Below are positions 1 to 64,000 of a DNA stretch of 64,000 nt, piece by piece. The notes under the pieces were generated by a model. That model saw nothing but the letters and a program-made list of their open reading frames with translations. It made no database searches and was not told the DNA's origin. The stretch spans positions 199,165 through 263,164 of the forward strand of contig CBDAUZ010000002.1 of NCBI GenBank assembly GCA_965200745.1, given 5' to 3'. Position 1 is the stretch's first letter. Each line of letters begins with the position of its first letter. The DNA is from Alphaproteobacteria bacterium. GTDB taxonomy: Bacteria; Pseudomonadota; Alphaproteobacteria; SP197. Made by a program: the position numbers and the translations under genes.

Positions 1-774
<774 letters not shown>

Positions 775-795
775 TTACTGTCATTCACGACAGAA

Positions 796-1587
796 CTACC
801 TGCCCTTCCAGACAGGTGCCCTGCCCTCGGCAAAGCTAGCCGGGCCCTCCTTGGCATCTTCCGAATTCAGACACGCGGCATATTGTGGAAATGCCTGGCC
901 GCGCAGAGCGCCATAGGCCTCTTCGACCGTCATACCGTCTGTTCCGTTCACGATCGCCTTGATTGCCCGGAGTGATAACGGCGCACTTTTCATGATGGAC
1001 GCAGCGAGTTCGCGTGCACCATCCATCAGTCCTTCCAGCGGCAACACCCGGCTGATCAGACCGAGTTGCATGCCCTCGTCGGCCGAAAGCCTGCGACCCG
1101 TGAACATCATCTCGACCGCGAGAGCCCGGGGAATACGTCTCTGCAACCTGACGACACCACCCCCGTCGGGAAGAATACCGATTTGTGCTTCAGGCAGCCA
1201 TAACTGCGCATTATCCGATGCAACAATCAGATCCGCTGCAAGCGCGAGTTCAAAACCGCCACCGACGGCCATTCCGTTCACGGCTGCAATGACCGGCTTG
1301 TCGAGACTCCACAATTCAGTCAGACCGGCAAATCCACCGTCGATCGCCGCGGATGCATCGGTATCCTCGTTGCCTGCGGCAGCAGCCTTCAGATCCCAGC
1401 CGGCAGAAAAGAATTTGGGGCCGCCACCGGTGATGATCGCGATCCGTGCATCATCATCGTCCCTGAATGCGCAGAATGCATCGGACAGTTCCCGGCTGAC
1501 ATCCAGGCTGATCGCATTCGCCTTGGGCCGATCCAGCGTAATCTCCCAGACACCGTCGGCCTGGTTGATGTTGACAAACTCTGCCAT
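796..1587 (-). CDS. caiD: Enoyl-CoA hydratase, crotonase fold; closely CaiD-like (carnitinyl-CoA dehydratase / crotonobetainyl-CoA hydratase).
   Basis: 263 aa. KFFSAGWDLKAAA, VIAAVNGMAVGGGFELALAAD and a C-terminus SEDAKEGPASFAEGRAPVWKGR align almost motif-for-motif with E. coli CaiD as recalled from memory. Confidence 0.7.
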   Translation of the reverse strand: MAEFVNINQADGVWEITLDRPKANAISLDVSRELSDAFCAFRDDDDARIAIITGGGPKFFSAGWDLKAAAAGNEDTDASAAIDGGFAGLTELWSLDKPVIAAVNGMAVGGGFELALAADLIVASDNAQLWLPEAQIGILPDGGGVVRLQRRIPRALAVEMMFTGRRLSADEGMQLGLISRVLPLEGLMDGARELAASIMKSAPLSLRAIKAIVNGTDGMTVEEAYGALRGQAFPQYAACLNSEDAKEGPASFAEGRAPVWKGR

Positions 1588-2762
1588 CAGGATTCTCCCC
1601 GCATTGATTCGCGGGTCCGCAGAAATGCCCGCGAGATGATGTGTCTCTGAATTTCGCTCGTACCATCCCAGATACGCTCAATCCGCGCGTCGCGCCACAA
1701 ACGCTCGACGGGCAGATCCTTGATCAAGCCCATTCCACCGTGGATCTGTAGCGTCTGATCCGTGACACGCGCAAGCATCTCGGATGCGCACAACTTGGCC
1801 ATCGCAAAGTCCTGGTCCCGGGCTGTGCCGTCGCGCTCAAGCGCTGCAGCCCGCAGGACCATCAACGTTGCAGCCTCGATCTCCGTCGCCATGTCAGCAA
1901 TCTTGAAGGATACGCCCTGGAACTTTCCGATTGTTCGACCGAACTGTTCGCGGGTCGCAGCCCATTCCAGTGCCAGGTCGAACGCCCGTCGTGCACGGCC
2001 TATGCACTGCGCAGCGACGGTCAGGCGTGTGGCTCCAAGCCACTTGTTGGCCACATCAAATCCCCGGTGTTCCCGCCCGAGAATCCTGCTCTCGTGGACC
2101 CGGCAATCGTCAAACACCAGTTCGCAGTGGTGAAATCCCCTGTGCGATACGCTTTCGGCGCCCCTTGTAACCGTCAAGCCCGGCGTTTCCTTGTCAACGA
2201 TAAAGCTCGTGATCATGGAATTGCGACCCTGCGGCACACGATCTTCATCACTCGATGCGAAGAGCAGGATGTAATCCGCGACGTCGGCGTAACTGATGAA
2301 GTGCTTCGTTCCGTTGATGACAAAGGTATCGCCGTCACGAACGGCGCGGGTTCGCATTGCCCGCAGATCCGAACCGGCGCCCGGCTCGGTCATTGCAAGG
2401 CATTCGACCTTTTCCCCGCGGATGGTCGGCAAGAGGTATTCGTCAATCTGCCAGCCATCACATGCGCGAAGAATGTTGCTCGGCCGCGCCACGATGTATT
2501 GCAGCGCAAATACGGTCGTGCCCAGTTCCATTTCCATCAACGCAATGGTCACGGCATCAAGACCGCCACCTCCCAGTTCTTCGGGCATGTTCGCCGCGTA
2601 TAGACCCAATGCGCGTGCACGGTTCCTGATACGTCGAACGAGCCATTCGGGGACCTCGTTCGTTCGCTCCACCTCGTCCTCGTGCGGTGCGAGCTCTTCA
2701 CGAACAAAACGGCGCACCGTTTCGATGATCAGGCGCTGTTCCTCGCTGGGTGTGAATTGCAT
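1587..2762 (-). CDS. Acyl-CoA dehydrogenase (CaiA-like, crotonobetainyl-CoA dehydrogenase family).
   Basis: 391 aa. ACAD fold motifs: TEPGAGSD, FGRTIGKFQG, and a C-terminal IWDGTSEIQRHIISR-type segment. Its start overlaps the stop of the downstream caiD-like gene, indicating translational coupling. Confidence 0.85.
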   Translation of the reverse strand: MQFTPSEEQRLIIETVRRFVREELAPHEDEVERTNEVPEWLVRRIRNRARALGLYAANMPEELGGGGLDAVTIALMEMELGTTVFALQYIVARPSNILRACDGWQIDEYLLPTIRGEKVECLAMTEPGAGSDLRAMRTRAVRDGDTFVINGTKHFISYADVADYILLFASSDEDRVPQGRNSMITSFIVDKETPGLTVTRGAESVSHRGFHHCELVFDDCRVHESRILGREHRGFDVANKWLGATRLTVAAQCIGRARRAFDLALEWAATREQFGRTIGKFQGVSFKIADMATEIEAATLMVLRAAALERDGTARDQDFAMAKLCASEMLARVTDQTLQIHGGMGLIKDLPVERLWRDARIERIWDGTSEIQRHIISRAFLRTRESMRGES

Positions 2763-2965
2763 GGCTGTCCACTGCGTCAGGGGCGCCTTTGATTATTACC
2801 TTGACTGCCCCTCTTCAAGCCATGAAGGAGTCTGATGGCGCATCCCGGTTATCGTTGTCGCAAGCAGATCGCACAAAGCGTGCAGTTTGCACAGATACCG
2901 ATTGATCCGGCGTGTCATGTGACACGACAATACGCTGTTCCTGCAGGCCTTGTCGGAGGAGAACT

Positions 2966-3889
2966 GTGACCCGGTTATCGAACGAACGCATAGCCTATTT
3001 CAACGGCAACTATGTCCCGGAAAGCCAGGTCCTCGTGCCGTTCCGGGATCGTGGATTTCGTTTCAGTGACGGAGCATTTGATACGGAACGGACTGTCGCC
3101 GGTCAAGTGTTCAGGCTCGAAGAACACATCACACGACTCTATCGGTCGCTCAGGTACATCGGCATCCAGATTACCGAATCGCCGGAAACCATGGCGGCGA
3201 TCACACGCGAAGTGGTTGCACGCAACCTCCATCTTCTTCCCGACGGTGAGGATTACTGGGTCTTTCAGAACATCTCGCGCGGTGCGGATTGGGTCGGGGA
3301 CGAGCCAAACATGCGGGTGGGGCCAACGGTGATTGTACATTTGCAGCCAATCCCGTTTCGACCGCGCGCCCGATTGTTCCGTGACGGCATTGATCTGGTC
3401 ATCGCGCCATTTCGGCGCACCCCGCCCGAATCACAAAGTCCGCGTGCGAAGCTCACGGACTACATGAACGTCACGCTCGCGGATATGTATGTGAAGGCGC
3501 AGAACCCCGATGCCTGGGCGGGATTGCTCGACGTGAACGGCAACCTGAACGAAGGGGCCGGACAGAACCTCTGGTTGGTTCGCGACGGCGTTCTTCATAC
3601 ACCGCAGTCCGAAATGATCCTGGAAGGCGTCAGCCGCGCGGTAGTCATGGAGATTGCCGCAGATCTGGGTATTCCGGTTCACGCGGACCGCCTCGACCTG
3701 TTCGATGCCTATACAGCCGACGAGATCTTTCTCTCTTCGACAAGTCTTTGCGTTTGTCCTGTCCGTTCAATCGACAATCGACAGCCTGCCAGCACCACCG
3801 TTCCGGGGCCCGTGACGCGGAGGATCATGGACGGATACAAGGATCTGTTGTCATTCGATTTCGAGGCACAATACCTGCAGTTTCTCTAG
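2966..3889 (+). CDS. Class IV aminotransferase (branched-chain amino acid / D-amino acid aminotransferase family).
   Basis: N-terminal AYFNGNYVPESQVLVPFRDRGFRFSDGAFDTER is the class-IV hallmark. Likely start is GTG at 2966, preceded by GGAGGAG 5 nt upstream; the tracked ORF starts earlier at 2912 in the same frame. Confidence 0.8.
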   Translation: MTRLSNERIAYFNGNYVPESQVLVPFRDRGFRFSDGAFDTERTVAGQVFRLEEHITRLYRSLRYIGIQITESPETMAAITREVVARNLHLLPDGEDYWVFQNISRGADWVGDEPNMRVGPTVIVHLQPIPFRPRARLFRDGIDLVIAPFRRTPPESQSPRAKLTDYMNVTLADMYVKAQNPDAWAGLLDVNGNLNEGAGQNLWLVRDGVLHTPQSEMILEGVSRAVVMEIAADLGIPVHADRLDLFDAYTADEIFLSSTSLCVCPVRSIDNRQPASTTVPGPVTRRIMDGYKDLLSFDFEAQYLQFL

Positions 3890-4077
3890 CAGCTGGCCAC
3901 AATGCCCGCATGGCGGACCATGGCACTGGACGTCTGACGGCTACAACGTCATTTCCGGACATCGGCCTGATGGTCACCGCGTCGGACTGTTGCGCAATTC
4001 AAAGATATCGGGGCCGGACACACTTTCGTGTCCGGCCCCGAATTCAGGAAAACCAAACTGATCCGTGTGTCGTCAGA

Positions 4078-4314
4078 TCAGCGATCAACCATCGCATCGT
4101 GGCGGCCACGATGATCCAGAGCAGCATCCAGCCCGACATCATTGTAGTGGCGAACTGCGGCATCAAGTTCCTTGTTTTCGGAGTTGATCTGCCAAAGGTG
4201 CCAGGCAACCCAGATCGCAACACCGACAATGGCAAGAAGCCACTCGGTACCGGGGAACGGGTAGATCGCACCCAGCGACGCAACATCGCTCCAGCTTTCA
4301 ACATTTGTAGACAT
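4078..4314 (-). CDS. Small (78 aa) single-pass membrane protein, hypothetical, encoded immediately downstream of amt.
   Basis: One hydrophobic helix (WLLAIVGVAIWVAWHLW). AGGAGG SD 9 nt upstream of the ATG. Codon usage is consistent with the host. Confidence 0.4.
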   Translation of the reverse strand: MSTNVESWSDVASLGAIYPFPGTEWLLAIVGVAIWVAWHLWQINSENKELDAAVRHYNDVGLDAALDHRGRHDAMVDR

Positions 4315-4342
4315 ATTCAGTTACCTCCTGATGACGGGACGC

Positions 4343-5794
4343 TTATCCCCGCGCTGTTTCACGATCAATTTCTTCCATTTTGGTATCGCGAAAGGCGTGG
4401 TACGGGAATGCATCTCCGTAGTCATGCGTATCGAGTCCGGCGAGTTCGACTTCGCGTGGAACACGCAACCAACCAAGTCCGTTGAGGATTTTCGCCAACA
4501 CATAGCAGGGAATGAATCCGAGACCCCAGAACATGATCACAGCACCCAGGAAGTTTCCGAGTGGATTGATGACCGCAACGCCATCAGCGTTGGTCCCGAA
4601 CCAGCCCGCAGCTTCACCGGCGACATTTGACGGGTAACCCCACAGCATGAACCCGGCAATGACCGTGCCGACGAATCCCGCGTAACCATGGACCGCCACA
4701 GCGCCCACTGCATCGTCGATCTTGAACTTGCGCTCGACCCAGTAGTGGAGTTTGTACGCAATCCAGACACCGATCATTGCAATGATCATGGACTCGATCG
4801 GGTGATAGAGATCGTTACCCGCCGACGCCGTAATGACACCGGCAAGTCCTCCCGAGTAACTCCAGAACGGTTGTCCGCGCGAGACGATATAACCCGCCAG
4901 GAGACCGCCTGACAGCGACATCAGGAAGTTGAAGGTGATCGCAGATAACGAGGTCGGCGTGAGATAAATGGTCGTTGCCGTGAAGAATGGTTCGCCTTCT
5001 ACACCGAGAACACCGGAAGTGTAGTCGATGATCGGGACATTGCACGCCGCGTAGAAGCCCCAGAAACCCGTGTAGATCAGGAACAGTCCGACTGTAACAA
5101 ACCACGGGTTGTTTTGCGGGATATCGCGCGGAGTGCCGTCCTTGGCAAACTTGCCCAGTCGCGGACCGAGAACAACAAGGACACCCAACGCCGAACCACC
5201 GGCGATGCCATGAACAACCGAGGATGCGTATGCATCATGGTAACCCATGAGCTGGACCATCCAGCCGTTCCAGCTCCAGCCCCATGCCGCATCAATGATC
5301 CATGTAACAGATCCAACCAGAACGACGATGATGAGGAAAGCCTGGGTCTTGATGCGCTCAATGACCGCACCAGAGACAATCGAAGCAGTTGTCCAGGAAA
5401 ACAGCAGGAACGCTGCCCAGAACACGCCGTTGATTCGTGCCCAGAACATGGTGTCAGCGGCTGTAAGGCTTCCATCCTGTACGGTGACCGAGCCACCCAT
5501 GTGTGTGCCCATGAGCTCGGACCAGGGTACAGCGAACGGTGCATCGACCAACCCGCCCATGAACGGGAAATAGGGGAACGCAAAGTAGATCCACCAGCCA
5601 AAGTAGAAAAACGTTACCGTTACGAGCGGTATCAGCATCGTGTTTTTCATCAATGTATGCTGAATGTTCTGGCGACGAGACGCGCCTACCTCGTAGACGC
5701 AGAAACCTACGTGGATCAGAAACATGATGACCACGGTGACCCAGTAGTAAAATTCCGTAAATATGACGGTCAGAGAGCCAAACTCGTCAGACAT
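4343..5794 (-). CDS. amt: Ammonium transporter (Amt/MEP family).
   Basis: About 11 predicted TM helices; Amt signature regions (YEVGASRRQN..., AVHGYAGFVGT, GLDTHD...). Start chosen at MSDEFGSL (ATG 5794, AAGGAA SD) rather than the ORF-track ATG at 5830. Confidence 0.9.
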   Translation of the reverse strand: MSDEFGSLTVIFTEFYYWVTVVIMFLIHVGFCVYEVGASRRQNIQHTLMKNTMLIPLVTVTFFYFGWWIYFAFPYFPFMGGLVDAPFAVPWSELMGTHMGGSVTVQDGSLTAADTMFWARINGVFWAAFLLFSWTTASIVSGAVIERIKTQAFLIIVVLVGSVTWIIDAAWGWSWNGWMVQLMGYHDAYASSVVHGIAGGSALGVLVVLGPRLGKFAKDGTPRDIPQNNPWFVTVGLFLIYTGFWGFYAACNVPIIDYTSGVLGVEGEPFFTATTIYLTPTSLSAITFNFLMSLSGGLLAGYIVSRGQPFWSYSGGLAGVITASAGNDLYHPIESMIIAMIGVWIAYKLHYWVERKFKIDDAVGAVAVHGYAGFVGTVIAGFMLWGYPSNVAGEAAGWFGTNADGVAVINPLGNFLGAVIMFWGLGFIPCYVLAKILNGLGWLRVPREVELAGLDTHDYGDAFPYHAFRDTKMEEIDRETARG

Positions 5795-5884
5795 CGTCCT
5801 GGTTCCTTCCGTATTTTGAAGACGCCGCAACCACCGCCAATAGCGGTCGCCCCGACATGCACATCAGTTTACGATTCAATCTCA

Positions 5885-5903
5885 ATGCTGCAAGGGCACC
5901 GGT
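5885..5903 (-). promoter_or_regulatory. Candidate sigma-54 (-24/-12) promoter upstream of amt.
   Basis: Minus-strand sequence CCGGTGCCCTTGCAGCATT has GG and GC elements at sigma-54 spacing (GG-N10-GC), about 90-110 nt upstream of the amt start. NtrC/sigma-54 control of amt genes is common. Confidence 0.25.
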
Positions 5904-5950
5904 TACGGTGTCTTGCCGGCACAATCCAATATCGGCAGGGTCCCGCGTTC

Positions 5951-6544
5951 ATGATCGAGTCGTCAGAAATGAATCACAACCATGGCGAACAATTGCGCGA
6001 ACGATTCATGGCATGGCAATGTCTTATTCGTCAGTATGCCATGCGACGCGCTGACGGGCGTCCGACAGAAGGCATGGAACCCCTTGCGGTACTTCCCGGA
6101 ATGGTGGAACTCGGACACATTCGCACGGTCATCGTGCAGAAGACACCCGAAGACTCTATCGCATTGTTCCAGCAGATTGTCCGCGGTTCACTTGACCCGC
6201 GTGAGCGACAGGAAAAGGCGCTCAGACATCTTGCGGCGTTCTATTATCAGCAACCGAAACGATTTGAACCGCGGCTGTTTGCACAGTTTCGTGCGTCTTC
6301 AACGGGCGCAGCACATCTACTTGAAGCCGGAACGTGCACGCTCCGCTTCAGTCAGGCCACACAAGAATTTGTTCTGTTCTGCGATGTCGAGAAGCTTGCC
6401 GGTAACGATCAGTTTGCGACAGCACTGACCTGGCACAATGCCTTGTTCAGCGGCGCATTGATGCCCGACTCGATACGACTTGCATTCGCGCCACAGTGGA
6501 GTCGATGCACGGCTGTACCACCGGTTCCGACCAGCACTGAATAA
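5951..6544 (+). CDS. Hypothetical protein (about 197 aa).
   Basis: This is the 3' part of the long + ORF 5114..6544 that does not overlap amt. It starts at ATG 5951 (MIESSEMNHNHGEQLRERF...). Coding-like composition, but no recognisable motif. Confidence 0.45.
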   Translation: MIESSEMNHNHGEQLRERFMAWQCLIRQYAMRRADGRPTEGMEPLAVLPGMVELGHIRTVIVQKTPEDSIALFQQIVRGSLDPRERQEKALRHLAAFYYQQPKRFEPRLFAQFRASSTGAAHLLEAGTCTLRFSQATQEFVLFCDVEKLAGNDQFATALTWHNALFSGALMPDSIRLAFAPQWSRCTAVPPVPTSTE

Positions 6545-6626
6545 TCAGCATCCCCGGTTCAAGAGAGCTGTCACACAGGATTTCCCGGGAATGCATCCAC
6601 GATTTTCTGTGTCACGATTTTGTTCA

Positions 6627-7937
6627 TCACAGGATGAACCGGCTCAGATCCACATTCTTGACAAGCTCGCCGACCCGCTCCTCCACGAATGGAGAGCTGA
6701 TAAGGATTTCGTCGCCCGGCCGATCCGGCGCGGTAAAGCTGATTTCGTCGAGAAGCTTTTCCATCACCGTGTGCAGGCGACGGGCGCCAATATTCTCGAC
6801 ATTCTCGTTGATGCGGGTTGCCAGGTCCGCAAGGGTATCGATCGCATCGTCCGTGAACTCAAGAAGCACACGCTCCGTTTTCAGAAGTTCCTTGTACTGC
6901 AGAAGGAGATTGTTGACCGGCTCTGTCAGGATGCGACGGAAATCGTCACGGGTGAGTGCATTGAGTTCGACCCTGTTTGGCAACCGGCCCTGGAGTTCCG
7001 GCAGCAGATCCGCAGGTTTTGCCAGATGGAACGCACCCGAACAGATAAAGAGGATATGGTCGGTCTTGACCGGGCCATGTTTTGTCGAGACCGTCGTGCC
7101 CTCGATGAGTGGAAGAAGGTCGCGTTGAACGCCTTCGCGTGACACATCGCCAACCATTCTGTCGTTGCGTCCGGCAATCTTGTCTATTTCGTCGATGAAG
7201 ACAATGCCGTCCTGTTCCGTGGCGTCCACGGCGCTGCGAACTACGACATCCTCGTCGAGCAATTTGTCCGATTCTTCGGCCATAAGCAGGTCGTAGCTGT
7301 CGCCGACTTTCAGCTTGCGCTTCTTGGTATTTTCGCCGAACGCCTTTCCGAAAACATCGCCGAGATTGACCATGCCCATCTGGGCACCAGGCATGCCGGG
7401 CACCTCGAAGGTCGGCATGTTCGGCGAGTTTGTGTCCTGCACGTCCAGTGTCACTTCGTGATCGTCGAGCTTCTCCTGACGCAGCAGGGTTCTGTACTTG
7501 TTGCGTGTTTCGGTACTCGCGTTCTTTCCTGCAAGCGCTTCGATCACACGATTCTCGGCGGCGAGGCGCGCCTGTGCTTCAACTTCCTTGCGCTTTTCCT
7601 CTCGCTTCTGCGTGATCGCGATCTCGACGAGGTCACGGATGATTTGCTCGACATCCCGACCGACGTAGCCGACTTCGGTGTACTTGGTTGCCTCGACCTT
7701 GAGAAATGGTGCGTTGGCCAGTTTCGCAAGCCGTCGGGCTATCTCCGTCTTGCCAACACCGGTTGGCCCGATCATCAGTATGTTCTTGGGAAGAACCTCA
7801 TCCCGCAACATGTCGTCGAGCTGCTGACGACGCCACCTGTTCCGAAGCGCAATTGCAACCGCGCGTTTGGCCGCGTTCTGGCCGATGATGAATCTGTCAA
7901 GTTCCGAGACTATCTCCCGGGGTGAGAATGAGCTCAT
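6627..7937 (-). CDS. hslU: ATP-dependent protease ATPase subunit HslU.
   Basis: 436 aa. [22 protein letters not shown], Walker [16 protein letters not shown], conserved C-terminus ...VDLSRFIL. Confidence 0.95.
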
Positions 7938-8055
7938 GTGTTCCTCAGAGAGCGACGGAAAGAAACGATCCTTACAAGACGTCGTTGTCGTCTGGAGCGA
8001 TCGATTGCAATCCGGCAGGTGCGGTTTTCATTCTAGTCTGACGCCACGCGTCGTT

Positions 8056-8610
8056 CTACCTTGTATCAAGAGACTCCACGGTAACCGCGGTATTTGTGTA
8101 CACGCAGATTTCAGCAGCAATGGCCAGGCTCTTGCGCGCGACATCTTCCGCCGAAATACCGTCAGTCGATAACAGTGCCTTTGCCGCAGCAAGCGCGAAG
8201 TTTCCACCCGATCCGATTCCGATCAAGCCGTCTTCCGGTTCCAGCACATCGCCAGTTCCGCTGATGACGAGCGAAACATTGGCATCCGCGACAGCCATGA
8301 GCGCTTCAAGTCGGCGAAGGTAACGGTCGGTCCTCCAGTCCTTCGCCAGTTCCACACACGCCCGCGCGAGTTGGCCCGGATGACGCTCAAGTTTGGCCTC
8401 CAGTCGCTCGAAGAGTGTGAAGGCATCCGCTGTTGCTCCTGCGAATCCCACCAGAATCGAACCCGATCCCAGTCGGCGCACCTTGACGGCATTTGACTTG
8501 ATCACTGACTGACCCATGGTCACCTGGCCATCACCGGCAATGACAACCTTCCCGTCCTTGCGGACGGAAAGAATGGTCGTGCCGTGCCATACGGACTCCT
8601 TCGTGTGCAT
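8056..8610 (-). CDS. hslV: ATP-dependent protease subunit HslV, with an alphaproteobacterial-type N-terminal propeptide.
   Basis: [23 protein letters not shown]hr-protease N-terminus preceded by [18 protein letters not shown] present. Lies downstream of hslU on the same strand. Confidence 0.95.
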
Positions 8611-9349
8611 TTACTGCAATCTCCTACCAACCGGTATTCAGAACAGGATCATCAATTCGATCTGTCTCGCAAAGCCGCGATCATTCGAAAAAATGAACGA
8701 TATTGTTCAAGCGAAACAACGGCAGACACACAAGCGATACCGCGATCTTGCGCTGCATGAAGATCGGGCGATCAGTCTGTCCACCGCTGCAAACTGACCT
8801 TGTCATGCGATCCCGGCAGATTCGTATATTGCGTTCTACCGGACATTCACAGGTCATGAGAACCAGAAACCGCGCCTTTGGAACCCGCTGTCTCGTTTCG
8901 ATTCCGGGACCGGTTTCACCCCTTTACTGTATCGTCGTTCAGTCATGTTTCCAGACTCAGAATATGTAGTTGATCGGCAACAATCTGCAATACCTGACGG
9001 TTTCGGCCATGAGAAATCGACGAACACGAACAGATTGGTGCGTCATTTTCGTTTGTGGGATCGCCGTAGAAGGCCCGTCGGCCAGGTTGACATGATCCGC
9101 ACACACCGCCCTGGTACCGCGGAACCCTGTCGACAGCGACGAGAAGGCAGAGATAGACGGTGAGACCAACGCCTAATTGATCGCCGTACGCGATGGCAAC
9201 CAGGCACGGGACCGCCGTGAACTGACCGTTGCACAACGGTCACATAATCGGGCGATTTACGGGCAAAGCCATATCAACGCTGCCTCCATCAACACGAGGC
9301 CTTCAGGAAACCGGTTCAACGACGGTACGCGTGGTATTGCGCCTCGGAT

Positions 9350-9652
9350 GTGATGACAAGCGCGCAGGAGGTGGAATTTCATCGGGACTTTCCGGACCAG
9401 CACGGAGTAACACACACCGCGCTCGATCCGGAAACCACGTCGGGTTACCCGGCCGGACAGCGCCGCGCTGCAGATTTTTGGAGAGAGGGGTATCGTGGAC
9501 TGGTCTACCCGTCCGTACGCCATCCCGGTGGCCGGTGTTTTGTCGCCTTCGACCCCGGTATCATCCAGAATGTTCGTCGGCGAGCAAGTTGGACGCTCGT
9601 CTGGCATGGTTCGCCAGAATTCACAATCGAGGCGTTGAGTCACCTTTCATGA
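9350..9652 (+). pseudogene. Fragment (C-terminal half only) of a RES-domain toxin (RES-Xre type TA family); apparently truncated or frameshifted.
   Basis: ...YPAGQRRAADFWREGYRGLVYPSVRHPGGRCFVAFDPGII matches the conserved C-terminal core of RES-domain proteins (G-x-G-L-x-Y/VPSA-x-PGG-x-N-x-V-x-F). The same frame is closed by a stop at 9245, so the N-terminal R-E-S motif region is missing. Confidence 0.35.
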
Positions 9653-10218
9653 TCTTGATGCGGTACTTTTATATATCGTCATAAGATAATGAAAATGCGA
9701 TATGTTTTCCTCCATGAATATCTTCACCTTCCTCTACATCATCAGCCGCGAGTCTTGCGGCGGTTTCGACTGGGCGTCTGTGGAAATCTCCTGAACGAAG
9801 TCGAAGACGCTCGCAGGTGGTCGGGCTTCCTCATCATCGTAACAGCGAAAGAGAAGGTTCAATTCGTCCGTGCTGGGCAGAGCTTCGGCCCGGTCTCCTT
9901 GCTGCGCTCGGATGGTTTCCCCGGCTCGTACAAATCGCCTATATGAAGATCGATAAGATTGCCAAAGGTCAGGAGACCAGCATGTTGATCAGTGCCGGTC
10001 CCTGATCCACAGGCGTTTCCGCCTGACGTACACAGCGATGGGAGTCGTCGTGGCGAAAAATTGTTTCGCTCGAACAGCGGCCAATTCATCGGGTCTCGAC
10101 TCGGTGGGTACCTGAAGAAAGCTCAGACGTCGGTCACCATATTCATGTGTGTACAAAGAGACGCCGTTGAGGGGCAGGTTCAAGGATTTCGGGCGTAGCA
10201 GTCGTCGTCGCCAACAGT

Positions 10219-11274
10219 TTGAAAACGCACACAATGAAAATCAGTCATGACGCCAGATTGTCCACAGCCCCGATGATGGACTGCACAGATACCTATGACC
10301 GGTCGTTTCTGCGCTGCGTCACACGACACACCTTGCTCTATTCAGAGATGATCGTTGCAGACGCAATCCTCCACGGTCCACGGAAACGATTGCTTGAAAT
10401 CGACGAAACGGAACATCCGGTTGCATTGCAGGTCGGCGGTTCGGAACCACACAAACTCGCCGATGTATCGCGTATTGCAGAAGACGCCGGTTTTGATGAA
10501 ATCAATCTCAACGTCGGCTGTCCAAGTTCCAGGGTCGGCGCCGGTCGATTTGGCGTATGTCTGATGGCCTGGCCCGACATTGTCGCGCGTTGCGTCGAGG
10601 CCATGCAGCACTCGGCGACCATTCCCGTCACCGTGAAGTGTCGTATCGGAATTGACGACATGGATGAAAACGAAACCTTGCCGGCGTTCGTGGAGGAGGT
10701 TGCCAATGCGGGGTGCAGAACATTTGTCGTCCATGCACGCAAGGCATGGTTGCACGGTCTGTCACCGAAACAGAACCGTGAAATACCGCCCTTGCGTTAC
10801 GGTGTTGTCTACGAAACAAAACGCCGTTTTCCGCATCTCGCGATCGTCATCAACGGCGGAATCCGGAACCTGGACGAAGCGAGAGGACACCTCGCTCATG
10901 TCGATGGTGCGATGATTGGCCGGGCCGCGTATCACACACCATACACGCTTGCCGACGCCGACAGGGTCATGTTCGGTGCCGAAACACCCCGGCCCAAACG
11001 CAAGGACATTGTTGAAGCCTGGTATCCGTATCTCGAACGAAAACTGGCCGCAGGCGTGCCGCTGAAGCGCATGACACGTCACATCCTGGGGCTCTACCAC
11101 GGAGAGCCCGGCGCCCGGAGCTGGCGGAGAACGCTTGTGGAAGAGGCCGCGAAATCCGGTGCAGGAATCGAGGTTATCGAAAACGCATTGCGTTTTGTCG
11201 AACAATCAGACGCTTGTGGATCACGATCAATGTCACACAGACACGAGACTCATGTCGATACAAGCGACGAATAG
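10219..11274 (+). CDS. dusA: tRNA-dihydrouridine(20/20a) synthase DusA.
   Basis: 351 aa. RLSTAPMMDCTDTYDRSFLRCVTRHTLLYSEMIV... and a TIM-barrel flavoenzyme core. Start is ambiguous: ATG 10219 or ATG 10234, and neither has a strong SD. Confidence 0.9.
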   Translation: MKTHTMKISHDARLSTAPMMDCTDTYDRSFLRCVTRHTLLYSEMIVADAILHGPRKRLLEIDETEHPVALQVGGSEPHKLADVSRIAEDAGFDEINLNVGCPSSRVGAGRFGVCLMAWPDIVARCVEAMQHSATIPVTVKCRIGIDDMDENETLPAFVEEVANAGCRTFVVHARKAWLHGLSPKQNREIPPLRYGVVYETKRRFPHLAIVINGGIRNLDEARGHLAHVDGAMIGRAAYHTPYTLADADRVMFGAETPRPKRKDIVEAWYPYLERKLAAGVPLKRMTRHILGLYHGEPGARSWRRTLVEEAAKSGAGIEVIENALRFVEQSDACGSRSMSHRHETHVDTSDE

Positions 11275-11352
11275 CCGGTGAAAAACGAGCGCGTGTGCCG
11301 CAAGTCTCTCGAATCTCCTGACATGTGCCTGTTTGGCTAAAGCCGCAATGCA

Positions 11353-11742
11353 TCACTCCGGTGCATGGCAACAGGCCTGAATCTTGTTGCCATCGGGATC
11401 ACGGGCGTATGCGCCGTAGTAATGTTCGTGATAGTGGGAACGCAGTCCGGGTCCACCCTCATCCGTACCGCCAGCTTCGATACAGGCCGCATGAAACCTG
11501 TCAACGGCATCGCGTGTCTGTGCCAGAAAGGCGACGTGTGTACCGTTTCCGGCTGTCGCGGGCGCGCGATTATAGGGCGTGACAACAAAGAGTTGTGCCG
11601 GCTGCCCTTGCGGCGAAAACCCGGCGAGCGGGATACGCGGTTCGTTTAGCGTGCAGCTGATTCCCAGCGGCTCCAGGACCCTGGTGTAGAACTTTACAGA
11701 TTTGTCGAAAGCGTTCGTGCCGAGCGTCATGTGACTGAACAT
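11353..11742 (-). CDS. VOC (glyoxalase/bleomycin-resistance/dioxygenase) family protein.
   Basis: 129 aa. Glyoxalase-like fold hallmarks (HVAF..., ...YGAYARDPDGNKIQ). GGGGAGA SD. Sits 18 nt downstream of the kinase-aminotransferase fusion gene on the same strand. Confidence 0.8.
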   Translation of the reverse strand: MFSHMTLGTNAFDKSVKFYTRVLEPLGISCTLNEPRIPLAGFSPQGQPAQLFVVTPYNRAPATAGNGTHVAFLAQTRDAVDRFHAACIEAGGTDEGGPGLRSHYHEHYYGAYARDPDGNKIQACCHAPE

Positions 11743-11759
11743 CGTGGCAATCTCCCCAC

Positions 11760-14144
11760 TCAGAGTTCCGAAACCGCCTGGTTCATTATGGCAACAAACA
11801 TGTCCGCATTTGCCTTGTCGAACACCAGTGGCGGCCGAATTTTGAAAACATTGCCATGCGGTCCCTCACGGCCAACAAGTACGCCAAGTTCCCGCATGCG
11901 ATTCTGCACCCTGTGCGTAATCTCCGGCGCCGGGGTCCTCGCACGCCGGTCGTGTACGAATTCGACGCCGGCGATCAGGCCGCACCCCCTGACATCGCCG
12001 ATGCAATCGTGCTGGTCCAGGAGCTTTTTCATCTCGTTTTTCAGATAGTCGCCCGTTTCCCGTGCATTCGACTGCAGTTCCTCGCGCTCGATGACATCGA
12101 GAACCGCGAGGCCTGCGGCACAGGCAACAGGATTGCCCCCGAATGTACTGAACAGGCCGTCCGTGGCCTCGTTGAATTCCGACAGGATCTCGCTTCGGGT
12201 CACGACAACACCGAGTGGATAACCACCGCCAACCGGTTTTCCCAATGTCACAAAGTCAGGTGTGACACCGTAGTACTCAAATCCCCACATGGTGCGCCCC
12301 GGACGGGCGAATCCGAATTGAACCTCGTCAGCCACATTCATTCCGCCGGCACGTTTGACCCGTGCAAAAACTTCTCCGAGATAGGTTGGCGGTACATCAG
12401 GGATCCCGTTCGAACAGAACGACGTATCGATCATGAAGAGCGCCGTTCCCATGCCCGTCGATTCCAGTTCGGCAATTGCCTGGTCCGCAAAGGATGCGTA
12501 CTTGCCCGCCAGATCCGGCTCATCTTCACGGTAGGGACCGCGATACGGATCCGGCGCAACAAGGGCACGTACATGTGGTGCCAGATTGGAGGAGTGTTCG
12601 GGCGAAAGATGTGCGATGGCATCCGTGATGCCGTGATATGCGTCCTTGACAATGAGGCAACCACGATTGCCCGTCAGCACATTGGCCATCCTGAAGGCCA
12701 TGTCATTCGCCTCGCTGCCGGAATTGACAAAAACACAGCGGTCGAGTTCTGCCGGCATGGTGGCGAGAAGCCTCTCCGCATAGGCAGCAAGGTTGTCGTA
12801 GAGGTAGCGCGTGTTTGTACCGAGCGCCGCAGTCTGGCGTGCTATCGCATTGACTACGTGCGGGTGGCAATGGCCGACACTGGGAACGTTGTTGTAGGCG
12901 TCCAGAAACGCCCGGCCATTGGCATCGTAGAGCCACGCTCCCCTGCCCCGTTCCACGTGTATCGGTTTCTCATAGAACAGGCTGAGGTGCTTGCCGACAA
13001 CACGGTGACGTCGTCCGAGTACATGTTCGGTGTCATCTGCTTCGGGTGTCGTGGTCGTACCGATCCTGCAGCGGGTCGGCATGCGCAGCACTTCGCGAAA
13101 CCGCTGTGTTGCCCGTTCAGGGCCGATTGATTCGAGTCGCTCCAGATCTTTGGTGATCTGTTCGAGATACAGTTCGTCGTGGGACCTTCCCGCGCGGCCC
13201 ACATGGAATCTCGACAATGTGATCACACCGGAAATCGCCAGGCGGGCAACAATGCAATCGTAGAGGACGTCGACCTCTTCCTCCTCGAGCGGAATCACCG
13301 AGTCGAATCCGACCGCAACATTTTCAAACATGCTCAGCGGATCATCAAACTCGTGGCCGTAATCGTCGCAAGCCAGTGCGAGTTCAACGGCGAGCGGACC
13401 ATGGATCATGTCGCCAAAGTCGATAATGCTGACCGGAGTCTCCGGATCGTTTTCGTCGACCAGAACATTCGAGCTGTTGGCGTCATTGTGAATGACCTGG
13501 GACCGCATGGTTTCAAGACGCGGCAAGGTTCCTTCAATGAACCGGTCCAGCACGGTCTCGATGCATTGGCGCAATGTGCGGTTCTCGAACAGACCGGTAT
13601 GAACACGCAGCGTCGGCGCCTGACGAATATCCCAGACAAGGGTATGCATGGACGATGGGTGGACAAATCCGCGCAGAGCACGATCCGTTCGCGCAACCAG
13701 CGCCCCCACACCTCTCAGTGTACGCCTCGTGTATTCAGTTTCGCCGACCGGTGTACCAGGCAACCACGAAAGGACCCTGACAATACTTGTGCGACCATCG
13801 CGAAGGGTCACGTTGCGTGACAATTCACCCGAGGTTGTCGGGACCACTTCAGGTATCTGCAGCGCACCATCTGCCTTGGCGATATGCAGCAATGCCCGCG
13901 TCTGGAAGTCGATGACGCCGGGGTCTTCTTCGGGATGGAAGTACTTCAGGATCCAGCGCCCGTTCTCACCCGTGATAGCGAAGTTGGTATCCCTGTCGGA
14001 CTTGCAGGGGGTAAATTCACCCTCCAGTCCAAAAATCCTGCTTGCGAGTTGCATCGCCTCTGCAACACTCACCTCAGGCCGGTTCGAGACGAGATACTTG
14101 ATGTTCTCGGCAAATTCACTCAATGCAACTCTCCCCCGCAGCAA
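11760..14144 (-). CDS. Bifunctional fusion. N-terminal aminoglycoside-phosphotransferase-fold kinase (hydroxylysine/ethanolamine-kinase-like, AGPHD1-like) joined to a C-terminal class-III aminotransferase-fold domain (AGXT2L/ethanolamine-phosphate phospho-lyase-like).
   Basis: 794 aa. N-terminal half has APH/ChoK motifs (VIHNDANSSNVLVD, IIDFGD). C-terminal half has class-III AT motifs (DEVQFGFARPG, TLGKPVGGG, LIGDVRGCGL). First codon is TTG. Confidence 0.85.
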   Translation of the reverse strand: MLRGRVALSEFAENIKYLVSNRPEVSVAEAMQLASRIFGLEGEFTPCKSDRDTNFAITGENGRWILKYFHPEEDPGVIDFQTRALLHIAKADGALQIPEVVPTTSGELSRNVTLRDGRTSIVRVLSWLPGTPVGETEYTRRTLRGVGALVARTDRALRGFVHPSSMHTLVWDIRQAPTLRVHTGLFENRTLRQCIETVLDRFIEGTLPRLETMRSQVIHNDANSSNVLVDENDPETPVSIIDFGDMIHGPLAVELALACDDYGHEFDDPLSMFENVAVGFDSVIPLEEEEVDVLYDCIVARLAISGVITLSRFHVGRAGRSHDELYLEQITKDLERLESIGPERATQRFREVLRMPTRCRIGTTTTPEADDTEHVLGRRHRVVGKHLSLFYEKPIHVERGRGAWLYDANGRAFLDAYNNVPSVGHCHPHVVNAIARQTAALGTNTRYLYDNLAAYAERLLATMPAELDRCVFVNSGSEANDMAFRMANVLTGNRGCLIVKDAYHGITDAIAHLSPEHSSNLAPHVRALVAPDPYRGPYREDEPDLAGKYASFADQAIAELESTGMGTALFMIDTSFCSNGIPDVPPTYLGEVFARVKRAGGMNVADEVQFGFARPGRTMWGFEYYGVTPDFVTLGKPVGGGYPLGVVVTRSEILSEFNEATDGLFSTFGGNPVACAAGLAVLDVIEREELQSNARETGDYLKNEMKKLLDQHDCIGDVRGCGLIAGVEFVHDRRARTPAPEITHRVQNRMRELGVLVGREGPHGNVFKIRPPLVFDKANADMFVAIMNQAVSEL

Positions 14145-14492
14145 TTCCGGCTGTCGTCAACACACGAACATACATGCTTGTCCGGCTCCTTGCGTAAACT
14201 ATCGAAATGATAGCAGACGCAAGAGACCATCCCGGCGTTTGACAGGATTCAAACGGGTGTCATCGAACGCGCCGAATTGCGAAACAAATCACGGTGATCG
14301 ACGTACGGCCGCGCCAACGCTTGTCAACGTCTGAACGCACGGTACAACAACAACTCTTGTATCGGTTGAACTGCTGGAGTTGCCGACATGTCGCGACGGG
14401 AACGGTCTGCTGCGGGACGGCGACGCGCCGATGCGTCCAGAAATCGCAGGCCACAATTGCCATGGGCGACCTTTCGCAATCCCTATCCGCCG

Positions 14493-15926
14493 ATGGAGAT
14501 TGCGAGTGCCGACGAGATAGAGAGCATTCATGACGCGTCGTTGACCGTACTCGAGGAGGTCGGCGTCAACATTCTGCTCGATGAGGCGCGCGACATTCTC
14601 CAGGCCGCCGGTGTTCCGACGACCAGGGGCGAAACCCGCGTTCATATGGACCGCGGATTCATCGAAAGCATGATGAAGGAGACACCTGATATCTGGACAC
14701 TCCACGCCCGAAATCCTGAACGGAACCGGGTATTCGGAGACAACCATGTCAATTTCTTTCCGGTCGCCGGCAATCCGAACGTCGCCGACCTTGAAGGTGG
14801 ACGCCGTTCCGGAACCCTCAAGGACTACCAGGACCTGCTGCGACTGGCTCAGGTCGTCAATGCGGTTCATGGATGCACGCCGATGCTTGAGCCGCTCGAT
14901 GTGCACCCGAACACGCGCTATCTCGATATCGTTGGCGAACAGCTGTTGCTTTCCGACAAGATAGCCTTCGGCTACGCAATCGGGCGACGCAAGATCCTCG
15001 ACGCAATTGAAATGGTGCGAATCGCCAGGGGAATTTCACATGAGGAACTGCAGACGCAGCCCAGCATCTGGACTGTTGTGAACTGCAACTCGCCGCTTCA
15101 GCTCGACATTCCGATGTTGCTTGGCATGATCGAGATGTCGCGGCGAAACCAGGTTATCGTCGTCACGCCATTCACCCTTGCCGGCGCCATGGCACCCGTC
15201 TCGCTGTCCGGCGCCCTGATCCAGCAAAACGCGGAGGCGATCTCCGCGTTGGCCTTCTGTCAGGCTGTCAAGCCGGGGACACCGGTAGTCTACGGCGGGT
15301 TCACGAGCAATGTTGACATGCGTTCCGGCGCACCGGCATTCGGCACGCCCGAATACGTCAAGGCCGTCCTGGTCGGTGGACAACTCGCGCGATTCTACAA
15401 ACTGCCGTACCGTTCGTCAGGTGTCAGCGCCTCGAACTGGCCCGATGCCCAGGCCACATATGAAACCTCCATGTCGCTCTGGGCGACAGTGCTCAGTCAT
15501 ACGAACATGGTCATGCACAGTTTCGGCTGGATGGAGGGCGGACTGCACGCGTCATTCGAGAAGTTCATCATCGACCTCGAAATGGTGCAGACACTCATGA
15601 AGGCCATGGAGCCCATCGATTTCAGTCAACCGGAATCTGATCTCGACGCCATTCGTGAAGTCGGACCGGGCGGACACTATTTCGGAGCGGGACAAACCCT
15701 GGAACTTTATGAAACCGCATTCTATCAACCGATCCTTTCGGACTGGCGAAACTGGCAAACCTGGAAGGACGATGGTGCGGTCGATACGACCCGGCGTGCA
15801 CAACAGGTCTACCGCGATCTTCTGAGGGAATACGAAACGCCGTTCATGGAACCGGCAATCCGGGAGGAGTTGACCGCTTTCATCGATCGACGAAAGCGTG
15901 AGGGAGGCGCAACAGCGGAAGACTGA
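14493..15926 (+). CDS. MttB-superfamily (trimethylamine-methyltransferase-like) protein, non-pyrrolysine type. Likely a quaternary-amine:corrinoid methyltransferase.
   Basis: About 478 aa from MEIASADEIESIHDASLTVLEEVGV, a typical MttB-family N-terminus. TIM-barrel MttB-like core with no in-frame amber codon. The ORF track begins earlier at 14388 in the same frame. Confidence 0.85.
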   Translation: MEIASADEIESIHDASLTVLEEVGVNILLDEARDILQAAGVPTTRGETRVHMDRGFIESMMKETPDIWTLHARNPERNRVFGDNHVNFFPVAGNPNVADLEGGRRSGTLKDYQDLLRLAQVVNAVHGCTPMLEPLDVHPNTRYLDIVGEQLLLSDKIAFGYAIGRRKILDAIEMVRIARGISHEELQTQPSIWTVVNCNSPLQLDIPMLLGMIEMSRRNQVIVVTPFTLAGAMAPVSLSGALIQQNAEAISALAFCQAVKPGTPVVYGGFTSNVDMRSGAPAFGTPEYVKAVLVGGQLARFYKLPYRSSGVSASNWPDAQATYETSMSLWATVLSHTNMVMHSFGWMEGGLHASFEKFIIDLEMVQTLMKAMEPIDFSQPESDLDAIREVGPGGHYFGAGQTLELYETAFYQPILSDWRNWQTWKDDGAVDTTRRAQQVYRDLLREYETPFMEPAIREELTAFIDRRKREGGATAED

Positions 15927-15944
15927 ACGGGAGACGCGTGTCTC

Positions 15945-16679
15945 CTATTCCTCCAGGTTTTTCGGTTCGTGGGCACATTCGCGCACGATCCCGCACTTCC
16001 AGCAGCGTGGCTTGCGGGCAAGACAGGTGTAGCGGCCATGCAGTATCAACCAGTGGTGTGCACCTTTTTTCCACTTCTTCGGCACAATCTCCTCCAGTAA
16101 CCGCTCGACCTTCTCTGGAGTCGTGCCACGCGCCAGCCCGGTTCGATTTGCAACCCGGAAGACGTGCGTGTCCACGGCAATTGTCGGTTCTCCGAACGCT
16201 TCATTCATGACGACGCTGGCCGTCTTGCGACCAACACCGGGCAAACGCTGCAGTTCCTCACGACTGTCCGGAACACGACCGCCGTACTTCTCGATCAGAA
16301 TAGTCGAGAGTGCCGCGATGTTCCTTGCCTTTGCGTTGTACAGGCCGATTGATCGAATCTTGTCGCGAATACCGTCTTCGCCGAGTTTTGCCATCCTTTC
16401 CGGCGTATCGGCTTCATCAAACAGGCCCGGTGTGACGGCGTTGACACTCTTGTCAGTTGCCTGAGCCGATAGAACAACCGAAATCAGGAGTGTGAACGGG
16501 TTGCTGTAATCCAGTTCGGTTGCAGGCGCAGGGTTTTCTCGCGACAGGATGGTGAACAGCCGGTTGGCGAGCCGGACCAACCCGTCGCGTTCAGGATCGG
16601 ACACGGTGAATTCCGTTCTTCGCCACGCGTTCCCGCTTGCGCGTCTCAGTAAACCAGTGCCACGGCACGCACCGGACAC
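15945..16679 (-). CDS. nth: Endonuclease III (Nth), base-excision-repair DNA glycosylase/AP lyase.
   Basis: ELDYSNPFTLLISVVLSAQATDKSVN, LPGVGRKTASVV, HhH-GPD and the C-terminal 4Fe-4S Cys cluster (C-x6-C-x2-C-x5-C). Start is uncertain: ATG 16679 overlaps the upstream cyclase gene by 34 nt; GTG 16604 is an alternative. Confidence 0.9.
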   Translation of the reverse strand: MSGACRGTGLLRRASGNAWRRTEFTVSDPERDGLVRLANRLFTILSRENPAPATELDYSNPFTLLISVVLSAQATDKSVNAVTPGLFDEADTPERMAKLGEDGIRDKIRSIGLYNAKARNIAALSTILIEKYGGRVPDSREELQRLPGVGRKTASVVMNEAFGEPTIAVDTHVFRVANRTGLARGTTPEKVERLLEEIVPKKWKKGAHHWLILHGRYTCLARKPRCWKCGIVRECAHEPKNLEE

Positions 16680-17332
16680 CCCGTGCCGTCACGCATCGAG
16701 AGCGGCAGGCATACAAAGTGAAATTCCTTTCCCTGCAATCGATCGAGATTGCACAATTGCTGAACCATGCAGACGCCCTGCCTGTTCCACACGGCATGCG
16801 TCGGCCACCACCATTCCGCCGGGTCATCCATTCCGATCAGATCCGTGCAGAAGAGAACGATACCGCGGTCCACAAGCCACTGTGCAACGTCTGTCGGGAC
16901 GAATGGCCGGTTCATTGTGAACCCCTCCTTCCCCCAGTCCCTGTCCGTACCGGTCCAAACGATGCACGCCGACTCACCGTTGATCGTACCGCCACTGCGT
17001 TCTTCCGCTGCTTCGAGATCCGCGATGGTGATGGCTTCACCATTCTTCCGATGGGTCAGGTCCAGCAGCAATCCCGGCAGAACCAGTTGCTCGAGCGGCA
17101 CCTGATCGACACTCTTGCCGTTGGCGTCACTGTGCCGCGGGACATCAAGATGCGTGCCGCAATGTTCGGGCATCAGGATCATGCGGCTTTCCATTGCCAT
17201 CTTTCCGCCTGTGATCTCGGACAGATACGCATGGTCGTCGAGCTGGAAGAACGTCACCTGCCCGCCGATGTTCGGCATGTTCGAATACATGGGGTGGGAC
17301 AGATCAACAATTTCCTTGATCGCTGGCAGCAT
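16646..17332 (-). CDS. Cyclase-family protein (kynurenine formamidase / arylformamidase-like, PF04199-type).
   Basis: 228 aa. HxGTHxDxPxH-like motif (HCGTHLDVPRH) and the conserved acidic C-terminal region. GGGAGTGAAG SD. Confidence 0.75.
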   Translation of the reverse strand: MLPAIKEIVDLSHPMYSNMPNIGGQVTFFQLDDHAYLSEITGGKMAMESRMILMPEHCGTHLDVPRHSDANGKSVDQVPLEQLVLPGLLLDLTHRKNGEAITIADLEAAEERSGGTINGESACIVWTGTDRDWGKEGFTMNRPFVPTDVAQWLVDRGIVLFCTDLIGMDDPAEWWWPTHAVWNRQGVCMVQQLCNLDRLQGKEFHFVCLPLSMRDGTGCPVRAVALVY

Positions 17333-17429
17333 GACTTCACTCCCGTCTGGTTGAGGCGCTACACCTTTTCAACAACTTGAATTTTCGATGATGAACGAAC
17401 CCGCGTGCACCGTGATTTCCGCAAACCCG

Positions 17430-18194
17430 TCAAACAGTCGCACGAACACCAGCATGGCTTCCGATCCAGGCCAGGACTTCCTCGATCGAATGCGCTTTCT
17501 GCCCGCTCGGGGGTTGTGGTCGCCTGATCATGATGACCGGAATCCCGCAGGTGCGTGCAGCAATGATCTTTGCTTCGGTCGCCGCTCCGCCACTGGCCTT
17601 TGTCACGAGCGCATCAACTTGAAGATCGCGAAAAAGTGCCTGTTCATCTTCCAGTCGAAACGGCCCGCGCGCCCGCAGGATCTCGATAGCGCCGATCGAT
17701 TCAATACTGACAGGCAATTCAATGACACGCGCTGTCAACCGCATGCCCTGACACTTCGAAAATGCCTCGAGACTGCGATTCCCGGTTGTCAGCAGAACCG
17801 ATGTCGGTTTCATGGAACACAGTGTTTCTGCAGCTTCCGCATAGGTATCGACCTCGATCCAGTTATCGTCTTCAACCCTTTTCCAGTGCGGTCGCACAAA
17901 CTTGATCCGCGGTGTGCCCGTGCGCGCGGCAGCAGTCTCGGCATGCCGCGCCATGATTGCGGCAAACGGATGTGTGGCGTCCACAAGCAAGCCCGTGCCC
18001 GAGTTCCGGATGTACTGCACAAGTCCATCAATACCGCCAAACACGCCACGGCGGACTTCGCCGCAAATGTTGCACGAACCGGCCGTGATACCGGCCAGTG
18101 ACGTCGTGCAGTGAACATCGGGAAACCGTTCAGCGACGGCATTCGAAATTGCCGTTCCTTCCTGTGTACCACCCAGGACCAGAAGTCTTTTCAT
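17430..18194 (-). CDS. cobK: Precorrin-6A reductase / cobalt-precorrin-6A reductase.
   Basis: MKRLLVLGGTQEG...GGFGGIDGL...LLVDATHPFAA...RP.W match the CobK/CbiJ hallmark pattern. Confidence 0.85.
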   Translation of the reverse strand: MKRLLVLGGTQEGTAISNAVAERFPDVHCTTSLAGITAGSCNICGEVRRGVFGGIDGLVQYIRNSGTGLLVDATHPFAAIMARHAETAAARTGTPRIKFVRPHWKRVEDDNWIEVDTYAEAAETLCSMKPTSVLLTTGNRSLEAFSKCQGMRLTARVIELPVSIESIGAIEILRARGPFRLEDEQALFRDLQVDALVTKASGGAATEAKIIAARTCGIPVIMIRRPQPPSGQKAHSIEEVLAWIGSHAGVRATV

Positions 18195-19282
18195 GGACCG
18201 GCCACACCGATTATGTCACCGGCGCGGTTGATGACGACCACATCTATTTCGGTCGATCCCGACAGCGTTGCGATGGCAGTTTCACGGGCGCCGGCTGCAA
18301 CGCGTTCACCCAACGGAACCATCGCTGCAGACGCAATCGCGAGTGCAGCACTTGCGCTGGTTTCATGCCTTATACGACTTTCAACTTCCCTGGACGCACC
18401 GGCATCCCGCGCAAAGGTCGCGAGCCGCGACTGATCGACCTGACTGCGGGACGAATGAAGATCCAGCGCACCCTGGGCAAGTTTTGTCATCTTGCCGATG
18501 CCTCCGGCGATCGTCACGCGTTCAACGGGATGACGCCGCAGATACTTGAGCATACCTCCGACGAAGTCGCCCATATCGATCAGTGCACCGTCACTCAGAT
18601 CGTGATACGCACGGATAACCTGTTCTGAAGTCCGTCCCGTTGAACCGGCAATGTGAGAAAGACCCTCCGCCCGGGCAACATCAATGCCCTGGTGAATTGA
18701 TGCAATCCATGCCGAACAGGAATACGGAACAACAATTCCCGTTGTGCCCAGAATCGACAGTCCACCGACGATACCCAACCGTGGATTCCATGTCTGTTGC
18801 GCCAGTTGCTCGCCATCCACCACGCCGATCGTGATCTGGAGGTCGTGCCGATGCGCGAACCGGTCGGCCAGTTCCTCGATTGCGCTTTCAATCATCCGGC
18901 GCGGACCGGGATTGATGGCCGGCTCACCCGGTTCGACCGGCAAGCCCTGTTTTGTGACGATTCCGACGCCTTCGCCGGCCCTGAATTGAACACCGGTCCC
19001 GTCATCTCCGTAGCTGATCTGGACCACAACTTCCGCGCCATTCGTCACGTCCGGATCGTCGCCTGCATCCTTGACGACTGATGCCATGGCGCACTGATGA
19101 CGGAGTTCCGATCTATGAACCTGAAACACAGGTTCCTGTCCGCGTGGCAGGGTCACGGTAACAGATCGGGGAATGTTGCCCGTCGCCAGTCCCTCATATG
19201 CGGCGGCGGCCGCCGCCATCGCACAGGCGCCTGTAGTCCAGCCCTTTCGTAAGTTCGTGGTGGCTGTCATGCGACCCACCAA
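18191..19282 (-). CDS. cbiD: Cobalt-precorrin-5B (C1)-methyltransferase CbiD. Fills the CobF role in Rhodobacter-type aerobic pathways.
   Basis: LRKGWTTGACAMAAAAAA is the CbiD signature N-terminus; 363 aa. A 4-nt overlap with cobK indicates a cbiD-cobK operon. Confidence 0.85.
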   Translation of the reverse strand: MVGRMTATTNLRKGWTTGACAMAAAAAAYEGLATGNIPRSVTVTLPRGQEPVFQVHRSELRHQCAMASVVKDAGDDPDVTNGAEVVVQISYGDDGTGVQFRAGEGVGIVTKQGLPVEPGEPAINPGPRRMIESAIEELADRFAHRHDLQITIGVVDGEQLAQQTWNPRLGIVGGLSILGTTGIVVPYSCSAWIASIHQGIDVARAEGLSHIAGSTGRTSEQVIRAYHDLSDGALIDMGDFVGGMLKYLRRHPVERVTIAGGIGKMTKLAQGALDLHSSRSQVDQSRLATFARDAGASREVESRIRHETSASAALAIASAAMVPLGERVAAGARETAIATLSGSTEIDVVVINRAGDIIGVAGP

Positions 19283-19365
19283 TCAGCAACGGAGACGACG
19301 TCGGATTGCACAACGCGCATTCTTCAACGCCATGCTGATCGGGCGAGAGTGGCCATCTGATGATG

Positions 19366-19411
19366 CGACGTCACAGGACGCCCCCGACCGACGTCACAGG
19401 ACGCCCCCGAC
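19366..19411. repeat. Perfect tandem duplication of a 23-bp unit (CGACGTCACAGGACGCCCCCGAC x2) in the cbiD/cobA divergent intergenic region.
   Basis: Read directly from the sequence: 19366-19388 equals 19389-19411. Each unit contains the palindrome GACGTC. Confidence 0.9.
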
Positions 19412-19544
19412 GTTTTGAACAATCTGCAATGTGCATGATACTTGACGTTCTCCGGGTCGTCGTATGTGTATTCGGCCACTGTACGCTATCGTGCAGAAGG
19501 AAATACAACCTTCCGGTCATGTTACATCAGTATCAGGCAGTTGC

Positions 19545-20375
19545 ATGTCCACGAACACGTTTCCACACATGCCCGAGTTCAGGCCCGGCTGGGTCTGGCT
19601 GGCAGGAGCCGGCCCCGGCGATCCCGGTCTCCTCACTCTGCTGACGCTACATGCGTTGCGTCACGCAGACTTCGTTGTGTACGACGCGCTTGTCGACCAG
19701 TGCGTCCTTGAGCTTGCCCGTCCGGTAGCCGAAAGAATTTATGCGGGAAAGCGCGGTGGCAAACCGTCGCCTGTTCAACCTGATATCTCGCGCAAGCTCG
19801 TTGAACTCGCGCGATCCCGGAAGCGCGTGCTTCGTCTGAAAGGTGGCGACCCGTTCGTTTTCGGACGCGGAGCTGAAGAGTGTCGTGCACTTGCGGAAGC
19901 CAACATTCCCTTTCGAGTCGTTCCGGGTGTGACGGCCGGGATAGGCGGACTCGCGTATGCAGGGATTGCCGCAACGGATCGGCGAACCAATCATGCGATC
20001 ACATTCGTCACAGGTCGCCTGGCAGGAGGCGCAACACCGGACGACTTGAACTGGGCAACGCTCGCTGGTGAGGGACACGCACTGGTGATCTATATGGCGC
20101 TCTCGAAACTGGCGCAGATCACACGAACACTGCTTGACGGCGGTCTGTCACCCGAAACGCCGGTTGCCATTGTCAGCCGCGCGACCACGCGTGACCAGAA
20201 GGTCATTCATACAAACCTGCATCGCGCCGCAGAGGCAGCCCGCCTCGCCGACTCTCCCGCGATTGTCGCCATTGGTGCGTTTGCACATGATCAACCTGCA
20301 CTCAACTGGTTTGACACGGTCGTGGCTACGCTGCCGGCTGATGCAAACCGCATGGAACACGGTGGGGATTCGTGA
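19545..20375 (+). CDS. cobA: Uroporphyrinogen-III C-methyltransferase (SUMT).
   Basis: VWLAGAGPGDPGLLTL, LKGGDPFVFGRGAEE, VVPGVTAG are the SUMT/CysG methyltransferase motifs. Start chosen at ATG 19545; alternatives are 19464 or 19569. Confidence 0.85.
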   Translation: MSTNTFPHMPEFRPGWVWLAGAGPGDPGLLTLLTLHALRHADFVVYDALVDQCVLELARPVAERIYAGKRGGKPSPVQPDISRKLVELARSRKRVLRLKGGDPFVFGRGAEECRALAEANIPFRVVPGVTAGIGGLAYAGIAATDRRTNHAITFVTGRLAGGATPDDLNWATLAGEGHALVIYMALSKLAQITRTLLDGGLSPETPVAIVSRATTRDQKVIHTNLHRAAEAARLADSPAIVAIGAFAHDQPALNWFDTVVATLPADANRMEHGGDS

Positions 20376-21685
20376 CCCGCGGAATCATCATCACGGCCCC
20401 TGCAAGCGGCTCGGGGAAGAGTGTCGTGACCATGGCCCTCTTGCGGGCACTGCTCCATCGCAAGCAGAGGGTTGCAGCATTCAAGACCGGCCCCGACTAC
20501 ATCGACGGTGCGTTTCATGCCGTCGCCGGCTGCCTGCGTTGTCGTTCGCTTGATCCCTGGTGCATGTCGAGATCGCGCCTGCATCATGAGTATGCGCGGT
20601 TGTCGGATGGCGCGGATATCGTTGTCGGTGAAGGAACCATGGGGTTGTTCGACAGCAGCCTGGACGGCACCGGGTCGACTGCTGATCTTGCCACAGTTCT
20701 CGGGTTGCCCTGTGTGCTTGTCGTGAACACCCGGGGTCTGGGCGCCTCCGTTGCCGCACTTGTCGAGGGTTTTCATCATCATCGAAAGCAGGTGTCGATC
20801 GCCGGCGTCATACTCAACCAGGTATCAAGCGCAAGGCATCTGAAAATTCTCGAACTGGCCATGAATGGTGTCGCACCGGTGTTCGGTCATCTCTCGAATT
20901 TGCCGGAATTTCGCCTTCCTCATCGACACCTGGGACTGGTGCAGGCCATTGAACACGAGGATCTCGAAGTCTGGCTTGAGCACGCGGCGACCAGGGTTGC
21001 CGAGACGCTCGATCTGGATGCGCTCATCAGCGTGGCCAGGGAAGCCGGCACGACAGTCGGGAATGCCGTCATGGAACCCGTATTGCCTCTCGGCCAGCGC
21101 ATATCCATTGCGCACGATTCAGCCTTCGCATTCTGTTATCCCACAATCGTCGACGACTGGCGGGACGCCGGCGCAGAAATCACCTGGTTTTCCCCGCTTG
21201 CCGATGAAGGTCCGCATCCCGAAGCCGATGCGGTTTATCTACCCGGAGGTTATCCGGAACTCCATGCAGCAACACTGTCGTCGAACCGGCGATTTCACGA
21301 CAGTCTCAGAGAGGCGGCATCACAGGGTGCGTTCGTCTACGGCGAGTGCGGTGGATACATGGCGCTTGGCGACACTCTCATTGATGCAGACGGGAACGGT
21401 CACCCGATGGCCGGGCTCCTGCCTATCTGCACATCGTTTGCAAAACCGCGTCGGCATCTGGGTTATCGACAACTGAAACTCGAAACAACATGTCAACTCG
21501 GCACCTCCGGTACGGCGTTGCGTGGCCATGAGTTTCATTACGCCACACTGGAAACACCCAGCGGACCGCATCTGTTTTCGTGCAAGGCGGCAGACGGTTC
21601 CGATCTTCCGGATGCCGGCACCGTCGTTGGCAACGTCGCAGGCTCGTTTTGCCATGTTGTCGATCGGTATGCGCCTGAATGCTGA
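20372..21685 (+). CDS. cobB: Cobyrinic acid a,c-diamide synthase (CobB/CbiA).
   Basis: 437 aa. N-terminal ATPase domain (APASGSGKSVVTMALLRAL) and C-terminal glutamine-amidotransferase domain (YGECGGYMALG). Start overlaps the cobA stop. Confidence 0.9.
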   Translation: MTRGIIITAPASGSGKSVVTMALLRALLHRKQRVAAFKTGPDYIDGAFHAVAGCLRCRSLDPWCMSRSRLHHEYARLSDGADIVVGEGTMGLFDSSLDGTGSTADLATVLGLPCVLVVNTRGLGASVAALVEGFHHHRKQVSIAGVILNQVSSARHLKILELAMNGVAPVFGHLSNLPEFRLPHRHLGLVQAIEHEDLEVWLEHAATRVAETLDLDALISVAREAGTTVGNAVMEPVLPLGQRISIAHDSAFAFCYPTIVDDWRDAGAEITWFSPLADEGPHPEADAVYLPGGYPELHAATLSSNRRFHDSLREAASQGAFVYGECGGYMALGDTLIDADGNGHPMAGLLPICTSFAKPRRHLGYRQLKLETTCQLGTSGTALRGHEFHYATLETPSGPHLFSCKAADGSDLPDAGTVVGNVAGSFCHVVDRYAPEC

Positions 21686-21872
21686 CGATCAAACCGGCAG
21701 CGGACATTTTTTCGGCGTATCACAATCTTGTCGTAACCGGTTTGCGTGTTGAAACCGTTCCGAGCTTCGAGTAATTCGTTTTCGCGTTGCTTTTCATTGC
21801 AATAGGCTCGGCATGATGCCGACACGGCCGCAAGCCAAATCATCATCTTCGAGGTGAACCATTTCAACGCAA

Positions 21873-23216
21873 GTGCAGGCAGCATCTGGCGCCTTTGACG
21901 GTTATCGCAGGACCATCAACGGTGAACACGACGAGTTTCTGGTTCGCGTCGGTCCCGGTACACCTGCTGGTGAGTATCTGCGAAGATTCTGGCACCCCGT
22001 TGCAATCAGTTCCGAGCTTGGTGACCACCCACAGGGTACGAGAATCCTCGGTGAGGATCTCGTCATCTTTCGCGATGGATCAGGCCAGGTCGGGCTGGTC
22101 CACCGCCGGTGCCCGCATCGCAGGGCCTCGCTGGAGTTCGGAATCTGCGAACGCCGTGGCATACGCTGCTGCTACCATGGATGGCTCTTTGATGTTGACG
22201 GTACCATTCTGGAAATACCGGGACAGGCCGATGGGGTCGTTTCCCGGGTATCAAGGAACACGCGTCTCGGTGCGTATCGCACGCTGGAGTACAAGGGCCT
22301 CGTATTCGCCTATCTCGGTCCACCGGAACTGGCTCCGGAGTTTCCCGTATACGATACGCTCGTCATGGACGGGCACGACATGGTTCCCTACCAGGCGCCT
22401 TTCGCCTGTAACTGGTTGCAGGTGCAGGATGCAATTCTCGATCCGCTGCATACGGCGTTTCTTCACTCGCGCGTCAGCCGGGAACAGTTTTCCAAGGGGT
22501 TTGGTGAAATTGGCGAGATGAAATTCTATGAACGCGGCAGAGGGTTTCTGGGGACTGCAACGCGTCGTGTCGGCCAGAATGTCTGGGTACGCGTGAATGA
22601 GCTTGTGCTGCCAAATTTCACGCAGGCGGGCGCAGCATTTGCGGTGGACGGCACACACCCGTGCTACTTCGGGAGATCAAGTTTCGCGCGGTGGGTTGTA
22701 CCGATTGATGACCACAACACGAACTGTCTTGCCTGGGCGATCTTTGGTGAACGCGGTGACCCGCACGCGTACAACACACCCGAAGGCCCGGAACTGATCG
22801 AACAGGGAGAACTGTTCGATCGACCCTGGCAGCAGCGCCAGCGCTTTCCGGGGGATCGTGAAGCGTGCGAGGGCATGGGCACGATCACTGAACACAGCAA
22901 GGAAAACCTTGTGCCAAGCGACAAGGGCATCCAGATGTACCGACGCCATCTGCGTCGTGAGATCCGGGCGTTGGCCGATGGCCGGGAACCGCCGAAAGTG
23001 ACGGATGCCGGTCTGAACCCGGTCCCCACCTATGGCGGCGATACGGTTCTTCAGGTTCCGCGCAGGGAAAACGATCGATCGATACTTGCGCGATACGGCA
23101 GCGCTGTGATGGACGCGCAATTCAGGTCCGAAGAGTTGCCACTGGATGAGCGGGATATGCAGATCATCGCGGATCTCAAACTGATCGAACAACGCGGGTA
23201 CCAGGCATGCGCGTAA
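21873..23216 (+). CDS. Rieske [2Fe-2S] non-heme-iron oxygenase, alpha (catalytic) subunit. No beta-subunit gene is adjacent.
   Basis: Rieske motif CPHRRASL...CCYHGW. Mononuclear iron site NWLQVQDAILDPLHTAFLH (D-x2-H-x4-H). N-terminal YLRRFWHPVAISSEL is typical of the GbcA/CntA/Stc2-like alpha3-type oxygenases. GTG start. Confidence 0.85.
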   Translation: MQAASGAFDGYRRTINGEHDEFLVRVGPGTPAGEYLRRFWHPVAISSELGDHPQGTRILGEDLVIFRDGSGQVGLVHRRCPHRRASLEFGICERRGIRCCYHGWLFDVDGTILEIPGQADGVVSRVSRNTRLGAYRTLEYKGLVFAYLGPPELAPEFPVYDTLVMDGHDMVPYQAPFACNWLQVQDAILDPLHTAFLHSRVSREQFSKGFGEIGEMKFYERGRGFLGTATRRVGQNVWVRVNELVLPNFTQAGAAFAVDGTHPCYFGRSSFARWVVPIDDHNTNCLAWAIFGERGDPHAYNTPEGPELIEQGELFDRPWQQRQRFPGDREACEGMGTITEHSKENLVPSDKGIQMYRRHLRREIRALADGREPPKVTDAGLNPVPTYGGDTVLQVPRRENDRSILARYGSAVMDAQFRSEELPLDERDMQIIADLKLIEQRGYQACA

Positions 23217-24223
23217 AGGTGCACGTCAAGAACAATCGGGCACGCCCGGGCGGGTTTCCGCCGACGCCGGAGGCAGAACCGGTCTTCACCACGACCCGCG
23301 AACGCTTCGACGCAGTGTTGTCGGAGTTTCCCGATCTTGCCGACAAGATCGACGTGTTCATTGATTGGGATGTCGACAATTTCCGGACTTCGATGCGTGA
23401 GGCCTCTGTCCTGCTGACCTGGGACCTGCCAACCGAAAACATTGCTGCCGTCGCACCGGAATTGAAATGGATTCACATCATTGGCGCAGGCGTCGAGCAC
23501 CTTTGTCCAATGAACTGGGTTCCCGACGGTGTGACCGTGACCAACAACAAGGGTGCACAGGCAGAAAAGGCGGGCGAATTTGGTGTCATGGCCGTGCTGA
23601 TGCTGAATTGCAAGATACCCGCCATCGCCTCGAACCAGAGAAAGGCACAGTGGGAATCCCTGTTCTCGACACCGGTTTCGGGCAAGACCGTCCTGATCGC
23701 CGGTGTTGGCCATCTCGGTGGCAGCGCCGCAAACCGCCTCAGGGAGATGGGCCTGAAGGTTCTCGGCATCAATCGATCGGGTCGTGCGCACGACGGGGTC
23801 GACGAAATGGGGACCTGGTCAGATCTGGAAGCATTTCTGCCTCGTGCCGACTTCTTGCTCGTCGCGCTACCTGCGACGCCATTGACCGGCAACCTGCTTG
23901 ACCGTGATCGACTGGCACTGCTGAAAGACGGCGCAGGCGTGATCAACATCGGTCGGGCTGCAACAATGGATTATGACGCGCTTTGCGACATGCTCCGCAA
24001 CGGACAACTGTCAGGTGCCATTCTCGATGTCTTCGAACCGGAACCGCTCCCTGCGGCATCACCGTTGTGGGAGACCCCGAACCTTCTGATCCTGCCACAT
24101 GTTTCGTCCGACGACGGTGACACATATGTCGAGACGACACTGAGAATATTCCTTGCAAACATGCGCCGTTTCCTTGCGGGAAACCAACTCGAAAACAGAG
24201 TTCGACCCGAACTCGGATACTGA
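23207..24223 (+). CDS. D-isomer-specific 2-hydroxyacid dehydrogenase family, NAD(P)-binding.
   Basis: Rossmann motif VLIAGVGHLGGSAANRL and catalytic-region segments RAATMDYDAL...ILDVFEPEP...LILPHVSS. Overlaps the Rieske gene stop by 10 nt. Confidence 0.85.
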   Translation: MRVKVHVKNNRARPGGFPPTPEAEPVFTTTRERFDAVLSEFPDLADKIDVFIDWDVDNFRTSMREASVLLTWDLPTENIAAVAPELKWIHIIGAGVEHLCPMNWVPDGVTVTNNKGAQAEKAGEFGVMAVLMLNCKIPAIASNQRKAQWESLFSTPVSGKTVLIAGVGHLGGSAANRLREMGLKVLGINRSGRAHDGVDEMGTWSDLEAFLPRADFLLVALPATPLTGNLLDRDRLALLKDGAGVINIGRAATMDYDALCDMLRNGQLSGAILDVFEPEPLPAASPLWETPNLLILPHVSSDDGDTYVETTLRIFLANMRRFLAGNQLENRVRPELGY

Positions 24224-24244
24224 ACCTCATTCCAGGAGAATGTC

Positions 24245-25672
24245 ATGATCCGCTATTGTGAACCACAGACCATGAAGGACGCGATTGCCTCGCCCGAACG
24301 CATTGCGGAAACCGGCGAATGGCTGAGAAAGAACGGCGTACGCTATGTCCTGTGCTGCTGGATCGACCTTTTTGGACAGCCCAAGACAAAACCCGTGCCG
24401 ATCAGCGATTGGGAGCGACTGTGTGCAGGAAACGGCCCGCAGTTTGCCGTACACTCTGTCTCATTCGTACCTGAACTCGGGCCCGCAGACCCGGACCAGA
24501 TCATGGTTCCGGATCTTGACTCCCTCCTCCTGTGTCCCTGGGACAAGTCAAGTGCGTGGGTGTTTGCCGATTTGTGGTGGCAGGACAAACCCTACAGCCA
24601 TTGTCCACGCAGCACGCTCAAACGAATACTCCGCGAATGTGAGGCACAGGGCTATCACGTCTATGCGGGTATTGAACCCGAATTCATTGTCATGCGCTGG
24701 AAGGACGGGCATCCGGTCAAGGCGATGGACAACGACCCGGCTCCTGGAGAAGGAATACGTCCACGCCGCCAGGCGTTCGGATATGACGTCGAGTACTCGA
24801 TTGATTCGATGGGTTTTCTCGGTGACATGATCGAGATTCTCGACAACGTGCTCGATTGGGATCTCCACGACGTCGTCGCCGAGGGCGCATACAGCCAGTT
24901 TGAACTCGACTTTGGCTACACCGACGCGCTGGGTATGGCCGACAGGTTGGTCTTCCTGCGCATACTTCTGAAGGAAGTCGCCAAGAAACATGGAATGTTC
25001 GTCACTTTCATGCCCAAGCCCACAATCGGCGACTGGCGTTCAGGAGCGCACATAAACGCATCCATGCGACATGTTGACACGCCGGATGAGAATCTCTTCG
25101 AAACCGCGGAAGGAAACTGGTCGAGCGAGGCACTCCACGCGGTTGGGGGACTCTTGCGGCATGGTGGCGCCTTGACCGCGATTGCCTGTTCAACGGTCAA
25201 TTCCTACAACGGACTTGTTCCGCGGGTCGGCGGATTTGAGGGTGGCACTGTCACCTGGGCGCCAACTCACATGACCTATGGCTACAACAATCGCTCGGCG
25301 ATGCTTCGCTTGCCGCAAAATCGGTTCTGTATCGAAAACCGGGCTGCCGACATGTGCATGAACCCCTATCTGTCCCTGGGCGTTACGGCTGCCAGCATGA
25401 CGCGTGGGATTGTCGAGAAACTCGATCCCGGAGCGCCGCTCAACGAGGACCTCTATTCTCTGAGCGAGGCCGATATTGCCGCGTCCGGGGCACAACGGCT
25501 GCCGCAAAACCTCCTCGAAGCCGCATTGACCTTGCGCGAAGACGATTTTGTTCGTGATACGATTGGCTCCGGAATGCACAAGTCATTCCTCGAATACAAG
25601 TTCGACGAATGGGAACGATATCACCAGGCAGTGACGGACTGGGAGGTTCAGGAATACCTGAGACTATACTGA
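24245..25672 (+). CDS. Glutamine-synthetase-family ligase (GS-like; gamma-glutamyl-amine synthetase type, as PuuA/GmaS/IpuC/AtdA1).
   Basis: 475 aa. GS catalytic-domain motifs (GIEPEFIV, ...HINAS..., NRSAMLRLP). AGGAGA SD 7 nt before ATG 24245. Confidence 0.85.
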   Translation: MIRYCEPQTMKDAIASPERIAETGEWLRKNGVRYVLCCWIDLFGQPKTKPVPISDWERLCAGNGPQFAVHSVSFVPELGPADPDQIMVPDLDSLLLCPWDKSSAWVFADLWWQDKPYSHCPRSTLKRILRECEAQGYHVYAGIEPEFIVMRWKDGHPVKAMDNDPAPGEGIRPRRQAFGYDVEYSIDSMGFLGDMIEILDNVLDWDLHDVVAEGAYSQFELDFGYTDALGMADRLVFLRILLKEVAKKHGMFVTFMPKPTIGDWRSGAHINASMRHVDTPDENLFETAEGNWSSEALHAVGGLLRHGGALTAIACSTVNSYNGLVPRVGGFEGGTVTWAPTHMTYGYNNRSAMLRLPQNRFCIENRAADMCMNPYLSLGVTAASMTRGIVEKLDPGAPLNEDLYSLSEADIAASGAQRLPQNLLEAALTLREDDFVRDTIGSGMHKSFLEYKFDEWERYHQAVTDWEVQEYLRLY

Positions 25673-26688
25673 TGGCGAACAGTTACGAGCGTTTTGATCT
25701 CGGTGATGTCACCCTCCAGTCCGGCGAGGTCATGCGAGACGCATGGCTGGCGTACAAGACATGGGGTGACCTGAATGACAGGCGGGACAACGCGGTTCTG
25801 ATACCGACCTATTTCACCGGTACGCATGAAAACAATGAAGCATATTTCGGTCGCGGACGGGCGATCGATCCAGCGCGGCACTTCGTCATTTCTGTCAACC
25901 TGTTCGGGAACGGATTTTCCAAGTCTCCCAGCAACTCCGGACAACCGGGCTGCGGCTCGGACATGCCGGCTGCCACCTACCACGACAATGTGGCTTGCCA
26001 GCATCGGCTCGTGACCGAACGATTGCGTGTACGCAAGTTCGCACTCGTCACCGGCTGGTCGATGGGTGGTTGTCAGACGTTCGAATGGGGCGTCCAGTTT
26101 CCCGACATGATGGAGGCTCTTCTGCCATTTTGCGGTTCAGCCCGAACCGCGCCACACAACAAGGTCTTTCTGGAAGGCGTCAAGGCGGCGCTGTGCGCCG
26201 ATCCCGTCTGGAATGACGGGCGCTACACCGAACAACCGATCGTCGGATTGAGGGCGTTCGCACGGGTTTATGCGGGATGGGCGTATTCCCAGACCTGGTA
26301 TCGCAATGGCCGATTTCGAGAACTCGGGCACGACACGATCGAGGACCTGTTGGTCGATTGGGAAAACGATCACGTGGACAACTGGGACGCAAACGATCTC
26401 CTTTACAAATTGAATACTTGGACGAACGGTGATGTCAGTGCCAATGCGAAACACAACGGCGATCTCAGAGGTGCCCTGGGTGCCGTCAGGGCACGGTGCA
26501 TCGTCATGCCCTGCTCTACCGATCTCTACTTTCCGCCTGAGGACAACGCGATAGAGGTTGGATACATGCCGCAGGCAGAATTGCGACCGTTTGAAACCGA
26601 GTGGGGGCACTGTGCGCCAAGCGGTACAGCGGTTCCCGCATTTCACCGCTTTTATGACGAAGCCGTGCGCGATTTACTCAACGGTTGA
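25672..26688 (+). CDS. Homoserine O-acetyltransferase (MetX)-like alpha/beta-hydrolase-fold acyltransferase/hydrolase.
   Basis: Nucleophile elbow GWSMGG, MetX-family N-terminal region (LAYKTWGDLN...AVLIPTYFTGTHE) and C-terminal His region. ATG overlaps the GS-like stop (TGATG). Confidence 0.8.
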   Translation: MANSYERFDLGDVTLQSGEVMRDAWLAYKTWGDLNDRRDNAVLIPTYFTGTHENNEAYFGRGRAIDPARHFVISVNLFGNGFSKSPSNSGQPGCGSDMPAATYHDNVACQHRLVTERLRVRKFALVTGWSMGGCQTFEWGVQFPDMMEALLPFCGSARTAPHNKVFLEGVKAALCADPVWNDGRYTEQPIVGLRAFARVYAGWAYSQTWYRNGRFRELGHDTIEDLLVDWENDHVDNWDANDLLYKLNTWTNGDVSANAKHNGDLRGALGAVRARCIVMPCSTDLYFPPEDNAIEVGYMPQAELRPFETEWGHCAPSGTAVPAFHRFYDEAVRDLLNG

Positions 26689-26878
26689 AGTTTTTAAGGG
26701 ATCACACAGGGCGATTCCGCGAGACCCTTGTGCATCGTTGACGGTCATCCGCCGATGCAGGGACATTTCTGGCTTTCTCGTGCAAAACAGTTGACCGTCT
26801 GCCGTTCGCCCCTGAATAACGAACTGCGGTTGTCGCGGAGCCTCGCAGACTTGGGCGAACTTGATGCGAACGCGTAGC

Positions 26879-27982
26879 TCACTGCCAGGACAGCGCTTCA
26901 AGATTCCGGAAATCTTCGTCTATCCCGAACGCACGTGGTCCAATGAATTCCATGGCCTCAGGGCTGCGCATGTTTGCTGTTGCAGCGATTGCGACGGCCT
27001 TTACGCGCTGACCGTAACGCAAGTTCTCGGTGGTTATGGGCTCGCCAGTTTCACGATCCAGAATTGTTATCAGGTCAGGCACGATAGCGAGTGTTTTCTC
27101 GCCAATGGAGGCCCGGGAGAATTCATTCTGGAAGGTGATCAGCATCTCCATGTTCGGATCGTCCAGCGCTGAAATCCGTGCCTTGCCCACCGCGAAGCCC
27201 GCCGTCGTCTCACGCAAGACGTCCTGAACCTTGCCATCAAAAATGACAGAGGCAAAACGCGGGGGATTGGATGTCTTGAAATATCTGACGAGGGCTTCGC
27301 AGACGTCTTCGGTTCCTGCGCTTCTGGCTTCGCGAAGGGCAGCGCCGATCTCTATGGCCAACGACACTGTTCGCGGAACACATGTGTCGCGCATCATGGG
27401 CCCGCTCATCGGATAACTTGCGCATTGTGAGATCCCGCCCATCTGCACGCAGACAGGACGGCCGTATCTTTCGGTGCGGAGGGCGGCATCGGTTTTCAAG
27501 AGCACGGTATTTCCGAAGTCGTCCGACATGACGAACGGATTTATGTCAGCACCGTAGATGTTGAAAGTCGTCATCTGGAACTCCGGGAATGCGCGCCCCA
27601 TGCCGTCCCCATCGACAACTGGCATGCCGCGACGTGCAGCAACGACCAAAGGAATTGTCGCGTTAATTCCCCCGGCTTCCAATGGAATGATGCAATTGAA
27701 TCTGCGGTCCAGTTCCTTTTCAGCTCGTTCCATTGACGTGATCATTGCCGACGCGTTGGGCAGCTTCTCGACAAAGGCCGTCGGTGCGCCCATACAAGCC
27801 AATGTTATGCCGAAGTGGTCTTCGGTCAGCTCATCGGGATCGAGCAATCTGATTTCGCCGCACTTCTCAAGTTCCTGGCTGAGCATGAGACGACCGATGT
27901 AAGGGTCGCCACCACCGCCCGTGCCCAAAAGTGCGGTGCCACGAATGAAGTCTTCCAGGTTCTCCGGGTTGATCGAGGTCAT
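26879..27982 (-). CDS. DUF917-family protein (hydantoinase-associated).
   Basis: LLGTGGGGDPYIG... is the DUF917 hallmark. 4-nt overlap with the upstream hydantoinase-like gene. Confidence 0.75.
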   Translation of the reverse strand: MTSINPENLEDFIRGTALLGTGGGGDPYIGRLMLSQELEKCGEIRLLDPDELTEDHFGITLACMGAPTAFVEKLPNASAMITSMERAEKELDRRFNCIIPLEAGGINATIPLVVAARRGMPVVDGDGMGRAFPEFQMTTFNIYGADINPFVMSDDFGNTVLLKTDAALRTERYGRPVCVQMGGISQCASYPMSGPMMRDTCVPRTVSLAIEIGAALREARSAGTEDVCEALVRYFKTSNPPRFASVIFDGKVQDVLRETTAGFAVGKARISALDDPNMEMLITFQNEFSRASIGEKTLAIVPDLITILDRETGEPITTENLRYGQRVKAVAIAATANMRSPEAMEFIGPRAFGIDEDFRNLEALSWQ

Positions 27983-29538
27983 GACGCGGTTCTCGGTTCG
28001 GCAAGGTTTCCAATGGCCTTGGCCTTGATCCTGACGGCACCACCGGGAAGATAGGCGAGCGGAACCTCTTCAAGGCTCAGGATTTCGGTGGTCTCCAGAT
28101 GAGCTCCTGCGGCAACGGCCCGTTCGACGGCTTCCTCTTTTGCCAGGCTCATTGCGTGATCTCGACCGACCTCTTCATATGAGAAGATCTTGTCGACCTC
28201 CCCTCCCACCTGAGCAAGACCTGCCCCGATTGCGTTTGCCACGCCGGCGTTCTCAGGGCGAAGAACTTCACTGGCTCCGGCAATGTTTCGGTCTACAAGG
28301 ATCGTACCGCCGCCGACCAGTATAACCGGCACTGCGCCCTGACTGGACTTTACCTTGTCGACTGTGTCTTCGAGTTTCTTGTGGATCTCGTCCAGGGTCG
28401 CGTCGATCAATTCGCAGCTCAGATGCTCAACCCTGGATCTCTCTCCAATGTCAGCCTGACCCGCCGCGACAGCGACATCGGTTGTGGTCAGCGTGTCGCC
28501 GCCAAAGACCAGGGCTTTTTCCGTCAGCTTCAAGGCAACAGAGTCCGGCCCCACGGTCACACCGTCAGGCGTTTCTCGCACGATGCTGCCACCACCAAGT
28601 CCCACGGACAGGATGTCCGGCATGCGGAAATTGGTCCGGACAGAGCCAATATCCACTGCGAGTGCGCTTTCCCGCGGGAACCCGTCCTTCAACACGCCGA
28701 CATCAGATGTGGTTCCACCAATGTCGATGACGACCCCTTCCTTTACACCGGACAGGAAGGCTGCACCGCGCATGGAATTCGTTGGACCGGAGGCGAAGGT
28801 AAGTACCGGGTACTTCTCGGCAAACTCCGCGATCATCAATGTTCCGTCATTCTGCGAGATGAAAAAGGGACATGTGAGGTTCAGGTCTGCCAGCGCCGAA
28901 CGGAAAGCGTTCACGACGATCCTTGACAGTTCTGCCAGTGACGCATTCATGATCGCAGCGTTTTCTCGTTCGATCAGCCCTACCCGCCCGATCTCACTTG
29001 AGAGGGTCAGGAGGGTATCAGGCACTTCGTCGCGAATGATCTCGGCGATACGCTTTTCGTTTGATCCGTTGATCGGTGAAAATACACCGGAGATCGCTGC
29101 GGATGTGATGCCTTTTGCCTTCATGTCGCGCGCCGCTTCGCTCACCGCGGCTTCGTCCAGAGCCCGGATCTCGCGTCCGTCGAACTCGTACCCGCCGCCG
29201 ACCAGATAGGAAACCTGGCCAATTGCAGTGCGCAGATGTGGCGGAAAATCTGCCATTGGCAGAAGGCTCTCCGTGGCGGGCAACGACGCACGAAATGTGG
29301 CGACAGGAACAAGTCGTTTGCCTTCGATAAATGCGTTCGTGAACTGGGTCGTGCCGATCATGACGCTGGAGATTCCATCCGGTTTGACACCGGATTGGAA
29401 CAAAACGCTTTGAACAGCGGCGATTACACCGGATGCGACGTCTTCAGTTGTCGGCGATTTGATGGAAGCAACAACCTTCTCCCCGTCAATCAGCGCAGCG
29501 TCAGTATTTGTGCCACCAACATCAACTCCAATGTGCAT
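27979..29538 (-). CDS. Hydantoinase/oxoprolinase-family protein (HyuA-like, ASKHA-fold ATPase).
   Basis: MHIGVDVGGTNTDAALI start, plus second sugar-kinase-like motifs VVIDIGGTTSDVG...LGGGS. GAGGAGA SD. Confidence 0.8.
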   Translation of the reverse strand: MHIGVDVGGTNTDAALIDGEKVVASIKSPTTEDVASGVIAAVQSVLFQSGVKPDGISSVMIGTTQFTNAFIEGKRLVPVATFRASLPATESLLPMADFPPHLRTAIGQVSYLVGGGYEFDGREIRALDEAAVSEAARDMKAKGITSAAISGVFSPINGSNEKRIAEIIRDEVPDTLLTLSSEIGRVGLIERENAAIMNASLAELSRIVVNAFRSALADLNLTCPFFISQNDGTLMIAEFAEKYPVLTFASGPTNSMRGAAFLSGVKEGVVIDIGGTTSDVGVLKDGFPRESALAVDIGSVRTNFRMPDILSVGLGGGSIVRETPDGVTVGPDSVALKLTEKALVFGGDTLTTTDVAVAAGQADIGERSRVEHLSCELIDATLDEIHKKLEDTVDKVKSSQGAVPVILVGGGTILVDRNIAGASEVLRPENAGVANAIGAGLAQVGGEVDKIFSYEEVGRDHAMSLAKEEAVERAVAAGAHLETTEILSLEEVPLAYLPGGAVRIKAKAIGNLAEPRTAS

Positions 29539-30089
29539 AGCGTCTCCTCAATTGGCGCATCCGGAGTTTTGACTTGAGGCGTGTCGCGTTTCAAGAATCG
29601 CAAGGGATAGTTCTTGGCTCAATCTGGAACAGACCGTGTCAGCCCACGGGCTTATGGCACGCGGCCTGACGGGGCACCGTGCAGGCACCCTTTCAGTTTT
29701 CGAAAACGAACCAACGGTCACCAGACAAGGTGGCCGTTGACCTTGTTACCACGTCAAAATGACTGCCGGGAAAGAAGAAAGAGTTCCCGAACTATCTCAC
29801 TTTGCCAACCATCAAACCGTGAAACAGTCCGGGCAGTTTACCGCCAATTACAGTGCGTTACCGTGGAACCCAACACGACGACGTGTGCCCGCCGTTGTTG
29901 TACACATTCGTTGCACAGGACCAGTCGGGTCTGCGCTATCGTGCGGCGGGTTGGTAATGCTGTCGGCAGTTGACTTCTGCACGCCGTTCCGGGGTGCACA
30001 GTCCGGTCTGGTTGAAGCCTCTGGACGCAGACTGGAAGGCCACGCTCACCCGCGAGGAGGCCCAAGTACTCGGCACTGCCAAACCGTAA

Positions 30090-30620
30090 TATTGCGACGG
30101 CGACCGGGCGCAACGGGAATTTGCCCGCAGTTCCTGCCCCGATGGCCGCATACGCCGCCGAATTGCCGCGATGGGTCAGGCGTGGCATCAGCATCCGGGC
30201 AAGCCCTTGCCGGTGATCTTTCCGCGTCCCGCAGATCAGAAGGCAGCCTATCGCCTGCTCTCGAACGAGAGGGTGAAGATGAAGCACATGTTCGAGTCGC
30301 ATTTTGAGGCGACGGTCGACCGCTGCCGGCAGGAGCGGTTTGTTCTGGCGATCCAGGACACGACGACGCTGAATTACACCAATTTGTTGACGACCCAGGG
30401 TCTCGACAAGTCCGGTGTGCGGACTCGCGGATACGCGATTACCCGGAACTCAGAAACTGTGTATCCCCTCTACCACTGTTCTGGTTGCTCCCGCTCTACA
30501 GCAAGAAACAAGGAAAACCACATGCCGTACAGTGCGCGGAATCAAGTCTGTCATATTGACAGCCCGGTATGCGGGTCGCGGATACGCTGTATTGTGTTCC
30601 TTCTGTATTGTCCGGTTTAA
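30090..30620 (+). mobile_element. Remnant of an IS4-family (IS50/Tn5-like) transposase gene. Only about the N-terminal 115 aa is recognisable, after which the reading frame degenerates; no intact IS.
   Basis: ...RIRRRIAAMGQAWHQHPGKPLPVIF..QKAAYRLLSNERVKMKHMFESHF...ERFVLAIQDTTTLNYT parallels Tn5 Tnp ...EGAYRFIRNPNVS...LLAIEDTTSLSY. Similarity is lost after about 30440. No DDE core. Followed by AT-rich DNA 30440-30730. Confidence 0.6.
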
Positions 30621-30731
30621 TTCAATTGGTCTGTTCGCTGGATATGACGTATCACAGTGATCAGCATTTATTGACGATCACCCGCTGTCAGCATGTCAGT
30701 TCAGGAGTGACACGATTGAACGGAGGAGAAC

Positions 30732-31424
30732 TTGCGCGACATACATGAACGGCTTGCCCGCGTGACAAGTGCAACCGTTTCCACGCAATTGTTCAAACGC
30801 GGATTTCGCTCAGTCTCGATTCACGGTATCGCGCCGTTGTCACCTGATCAGCCGACAATTGCCGGCCCTGTCTGGACCATGCGTTTCACGCCGTATCGTG
30901 AAGACCTCGTGGACCTTGATCACACGGCCAGCAGCAGAAGTGTCTTTCGCCAGACAATCGAGCATGCGCCGGCCGGATCAGTCGTTGTCGCCGAAACAGG
31001 TGGTGATCCCTCATCCGGTGTACTTGGCGATATCCTGTCGACCCGCCTTCGGCACCGCGGTGTTGCCGGGCTCGTGACCGATGGAACAGTACGCGACGTC
31101 AACGGTATTCTGGCAAGCGGATTTCCTGTCGTTTGTCGTGGTGGCGCAGCACCGGCAAGTGTCGTGAACTTCTATGAAGCAGGTCACAGCGAAATCATAA
31201 ACTGCGGCGGCGTAACCATCCTTCCTGGCGACAGCATCATCGCCGATTGCGATGGCGCCGTGGTAATCCCGGCATCGATTCTCGAACCGGTTGTCCAGGC
31301 CTGCGAGGAACAGGAAGCCTACGAAGCGTGGGCCCTTGCACAGGTCAAGTCTGGTCGAAGTGTGCTTGAAGTCTATCCGGGCACGGACGAATCGCGAGAG
31401 GAATTCAGGTCCAGTCGCCTGTAG
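30732..31424 (+). CDS. RraA-family protein (RraA / 4-hydroxy-4-methyl-2-oxoglutarate aldolase / oxaloacetate decarboxylase family).
   Basis: 230 aa. RraA/MenG-fold motifs (GDILSTRLRHRGVAGLVTDGTVRD, ...VIPAS...). Confidence 0.8.
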   Translation: MRDIHERLARVTSATVSTQLFKRGFRSVSIHGIAPLSPDQPTIAGPVWTMRFTPYREDLVDLDHTASSRSVFRQTIEHAPAGSVVVAETGGDPSSGVLGDILSTRLRHRGVAGLVTDGTVRDVNGILASGFPVVCRGGAAPASVVNFYEAGHSEIINCGGVTILPGDSIIADCDGAVVIPASILEPVVQACEEQEAYEAWALAQVKSGRSVLEVYPGTDESREEFRSSRL

Positions 31425-31477
31425 CGTGCCCCGACCGCTCGCCCGGCTGTTTGCAGGCGCCCGGCGAGGAACTGCCC

Positions 31478-32728
31478 TCAACCAATCGCAATCAATTCCA
31501 GCGGCGTTTCCGAGAGTATGCGGGTGCCGTCATGGCCGTACACGAGCGTGTCGATCAGATGGGTATCAAAAAGGCTTTCGTAGTTGGTCACCATGTTTTC
31601 CTGAAATACCCGATCGAGATACTTGTCATCGCCAGTATGAAAATAGAAGTCGCCCACCCAGTCCGGCGGCAAAGAGAGGCCCAGTTCATAACCCAGGCCC
31701 CAGCCACCGGTTTCGGTCCACAGTCCGGTGTCTACATAGTACTGCCGTAACAACGCATTGACCTCACCGACCGTCATCCCTGCCTTCACCTGATTGCGAA
31801 AGATCTCGAAGCTGCCAGCGGAGAGGACGTAGCGCTCCGCGAGGCGTTCAGGCGGATTACTGCCGACAAAGTAGCCGCGCAGTGCATTTGCGTGATATCG
31901 GTTGTAGACCCCGCAGAGGTCGGCACAGAGAATCTCGCCTTCGGCGATAACCTTGCGGCCAGCCATTGTGTGTCCGCTCGACATCGGCACGCCATCGACA
32001 ACGGGTGCCGTGTTGAAAATCGGAATCAACGCCGAGAACTCGCCGCCGGCAGCCATCATCGCCGCCATTACTTTCCCGAACAATGTCAGTTCGGTCATAC
32101 CGGGTTCAAGGTTTTCCATGATCGCCTTGTGTCCGATATCACAGATCTGCATCGCCCTTTCGATACAGGCGATTTCTTCAGGCGACTTTACACGTCGTGC
32201 CTGGCGTACAAGGGCACTTGAATCGCGCGGTCGACAACCGTTTGCAAGAAACGCTCCTTCAAACATGACGCTGATCGCGCGGTTCGGGAGATAACTCCAG
32301 TGTTCCATGCCAATGACACCTGAAAGCCAGCCCTCCCTCTCGAGCTCTGACATGACGAAGTGAATGTTCGGCTCGGCTTCCCGGTCCGGGAGGTATCGAT
32401 TGTCACTTGAGCAGGATGTCGCAGCCAGAACGGGTTCTTCTGTCGGATTGTCGAAATGGATGAATCGCCGCTCCCGTATGTTGACCGCCGTTCCATAACA
32501 CTGCGGATAACGCATCGGCCCCTGACCCTTGTACCAGGATGCCGTGAATCCGTGCAGCCATGCGATACCTTCCGGCGACGTGATCCAGAGCAGTTCAAAC
32601 CCTTCGTTCGCGCCAAGTTCAATGAGGCAATTCAGGCGCCTTGAATACTCCTGTTCGGTGAACGGCAGGGTGACGTCCGGCATGTATGCAGAATCAAAAT
32701 ACCCCGGTACGAGGCCTGTACGCGTCAT
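31478..32728 (-). CDS. M24-family creatinase/Xaa-Pro-peptidase-fold hydrolase (creatinase / ectoine-hydrolase-like amidinohydrolase).
   Basis: Creatinase_N-like N-terminal domain plus pita-bread M24 C-terminal domain. Start ATG 32728 (MTRTGLVPGYF...) overlaps the upstream PhyH gene stop (ATGA). The ORF track starts earlier at 32851. Confidence 0.8.
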   Translation of the reverse strand: MTRTGLVPGYFDSAYMPDVTLPFTEQEYSRRLNCLIELGANEGFELLWITSPEGIAWLHGFTASWYKGQGPMRYPQCYGTAVNIRERRFIHFDNPTEEPVLAATSCSSDNRYLPDREAEPNIHFVMSELEREGWLSGVIGMEHWSYLPNRAISVMFEGAFLANGCRPRDSSALVRQARRVKSPEEIACIERAMQICDIGHKAIMENLEPGMTELTLFGKVMAAMMAAGGEFSALIPIFNTAPVVDGVPMSSGHTMAGRKVIAEGEILCADLCGVYNRYHANALRGYFVGSNPPERLAERYVLSAGSFEIFRNQVKAGMTVGEVNALLRQYYVDTGLWTETGGWGLGYELGLSLPPDWVGDFYFHTGDDKYLDRVFQENMVTNYESLFDTHLIDTLVYGHDGTRILSETPLELIAIG

Positions 32729-33600
32729 GACGTATTCCCGAACAGTTCGACACGTCCGTCTATAGAAACTGACGGACACAGGATGCTTTGCAATGAATCT
32801 CCCGGGTGCAGGCCAATTGCATCGAATTCGGGCAGCAAGTCCGGGTTGCAACCGGCCAGTCTGTCGGTCAACCGGGAATCAAGACCCAACCATTGTGCGG
32901 AAACCGAACGGCGTCCGAGCCCGTTCGGCAGGCTCCCGGAGCCACCATGAACCGTCATCCCGTGAAAGACCAGAACATCGCCCGGCTCCATGCACCACTT
33001 GAGTATCTCGAATGACTTCTCGTCAGCGTTCGCAATGCCCTCAATTGGCGTGAAATCCTCGTACTGCTGTTCCAGGGCGCCACCAAGATTTTCCTGCTCG
33101 AAATGTGCAAGCTCCAGCGGTCTGTCCCAGAGATGGGAACCTCTTACAAACTCGAGTTCCGTTCCTGCCGGCACCGGATCAAGTGATGTCCAGACGCTCA
33201 ACGCACACGGTCCACTGGCACACCAATACGGTTGGTCCTGATGCCAGGGTGTTCGTGACCCTGTTCCGGACGACCGCACAAAGACCGACAGGTAGAAGGC
33301 GAGAGCCGTTGTCCTGCGCATCAGTGCCGCTGCAATCGGGCCGACCGGCGACATGGTCATGTAACGCATGAAACCTGGCCGCCCATTCACCAGGGATGCA
33401 TCGTAGAAAATGTGATCGCCGGTCGCCGCGTCGTTGACCCAGTCCACATGATGGCGCCCGGGTTCGTTCAACGTGTCCGCGACGGCCCGCTCCAGTTCGC
33501 TCAACCAGTCATCGCTGAGGACGCATTTCAACATGACGACTCCGTCTTGCTCAAACCTGGCGATGTCCTCGGATGTCACGGGAAATTGTTCAGCATTCAT
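32725..33600 (-). CDS. Phytanoyl-CoA dioxygenase (PhyH)-family Fe(II)/2-oxoglutarate-dependent hydroxylase (EctD-like fold).
   Basis: HQDQPYW (H-x-D facial triad) and downstream His. Start at MNAEQFPV (ATG 33600) with an AAGGAGA SD. Confidence 0.8.
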   Translation of the reverse strand: MNAEQFPVTSEDIARFEQDGVVMLKCVLSDDWLSELERAVADTLNEPGRHHVDWVNDAATGDHIFYDASLVNGRPGFMRYMTMSPVGPIAAALMRRTTALAFYLSVFVRSSGTGSRTPWHQDQPYWCASGPCALSVWTSLDPVPAGTELEFVRGSHLWDRPLELAHFEQENLGGALEQQYEDFTPIEGIANADEKSFEILKWCMEPGDVLVFHGMTVHGGSGSLPNGLGRRSVSAQWLGLDSRLTDRLAGCNPDLLPEFDAIGLHPGDSLQSILCPSVSIDGRVELFGNTS

Positions 33601-33665
33601 CGTGACAGCGTCTCCTTGTTGGCGGCGACTTGACGAACAACCCGAAACCGAAAAAACCAAGACCC

Positions 33666-34235
33666 TTACATGGACACATCGAAGCTCTGATAGGTCCGGC
33701 TGGTCTTGTCATACATCAATCGACCCTTCAGTTGCTCGAATGAACGTCCGTAGAGGTGCAGATGCATGTTGTAGACACCCTCTTCCATGTGAATTGAATG
33801 AAATTCATCCGGCATGAGCGCTACACCGGCGTTCTTCTCGACCCGTACCTCGCGTGCAATCTTGAGGGGGGCGACACCGGCGTCTCCGCCATCTCCTTCA
33901 TAAACCTTGTTGAGTTCAAGTCCGCGAATGCCAACGACAACCGCCCAGGTGGTATGATTGTGCGGAGGCGTCGTCACGTACTTGTTCGCAACTTCGATGT
34001 AGAGCTCGTAGCGACCATCATCATCAACTGAAAGAACCTTGAAAACCTCTCCACCGGATTCATCGGAAATCGGGTAATCCTCCACCGGGAACAACTCGGT
34101 CCTCGCACCCAGCGCAATCATGACGTCGCGAATGTCCTGAAGGGATTCGTGTGTGATTCCTCGTTCTGCTTCTATGGCCCGAACCTGTGACAATGCGCTT
34201 TCGATTGCCCGGTCGCGTTCCGATGAAAGTGTCAT
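33666..34235 (-). CDS. Cupin-fold protein, cysteine-dioxygenase-type-I-like (3-His thiol dioxygenase-like).
   Basis: PHNHTTWAVVVGIRG ... EFHSIHMEEG are cupin His motifs. Start ATG 34235 with GGAGGAG SD. The longer ORF from 34355 lacks an SD. Confidence 0.6.
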   Translation of the reverse strand: MTLSSERDRAIESALSQVRAIEAERGITHESLQDIRDVMIALGARTELFPVEDYPISDESGGEVFKVLSVDDDGRYELYIEVANKYVTTPPHNHTTWAVVVGIRGLELNKVYEGDGGDAGVAPLKIAREVRVEKNAGVALMPDEFHSIHMEEGVYNMHLHLYGRSFEQLKGRLMYDKTSRTYQSFDVSM

Positions 34236-34338
34236 GTTCTCCTCCGTTTTCGCCTTCCCAGTCGACCGCGTGGTCGTCATGAACTCTTGCACGATGGTAC
34301 GAAGTGGCAGGACCAACGCAACACGTTTGCTGTCCGGT

Positions 34339-35160
34339 TCACCGCCAACGTTCACGCGGTGTGCGCAGTTTGTCGTCTTCCACGAGATCTTTCACACATT
34401 CGGTGATGAGTTCTGCCCATGATCGCGCGTCGGCAGGCGATTGAACGAGGTCCTGTCGAATCTCGAACTGGAAGTGTGCCAGACCGCGACGCATGGCGTG
34501 CTCGGGAATCGTGTAGTCAATCCCCAGATCGAGTCCGTATGGCTCGTTGTCGCCGACAACCAGTGACCGGCGTGCATCCAGTCGCTCCAGAACAATCCGG
34601 GCAATACGATCATCCTGTGTCCAGCACACCGTGAATTCCTGCTTTCGGCGCGGTTGACCACGCATCTGTGGCGTCATCGTGTGTACCGAAATGACGACTG
34701 GTGAAATTGCGGCGTCCGCGAACCGCTGGATCGCCGTTTCTATGGCCGCGTGATAGGGACGCCATACATCCGAGATGCGCGCCGTCCTGTCTGTTTCGCC
34801 CAGTTCACTGTTTCCCGGAACCACAATCCCGTCACTGACCGACAGGATTGAATCAGGATCGTGCGTGTATCGATTGCAGTCGATGACAAGTCGTGAGTAG
34901 CTTGCCAGGATCGCAGGTGCGTTCAGTCCATTCGCAAGTTCCTGTGCGACGGCTTGCGCACCGATGTCCCAGGCCATGTGTTCTCGCAAGTGATCTTCGC
35001 TCAGTCCGAGCTGTGCCAGGGCGGCGGGTATGACATTCGATGCGTGATCGCAAACGATCAGACAGGGCGCACCACCGTCTGCGTTGAACTGGACAAACGG
35101 CGGTGGATCAGAATTTTCGGACAACACCGGACTACCAGCCCGCGAACTGCGCGACATCAT
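34339..35160 (-). CDS. N-formylglutamate amidohydrolase (FGase, PF05013)-family hydrolase.
   Basis: 273 aa. LIVCDHASNVIP..., ...VISVHTMTP... are FGase-family segments. Start overlaps the 3' end of the upstream aminotransferase by 29 nt. Confidence 0.7.
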   Translation of the reverse strand: MMSRSSRAGSPVLSENSDPPPFVQFNADGGAPCLIVCDHASNVIPAALAQLGLSEDHLREHMAWDIGAQAVAQELANGLNAPAILASYSRLVIDCNRYTHDPDSILSVSDGIVVPGNSELGETDRTARISDVWRPYHAAIETAIQRFADAAISPVVISVHTMTPQMRGQPRRKQEFTVCWTQDDRIARIVLERLDARRSLVVGDNEPYGLDLGIDYTIPEHAMRRGLAHFQFEIRQDLVQSPADARSWAELITECVKDLVEDDKLRTPRERWR

Positions 35161-36451
35161 CGTCGCTCACACGTCCTTGTTCCACGTCGTCGATGGCCTG
35201 CACAAGAATCTCGCCGGCGGTGCGTGCCTCGTCCTCACTCAGCGTCAGAGGTGGCGTGAGTTCCGGAACGTTGGAATGCAGTCCGACATAGGTCAGGAAC
35301 ACGCCAAGTTCATACGCCCGATAAACAACCTTGGCCGCCTCGGATGTGGCCGGTGATCTGGAATTGCGATCACGAACCAGTTCAATACCGATTGCGAGTC
35401 CCCGACCGCGTACGTCACCGATCAATGGATGACGGTCTTGCTGATCACGCAGGTAATTGACGATCTGTCTGCCGCGCGCCTGTGCGTTTACGGCAAGATT
35501 CTCTCGTTCCAGTGTTTCGAGAACAGCCTTCGCCACCGTCGCCGAAACCGAGTTTCCGGTCGTCGTGATCAGTGCAAAGGCACTCTGGAAATCCATGACT
35601 GCGCACGGTGCAATGACAGCCGAGACAGGTACACCGCTGCCCAAACCCTTGCCGAGCACAACGACGTCCGGAACAAAACCCTCAGCCAGATAACAGTGCA
35701 TGACTCCAGGTCGGCCGAGACCGACCTTCACCTCGTCGCTGACGATCAGAATCCCGTGTTGACGGCAACGCCGCGCAAGTTCACGGAGAAACCCGTCCGG
35801 AGGCACAATCATCCCGCCGTCGGACTGCAGCGGCTCAATGAAGATTGCACCGATATCAGAGGGATCGACGGCACTGCTGAACAGGAAGTCAAGGTACGTG
35901 AGTACATCCTCACCGGGATTGTTCTGCGACAACGGGCGGTATGGGTTCGGGTACGGCAATTGCAGCAACCCCGCGGACGGCAAGGCGTGTTGCTGTGACG
36001 GGTGGCTCGAGATCGACATGGAGCCTGCAACACCGCCATGATAGGCTCCGAAGAAACTCAGGAACCTGCGGCGTCCCGTAGCTGCGGCGATGGTGCGCAT
36101 CGCCGTGTCGTTCGCATCAGAACCACTGTGCCCAAGCCAGACCTTGTGATCGCGGGCCTCCGGAATGATCGACAAGAGGTGTTCCGCCAGCGAAACAGCT
36201 GCTTCCGACGAACCGAACAGGTCCGCTGCGTTGGCATACTCCTCGAGACCGCGCTGCGCCGCTTCAACCACCGCAGGATGTCGATAACCCAGGGATGCCG
36301 CGCCTGCCGCACCGGACATGTCAAGAACCCTGCGGCCGTCCTCTTCAATCAGGTAGTTGCCGATGCCGCCACGAATTGTCAGCGGGCAGGTCCGGAGCTT
36401 GCCGATGTTCGCCATGGACCTGGCATCGCGTTCGATGAGCGAATTCACCAT
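35132..36451 (-). CDS. Class-III (omega) aminotransferase, PLP-dependent.
   Basis: SGSDANDTA, DEVKVGLGRPG (catalytic Lys region), LGKGLGSG, IGDVRGRGL. Start ATG 36451 with AGGAGAA SD. Confidence 0.85.
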   Translation of the reverse strand: MVNSLIERDARSMANIGKLRTCPLTIRGGIGNYLIEEDGRRVLDMSGAAGAASLGYRHPAVVEAAQRGLEEYANAADLFGSSEAAVSLAEHLLSIIPEARDHKVWLGHSGSDANDTAMRTIAAATGRRRFLSFFGAYHGGVAGSMSISSHPSQQHALPSAGLLQLPYPNPYRPLSQNNPGEDVLTYLDFLFSSAVDPSDIGAIFIEPLQSDGGMIVPPDGFLRELARRCRQHGILIVSDEVKVGLGRPGVMHCYLAEGFVPDVVVLGKGLGSGVPVSAVIAPCAVMDFQSAFALITTTGNSVSATVAKAVLETLERENLAVNAQARGRQIVNYLRDQQDRHPLIGDVRGRGLAIGIELVRDRNSRSPATSEAAKVVYRAYELGVFLTYVGLHSNVPELTPPLTLSEDEARTAGEILVQAIDDVEQGRVSDDDVAQFAGW

Positions 36452-36461
36452 GCCTGTTCTC

Positions 36462-37346
36462 CTATCGAATTGCCTCACGGCGACCAAGCAAGCCTTCAGG
36501 TCGAACCAGAAGCAGGAGAATCACAAGTGTCAGTGTGATCGACTCGCGAAACGGTAACCAGGCGTCGGGCAGGAATGCCCGCAAGGTCACCTCGATGAAT
36601 GCAAGCGCAAATCCGCCCACGACCGCACCGGAAAGACTGCCCAATCCGCCAAGAACCACCGCAATGAACGCCTTCAGGACAGGCAGGAATCCCATGAGCG
36701 GGTCGACAGATCCGCGTTGCGCGAGCCAGAGTACGCCAGCCACGCCGGCAAGTAATCCGGATATGCCGAATGCGGTTGCAATGACGGCGTTGGCATTGAT
36801 TCCCATCAGGCGTGTCACCGGAAAATCGAGTGCCGCGGCACGCATGGCCAGTCCGAGAATGGAACGTTTGAGAAACACCGTCAGGGCAAACAACAGCAAT
36901 GCCGTCGCCGAGATCGAAAGCGCCTGAATGACACCGATGCTCAATCCTCCGATCTCGATTGCACCGATCATCCACGAGGGAACCGGGATCGCTCTCGGGC
37001 GGGCCGAAATGAGATTCTGAAACAACATGTGAAGGATTGTGCTGACCGCAAAGCTGGTAAGCAGCATGGTCGCGGTATTGGCGTTTCGAACGGGTCGAAA
37101 GGCAATCCGCTCCATCAGAACGGCTGATATGGTCGCAAGCGCGATGCCCAGGGCAACCGCCGCCGCGAACCCGAGGCCGGCGCCAATGGCAAAGAACATC
37201 GTGTAACCCGTGATCGTCATCAGTTCGCCATGCGCGAAGTTGATGAGACCGAGTACGGAAAAGACCATGGCGAGCCCCAACGCCAGCAGCGCATAGGTGC
37301 CGCCAAGCGACAAGGCGTTCACGAATTGCTGAAACAGGATTTCCAA
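36462..37346 (-). CDS. Branched-chain-amino-acid-type ABC transporter permease (LivH-like).
   Basis: 294 aa. Polytopic LivH-family permease (GLINFAHGELMTITGY...). Confidence 0.85.
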   Translation of the reverse strand: MEILFQQFVNALSLGGTYALLALGLAMVFSVLGLINFAHGELMTITGYTMFFAIGAGLGFAAAVALGIALATISAVLMERIAFRPVRNANTATMLLTSFAVSTILHMLFQNLISARPRAIPVPSWMIGAIEIGGLSIGVIQALSISATALLLFALTVFLKRSILGLAMRAAALDFPVTRLMGINANAVIATAFGISGLLAGVAGVLWLAQRGSVDPLMGFLPVLKAFIAVVLGGLGSLSGAVVGGFALAFIEVTLRAFLPDAWLPFRESITLTLVILLLLVRPEGLLGRREAIR

Positions 37347-37355
37347 CGCGTGACC

Positions 37356-38087
37356 TCAGTGAACCCCGAGATAGGCGTGTTCAATTTCCGTTGACTGGCG
37401 CAACTCTGCAGCACTGCCAGACAACCGGATGGCGCCCGTACTCAGGACATATCCACGGTCGGCGATCTCGAGTGCCAGATCGACATTCTGTTCGACGAGA
37501 AGAATCGTCACGCCGCGTTGCTTCAATTGAACAATTAGATCGAAGATTGTCTCAACGACCTGCGGCGCCAGCCCGAGAGACGGTTCGTCGAGAAGGAGAA
37601 TTCGGGGACCCGACATCATGGCGCGGGCAAGCGCCAGCATCTGCTGCTCCCCGCCTGACAGTGTTCCGGCGACCTGTTCCCGCCTCTCGGAGAGAATGGG
37701 AAACAGGCCGAGCATGTCGGCCCTGAGGCTGTCCTCTTCACCACCCTTGCCACGAGTCAGTGCGGCACCGATTGCCAGATTTTCAAGTACAGTCAGGTTC
37801 GAAAATATTCGCCGTCCTTCAGGACATAATGTCATGCCACGCCGGACGATCTTCTCCGGCGGCAAGCCCGTCACATTATCCTGTTCAAGATAAACCGAGC
37901 CCGACTGCACCGGCACAAGTCCCATGATGGCATTGAGATACGAACTCTTCCCGGCACCATTGGCGCCGAGAAGAGTTACGATCTCACCCTTACCGATGAC
38001 GAGGCTCGCGCCTCGCACTGCTTCTACCGGTCCGTATCGGACGACAAGATCCTCAACGGAGAGCAGATGCGTCGCATCAGTTATCAC
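37356..38087 (-). CDS. ABC transporter ATP-binding protein (LivF-like).
   Basis: Walker A GANGAGKSS, signature LSGGEQQML, Walker B ILLLDEPSLGL. Confidence 0.9.
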   Translation of the reverse strand: MITDATHLLSVEDLVVRYGPVEAVRGASLVIGKGEIVTLLGANGAGKSSYLNAIMGLVPVQSGSVYLEQDNVTGLPPEKIVRRGMTLCPEGRRIFSNLTVLENLAIGAALTRGKGGEEDSLRADMLGLFPILSERREQVAGTLSGGEQQMLALARAMMSGPRILLLDEPSLGLAPQVVETIFDLIVQLKQRGVTILLVEQNVDLALEIADRGYVLSTGAIRLSGSAAELRQSTEIEHAYLGVH

Positions 38088-39253
38088 GGAGCCGGAATCG
38101 AAGCGGGATCCGGGGAAAAGTCACCGACATGGGCGCGTTCACCATTCGAGACCATGTTCAGGGCAACAACCCGGACCGGAACACGATTCTGGTCCTTGTA
38201 GGTGATGGAACCCGTTGCAACCTCGACATTCTCGAGATTGTCCCACGCATCGCGAATATCCGAACCCATGGTTGAACCTGCTGCCTCGATCGCCGCGGCA
38301 ATAACCATCATGAGGTCATACCCGGTTGCCGTGAAAATCGTGTCGTTCTTTTCGCCGTACTTGGCTTCATATGCCATCTCGTATGCTTCGAGTGCACTGC
38401 CCGGGGAGGCAAAACCCGCATTCGAGAAAACAACCCCTTCGGCAACTTCGCCAAGACCAAATGTTGTCGGTGAATCAATTCCGTCACTGCCGAGAACGGG
38501 TGTGGTGATTCCTGCCGCCCGCAACTGCTTGAGGAATGCCGGAAAGTCCGGCTCATAAGCCGACGTCTGGATCACGTCCGGCTGGGGATCGAGGCCCTTG
38601 ATGTTCGTGACCTCGGCAGAGAAGTCCTGTTGCCCCATCGTGTACTCGCCAACGGCAACGACGTTTCCACCCGCATTCTCGAATGCTTCGGCGAAATACT
38701 CGGGCAATTTCTCCGTATAGGGCGTATCGCGTGACAGAAGCACATAGGCATTTTCGTAGCCTTGCTCGCGTGCATACTGCGCCAGAACAGCACCCTGGAT
38801 ATTGTCAGCCGTGTAGTTCGAGAACATGTACGGACCAACGGCCGCCGGCAGCGTTGGTGTCGACGCACACGAACTCGCGGCAGGAATCTCCGATGCCTGT
38901 GCGATCACGCCTGATGCCACCGCGGGGTCCACGTCACATGAAACAATCATCGCGACAACGCCCTCGTCAACGAGCTCCTGCGCAACTGTCGCGGCTTGCG
39001 CTGTGTCGGAGCGCGTATCCTTGACGATCAGTTCCACTGGCATGCCCATGATGCCGCCTGCTGCGTTGATCTCGTCAACAGCGAGCTGGACACCCTTGAG
39101 CGATGGCTGGTCGTATGGTGCCAGATAACCGGTGAACCCACCGGCGTACCCGATCTTGAGGCCATGGCCATCCGCCAGCCCTGTTCCAGTCATGCCCATC
39201 GTGCCTGCAACGAACGCAGCAGCGATGACCATCCGGTTTAAAACATGTCTCAC
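38084..39253 (-). CDS. ABC transporter periplasmic substrate-binding protein (LivJ/LivK-type, amino acid / amide / urea-like ligand).
   Basis: 389 aa. Signal peptide (MRHVLNRMVIAAAFVAGTMGMTG), type-I PBP fold. Start overlaps the livMG-fusion stop. Confidence 0.85.
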   Translation of the reverse strand: MRHVLNRMVIAAAFVAGTMGMTGTGLADGHGLKIGYAGGFTGYLAPYDQPSLKGVQLAVDEINAAGGIMGMPVELIVKDTRSDTAQAATVAQELVDEGVVAMIVSCDVDPAVASGVIAQASEIPAASSCASTPTLPAAVGPYMFSNYTADNIQGAVLAQYAREQGYENAYVLLSRDTPYTEKLPEYFAEAFENAGGNVVAVGEYTMGQQDFSAEVTNIKGLDPQPDVIQTSAYEPDFPAFLKQLRAAGITTPVLGSDGIDSPTTFGLGEVAEGVVFSNAGFASPGSALEAYEMAYEAKYGEKNDTIFTATGYDLMMVIAAAIEAAGSTMGSDIRDAWDNLENVEVATGSITYKDQNRVPVRVVALNMVSNGERAHVGDFSPDPASIPAP

Positions 39254-41130
39254 AATCCATTCCTCCTTGGTTGAAGTCCCGGGTTTCCCGGATCCTTGTG
39301 TCGCGTTCCGAGATACGCCTCGATGACATCCGGGTTCGATTGTGTCTCCTGGGGCGTACCAGACGCAATGACTTGCCCCTTGTTCAGTACGACAACGCGA
39401 TCACACAAGCGCATGATCAGGCGCAAGTCATGATCAACGACGAGTAATCCCAGGTGACGCTTTGCCCTCAGGGCAAAGAGTATATCAAGCAGTTCATCCG
39501 ATTCAGCGTCGTTCATGCCTGCTGCAGGCTCATCCAACAGAAGATATCTTGGATCCAGTGCGAGTGCGCGGGCGATTTCCAGACGACGCTGTGATCCATA
39601 GGCAAGCGTACCGGCGCGCCGCTCCCCATACGAACTGATGCCGAGTTCGCCAAGCAGCGCATCGGTGCGTTCCTCGAGGACGGCAGTCGAGTACTTCTTT
39701 CCACCCGCAGCAAGCGCTGCCGTGACGTTTTCGCGACAAGTCAGGTTTTCGAACAGCCTGACATTCTGGAATGTCCGGCCCAGGCGGCGGCGCGCGATCA
39801 GATGTGTGTCGAGTCCTGTCACGTCCGCATCGTCCAGCAGAACGCGTCCGGACGAGAGATCCAGCGCACCGGAAATGCACCCCAACAGGGTGGTCTTTCC
39901 GGAACCGTTCGGTCCGATCAGACCGAGAATCTCACCGCACTGGAGCGTCAGGCTGACGTCGTCCACGGCGCGAACGCCCCCGAAGTTCTTTGCGACATGT
40001 TCAATCCTGAGGGATCCGCTCCGTACACCGGTTCCCACCGTTTCCTGCAGAGTCCCGGAAACCGGTACAGGCGCGCGCTTGCGCCAGGCCTCGGGAAGAA
40101 ACTCCTCGATTTCACGAAATCCGAGCAGACCGTTTCGTCGCCAGACAAAAACCGCAATGATCGCAAGACTGAGTCCGATGTCCGTCAAGCCGAAGACCGT
40201 CGGTTCGTCAAAGTAGGTGGTGTTGATCGTCTCTTCGGCACCGCGCAACACTTCGATCAGGACCGTGACGAGAACTGCGCCCGCGACAGCCCCCGTAACA
40301 CTGGACATACCGCCGACAATGAGCATCACCAGCATTGCGAACGTGATCTGGAAATAGAACTCGCGCGGCGAATAGACGCCCAGGTAATGCGCAAGAAGCA
40401 CGCCGGCGACCGCGGCAATTGCCGCACTGATTGTCCATGAAACAAGGCGTTCCCTTTGGACGTCGACGCCGATGGCGCGCGCGCCCGCCTCGTCCTCGCG
40501 TGCGGCACGCAACCTGAGGCCGGAACGGGAGTCCCTGTAGAATCGCGCAGCCAGGAGGGCAAGGATGAGAAAGACAAGTGCAACGGGAATATCGACAGTC
40601 TTCGGAACGCCGATCAGCGCCTGGCTCCCGCGGGTGAAATCCCGCGCACCCACAACCACGCCATAGGCGATGATGAGGAGACCAAGCGTCGCAATCGCAG
40701 CCGAGGCGCCACCAAGGCGACTGATCGGAATGCCAACCAGGAAACCCAGAACGGTCACGATCGCCACAGCGATCATCCCGGCGACAAGGAAATGCAGTTC
40801 GACAGTCGCCAGCCAAGGGGGAAGATCCGCCAGAAAGAAGGCCTTCTGCTGGACCGGAATCGTCAGGACACCGGTGATATGTGCAGCAATTCCCATGAAT
40901 GCCGCATGCCCGAAACTCAGAATTCCCGAGTTGCCGGTGAATACGCATACGGCAATGACCGCGGTCGAGAGCACCAGCCAGTGAGTCACTGTACCCTGGA
41001 GGGCAGCACCGGCTGTTGTCCAGAACACCATCGCAATGACGACAATCGGAACGAGCAGTACGACGCAGCCAAACAGTGCGTTTCGGGTGACATCGATGCC
41101 GGACATCAGCTCCGTTACTGGAAGTCGCAT
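39250..41130 (-). CDS. Fused ABC permease (LivM-like) and ATP-binding (LivG-like) protein.
   Basis: 626 aa. N-terminal polytopic permease; C-terminal ATPase with Walker A GPNGSGKTT, LAYGSQRRLEIARAL, LLLDEPAAGM. Confidence 0.85.
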   Translation of the reverse strand: MRLPVTELMSGIDVTRNALFGCVVLLVPIVVIAMVFWTTAGAALQGTVTHWLVLSTAVIAVCVFTGNSGILSFGHAAFMGIAAHITGVLTIPVQQKAFFLADLPPWLATVELHFLVAGMIAVAIVTVLGFLVGIPISRLGGASAAIATLGLLIIAYGVVVGARDFTRGSQALIGVPKTVDIPVALVFLILALLAARFYRDSRSGLRLRAAREDEAGARAIGVDVQRERLVSWTISAAIAAVAGVLLAHYLGVYSPREFYFQITFAMLVMLIVGGMSSVTGAVAGAVLVTVLIEVLRGAEETINTTYFDEPTVFGLTDIGLSLAIIAVFVWRRNGLLGFREIEEFLPEAWRKRAPVPVSGTLQETVGTGVRSGSLRIEHVAKNFGGVRAVDDVSLTLQCGEILGLIGPNGSGKTTLLGCISGALDLSSGRVLLDDADVTGLDTHLIARRRLGRTFQNVRLFENLTCRENVTAALAAGGKKYSTAVLEERTDALLGELGISSYGERRAGTLAYGSQRRLEIARALALDPRYLLLDEPAAGMNDAESDELLDILFALRAKRHLGLLVVDHDLRLIMRLCDRVVVLNKGQVIASGTPQETQSNPDVIEAYLGTRHKDPGNPGLQPRRNGL

Positions 41131-41502
41131 GACCTATGTCTTTCCGGCCCGGTTACGCAAAACGATGTCCTTTCAGTCCATAGCCCGGATTGCGTGACAA
41201 AATCCAGTTTCGACAGCGTCACTCAACCACGGACTCCCGGCGGCGACAACCTTGCCGCATCGGGCAAACCGGGTTGCTCAACGATACCCGACCGGCTTCA
41301 CGCGGAGTCAGTGGTGCTCCACAGGGGATCGTCGAATCATGCGCGTCCGATGGACGCACGCAGTCTGCGTATCCCTGTTTGCGATCCGTCGACCGGATTT
41401 CTGTTCGGGTTCAATTGTCCCGATTGCATGTGTTGACGCTGCATGCCCTGCTGCAAGATAGTGCCAACCGCATGGCATTTCTGCGACCTGAACGGTGATT
41501 CA

Positions 41503-42822
41503 ATGGCAATGAGCAACCTTATCAACCTTGTGTGGAACGATCTCGTCGGGATTACCCGGACGCGCGGTGTCATTGACGACGAGTTTCACCGTTTCAGGAC
41601 CCATGGACTGGGCTGGGCCATGGCCGGACAGTCTCTGACGCCTTTCGAGGATATTGCCGATAATCCGTGGGGGCCCATGGGAGAGGTTCGTCAGGTTCCC
41701 GATGAATCCACGATGATCGACATCGAGGTTCATTATGATCAGCCCATGTTGCGCCTCGTGTTCTGTGACAGCATGACCGCGGACGGCGAGCCATGGGAAT
41801 GTTGCACCCGCAGCTTTCTCAAACGCGCTTTGCACGATTTCAGGAATGAAACCGGGTTCGATCTACTCATCGCCTACGAGAATGAGTTTTCGCTGGTTGA
41901 CGAATTCGGCAAGCCGCGATGGGCGTCGCCTTTTTCACTGGATTCAATTCGGCTCGTTTCAAGGTTTGTCGAGGATTGCATCTACGCCTTGAAAGATGCC
42001 AGGGTCGGGCTGGAGACATTTGAACCCGAATATGGAGTCGGACAGTACGAGGTCAGTTGCGCTCCCGCAATCGGTGTTGCCGGTGCCGATCGCGTCATCA
42101 TCACGCGCGAGGTGATCCGCGACATGGCGCGGGTCGCAGGAGCCGTTGCAACCTTCAGTCCCAAACCGACTGCCGATGGCGTTGGAAACGGCTGTCATCT
42201 TCACATGAGTTTCCGTGACGCCCACGGTGGTAACGCGACAGTCGACGAGTCTCGTCCCGGTCATCTGAGCCGGGTCGCAGAACAGTTCGTTTCCGGCATT
42301 CAGAAACACATGAACGCATTGCTCGCGTTCACCGCACCCTCACCTGTTTCCTATCTCAGACTCGGGCCGCATCACTGGTCTTGCGGGTACAATGCGGTGG
42401 GCGTCCAGAACCGCGAAGCAGCGATCAGGATCTGTACATCACCTGGGCGGGCACCGGCCGAACGAAGCGCATCATACAATCTGGAGTTTCGGGCAACCGA
42501 TGCGACAGCCAGTCCCTATCTCACGATTGGAGTCCTCGTACGCGCAGGACTTGAAGGCATTCGTGCCAACCTGCCGGCACCCCGTCTGATCGAACAGGAC
42601 CCGGATGCGTTCAGTCCTGCCGAACGGGAGAAACTCGGGATCACCGCTCTGCCGGACGGACTCGAAATCGCGCTTGATGCGTTCCGGAATGACACGGTGG
42701 TCAGCAGCTGGTTCACACCGACAATGCGTGAAGCGTATCTGGCATTGAAGGAAACCGAAAAGGACATGGCTATCCGTCAGGATCCGTCGACAATTTGTGA
42801 AAGATATATCTGTGCCTACTGA
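41503..42822 (+). CDS. Glutamine-synthetase-family ligase (GS-like, second copy).
   Basis: GS catalytic-domain segments (YENEFSLV, GCHLHMSF, NREAAIRI...). Start at MAMSNLINLVW (ATG 41503); the ORF track starts at 41443. Confidence 0.8.
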   Translation: MAMSNLINLVWNDLVGITRTRGVIDDEFHRFRTHGLGWAMAGQSLTPFEDIADNPWGPMGEVRQVPDESTMIDIEVHYDQPMLRLVFCDSMTADGEPWECCTRSFLKRALHDFRNETGFDLLIAYENEFSLVDEFGKPRWASPFSLDSIRLVSRFVEDCIYALKDARVGLETFEPEYGVGQYEVSCAPAIGVAGADRVIITREVIRDMARVAGAVATFSPKPTADGVGNGCHLHMSFRDAHGGNATVDESRPGHLSRVAEQFVSGIQKHMNALLAFTAPSPVSYLRLGPHHWSCGYNAVGVQNREAAIRICTSPGRAPAERSASYNLEFRATDATASPYLTIGVLVRAGLEGIRANLPAPRLIEQDPDAFSPAEREKLGITALPDGLEIALDAFRNDTVVSSWFTPTMREAYLALKETEKDMAIRQDPSTICERYICAY

Positions 42823-43987
42823 TCATCCGGAGACGGATGTCGGGATCGACCTGATCGATCATCACTGTCATGGAGTCGTCACACACGATCTGGAACATGA
42901 CGCCTTCGAGCAATTGCTCAGCGAAAGCTACCGTCCACCGCCTGCGGGTACATCGCAGTTTGACAAGCCTCTCGGTCTCATGGTGCGCCGGTATTGCGCA
43001 CCACTGCTGGATCTTGAACCGCTGGTGTCAGGTCAACGATATGTGGAGCGCCGGCGCGAACTTGGTGCATTGGAGGTCAACCGCCGACTGCTGAGGGACT
43101 GCGGACTTGCCTGCCTTGTCGTTGATACCGGTCATCGCGGTGGCGAAATCGCCGATGTGCCGGAAATGTCCGACTTGAGCGCCAAACCGGCATTCGAGGT
43201 CGTTCGCATCGAAGCTGTGGCTGAAGAGGTGAAACGGAACGGGGCGACGGCTGAATCGTTTGCACGGGATTTTGCTGACGAGCTCGATAGGCGGTCCGTC
43301 CATGCCGCCGGTCTGAAAACCATCGCCGCGTATCGCGTTACATTCCGCATTGATCAGACAGCACCAACCGAAACGGAAGTTTCCCGTGGTATCGAGGACT
43401 GGTACCGGAAGTGCGACGAACACGGTGCCGTACGTATGGACAACGTCGACCTTGTCCGTTTCGGACTCTGGCGTGGTGCCGAGTTATGTCAGGACAGGAA
43501 ATTTCCCCTGCAAATTCATGTCGGATTCGGCGATCCGGACATCTACATGCAGGCATGCGACCCGACCTGCTTCACGGATTTTCTTCGAAGCATGGAGGAA
43601 CTCGGTGTCGATTGCACTCTCCTGCACAACTACCCGTTTCAGCGTCAGGCAGCCTGGCTCGCGGAAATATTCCGCAACGTCTATTTTGATGTCGGTGTGA
43701 TCCTGAACTTTGCCGGACCCCAGGCTCAATCAGTCATGGGTGAGGGCCTGGAGATCGGGCCGTTCTTCAAACAACTCTACAGTTCCGATGCGTTCGGCCT
43801 CGCCGAACTGTACTACCTCGGCCAATTCCAGTTCCGGCGCACGCTCAAGGCGTGTCTCGACAGCTGGATTGCCAACGACATGTGCAACACCCGCGAAGCG
43901 GACCGAATCGTCGCGATGATTGCGCGTGGAAACGCGATGCGCATCTATGACCAAAGCCTCGGGGACCTGAATGCTGGTCATACCTGA
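42797..43987 (+). CDS. Metal-dependent amidohydrolase-superfamily protein (amidohydrolase_2-like TIM barrel).
   Basis: N-terminal IDHHCHG (H-x-H metal ligands), later His/Asp positions. Start overlaps the 3' end of the GS-like gene, so the exact start is uncertain. Confidence 0.7.
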   Translation: MKDISVPTDHPETDVGIDLIDHHCHGVVTHDLEHDAFEQLLSESYRPPPAGTSQFDKPLGLMVRRYCAPLLDLEPLVSGQRYVERRRELGALEVNRRLLRDCGLACLVVDTGHRGGEIADVPEMSDLSAKPAFEVVRIEAVAEEVKRNGATAESFARDFADELDRRSVHAAGLKTIAAYRVTFRIDQTAPTETEVSRGIEDWYRKCDEHGAVRMDNVDLVRFGLWRGAELCQDRKFPLQIHVGFGDPDIYMQACDPTCFTDFLRSMEELGVDCTLLHNYPFQRQAAWLAEIFRNVYFDVGVILNFAGPQAQSVMGEGLEIGPFFKQLYSSDAFGLAELYYLGQFQFRRTLKACLDSWIANDMCNTREADRIVAMIARGNAMRIYDQSLGDLNAGHT

Positions 43988-44056
43988 TGAAACGCATCCA
44001 TCTCCCTGGCTTCAGTCATCCACGTTCACCAGACAACGGGGCCAATAGCGTAACGT

Positions 44057-44995
44057 TCAGGTTTCTTCGTCAGGGTCTTCAAGAACGGCCTGAAGTTCAT
44101 TCCATTTTCGGGTGGAAAGACCACTTGCCTGCTGGGAAACAGTTTCTCCCTTGATCATCCTTCGTATGACGTCCAACTGTTGCGCCGTCAGCTCGGCACC
44201 ATCGAGTTTTGCGTCTTCAAATGCGGCAAAAGCCAGAGGCACCCATGCCCGCACGGTTTCCATCATAGCCTGTGCATAGCATCGTATCTCATATTGCGCA
44301 TGAGGATCCGCGCGTAACGACAGGAATTGAAAAAGATTATGTAGATCTGTCTTCCAATACCACTGGGTATAGATGTTGACAGGCAGGTTCATCCGGGCGA
44401 GTTCACGCGCCAGTCCGCGTCGCGAGTCATCCCGATGCGGACCCTCGTTCAGCATCTGCTCGTAGTGGTCGTACGCGGTCGCCGCATCCTGCCGTAACAT
44501 GTCGAGGACCCACCGCGCCTCGTCGTTCGCAAGAACATCACCGCGTCCCTGGCGGTTCTGGGACGTCTGCGCGGCAAGATTCTCCGGTTTCGGCACATAG
44601 AATTCCCGGTCAAGGATCGAATAGCGTGCAGAGTACTCGTTGACGTTTGCGGTACGGTGCCTGATCCACTGGCGCGCAACAAAAACCGGCAGCTTTACGT
44701 GGTACTTGATCTCGCACATTTCGAATGGCGTCGAATGACGATGTCGCATGAGGTAGTCGATGAGCGCTGCATCGCCTCTGAGTGATTTTGTACCTCGGCC
44801 ATATGAGACACGCGCAGCCTGCACAATTGCAGCGTCGTTGCCCATGTAATCGACAACACGTATGAACCCATGATCAAGGACCGGTATCGCCGTATGCAGG
44901 ATCTTCTCCAGTTCCGGACTGCACGTACGTGCGGTCTGCGAGGTTTCCGCGCGCTGTTCGGCGATCTCACCTTGCTGTTCAGCGGTCAGTCGCAT
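44057..44995 (-). CDS. thyX: Flavin-dependent thymidylate synthase ThyX.
   Basis: ThyX motif [15 protein letters not shown] (RHR-x7-S) and [15 protein letters not shown]. Start chosen at MRLTAEQQ (ATG 44995); the ORF track gives 45067. Confidence 0.9.
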
Positions 44996-45098
44996 TCGGA
45001 AGTTTCCGTGTTGGCCCGAACAGGTTGATGCGCAAACAACCCCGGTTTCGACGCCGGGATTGGACAACTGCTATCCGGGTGAATGCCAAAAATTGATA

Positions 45099-45995
45099 TC
45101 AACATCTTCTGAAGTACTCGTTTCTGTGCCAGCGGACATATACGGGGTCGGGCGTCCACTCCGGACGCCTTGGTGAACGTATCGGTTCTCCTGTCAAACC
45201 CAGCAAGGTTTCTCGCGAATCTCCCTGCACGCTATCGGATACGAGGACGGTGTAGTCACTTTGGTGCTTTTCAAGGCTGATCGCACCGGCATCGAATGCC
45301 TTGTGGTGCAGAACACACAATGCCAGTCCGTTGTTGTTCGTATCAGGTCCATTGTCGCAAACAGGCTTGATATGTGCCGCCTCCAGCGAAAAAAATTCTG
45401 AATCGATGCTCAGGTCAAGGCCGCAAATTGCACAGGATGCGCGATAGGCATCGAGTATCCTGTCGCGAAAATCACTGCTGCGTCGAAGCACTGTGCGACG
45501 ATACCGCATCGGGCTGATTTCCCGATTGAATCCCACGTCGCTCAGGATCCGTTCGTGCCAGGTCTCCGGAAAGAACCTCTCGAGAAGATGGTCCACAACC
45601 TCTGCGACCAGACTGACGTCGTTTTGCAGCATCTCATGGACCTCGATCGGTAAACCACCCGCGACATGGTGTTCTTTCATTTGCGGAACACTGAAAGTGC
45701 CATCGCTCAGAACCTTCAGGTTATCGCACCCTGGTACATCCCAAAGGGAATCGGAACGAAGAAACGAGAATGGAAACTGCGGGCGTCTTCTTGAAGCAAT
45801 ACGCGGGCCGAATTTATTCAGTAGAGATTCCAGCGGTTGCTCCATCTCGGCGTAACGCACAAGTCTATCGGCGCCGTCCTGGAGTTTTGCCAACATGTAT
45901 AGAAGGAGCAGCGCCTTGTGTGGGCTTCGCCTTCCTTTCCGCGTATGAGGATTGAGGTTTTTGAACCGCTCCAGAACTTCCGCTCGATCCATCAT
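45099..45995 (-). CDS. HNH-endonuclease-family protein with an N-terminal DNA-recognition-like domain (possible stand-alone modification-dependent / type IV restriction nuclease).
   Basis: Complete HNH motif CAICGLDL...LEAAHIKP...NNNGLALCVLHHKAFD (C-x2-C, His, Asn, HH). The N-terminal PHKALLLLYMLAKL segment resembles the DNA-binding domains that precede HNH in such nucleases. Local GC (~50%) is lower than the surroundings. Confidence 0.7.
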   Translation of the reverse strand: MMDRAEVLERFKNLNPHTRKGRRSPHKALLLLYMLAKLQDGADRLVRYAEMEQPLESLLNKFGPRIASRRRPQFPFSFLRSDSLWDVPGCDNLKVLSDGTFSVPQMKEHHVAGGLPIEVHEMLQNDVSLVAEVVDHLLERFFPETWHERILSDVGFNREISPMRYRRTVLRRSSDFRDRILDAYRASCAICGLDLSIDSEFFSLEAAHIKPVCDNGPDTNNNGLALCVLHHKAFDAGAISLEKHQSDYTVLVSDSVQGDSRETLLGLTGEPIRSPRRPEWTPDPVYVRWHRNEYFRRC

Positions 45996-46597
45996 GCGTC
46001 AAATCTTACGGCACGGCAGGCAAGATTGCCTATAGGTCCAACGATCGGACTTGTGAAAACGACCGATGCCGTGTGTTCGTTTCGTGGCCAACCGGACGGA
46101 TCGCCGCAAGGGTCACGCAACGACCCGAACGGAATTCAACCGACGATCTGCTTGTTCCCGTTATCAAACTGACAAGACCAGCCAGCCGATTGCCAGAGAA
46201 CCGGCTCATACACGATCGGGTTCGCGTCGTTGATTGGAGGAATCAATAGCTGGAAACCACCCTTGATACCCTGAGCGCTGCGCGTGCCATCTCGGCATCT
46301 GGTGTTGTGCGACAACAAGCCGAGGCTATCGCAAGCGCAATCGGCGACGTGAATTGAAAACATCCACGAGCGTCGCAACGGTCAGGGCCGACATTTCGGT
46401 CCTTGGATCGGACGTTGCTTTCCTTGAATGGGTCGGCGGGTTCAACATCGTTCTCTCACTTGCAGTCTTGATGATTGTCGCTACAGAACGCCTTCGAGAA
46501 TTCGACCAGGTCACGTGATCAGTTCTGAAACCACGAACCGTAAGCATGTCGAAACGCGCCATTCTGTTGCCTATCTGCCACCAATGGTTTAGATAAG

Positions 46598-46868
46598 GGT
46601 TGTCCGATTCATCGGACTATGGCGATAAACGCAGTACGGAATAGACGTTACGGACGCGGGGGCAGTACCCGCCGCCTCCACCAGTAATCTGAGGGGGCGA
46701 TACAGGTTCGACGTGCGTGGTAAAGGTCCTGTTTTTGCCCGGCATGATACCGCCGTTATCGGGTCAAAATCACAATCGCCAACGATAACGAGGCGTACGC
46801 TCTCGCTGCTTAAGCGGAAAGCGCGGTTCGGAGGGCACCGGGCAACAGAAGCCCTCCATGATTTCGCG
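46598..46868 (+). ncRNA. ssrA: tmRNA (ssrA), circularly permuted two-piece alphaproteobacterial type. Acceptor piece about 46598-46683, short linker, coding piece from about 46693; boundaries approximate.
   Basis: T-arm plus 3' acceptor strand ...GGACGCGGGGGCAGTACCCGCCGCCTCCACCA (ends 46683). The 5' acceptor strand GGGGGCGAUACAGGUUCGACG restarts at 46693, giving a G3:U pair with the 3' strand. Tag reading frame GCC AAC GAT AAC GAG GCG TAC GCT CTC GCT GCT TAA (46778-46813) encodes ANDNEAYALAA. Confidence 0.65.
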
Positions 46869-46885
46869 GAAGGAGCCGACAACCG

Positions 46886-47350
46886 ATGGACTACCGCGTA
46901 CTGGTCGAGGAAGCGCTTCGCGGTGTGATGATCCAGGCCCTGCGTCAGGTCGAACATCATGGACTTTCCGGAGAACATCACTTTTTCATTACATTTCGCA
47001 CCGACTATCCCGGCACCGGAATCAGCAAGGATCTCAAGGCGCGCTATCCCGAGGAAATTACAATCGTCCTGCAGAACCAGTTCTGGGGACTGAGAACTGA
47101 CTCCTCCGGTTTTTCTGTCAGTCTGTCCTTCAGTCGCAAGCCGCAGACCCTGCGTATCCCCTATGATGCCGTGACGTCATTTGTTGATCCCAGTGTCTCG
47201 TTTGCACTGCGGTTTGATTCCCATGGTGAAAGTGCGGACGAACAGATCGAAAGTCCCGGTTCAGGCAGCGTTGGTGTGGAACCTGTGGCGGTGAAAAGTC
47301 CCGATGAAACCTCCAAGGTCATATCGCTCGACGCATTTCGAAAGAAATAG
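46886..47350 (+). CDS. sspB: SspB-family ClpXP adaptor (stringent starvation protein B, alpha-type) for ssrA-tagged substrates.
   Basis: 154 aa. YRVLVEEALRGV...HHFFITFRTDYPGTGIS...YPEEITIVLQNQF...FSVSLSF...PYDAVTSFVDPSVSFALRF is the SspB fold pattern. AAGGAG SD. Directly downstream of ssrA. Confidence 0.75.
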   Translation: MDYRVLVEEALRGVMIQALRQVEHHGLSGEHHFFITFRTDYPGTGISKDLKARYPEEITIVLQNQFWGLRTDSSGFSVSLSFSRKPQTLRIPYDAVTSFVDPSVSFALRFDSHGESADEQIESPGSGSVGVEPVAVKSPDETSKVISLDAFRKK

Positions 47351-47450
47351 CTTCACTCCGCCGGCCGTCTCATCATCATCGGTTTTCGTTCCGCGCGTTT
47401 AGAGCGCCGTCACCCGACAGTTCAGAAACAGACATCAAGGTGAAACAGCC

Positions 47451-48851
47451 ATGAGCGAATTCCGGGTCGAAAATGACACTCTTGGTGACGTCAACGTACC
47501 GGCGGACCGGTACTGGGGCGCACAGACGCAGCGTTCACTGGAGAACTTCAGGATCGGTGGCACTGCAGAGCGTATGCCACCACCGCTGATCTGCGCCTAC
47601 GGCTGCGTCAAACTGGCCGCCGTGCGAACCAACGCAAAGGCTGGAAGAATTTCCGGCACGTTGGCAGCAGCCATCGAACAGGCCGCACACGAAGTCATGG
47701 AAGGTCGTCTCATGGACCACTTTCCACTTGTTGTCTGGCAAACCGGTTCGGGAACGCAAACAAACATGAACGTCAACGAAGTCATCGCCAATCGTGCGAT
47801 CGAACTTCTCGGCGGCATTCCGGGCTCGAAAGATCCGGTTCACCCGAACGATCACGTGAACATGAGCCAGTCGTCGAATGACAGTTTTCCGACCGCCATG
47901 CATATCGCTGTGACAAGTGAGATCACGGACCGGCTCCTGCCATCTCTGGACCGGCTGCATGGCGCCCTGGCGGAGCGCGCACATGCGTTCCGGGAAATCG
48001 TGAAAATCGGCCGGACTCACCTGCAGGACGCCGTGCCTCTCACACTCGGTCAGGAGTTTTCAGGGTATGCACGGCAGGTCGAACTCGCGATCGCGCGGGT
48101 CCATACTGCAATGCCAACCTTGCTCGAACTCGCCATGGGCGGAACGGCTGTCGGTACGGGACTGAACAGCCCCGGCAGTTTCGGAAAGGACTTTGCCGAT
48201 GAGGTTGCAAACATCCGGGGAATTCCGTTTGTCACGGCAGTCAACAAATTCGAGGCGCTGGCCGCCCACGATGCATGTGTCGCGGTCTCGGGTGTACTGA
48301 ATGTCATCGCAGTCAGTCTCAACAAGATCGCCAACGACATACGTCTGCTCGGTTCCGGTCCACGCAGCGGTATTGGCGAGCTCGTGCTCCCGGCTAACGA
48401 ACCGGGAAGTTCAATCATGCCCGGAAAGGTCAATCCGACCCAGTGTGAAGCGCTGACAATGGTCTGTGCCGAAGTCATGGGCAACCACACGGCCGTGACG
48501 ATCGCCGGTGCGCAGGGCCATTTCGAACTGAACGTGTTCAAGCCCGTCATCGTGTTCAACGTACTGCGCTCGATCAGGTTGCTGTCCGATGCAATGGAGA
48601 GCTTCGCAGACCGATGCGTCAGCGGAATTCAGGCTGATGAATCCCGTGTTTCAGAGATGATGCAGCGGTCATTGATGCTCGTCACCGCCCTCAACCCGCA
48701 TGTCGGATACGACAATGCGGCACGGATCGCAAAAAAGGCACATGCAGACGGAACGACGCTGAAAGAGGCCGCGGGTTCCCTGGGACTGGTCACTGAAGAG
48801 GAATTCGACCGCCTGGTCGTACCGGCAGACATGGTCAGCCCCGGGGACTAG
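47451..48851 (+). CDS. fumC: Class II fumarate hydratase.
   Basis: 466 aa. [16 protein letters not shown] signature and conserved N-terminus [29 protein letters not shown]. Confidence 0.95.
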
Positions 48852-48853
48852 AC

Positions 48854-50572
48854 ATGCGGGAGTACTTTCGCCGCTTGGGAAGACTCCTCCGGTTTCGGCA
48901 ACCACCGTCATTCTTGTTGATCGCGACATGCGTTATCGCATTCATCGTCATGTTGCCAATCGTGGCGGTCGTCTCGCGGGTCGGTGCAGACAGCGGCGGT
49001 GTCTGGTCAGAAATTGCGCCACGCGTCCTTGATGTCTACCTGATCAACACTGTGATCTTGCTGGCCGGTGTTGCCGTTCTGGCCGGCACAATTGGTACCG
49101 TCACGGCCTGGCTCATCACAATGTACGAGTTTCCAGGCCGCCGCGTGATGGAAATACTTCTGCTTCTGCCATTTGCGGTGCCGGCGTTTGTGCTCGCCTA
49201 TGTCTACACGGACCTTCTCGAGTTCGCCGGGCCTGTCCAGACCCTGCTGCGCGATACATTCGGCTGGACACGCCATGACTATTTCTTCCCGTCAATCCGG
49301 TCGACGACAGGCGCGATCCTCATGCTTTCGTTCGTGCTCTATCCATATGTTTACCTGTTGGGACGTGCGTCATTTCTCATGCAGCCGGTCAAGGCTTCCG
49401 AGGTTGCACGGATTCACGGATACGGATCATGGCACAGATTCTTCCGCGTCTGTCTTCCAATGGCTCGCCCCGGCCTGCTCGCAGGTCTGGCGCTGGCACT
49501 CATGGAAACACTCGCTGATTTCGGAACCGTCGAGTACTTCGGTGTCCAGACCTTCACGACCGGTATCTATCGCGCATGGTTCCTTCGCGGATCGCCGGAA
49601 ACCGCGGCGCAACTCTCGAGCATCCTGATGCTCTTCGTACTCGTCGTGATCCTTCTGGAACAGCATTCCCGTCGCGAAAGGCGTTTTGCAAGTGCGTCCG
49701 ATATGCTCTCACCATTGCGACGGACGAAACTCGCAGGAGTAGCAGGCTGGACAGCATTCGTTATTACACTTCTGCCTGTCATCGTCGGCTTCGCCATTCC
49801 CGGATCGGTTCTCCTGAATTACACACTTGAACAGGGAATCGGCGATTCAAGTTTCCTTACCTACGCCGGAAACTCGCTCCTCATTGCGACCCTCGGCGCC
49901 CTGGCGACAATCGGTGCAGCTGCCATTCTTGCCTACGGCGCACACAGTTCGCGGCACACGGTGGTGCGTTTCGCCGTACGGCTCTCAACCATGGGCTACG
50001 CAATTCCGGGATCGGTCATTGCCGTCGGCGTATTGATCCCGCTGACGACTCTGGACGACGCCATAAACCGGTTGACCATGGAGTTTCTGGGTGTATCGGT
50101 CGGGCTTGTACTGACCGGGTCGCTCTTTGCCCTGGTCTTTGCATACATGGTCAGATTTCTGGTCATCGCCTTCAACACGGTCGATTCCGGTTTTACGCGG
50201 TTGACACCGGAACTGAACGGCGCGGCCCGAACACTGGGGCACGGACAGTGGTCGGTGTTTCTGCGGATTCACGCACCGCTTCTGCGCGGCAGCCTGTTCA
50301 CGGGTGCCCTGCTCGTGTTTGCGGATATCATGAAGGAACTACCGGCCACACTGCTTGTGCGGCCGTTCAATTTCGAAACACTGGCGACGCGGGTCTACAG
50401 GTTGGCTTCTGATGAAAGACTCGCAGAGTCCGCGGCGCCGGCGCTTCTTATCGTCCTGGTTGGACTGATTCCGATCCTGATCCTGTCACGGCTGACGACG
50501 CGCACACGCCAATCGACCCGGGATCAGGAGTATGAACTGCCGTCCGTCACTTCCAGCCGTTACTCTCCATGA
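48854..50572 (+). CDS. Iron(III)-type ABC transporter permease, duplicated (two-domain) FbpB-like.
   Basis: 572 aa with two repeated MetI-like permease domains, each with an EAA-like loop. Its 3' end overlaps the convergent SBP gene by 26 nt. Confidence 0.85.
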   Translation: MREYFRRLGRLLRFRQPPSFLLIATCVIAFIVMLPIVAVVSRVGADSGGVWSEIAPRVLDVYLINTVILLAGVAVLAGTIGTVTAWLITMYEFPGRRVMEILLLLPFAVPAFVLAYVYTDLLEFAGPVQTLLRDTFGWTRHDYFFPSIRSTTGAILMLSFVLYPYVYLLGRASFLMQPVKASEVARIHGYGSWHRFFRVCLPMARPGLLAGLALALMETLADFGTVEYFGVQTFTTGIYRAWFLRGSPETAAQLSSILMLFVLVVILLEQHSRRERRFASASDMLSPLRRTKLAGVAGWTAFVITLLPVIVGFAIPGSVLLNYTLEQGIGDSSFLTYAGNSLLIATLGALATIGAAAILAYGAHSSRHTVVRFAVRLSTMGYAIPGSVIAVGVLIPLTTLDDAINRLTMEFLGVSVGLVLTGSLFALVFAYMVRFLVIAFNTVDSGFTRLTPELNGAARTLGHGQWSVFLRIHAPLLRGSLFTGALLVFADIMKELPATLLVRPFNFETLATRVYRLASDERLAESAAPALLIVLVGLIPILILSRLTTRTRQSTRDQEYELPSVTSSRYSP

Positions 50573-51572
50573 TACTGAGGGCCGTGCCACGATGGGCACC
50601 AATGGTCTGAAGGTTGATCGAGTCAGTCTTGAATTCCCCGTAGAGGTCATCGAGAACCGATGCACGCGCAACACCTTCCAGTACTGGCCACTCGTTGTTT
50701 CGGTCGGCAAACACGGCCTGTGCTTCTGCACTTGCCAGGAACTCGAGAAAGGCAACCGCGTTTTCTGCATTGGGCGAATACGCAACCACGCCTGCACCGG
50801 AAATGTTGATGTGGGTTCCCCTGTCGCCCTGATTGGGTAGCACAGGGACAATGGCCTCGGCGACCGCCACGTCTTCCTCTTTCGAGGATCGCATCAGACG
50901 GGCGAGATAGTACGAATTGGCGACGGCAATCTCGCACTCACCGGCGGCAACCGCCTTGATCTGACCCGTATCGTTTGATTCGGGTTCCCGCGCCATGTTT
51001 GCAACCAGACCTTTCACCCACTCGGTCGTTGCTTCCTCACCGTTCGCATTGATGAGTGAAGACACAAGCGACTGATTGTAGACGTTGCCGGATGAACGAA
51101 TGCAGATCATGTCTGCGTACCTGGGATCGGCCAGATCTTCGTAGCGCTCCGGATGATCAATGTCCGCATCCCTGTGAACCATGATGATTCGTGCACGGCG
51201 CGTAAACGCATACCACATGCCCTCGGGATGTCTGAGTTCCGACGGAATGCTGTTGTTGAGTGTATCGGACGCTGTTGACTGAAGCAGCCCGTCAGCGGCC
51301 GCACGCTCGAGATTCCCTACGTCCGCCGCAAGGAACACGTCTGCCGGACTGTTCTCCCCTTCACTCCTGATCCGCTCAAGCAACGCGCCTGCCTTGTCTT
51401 CGATGACGTTGACGACGATGCCGGTCTGTTCGGTAAAACGCTCGTAGAGAATGATATCGGTGTCGTAATGCCGCGACGTGTAGAGGTTGACCTCGTTCGC
51501 CATGGCAAGACTGCCCGCCATGACACACGGAATTGAAAATGCGGCGGCCGCCGCAAGTACTCGCGTGTACAT
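50547..51572 (-). CDS. Fe(3+)-type ABC transporter periplasmic substrate-binding protein (FbpA/AfuA-like).
   Basis: 341 aa. Signal peptide MYTRVLAAAAAFSIPCVMAGSLAMA; SBP-fold segments typical of the ferric-binding-protein family. Confidence 0.85.
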   Translation of the reverse strand: MYTRVLAAAAAFSIPCVMAGSLAMANEVNLYTSRHYDTDIILYERFTEQTGIVVNVIEDKAGALLERIRSEGENSPADVFLAADVGNLERAAADGLLQSTASDTLNNSIPSELRHPEGMWYAFTRRARIIMVHRDADIDHPERYEDLADPRYADMICIRSSGNVYNQSLVSSLINANGEEATTEWVKGLVANMAREPESNDTGQIKAVAAGECEIAVANSYYLARLMRSSKEEDVAVAEAIVPVLPNQGDRGTHINISGAGVVAYSPNAENAVAFLEFLASAEAQAVFADRNNEWPVLEGVARASVLDDLYGEFKTDSINLQTIGAHRGTALSIMESNGWK

Positions 51573-51950
51573 GTGAAATTACCCTTAGTTGCGAATGATT
51601 ATACCTAGCATTCGCATATACATGGCACATGAAATGTCGTCAACAACCAATGGACCACTCCAACCGGAAGCGACCCGGCATTGGCCACGCTTTCGACATG
51701 TCCTGCCGATGTGACCGAGAATCTCTCAGGTCAGAAAACAAACGACGATTTCTATGGTGTTCTTTCGTTCCGTCTGGATGTCGGGCCTCACGGGAGTATG
51801 ATCGGTCAACCAACATTCAGTGGTCGCGCGCATGTCGCGAGACCGGGCCAGACATCAGAGATTTCTCGAACCTCGATAGCAGCATTGCCGCGCGAACTGT
51901 GTGGATATTACCGGTCAAGTCGACCGAGAATGTGGTAGTTTCCGCGTCAC

Positions 51951-54218
51951 ATGGACATCGCCCCGAACAATTCAGGCAGCCATAAAGAGGATGCCGCCAG
52001 CCTTCTCGATCTCTTGAATGAAACGCAGCGCCATGCGGTTGTGGCGACCGAAGGCCCCGTACTGGTACTTGCCGGTGCCGGCACAGGCAAAACCCGGACA
52101 CTGACCGTCCGCATTGCACATCTCATAGCTGCGCGGCTCGCCTACCCCGGACAGATTCTCGCCGTCACGTTCACGAACAAGGCGGCAGCAGAGATGTCGA
52201 TGCGTATTGGAGAATTGATCGACCACCGCACCGACGGGCTCTGGTTCGGAACCTTTCACGCGATCGGAGCCAGGATTCTCCGACGTCACGCCGAACTCGC
52301 CGGCCTTAAACCAGGGTTCGTGATCGCGAACACGGATGACCAGCTTCAGCTTGCGAAGCAGGTACTCGAAGAGTCCAGCGTGGACAACAAGAGGTGGCCT
52401 GCGCGTGAACTTGTTGCGTACATCCAGAGATGGAAAGACAAGGGGTGGATGCCGGAGCAGGTACCCGCAGACCAGATTCCGGACTATGCCAACGGTTCGG
52501 CCGTCACGCTTTACCACGCGTACCAGGCGTTGCTCCAACGATTGAATGTCGCGGATTTCGGAGACTTGCTGCTTCTGACACTGGAACTGTTCCAGCGTCA
52601 TCCCGATGTGCTCGCAAACTATCACCGGATGTTTCGCTACATCCTCGTTGACGAGTATCAGGATTCCAATGTCGCGCAGTACCTCTGGTTGCGCCTGCTG
52701 GCGCAGGCCAGCGGGAATATCTGCTGTGTAGGCGACGACGATCAGTCCATATATGGCTGGCGTGGTGCTGAAGTGGGAAACATCCTGCGATTCGAAACCG
52801 ATTATCCCGGCGCAACGGTCGTGCGACTGGAGAGAAACTATCGCTCGACCCGCCACATACTCGGCGCAGCCTCCGGATTGATCTCAAACAATCAGGTCCG
52901 TCTGGGTAAGACACTTTGGACCGACACCGAATTCGAGGGGGAAGGCATACCGGTACAGATCCGCCCTGCCTACGATGATGGAGAAGAGGCGCGTACCGTG
53001 GCCAACGAGATCGAGAGACTTCAGAGCAAGAAGGTACCACTCGAGGAGATAGGAATCCTTGTGCGCGCAGGACATCAGTTTCGCGCATTCGAGGAACGAT
53101 TCAGCACATTGGATATTCCCTATCGGATTGTCGGGGGTCTGAGATACTTCGAGCGCGCGGAAATACGCGATACCTGTGCGTATCTCCGTCTGGTGAGTCA
53201 ACCGCATGACGATCTCGCCTTTCAACGGATCGTCAACAAACCCAAACGCGGAGTCGGACCGAAAACATTGCAGCAAATCAGCGCGCGTGCTTTCAAGGAC
53301 GATATCTCCTGTTTCGAGGCCACAGAGCGGCTTGCGACGGAAGGCGGATTGTCCTTGACGGCCCGAAAGTCCTTGAAGGAATTCATCCAATCAATCTGGC
53401 GCTGGCGGTCACGTGCAGGAGACGTTCCGCTTTCAGGACTGACACGGACCATTCTCCACGAGTCGGGCTACGAGCAGATGTGCATCGACGACAATTCGGT
53501 GCAAAGTCGTTCACGCGTCGACAATTTGCGCGATTTCGTTTCGTGGATCGACAGTTTGGGCAACCTGGCCGAATTTCTTGATCACGTCAGTCTGACCATG
53601 GATGCAGACAGTGATCCGGAGACCGATAGGGTCAACCTGATGACTCTCCACAGCGCAAAGGGACTTGAGTTTCGCCACGTATTTCTTCCCGGTTGGGAAG
53701 AATCCGTGTTTCCGAACTGGAACGCACTGAACAGCGGTGGGAATTCCGCTGTGGAGGAAGAACGCAGACTCGCATATGTCGGCATCACAAGGGCGCGCCA
53801 GACTGCGACTATTCTCTACGCAGGAAGCCGTTTCACTCATGGACAGCGGTCATCTAATCCACCATCGCGTTTTTTGAACGAACTTCCCATGGAACATGTA
53901 GAATACGCCGATAGTGCGGGATTTGTGCCACGATTGAATTCGCGCATCCTGCCGGATTTTGGTGGACCTCGCCGATACACGTCCAGACACAAGCCGGCGC
54001 AAGATTCTTCTGTCGAACTGATCGAAGACGACCATGCACGGATTTCACGCAACGAGAACCGCCGGGCACATCTGACGACCCTCAAGACTGGCGCGCGAAT
54101 CTTCCACGACAAGTTCGGGTACGGCCGGATCATCAATGTTGATGGCAAGAAACTCGAGATTGATTTCGAACACACGGGAACCAAGAAAATTCTGGCAGAA
54201 TATGTTCAACCCGCATGA
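51951..54218 (+). CDS. uvrD: UvrD/Rep-family ATP-dependent DNA helicase (DNA helicase II-like).
   Basis: 755 aa. Motif I LVLAGAGTGKTRTL, II VDEYQDSN, III, and C-terminal motifs (...VGITRARQ...). Confidence 0.9.
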   Translation: MDIAPNNSGSHKEDAASLLDLLNETQRHAVVATEGPVLVLAGAGTGKTRTLTVRIAHLIAARLAYPGQILAVTFTNKAAAEMSMRIGELIDHRTDGLWFGTFHAIGARILRRHAELAGLKPGFVIANTDDQLQLAKQVLEESSVDNKRWPARELVAYIQRWKDKGWMPEQVPADQIPDYANGSAVTLYHAYQALLQRLNVADFGDLLLLTLELFQRHPDVLANYHRMFRYILVDEYQDSNVAQYLWLRLLAQASGNICCVGDDDQSIYGWRGAEVGNILRFETDYPGATVVRLERNYRSTRHILGAASGLISNNQVRLGKTLWTDTEFEGEGIPVQIRPAYDDGEEARTVANEIERLQSKKVPLEEIGILVRAGHQFRAFEERFSTLDIPYRIVGGLRYFERAEIRDTCAYLRLVSQPHDDLAFQRIVNKPKRGVGPKTLQQISARAFKDDISCFEATERLATEGGLSLTARKSLKEFIQSIWRWRSRAGDVPLSGLTRTILHESGYEQMCIDDNSVQSRSRVDNLRDFVSWIDSLGNLAEFLDHVSLTMDADSDPETDRVNLMTLHSAKGLEFRHVFLPGWEESVFPNWNALNSGGNSAVEEERRLAYVGITRARQTATILYAGSRFTHGQRSSNPPSRFLNELPMEHVEYADSAGFVPRLNSRILPDFGGPRRYTSRHKPAQDSSVELIEDDHARISRNENRRAHLTTLKTGARIFHDKFGYGRIINVDGKKLEIDFEHTGTKKILAEYVQPA

Positions 54219-55111
54219 CAGGTGATCAGATTGTCTGGCAGGTATCTTTCGACGTCCCCGAAGCCCTTGTTGAATGCGCGGAGTTCTGTCTCGAAGAACA
54301 CGGTGCCATTTCTGTTTCGGTCTTCGAGAACCCGCATGACATGCGAAACATTTCGGCGGTATTCGAGTCCGAACCCGATCTGAACCGGATTGGTACAACC
54401 GACAGCGTCTTGTTGCCGTCACAATACCTGGCGACCGCCACACTCAAGCGACTTCAGAACATCGATTGGGTTGCACAAACCAATCGCCTTGATTCGCCGC
54501 GACGGATCGGTCCGTTCATTGTTCGCAGTCGTACATGCGCGCCGCGCGGACGCGCAGGAATTCACATCATTGTTGATGCAGGTACCGCATTCGGAACCGG
54601 CGAACATGGCACGACAGCGGGCTGTTTGCTCGCACTTACAGATCTGCAACGATGCGGTTTTGTCGCGGACCATGTGATCGATATGGGTTGTGGAACGGGT
54701 ATCCTTTCCATTGCGGCATCGTACCTCTGGAATTGTCCGATTCTGGCCGTCGATAACGATCGCGATGCGGTCCTGTTCGCACAGGAAGCCGTTCGTGTGA
54801 ATCAGCAGGATTGCCTTGTCGGCGTCACGGAAAGCACAGGATTTCGCGATCTCGATCTTTCACACAACCCGCCAACCAACCTGGTCATTGCAAATATCCT
54901 CGCGCAATCGCTTGTTGACATGGCGTCGGGAATTTATGAGGTGCTGCGACCGGGTGGTTGTGTGATCCTGTCAGGGATTCTCGGAACACAGGTCAGTTGG
55001 GTTATGCGAGCATTTGGAGAAGCGGGATTTTCACTTCTCGCGAGTCGAGCGATCGATGACTGGGTGACGATAACCCTTGCCCGGAATTACGATTACATGG
55101 ATCGTCCTTGA
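54215..55111 (+). CDS. prmA: Ribosomal protein L11 methyltransferase.
   Basis: FGTGEHGTTAGCL and SAM-binding DMGCGTGILSIAA. ATGA overlap with uvrD. Confidence 0.9.
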   Translation: MTGDQIVWQVSFDVPEALVECAEFCLEEHGAISVSVFENPHDMRNISAVFESEPDLNRIGTTDSVLLPSQYLATATLKRLQNIDWVAQTNRLDSPRRIGPFIVRSRTCAPRGRAGIHIIVDAGTAFGTGEHGTTAGCLLALTDLQRCGFVADHVIDMGCGTGILSIAASYLWNCPILAVDNDRDAVLFAQEAVRVNQQDCLVGVTESTGFRDLDLSHNPPTNLVIANILAQSLVDMASGIYEVLRPGGCVILSGILGTQVSWVMRAFGEAGFSLLASRAIDDWVTITLARNYDYMDRP

Positions 55112-55326
55112 GAGTTTGCACTGTCGGAGGCGAGTTTGTTCAGGTTGTCACCACGGCGGACCGAGTTTTGAATCAGAGTGAACCCACCAGAAGATCCCGA
55201 TACGGCGGTGATGCCAGACTTGCCGTACTGCTGGCCAATGAACGAACCGGTCAAACGGTTGCGCAAACCCGGGAAATTGTCGCCGGTGTGATTGCGGCTC
55301 CCGGACATCCGGACCCATGTCACTGG

Positions 55327-57225
55327 ATGAACATGATTTCAGCTGCGTGCAGCCCTGAGCTGTCTCGTGAACTCGCGGCGCTTCAAGGCGATCTTTCGGA
55401 TCGGGCGGCCAACAGTTCGCAGGTTGTGTCTCCAGCACCCGCGTGGCGACTCAAGGCGTTGCGCCGCGAGATGGCCGCGCGGTCGCTCGACGGGTTCATC
55501 GTACCGCACGATGATGAACACCAGGGTGAATTCCTGCCCTTGCGCAGTGAGCGACTACGCTGGTTAACCGGCTTTACAGGGTCGGCAGGTGTTGCCGTCA
55601 TTCTCGAATCGGATGCTGCCATCTTCGTCGACGGACGCTACACGCTGCAGGTCCGAATGCAGGTCTCGGAACACGACTATGAAATCCGCCATCTGATGCG
55701 CGAACCGGTCGATGAATGGCTTGCAACGAAATCCGCCGGTCTGCGTATCGGATTCGATCCCTGGCTGCACATTGAGGCCGATGTCGAAAAACTGCGAACT
55801 GCCGTTGCGAAGGCGGGTGGCGAAATCGTCGCGTGCGGCAGCAACCCCATCGACGTCATCTGGTCCAATCAACCGGCAAGGCCGCTGTCGCCAATCGTGC
55901 CCCATGAACTCCAGTTCGCAGGCCAGCCGTCGTCGGAGAAACTGCTGGAAATTGCCGGGTTTCTCGAAACGGAAAACCTGGCCGCGGCTGTCATTTCCGA
56001 TCCCGCCTCGTTGGCCTGGCTCTTCAACATTCGCGGTGGCGATGTCGCGGATATTCCTGTCTCGCTGGGTTTCGCGCTGGTCGAGCAGAACGGTCGTGCG
56101 ACCATTTTCACGGATTTGTACAAGGTGACCGCATCGCTGTCTGACTGGTTGCCCGAAAACGTCGTGGTCAAGAGCACGGATCTCATGGGCAGCATCCTTG
56201 ACAGGATCTCCGCAGACGGCGCACGGGTTCTGGTTGACCATCAAACCGGTGCACACTGGTTTGTGCAGCGAATTCGTGATGCAGGAGGCGTACCCCGACT
56301 TGCACGTGACCCCTGTGCGCTGCCAAAGGCACGCAAGAATGCAATCGAGATTGCCGGGACGCGCAACGCCCACAAGCGCGATGGCGTTGCGTTGACCAGG
56401 TTTCTGGCATGGCTCGACTCCGCCACGGCAGCCGGCAGCAATGTTCAGCTGGATGAACTGGGTGCGGTGGAAAAACTTTTCGAGTTTCGCAGTGAGATCG
56501 CGGAGTTCAGGGGCAACAGCTTCGATACGATCTCCGGTGCCGGACCCAACGGCGCCATCGTCCACTACAGGGCAACGCCGGAGACAAACCGGGCATTCGA
56601 ATCCGGGTCGATGTATCTGGTGGATTCAGGAGGGCAGTATCTGGACGGTACAACTGACGTCACCCGAACAATCGCCATCGGTCAACCTGACGATGACATG
56701 AAACGCCATTTCACTGCAGTACTCAAAGGGCATATTGCGATCGCGACCGCACGATTCCCCAAGGGAACAACCGGTGTTGCCCTTGACGCGCTGGCGCGTG
56801 CGCCGTTGTGGCGTATTGGCGTCGATTTCGACCACGGGACCGGACACGGTGTCGGTAGCTACCTCGGAGTCCATGAAGGACCCCAGTCCATTTCTCCTCG
56901 CTCCGGCATTCCCCTGGAACCCGGCATGATCGTGTCCAATGAACCCGGATACTACCGTGCGGATGGCTGGGGTATTCGTATCGAGAACCTTGTCGTGGTC
57001 GAAGAGGATCCGCGTGAGAGTGAACGCGAGATGCTTCGATGTTCAACGCTCACCATGGCACCAATTGATCTCCGGCTTGTGGATGTTGATGCGTTGACCA
57101 GGGACGAAATCTCGTGGCTTGATGCGTACCACAGCCAGGTTCGTGAAACTCTGGAACCTCACCTTGATCAGGAATGTCGCGCCTGGCTTGAGTCTGCAAC
57201 GCGTCCGGTGGCGTCAACGCGCTGA
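55327..57225 (+). CDS. pepP: Xaa-Pro aminopeptidase (aminopeptidase P, M24B).
   Basis: Creatinase_N-like N-terminus (LDGFIVPHDDEHQGEFL) and M24 C-terminal domain with metal ligands (...HGTGHGVGSYLGVHE..., ...EPGYY...). Start chosen at MNMIS (ATG 55327); the ORF track starts at 55108. Confidence 0.85.
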   Translation: MNMISAACSPELSRELAALQGDLSDRAANSSQVVSPAPAWRLKALRREMAARSLDGFIVPHDDEHQGEFLPLRSERLRWLTGFTGSAGVAVILESDAAIFVDGRYTLQVRMQVSEHDYEIRHLMREPVDEWLATKSAGLRIGFDPWLHIEADVEKLRTAVAKAGGEIVACGSNPIDVIWSNQPARPLSPIVPHELQFAGQPSSEKLLEIAGFLETENLAAAVISDPASLAWLFNIRGGDVADIPVSLGFALVEQNGRATIFTDLYKVTASLSDWLPENVVVKSTDLMGSILDRISADGARVLVDHQTGAHWFVQRIRDAGGVPRLARDPCALPKARKNAIEIAGTRNAHKRDGVALTRFLAWLDSATAAGSNVQLDELGAVEKLFEFRSEIAEFRGNSFDTISGAGPNGAIVHYRATPETNRAFESGSMYLVDSGGQYLDGTTDVTRTIAIGQPDDDMKRHFTAVLKGHIAIATARFPKGTTGVALDALARAPLWRIGVDFDHGTGHGVGSYLGVHEGPQSISPRSGIPLEPGMIVSNEPGYYRADGWGIRIENLVVVEEDPRESEREMLRCSTLTMAPIDLRLVDVDALTRDEISWLDAYHSQVRETLEPHLDQECRAWLESATRPVASTR

Positions 57226-57267
57226 TTTGAGTGCTCGGGTCTTTCGCATGCAACATGGAACCACAAG

Positions 57268-57546
57268 ATGAAACACGCCGGACCTGATGCACTGGAGGCT
57301 CTGGACGGCGTGATCTTCCGGTTACGGGAACTCGTTGAACTCAAGGAACGCAAGCCGGGTGTATTCTATCGAAATTCCCGTGCCTTCCTGCATTTTCATG
57401 AGGACCCGGCAGGCTTGTTCTGTGACGTTCGTCTTGACACGGCAGGCGCGTTCACACGGGTCCCCGTCAACACACCCGACGAACAGGAGCGCTTGCTTGC
57501 CCGGGTGCGCCGGTCGGTTTCCCGAGACGTAAACAACAGTCGTTGA
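57268..57546 (+). CDS. Hypothetical small protein (92 aa).
   Basis: Host-like codon usage; no recognisable motif; weak SD. Confidence 0.4.
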   Translation: MKHAGPDALEALDGVIFRLRELVELKERKPGVFYRNSRAFLHFHEDPAGLFCDVRLDTAGAFTRVPVNTPDEQERLLARVRRSVSRDVNNSR

Positions 57547-57674
57547 GGATACGGCCGGATCATGACTGAAAGTTCGCTGCTTCAGACTCCCTCAGGCCGT
57601 CCCGAGCCCGGGCGCTTGGAATCCCTTTTGATGGCATACCGGGAAAGAACAACGCCATTACCGATGTTCCAGGT

Positions 57675-58709
57675 GTGGAAATTGGCTACTGCACCCTGAT
57701 CGAGGGTACAGGTCCACTTGTGGTGGGCCAAGGGCCGGTTCGAACAGGCGTGACTGCAGTGATTCCCCGTGGACGGGAGCACGCCGCAGAACCGGTCATG
57801 GCAGCACAGTTCAGCCTGAACGGAAACGGTGAACTTACCGGTAGTTGGTGGATTGAGGAAAGCGGCCAGTGCGACGGGCCGATCACGATCACGAACACGC
57901 ATTCATGCGGCGTTACACGCGATGCCACCATCGAATGGCTGAACCAGCGATTTGCCAACTATACGGAGAGCCCTTCTTGGGGGTTGCCAGTGTCGGGAGA
58001 GACCTACGACGGCTGGCTGAACGACATCAACGGCTTTCATGTCACGCGGGAACATGTCTTTCAGGCGATCGAGTCCGCGTCGGCTGGTCCCATCGAAGAA
58101 GGCAGTGTTGGTGGCGGGACGGGCATGATGCTTTACGGACACAAGGGTGGATCAGGTACTGCCTCGCGCGTCGTTGACTACGGCGCACGATCCTTTGTCG
58201 TCGGGGCTTTCGTTCAGGCAAACTTCGGACTTCGCGCGCAATTGACAATCGCCGGAATCCCCATGGCTGAACATTTACCCGGGCCCGAACCGTACGGCGA
58301 GGATACGGGATCGATTATTGCCATCGTCGGAACGGATGCGCCGTTGCTCCCTCACCAATGCAAAAGGCTTGCGCGTCGAATTTCGCTCGGGATTGCGAAA
58401 GGCGGATCAATTTCGGGCACGGGTTCCGGCGATATCTTTCTCGCATTCTCCACCGCGTCATCCGGACAACTGATCTCCGACAATCCCTTCCTTCAGATCG
58501 AGGCCATCAGGGACCACCGCATTGATCCGTTTTTTGAAGCAGTCATCCAGGCCGTTGATGAAGCGATCATGAATGTTCTTGCCGTAAGCGAGTCAATGAC
58601 CGGAGTGAACGGGAACACTGCCGAACCGCTTGATCGAAAAAAGGTCACGCAGGTGCTGAAACAATACGGTCGATATCGCGAACCGCCGGGTGTACCACTG
58701 CCGTCTTGA
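57675..58709 (+). CDS. P1-family peptidase (DmpA/S58 L-aminopeptidase D-Ala-esterase/amidase-like). The 5' end is probably longer than called; see findings.
   Basis: NAITDVPGVEIGYCTLIEG N-terminal hallmark (in-frame residues just upstream of the GTG at 57675), then the GG/T self-processing region (...GSVGGGTGMM...). The in-frame extension back to 57567 lacks a canonical start, and an ATG at 57562 is in another frame. Confidence 0.75.
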   Translation: MEIGYCTLIEGTGPLVVGQGPVRTGVTAVIPRGREHAAEPVMAAQFSLNGNGELTGSWWIEESGQCDGPITITNTHSCGVTRDATIEWLNQRFANYTESPSWGLPVSGETYDGWLNDINGFHVTREHVFQAIESASAGPIEEGSVGGGTGMMLYGHKGGSGTASRVVDYGARSFVVGAFVQANFGLRAQLTIAGIPMAEHLPGPEPYGEDTGSIIAIVGTDAPLLPHQCKRLARRISLGIAKGGSISGTGSGDIFLAFSTASSGQLISDNPFLQIEAIRDHRIDPFFEAVIQAVDEAIMNVLAVSESMTGVNGNTAEPLDRKKVTQVLKQYGRYREPPGVPLPS

Positions 58710-58807
58710 GCGTTTATGCTGTTCACAAACACGGGAACGGGCATCGGGTACCTTGATCCCTACGGGTCCATGCCTGTTCTGTATGCGTGAAGACCGCCAG
58801 GACATTC

Positions 58808-60055
58808 TCATGCCGACAAGGAGGTCTCAACACCGAAGAACCGCGCAATCTGCGCATCGTCTTCCTTGTCCAGTATCGCATCGGAATCGGGCATCGGGTA
58901 CTTCAATCCTGTCGCACAATTGAACAGTACGACACGGTCACGAACACTGACACGTCGTTCTTCAACTGATTTGCGCCATGCCGCGACAGTTGCAGCACCT
59001 TCCGGACACATCAGCAATCCGTCACTTGTCGCGACGTTATCGCGTTCAGACTGTATCTCCCGATCCGTCACCGAAACTGCAAAACCTCCGGATTCCCGCA
59101 AGGCGCGCAAGATCAGGAAATCACCAATCGACTTTTCAACCCGGATTCCGGCCGCAATCGTTTCTTCATTCCGGTCAAGTACACCGTGATCCAGTCCCTG
59201 CTTCCATGCGTTGACAATTGGTGCACATGCATCCGACTGGACAGCGACCATTCGCGGCAATTCGCCGTCGGCCCACCCGATTTCCTTGAGTTCGTTGAAA
59301 ACCTTCCACATTCCGATCAGTCCGGTACCGCCGCCCGTCGGGTAGAAAATCACATCCGGCAATTGCCAGTCGAATTGCTCAGCGAGTTCCAGCCCCATCG
59401 TCTTTTTTCCTTCAATTCGATAGGGCTCCCGCAAGGTCGCGACGCTGAACAATCCCGCCAGTCCCTTCAGCCGTTCAATCAATGCACCGCACTCGACAAT
59501 CGATCCGTTGACACGTGCGACACGCGCGCCGTGGACACGGCATTCCTGCAGACAGATGTCAGGAGCATCGGACGAACACAGTACTGTCGCTTCGAGTCCG
59601 GCACTTGCGGCATATGCCGCAAGTGCGGCGCCTGCATTACCATTCGTTGGCAACACAAGTTTCTGCAGACCCAGTTGTCGCGCCATGGAAACAGCAAGGC
59701 AAAGACCGCGCGCCTTGAATGAACCGGTCGGTAGTCGACTCTCATCCTTCACAAGGACGCAGCCCGGCGCTTCCACATGGGTTGCAACACTTCGCACCAA
59801 TGACAGAAGCGGTGTTACAACCTCTCCAAGCGAAATCCGGTGTGGACCATCGACCGGGAGAAACGGTGCGTAGCGCCAGAAACCCGGCACGCGAGATTGT
59901 GAAATGTCAGATCGCGAAAGGTATCGCGCGATGCGCTCGAGATCCAGACGAACCAGTAGCGGGTATCCGTCACGGGACATGTTGAGGACGCTGTTTGCCT
60001 CGTAATGCTCCCCTGTTTTCGAGCATTCAAGATGACTTGTGTAGGTGCCGGTCAA
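58808..60055 (-). CDS. thrC: Threonine synthase (PLP fold type II).
   Basis: PLP-lysine motif PTGSFKARG. N-terminal Y/C-rich region then ...VTPLL... typical of long-form TS. First codon is TTG. Confidence 0.85.
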   Translation of the reverse strand: MTGTYTSHLECSKTGEHYEANSVLNMSRDGYPLLVRLDLERIARYLSRSDISQSRVPGFWRYAPFLPVDGPHRISLGEVVTPLLSLVRSVATHVEAPGCVLVKDESRLPTGSFKARGLCLAVSMARQLGLQKLVLPTNGNAGAALAAYAASAGLEATVLCSSDAPDICLQECRVHGARVARVNGSIVECGALIERLKGLAGLFSVATLREPYRIEGKKTMGLELAEQFDWQLPDVIFYPTGGGTGLIGMWKVFNELKEIGWADGELPRMVAVQSDACAPIVNAWKQGLDHGVLDRNEETIAAGIRVEKSIGDFLILRALRESGGFAVSVTDREIQSERDNVATSDGLLMCPEGAATVAAWRKSVEERRVSVRDRVVLFNCATGLKYPMPDSDAILDKEDDAQIARFFGVETSLSA

Positions 60056-60239
60056 GATCCGGTCCTGTTCGCTGCCACGACGATCAGCAACGCCGTGTTG
60101 ATGACAGGTATTCGTCCATCCGGACGCTCATCAGATCGGGATTCCTGTCGTTTTGTTGAACACCATGTCCTATGCCACCGGTGACCACATTTGAAGAAAG
60201 CGGCAGTTCAACGGCCGCATGTTCCACCGTGGTCTGTGC

Positions 60240-60938
60240 TCAGGCCGTTGCCTGACTGGAAACCGGTACCGAATTCCGTGACATTCGATTGAAAAACCAG
60301 CCCGTCAACGTTCCCAGCAAAATCCAGAACACGGCATTGACGGCAATGGTCGTATAGATGAACGACGTCAACAGTTCATCAGGAACCAGACTATCGCCAC
60401 CGCCGGACACTGGTGCACCCCACACATGCGGAGCGACGAGGAGCACGACGCCTGTGGCTTTCCAATACCGCCTGGAATACACCAGAATCGCAATTCCGCC
60501 GGCCGTGGCGAGAGCCGTTGAAATCCACCAGATTTGGCGAAGCTCGATTGCAGTCCTGTCTGCTCCGGGGAGTTCAGGCGGCAATCCAAGCGCCGGTGCA
60601 ACCTGAAATGCAGCAAATCCTGCGAGACCCCAAAGAATACCGCTACGCCAGGTCACGCCACCACGCAACGCGTAGCACGCCGAAAGCATGAGAGCGAAAC
60701 CGATGGCGGTCAGCGTACAACTGAGAACGGTGTAGAAAGTTCGTTCCGATCCGTCTTCCGGAGCCCAGGCTTCGTGATCGTGTGCGTCTTCGCTGCCATG
60801 ATCGTGGGCGGATGCAGCCACTTCGAGTACTTCCGCGTCCAGGATCAGGGGAACCACAAGGACCTGCTGTCCCGCGGACAGCGCCAATCCAGCAAGAACA
60901 CCGCCGAATAATGCCGCAAGGAAGATTCGCGAAATCAT
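60240..60938 (-). CDS. cbtA: Cobalt transporter subunit CbtA.
   Basis: 232 aa polytopic membrane protein with His-rich loop HDHGSEDAHDHEAW, the CbtA family hallmark. Downstream of cbtB. Confidence 0.85.
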   Translation of the reverse strand: MISRIFLAALFGGVLAGLALSAGQQVLVVPLILDAEVLEVAASAHDHGSEDAHDHEAWAPEDGSERTFYTVLSCTLTAIGFALMLSACYALRGGVTWRSGILWGLAGFAAFQVAPALGLPPELPGADRTAIELRQIWWISTALATAGGIAILVYSRRYWKATGVVLLVAPHVWGAPVSGGGDSLVPDELLTSFIYTTIAVNAVFWILLGTLTGWFFNRMSRNSVPVSSQATA

Positions 60939-60968
60939 CTGTGAACTCCGAGTACCACCCGTCGTGGA

Positions 60969-61166
60969 TCAGTGGCAGGGGAACGTCAGACCGTGTCGCA
61001 TGTCGTGCGCGGCATTGTGCAGCACATCGGCACCGGCAAATCCCGTTGCCAGAATGATCAGTGACCCGAACAGAATCGCCAACGTCACACCAATGATGGT
61101 TGCGGCGCTGTGCTGATCAGTTACCGCCGCAGACAAGGCAGAACGATCTTGGTTGATCATCTTCAT
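60969..61166 (-). CDS. cbtB: Cobalt transporter subunit CbtB (small, single TM).
   Basis: MKMINQDR...IIGVTLAILFGSLIILATGFAGAD...HDMRHGLTFPCH. TM helix plus conserved C-terminal His/Cys motif typical of CbtB. GGGAG SD. The ORF track extends it to 61328, probably artefactually. Confidence 0.75.
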   Translation of the reverse strand: MKMINQDRSALSAAVTDQHSAATIIGVTLAILFGSLIILATGFAGADVLHNAAHDMRHGLTFPCH

Positions 61167-61767
61167 ACTCCCGAACGAATAACAAAGTCGCTTCAAGCAA
61201 GCGGCGCTTGTTCTATCACAAAATACCGGGAGATCACGTATATTCCGGTGATACGATCGATGGAGCACTCGGAATATGTCGTTCTGGTCCGAAATGCATG
61301 ATCGTCCGGTTTTCTCCGCGAGAAGCAATGCTCGAGTCGTTTGGGACCTGTCCCGGTCGAGACGGTCATTCCAGCATTGGAGTATCGCCGTGCAGTCTGA
61401 ATTTCAGCGAAACAATATTCTTGACTCCATGCGACTATCAGATTGTTTTTCCGCGTTATTTTTTCCACCCGCGGCACATCCGTCGTCAGGGGTTTGAAAC
61501 CGGGATCCGGCGCGTTCCGGTGACGCAGAGTTCCGCCAAGCCTGATGGTACGGCGACGCTCTCTCGAAGTAGCGTGGCCTGTCAAATGACATGAAAACAG
61601 GTGTCGTTCATGTGGTAACAGGGAATGTGTAATTGAAAATTCTGTCAGACAGTGAGAGAAATCATGCACTGTGGCTGCCGCCAGTCGTAACTGCAACCGA
61701 AAGTCCGATGCGCCGGTCCTGACAAACAATTCTCGATTCAGTTTCCTGACCCAGCTCGGAATCAACC

Positions 61768-63666
61768 ATGCTTGTCCTTGGCAATCTGACCGTACGCCTC
61801 GGCGGCCACACGGTCCTTGATCGCGTATCTCTCAATATCACGCAGAACAAACGCGTTGGTCTTGTCGGTCGAAACGGCGCTGGAAAATCGACTCTCATCA
61901 ATGTGGTAGCCGGACTTCTTGACGCTGACGACGGGGTTGTGGAAACGCCCCGTAACACGCGCATCGGATATGTCGCCCAACATGCCCCGGGCGGAACACA
62001 AACACCGGTCGAGCGTGTACTGGCCGCAGATCAGGAACGAACACATCTGCTCAATCAGGAAGTAGCGCTTCGAAACACGCCGGAAATTGCTGAGGTGCAC
62101 GAGCGTCTGAACGCAATCGATGCACACAGTGCGCCTGCCCGTGCGTCCAGCATCCTGGCCGGCCTGGGTTTCACGCAGGAGCAGCAACAACAGGAACTTG
62201 AGGTCTTTTCGGGTGGGTGGCGCATGCGCGTTGCGCTGGCTGCCGTACTCTTCTCCCGACCCGATCTCCTTCTTCTGGACGAACCCAGCAACTACCTTGA
62301 TCTCGAGGCAGCCCTGTGGCTCGAGGCGTTTCTCAGGTCCTATCAGGGTACATTCCTGGTGATCAGCCACGAGCGAACACTGCTGAATTCGGTTACCGAA
62401 CAGATACTTCACCTCGAGGACGGCAGGGCCACGCTTTACAACGGCAACTATGACTCGTTCGAGCACCAGCGGCGCGAACGCTTGCGCCAGCTTGAATCAA
62501 TGCGGGTCCGTGAAGTACGCCAGCGTGCACACCTGCAGGCCTATGTAGACCGCTGGCGATACAAGGCCCACACAGCGCGTCAGGCACAAAGTCGTCTCAA
62601 GGCAATTGCTCGACTCGAACCGGTTGCCGAAGCCATTGCGGACACGAGCCTGACATTCGATTTCCCGTCGCCCGACCGGTTGCGACCACCTCTGGTTGTC
62701 CTTGATTCGGTTGACGTTGGTTACAACGATGATCCGTCCGTTCTCACAGACCTGAATCTGCGACTGGATCCCGAAGACCGCGTTGCATTCGTCGGCCGCA
62801 ACGGCAACGGAAAGACAACATTGGCGCGACTTCTGTCGGGTCGCCTTCAACCAAGATCAGGCGAGATTGTCGCCAGCTCCAGATTACGGGTTGGCTACTT
62901 TGCACAAAACGAGATTGACGAACTTGATATTGAGGAGACACCGCTTCAGCACATGACGCGCCTCATGCCCACTGCCCCGCCGCGTGCTGTAAGGGCGCAG
63001 TTGGGACGCTTCGGCTTTTCCGGAGACAAGGTAGCCGTCAAGGCCAAGAATCTCTCGGGCGGTGAACGGGCACGACTCGCACTGGCTCTTGTGACCCGGT
63101 CGGCACCGCATCTGCTCATCCTCGACGAACCCACCAATCACCTTGATGTCGATGCACGCAATGCCCTGGTGCAGGCACTCAACGGATTCAGCGGTGCCGT
63201 CATCGTGATTACGCACGATCGATACCTCGTGGAACTGAGTGCCGACCGTCTTGTACGTGTTGCCGATGGGACTGCGTCGGAATTTGACGGAAACATCGAC
63301 GACTACCAGAACATGGTGCTTTCCAGGAGAGAACGGCGTCCGGAGAAGCGCACACCAAAGCAGCATGGGCAGTCGGCAAAGGCACGCAAGGAAGAACGCC
63401 GTATTCAGGCTTTGAAGCGTCAGGAAAACCAGTCGTTGCGCAACGCGGCAAAGGCCGCGGAAAACGACGTCAACCGGTTGCTTGCGACACGCAGGGCGAT
63501 CGATCACGCGTTGTTTGACCCGGATACGCACAACGGGCCGGAAAGTCACATGACCACGGGTGACCTGATGAAAAAACGTGCGGCTGTCGAACAGGAACTT
63601 GGCCGCGCGGAAGCACGGTGGGTTGATGCCGTTCACGCACTTGAATCGGCGGATCAGTCCACGTGA
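61768..63666 (+). CDS. ABC-F family ATPase (Uup/YheS/EttA-type; two ABC domains, no TMD).
   Basis: 632 aa. Two Walker A motifs (GRNGAGKST, GRNGNGKTT), two LSGG signatures, an inter-domain linker and a charged C-terminal coiled-coil tail. Confidence 0.9.
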   Translation: MLVLGNLTVRLGGHTVLDRVSLNITQNKRVGLVGRNGAGKSTLINVVAGLLDADDGVVETPRNTRIGYVAQHAPGGTQTPVERVLAADQERTHLLNQEVALRNTPEIAEVHERLNAIDAHSAPARASSILAGLGFTQEQQQQELEVFSGGWRMRVALAAVLFSRPDLLLLDEPSNYLDLEAALWLEAFLRSYQGTFLVISHERTLLNSVTEQILHLEDGRATLYNGNYDSFEHQRRERLRQLESMRVREVRQRAHLQAYVDRWRYKAHTARQAQSRLKAIARLEPVAEAIADTSLTFDFPSPDRLRPPLVVLDSVDVGYNDDPSVLTDLNLRLDPEDRVAFVGRNGNGKTTLARLLSGRLQPRSGEIVASSRLRVGYFAQNEIDELDIEETPLQHMTRLMPTAPPRAVRAQLGRFGFSGDKVAVKAKNLSGGERARLALALVTRSAPHLLILDEPTNHLDVDARNALVQALNGFSGAVIVITHDRYLVELSADRLVRVADGTASEFDGNIDDYQNMVLSRRERRPEKRTPKQHGQSAKARKEERRIQALKRQENQSLRNAAKAAENDVNRLLATRRAIDHALFDPDTHNGPESHMTTGDLMKKRAAVEQELGRAEARWVDAVHALESADQST

Positions 63667-63822
63667 ACGACGACGGACCTGCTTTTGTCGTTTTCCTCAC
63701 CCAACCGTTTGTTGATACAGAAATGAACAGATGGCATCGACGGTGCAGTAACAGTTCGCTGCTGTACAATCGCAATCGGCGTGATAGTCGATCAGCCCGG
63801 GAACATGAAAAACGGAAACAGT

Positions 63823-64000
63823 ATGGTTGAACAAACCAGATTTACGGGCGTCGTGTTCGATCTTGACGGGACACTCGTCAACAGTGCACCGGATATCGCT
63901 GACGCCTTGAACATGGTTCTGGCAGACCTTGGACGCACGGCGCAGACAGAAAAAACCCTTCACGATCAGATTGCCCGCGGGTGGGGCGGCCTGCTTGTCC
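63823..64000 (+). CDS. HAD-superfamily hydrolase (phosphoglycolate-phosphatase-like). Partial: 5' end only; runs off the window end.
   Basis: GVVFDLDGTLVNS is HAD motif I (DxDGT). Confidence 0.6.
   Translation, partial: MVEQTRFTGVVFDLDGTLVNSAPDIADALNMVLADLGRTAQTEKTLHDQIARGWGGLLV

Follow-up and report, generated by a model that had tools for sequence, protein, structure and literature searches.

Within the endonucleases that carry a sulfur-binding domain (SBD) for phosphorothioate (PT)-modified DNA, EcoWI, Ksp11411I, Bsp305I, Mae9806I and Sau43800I (PMC7461809) are two-domain SBD-HNH proteins of about 280-300 residues, solitary and without dnd partners, which share the motif series HK-x-LLL ... 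PF ... L ... W and an HNH domain with a CxxC/CxxH zinc finger. Several members of this family are weakly PT-specific in vitro (PMC7461809). SprMcrA, from Streptomyces pristinaespiralis, has the same SBD + HNH architecture, while ScoMcrA, from Streptomyces coelicolor (5ZMM, 5ZMN, 5ZMO), is a 561-residue SBD-SRA-HNH protein with an additional head domain and an SRA domain that reads 5mC/5hmC; the SBD of Hga, from Hahella ganghwensis (8H0L), is joined to an effector of the PD-(D/E)XK nuclease type. The modified-cytosine-dependent type IV enzymes TagI, VcaM4I and EcoKMcrA follow a like logic of reader plus HNH effector, but their N-terminal readers have other folds and read modified bases, not backbone sulfur. 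Roles of pocket and catalytic residues have been defined experimentally (PMC6224610, PMC10602919, PMC7461809), including those of the H/K(R) pair that supplies a pocket wall and a salt bridge (PMC6224610, PMC10602919).

Here we analyse a gene from an uncultured, marine-type alphaproteobacterium, located in a 64-kb stretch of DNA (the window), and compare its product and its locus with these systems. We conclude that the gene most probably encodes a solitary, single-polypeptide restriction endonuclease that depends on PT and has the same two-domain SBD-HNH build as EcoWI and SprMcrA.

Family assignment and domain architecture

The gene and the protein segments discussed below are as follows.

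45099..45995, minus strand: SBD-HNH gene, an ATG-started ORF of 298 codons plus stop; predicted PT-dependent restriction endonuclease
45516..45995, minus strand: SBD, residues about 1-160, from phmmer and profile matches to the SBDs of Hga, SprMcrA and ScoMcrA and from Foldseek
45915..45920, minus strand: codons of H26-K27 (predicted sulfur-pocket wall and salt bridge), aligned with ScoMcrA H116-R117 and Hga H25-K26
45762..45776, minus strand: codons of F74-P75-F76-S77-F78, aligned with ScoMcrA Y164-P165-x-x-A168; P75 is the predicted pocket floor
45480..45515, minus strand: inter-domain linker, residues about 161-172, predicted to be disordered (pLDDT <50 for residues 163-170)
45291..45434, minus strand: HNH beta-beta-alpha-Me core with CxxC...CxxH zinc finger (C188, C191, H208, N222, C227, H230, H231, D235)

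Over its full length, the 298-residue ORF belongs to the characterised SBD-HNH family (EcoWI/SprMcrA type). It matches the NCBIfam model NF045808, named "phosphorothioated DNA-binding restriction endonuclease" (PT-DNA_restrict), at E 6e-74 and 248.7 bits against a curated cutoff of 180 bits, with residues 7-296 covering model positions 3-284 of 284; PADLOC models for HNH and type IV mREase match it as well. The AlphaFold model (pLDDT 90) consists of two domains and a disordered linker. By sequence comparison the protein is a divergent new member of this known family, with at most 46% identity to any other sequence; enterobacterial and plasmid-borne members of the EcoWI type are about 33-40% identical, the plasmid-borne ones being annotated with the name of the NF045808 model. 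The public gene call is 265 residues long, and the sulfur-pocket helix described below is cut off from it.

The C-terminal domain bears out the HNH ββα-Me motif that an earlier note on this DNA had read from the letters. Residues 188-241 match Pfam HNH_2 (E 4e-12), the eight residues listed for the core are invariant across 62 family sequences, and both sequence and structure searches relate the domain to the HNH domains of TagI and VcaM4I; the modified-cytosine-dependent enzymes have a related C-terminal HNH. Near the active site, P211-V212 replace a W-H pair present in about 58 of the 62 members. The sub-branch to which the 46%-identical relative belongs shares an altered HNH segment, IKPVCDNGP. 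The head domain of ScoMcrA is missing from the protein described here, as is its SRA domain: Pfam and PDB searches returned no SRA match, and only some 12 linker residues separate SBD from HNH.

The sulfur-binding domain and its pocket

That the N-terminal domain reads PT or otherwise modified DNA, as the same note had suggested, agrees with the NF045808 match and with evidence from both profiles and folds. The top structural match is the ScoMcrA SBD (Foldseek against 5zmo, E 2.6e-8, TM 0.84 over the target), and the best PDB matches of the AlphaFold model are SBD-PT-DNA complexes of ScoMcrA and SprMcrA, the latter (7CC9, 7CCD, 7CCJ) at TM 0.71-0.74 over the target. Sequence searches likewise retrieve solved PT-DNA-bound SBDs (8h0l, 7cc9, 7ccd, 7ccj, 5zmo), of which the Hga domain 8H0L is the top single-sequence PDB match (E 1.4e-6), and a profile built from the 62 family members matches ScoMcrA at E 2e-20. 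Homologues bear PF26340 (DNA-SBD_ScoMcrA) together with PF13391; in the Pfam search PF26340 was not reported for the query protein itself. SprMcrA, whose SBD aligns over residues 7-156, differs in having about 20% identity, a Y-P pair with a tyrosine lid, a long base-reading L4 loop and Mn dependence.

The N-terminal segment that had been likened to DNA-recognition modules, SPHKALLLLYML (residues 24-35), falls in alignments on the helix of the sulfur pocket in the solved SBDs. ScoMcrA residues H116, R117, Y164, P165 and A168 correspond one-to-one to H26, K27, F74, P75 and F78. Histidine occupies the H26 position in 61 of 62 family members, and K27 and P75 are each kept in all 62; lysine in place of ScoMcrA R117 is the commoner state in the family, and F74 lies at a variable lid position. 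By these alignments the critical residues of the sulfur cavity, H26, K27 and P75, are all intact.

Other positions near the pocket depart from consensus: A28 (P in 60/62), S77 (W in 52/62) and F78 (H or R in 59/62). Relative to the EcoWI group, the protein thus has A for P in the "KP" motif and S77/F78 for W-H/R. Hga, with an identical SPHK motif, also has no P after HK; its L4 loop is short and promiscuous. In ScoMcrA the substitution A168I halved binding (PMC6224610), and by analogy the bulkier F78 could change or weaken sulfur binding.

A drifted pocket would offer a different account of the protein: an SBD-HNH member turned into an HNH nickase that lacks specificity or activity, a decaying defence gene, or one aimed at a different PT context or at some other modification of backbone or bases. 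Among the 62 members only this protein has S77 and F78, A28 and P211-V212 recur only in the 46%-identical relative P0002, and the gene adjoins DNA that is clearly unconstrained (see below); moreover, truncating the SprMcrA SBD at its N-terminus leaves a nickase that works independently of PT, and low activity was seen for two homologues that were assayed (PMC7461809). We nevertheless consider this account unlikely, given the retention of H26, K27, P75 and the complete HNH and zinc-binding set, the confident structure model, the natural variability of the F78-equivalent position in validated SBDs (ScoMcrA A168, Hga H79; PMC6224610, PMC10602919), and an ORF kept open in both strains compared, the changes between them being mostly synonymous. 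A more specific idea, that A28, S77 and F78 may have retuned the SBD to an unrecorded PT context or to some other backbone modification carried by marine phages, and so define a new specificity class of nucleases dependent on backbone modification, distinct from the EcoWI-like enzymes, we regard as quite unlikely.

A solitary gene between thyX and ssrA

The flanks are those that the earlier note had described, thyX on one side and gene-poor DNA leading to the tmRNA gene on the other; thyX and ssrA are both housekeeping genes.

44057..44995, minus strand: thyX, flavin-dependent thymidylate synthase (Pfam Thy1, E 1.5e-55); flanking gene, usually the immediate divergent neighbour of ssrA
45037..45062, minus strand: possible terminator between the HNH stop and thyX, a 9-bp hairpin followed by a U-rich tail, from the MFE fold of 44998-45101 (minus strand)
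45996..46566, no strand: non-coding spacer of the insertion, roughly 570 bp, without a recognisable gene
46563..46904, plus strand: ssrA, permuted two-piece alphaproteobacterial tmRNA with tag ANDNEAYALAA; flanking gene, outside the insertion
46567..46595, plus strand: likely ssrA promoter, TTGCCT-17 nt-TAGATA, identified by eye

The thyX ORF as such spans 44057..45067; translation probably begins at the ATG at 44995, judging from the matching context in the related locus L002. The ssrA gene was called by Rfam (RF01849, 46563-46859, 251 bits) and by ARAGORN (46587-46904) and is followed directly by sspB. Its likely promoter is placed by analogy to the sequence TTGGAA-N17-TATATC upstream of ssrA in L002. 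For the SBD-HNH gene, a promoter scan found no promoter-like site and no convincing ribosome-binding site. The terminator is a tentative proposal on weak evidence, the hairpin being unreported in a consensus terminator scan.

The spacer (45996-46566) holds no ORF with homologues or family matches and no Rfam match, and its folding is unremarkable (z -0.40), so that a structured RNA was rejected. Two candidate remnants were likewise set aside. A DUF1640/CCDC90-like pseudogene in two frames at 46240-46520 reached only Pfam E 0.046 and 14 bits against a cutoff of 33.5, with no tblastn match in plasmids and no homologue in a large protein database. A decayed second SBD-HNH copy, hinted at by weak tblastn matches, scored -1.8 bits when the family profile was compared with the six-frame translation of the spacer, and 45 of 200 shuffles scored equally or better.

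The solitary type IV character that had been proposed for the gene was upheld: no DNA methyltransferase and no dnd or ssp gene was found within 10 kb on either side or among 20 other larger ORFs scanned in the window; an SRA domain was likewise missing from the larger ORFs scanned, and a cysteine desulfurase from the ORFs scanned in these 64 kb. All five homologue contexts inspected are also solitary, at unrelated loci and without dnd/ssp genes, in agreement with the <3.6% association of SBD-HNH genes with dnd (PMC7461809). These observations bear on the idea that the protein serves as sensor-effector arm in its own host's PT system, encoded elsewhere as dnd or ssp with another specificity, and cooperates with self PT marks as SspE does. 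The DNA inspected covers only 64 kb, one contig of this genome alone being about 500 kb long, and a small percentage of SBD-HNH genes is located close to dnd clusters (PMC7461809); against this stand the lack of partners among the ORFs scanned in the window and in the homologue contexts, and the behaviour of characterised SBD-HNH enzymes, which restrict PT-DNA and anti-correlate with dnd (PMC7461809, PMC6224610). We judge such a host arm very unlikely.

A lineage-specific insertion

In most of 80 alphaproteobacterial thyX loci compared, no more than about 30-150 bp separate thyX from ssrA, and none of the 80 carries an SBD-HNH homologue between the two genes; the gene therefore resides in a lineage-specific insertion of roughly 1.5 kb. 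The nearest non-self homologue (46% identity) occupies an unrelated locus, and the sole co-located copy is that of a sister strain (99.7% identity). With an SBD fold at the N-terminus and 0/80 occupancy at this site, the data differ from those expected of an unrelated N-terminal domain in a protein whose homologues are conserved here as housekeeping genes.

On the left, DNA homology to the nearest relative (thyX 75% identical in amino acids) is gone within about 15 nt upstream of the thyX ATG, so that the left boundary is only approximate. On the right, homology to other loci begins at about 46602, and the ssrA promoter, placed by analogy, likely sets the limit of the insertion. Comparison with the sister strain shows 6 nucleotide differences in the SBD-HNH gene, only 2 of which change amino acids, and 11 substitutions in 567 bp of the spacer, the fastest-evolving segment, against none in ssrA, fumC and a permease gene. 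This pattern is consistent with purifying selection on the SBD-HNH gene.

Base composition adds little to the case for transfer. The gene does have a lower GC content than its neighbours, as had been noted (53.1% versus 57.1 +/- 1.7% for 48 other ORFs; z -2.3, second lowest), but the dip is small and is shared by the core gene sspB, likewise at 53.1%; neither GC3 (z -1.2) nor codon usage (z -0.85, rank 7 of 49) is outlying. A dip of four points together with this codon signal is too weak to prove transfer unaided. Horizontal acquisition, for which GC had been the argument, is favoured instead by the absence of the gene from all 80 thyX loci and by the unrelated location of the nearest homologue.

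Integrases that use ssrA act at its 3' end, and the mark of a classic island there is an integrase accompanied by a directly repeated copy of the ssrA end (attL/attR). The DNA inserted here is located at the other, promoter (5') side of the gene; it holds no integrase, no transposase and no ORF of integrase size, and searches for att-like direct repeats or terminal inverted repeats around it gave only short chance matches, none significant. The locus is accordingly not a classic ssrA island, and the suggestion of a classic tmRNA integration site does not stand.

These features also weigh on a reading that gives the gene no part in defence and takes it for a selfish HNH endonuclease of the homing type, or for what is left of an integrative island that targeted ssrA. 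The small size and isolation of the HNH gene and its lineage-specific insertion beside ssrA would suit this reading, as would a gap whose cargo varies among lineages. Apart from the position 5' of ssrA and the missing integrase, transposase, ssrA direct repeat and flanking repeats, however, the SBD-HNH gene interrupts no host gene or intron, and at its product's N-terminus stands a reader of modifications, unlike the modules by which homing endonucleases bind DNA. This reading strikes us as extremely unlikely.

As these comparisons show, the thyX-ssrA promoter gap of Alphaproteobacteria has repeatedly taken up small accessory genes. Cargo observed in other lineages includes a HigB-like toxin with an HTH partner.

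Proposed mechanism and implications

For the preferred reading, a solitary PT-dependent SBD-HNH restriction endonuclease, we infer PT dependence, cleavage and sequence specificity. The SBD would dock onto double-stranded DNA and hold the Rp sulfur of the PT linkage in a small hydrophobic surface cavity with P75 as its floor and H26, K27, F74 and F78 as its walls, K27 also forming a salt bridge to the phosphorothioate. The short flexible linker would then position the zinc-finger HNH domain so that it nicks or cuts the DNA at a distance of a few base pairs, with H208 as the putative general base and N222 and H231 in the beta-beta-alpha-Me metal site. Likely targets would be PT-modified phages and plasmids grown in dnd+ or ssp+ hosts; since the host DNA presumably lacks PT in the recognised sequence context, attack would be limited to incoming PT-DNA. 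The gene arrived with the insertion of roughly 1.5 kb, which split the divergent promoters of thyX and ssrA, two genes that are normally adjacent.

The case leaves current understanding of the SBD-HNH family unchanged: it presents an ordinary defence gene, correctly spotted. For annotation it carries the lesson that a shortened call, here of 265 residues, can drop the very helix that forms the sulfur pocket. Divergent SBD-HNH enzymes are of practical use, both as reagents that map PT sites (EcoWI-seq) and as programmable modules whose binding is guided by PT, and the atypical pocket residues of this member make it a reasonable choice for specificity screens. If the proposed function is true, an uncultured alphaproteobacterium polices incoming DNA for PT marks, and PT-modified phages and plasmids would be a real threat in its habitat.

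A solitary SBD-HNH gene between thyX and ssrA

The gene for the sulfur-binding domain (SBD)-HNH protein lies between thyX, downstream of it, and the tmRNA gene ssrA, on the opposite strand about 570 bp upstream. Its coordinates and anatomy had been read correctly in the earlier note: the open reading frame (ORF), thyX and the tmRNA gene were all recovered there. The features of the locus are as follows.

44057..45067, reverse strand: thyX ORF (Pfam Thy1, E 1.5e-55)
45037-45062: 9-bp hairpin with a U-rich tail, between the HNH stop codon and thyX
45099..45995, reverse strand: SBD-HNH ORF, 298 aa, ATG start (ORF call)
46563-46859, forward strand: ssrA, permuted two-piece alphaproteobacterial tmRNA (Rfam RF01849, 251 bits)
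46567-46595: likely ssrA promoter, TTGCCT-N17-TAGATA, read by eye by analogy with L002, the locus of the closest relative
46587-46904, forward strand: ssrA as called by ARAGORN, tag ANDNEAYALAA
46886..47350: sspB, directly after ssrA (Pfam SspB, E 8e-38)
after sspB: fumC-like gene, assigned by position and by Pfam Lyase_1 and FumaraseC_C on its counterpart in the sister-strain contig

Comparison with L002 indicates that thyX probably starts at the ATG at 44995. The hairpin may serve as terminator of the HNH transcript; a consensus scan revealed no promoter for the HNH gene. At the far side of the locus, the ARAGORN call (ending at 46904) overlaps the sspB start codon at 46886 whereas the Rfam match stops at 46859, so that the mature 3' end of the tmRNA coding piece is uncertain by ~45 nt. 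SspB is the adaptor through which ssrA-tagged proteins reach ClpXP; the tmRNA gene adjoins the gene that encodes it.

Public calls of the SBD-HNH protein (P0001, P0121) comprise 265 aa and start at M34, omitting residues 1-33 (45897-45995, reverse strand) and with them the invariant sulfur-pocket pair H26-K27. Because the NCBIfam model described below aligns from residue 7, the 298-aa start is judged to be the correct one.

Family assignment and predicted fold

The protein almost certainly belongs to the SBD-HNH family. It matches NCBIfam NF045808, "phosphorothioated DNA-binding restriction endonuclease", from end to end (residues 7-296 on model positions 3-284 of 284; 248.7 bits, cutoff 180 bits; E 6e-74), and standard NCBI models would accordingly give it that family name. 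An HNH_2 domain is recognised by Pfam (residues 188-241, E 4e-12), the PADLOC models of HNH and of type IV methyl-directed enzymes give matches as well, and the HNH domain of TagI aligns with the C-terminus. A profile built from 62 family members retrieves ScoMcrA at E 2e-20, and for homologues in the database the precomputed domains are PF26340 (DNA-SBD_ScoMcrA) together with PF13391. The AlphaFold2 model, calculated from the 62-sequence alignment (mean pLDDT 90), has two domains with a disordered linker (residues 163-170) between them; its top Foldseek matches in the PDB are the SBDs of ScoMcrA and SprMcrA in complex with phosphorothioate (PT)-DNA (5zmo: E 2.6e-8, TM 0.84 over the target, rmsd 2.5 Å), followed by the HNH enzymes VcaM4I and TagI.

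Sulfur-pocket and catalytic residues

The sulfur cavity of ScoMcrA is formed by H116, R117 (K in most homologues), Y164 (variable), P165 and A168, of which P165 and R117 are essential (PMC6224610), and that of Hga by H25, K26, L75, P76 and H79 (PMC10602919); EcoWI-type enzymes share the conserved string KPzzLL...PF...L...W and a CxxC/CxxH zinc-finger HNH (PMC7461809). In alignments the cavity positions map to H26, K27, F74, P75 and F78 of the SBD-HNH protein. K27 and P75 are invariant among the 62 family members, H26 occurs in 61, and all three are present here, as are the invariant HNH/zinc residues C188, C191, H208, N222, C227, H230, H231 and D235.

Several neighbouring residues depart from the family: A28 (P in 60/62), S77 (W in 52/62), F78 (H or R in 59/62) and P211-V212 (W-H in most). 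P0002, the sole somewhat close relative, also has A28 and P211-V212, whereas S77 and F78 are unique among the 62. Since validated SBDs themselves differ at the F78 position, with Ala in ScoMcrA and His in Hga, and since Hga likewise has no Pro after HK, these deviations would seem a caveat and no disqualification.

Genomic surroundings

Annotated neighbours within 10 kb on either side are all housekeeping or metabolic: a class III aminotransferase, Liv-type ABC transporter components, a glutamine-synthetase-like protein, an amidohydrolase, thyX, sspB, fumC, an iron-type ABC permease with its binding protein, a UvrD helicase, PrmA, aminopeptidase P and an S58 peptidase. Metabolic functions, among them cobalamin biosynthesis, an MttB-family methyltransferase, a hydantoinase and an ammonium transporter, also account for another 20 large ORFs spread over the window. 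No DNA methyltransferase or dnd/ssp gene was found among these scanned ORFs, in keeping with the earlier note, which had seen no such partner nearby. Its reading of a solitary type IV HNH nuclease is essentially right, given the NF045808 match, the ScoMcrA/SprMcrA SBD fold, the key residues and the want of partners in the scanned ORFs.

Two other ORFs of the window, unrelated to the HNH gene, are one of 794 aa in which an APH-type phosphotransferase domain is fused to a class III aminotransferase (11760-14144, reverse strand) and a 359-aa ORF with no Pfam match at E <= 1e-8 (25609-26688, forward strand).

A lineage-specific insertion at a conserved locus

We compared 80 loci bearing thyX relatives (60-75% identity) from Acetobacteraceae, Rhodospirillales, Rhodobacterales, Pelagibacterales and other Alphaproteobacteria. 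In most of them a divergently oriented permuted tmRNA gene comes directly next to thyX, across a gap of ~30-150 bp, often with sspB and fumC after it. Even distant Alphaproteobacteria, Pelagibacterales and Acetobacteraceae among them, share this order, thyX (divergent)-ssrA-sspB-fumC (window 44057-48851; L002-L081).

No homologue of the SBD-HNH protein occurs at any of the 80 loci, and the gene is therefore no housekeeping-conserved resident of this site, a prospect that would have spoken against the first interpretation. In L002 (thyX 75% identical) ~98 bp separate ssrA from the thyX ATG, compared with ~1.6 kb in the window, and DNA homology with the other loci starts only at ~46602, inside ssrA. 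Together these findings place the HNH gene in a lineage-specific insertion of roughly 1.5 kb and are strong evidence for an accessory, horizontally acquired gene.

The proposal that ssrA acted here as a classic island integration site did not hold. Integration into the tmRNA gene classically takes place at the 3' end. In the window, sspB directly follows ssrA, and it is the 5' side that carries the insertion, upstream of the promoter that ssrA likely uses. Within it there is no integrase or transposase ORF, and no att-like or terminal repeats were found at it. In other lineages (L004/L009/L021/L027/L028, L008, L025, L026, L050, L068) the thyX-ssrA gap holds varied cargo. Roseomonas has an M20 peptidase there, joined at one locus by a GNAT; elsewhere the gap encodes an S8 subtilase, a repeat-rich hypothetical protein, or a HigB-like toxin and an HTH partner. 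A Pelagibacter single-cell genome has an FkbM methyltransferase together with a glucose/sorbosone (GSDH) dehydrogenase, and another case is a block of 4.6 kb that encodes, among others, a DUF2161 PD-(D/E)XK protein. The gap thus seems open to small insertions without an integrase.

Composition and homologues at other loci

Lower GC had been taken as a sign of horizontal acquisition. The GC content of the HNH gene is indeed lower (53.1% against 57.1 +/- 1.7% in 48 other ORFs; z -2.3), but as evidence of transfer this is weak: the core gene sspB is equally low, and neither GC3 (z -1.2) nor codon usage (z -0.85) stands out.

Family-wide data agree with this accessory, horizontal picture: homologues sit at unrelated loci and on plasmids. 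The nearest beyond the species itself, P0002 (46% identical, and alone in exceeding 45%; L001 10001-10906), lies in another organism between rimP-nusA-infB and uvrB and shares the sub-branch signatures HKA and IKPVCDNGP. Of three further homologues, one has transposases and a PLD nuclease around it, a second lies close to HipA and HicB modules, and the third stands amid housekeeping genes; no dnd/ssp genes are near any of the three. The family is extensive and varied (378 clusters, formed at 50% identity, at E <= 1e-30; 1511 at E <= 1e-10) and rare in phages; its plasmid-borne members bear the PGAP name PT-DNA restriction endonuclease. The sample of P0002 has an ERZ accession close to that of the sister-strain contig, which suggests a shared sequencing project; the samples concerned are ERZ25068685, ERZ25068762 and ERZ25068043.

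The spacer and the sister strain

The sister-strain metagenome contig (L082) carries the same insertion and is 99.7% identical over 11 kb. It differs by 11 substitutions in the 567 bp of the non-coding spacer (45996-46562), six in the 897 bp of the HNH gene (two amino-acid changes), and none in ssrA, fumC and the permease gene (~3.4 kb), a pattern consistent with an unconstrained spacer and an HNH gene under purifying selection, in small numbers and from a contig of 1x coverage, where part of the differences may be sequencing errors.

The spacer is possibly a decayed remnant of whatever delivered the HNH gene. A frameshifted reading resembles a CCDC90-like/DUF1640 N-terminus ('LETTLDTLSAARAISASGVVRQQAEAIASAIGDVN', then '...ATVRADISVLGSDVAFLEWVGGFNIVLSLAVLMIV'); we do not retain such a pseudogene (46240-46520, forward strand, two frames), which Pfam scores at only E 0.046 and no other search supports. 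A decayed second SBD-HNH copy was ruled out by a profile test with shuffles, and no structured RNA was detected in the spacer by Rfam or a folding test.

Predicted action and significance

The protein probably works as a PT-dependent restriction enzyme. From its homology to EcoWI, SprMcrA and ScoMcrA, we infer that the SBD would dock on duplex DNA and accommodate the Rp sulfur of a PT linkage in the cavity of P75, H26, K27, F74 and F78, whereupon the HNH domain would cleave nearby. The analysis itself establishes the family, the fold, the key residues, the solitary setting and the lineage-specific insertion; PT dependence, specificity, metal requirement and expression are predicted. Incoming PT-modified plasmids or phages would thus be restricted, and the host would be spared because its own DNA would lack that modification.

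The SBD-HNH protein is a divergent new member of a characterised family of PT-dependent restriction endonucleases, and not novel in kind. Its interest lies in three modest points: atypical pocket-adjacent residues, a truncated 265-aa public call, and an integrase-free insertion between the thyX and ssrA promoters.
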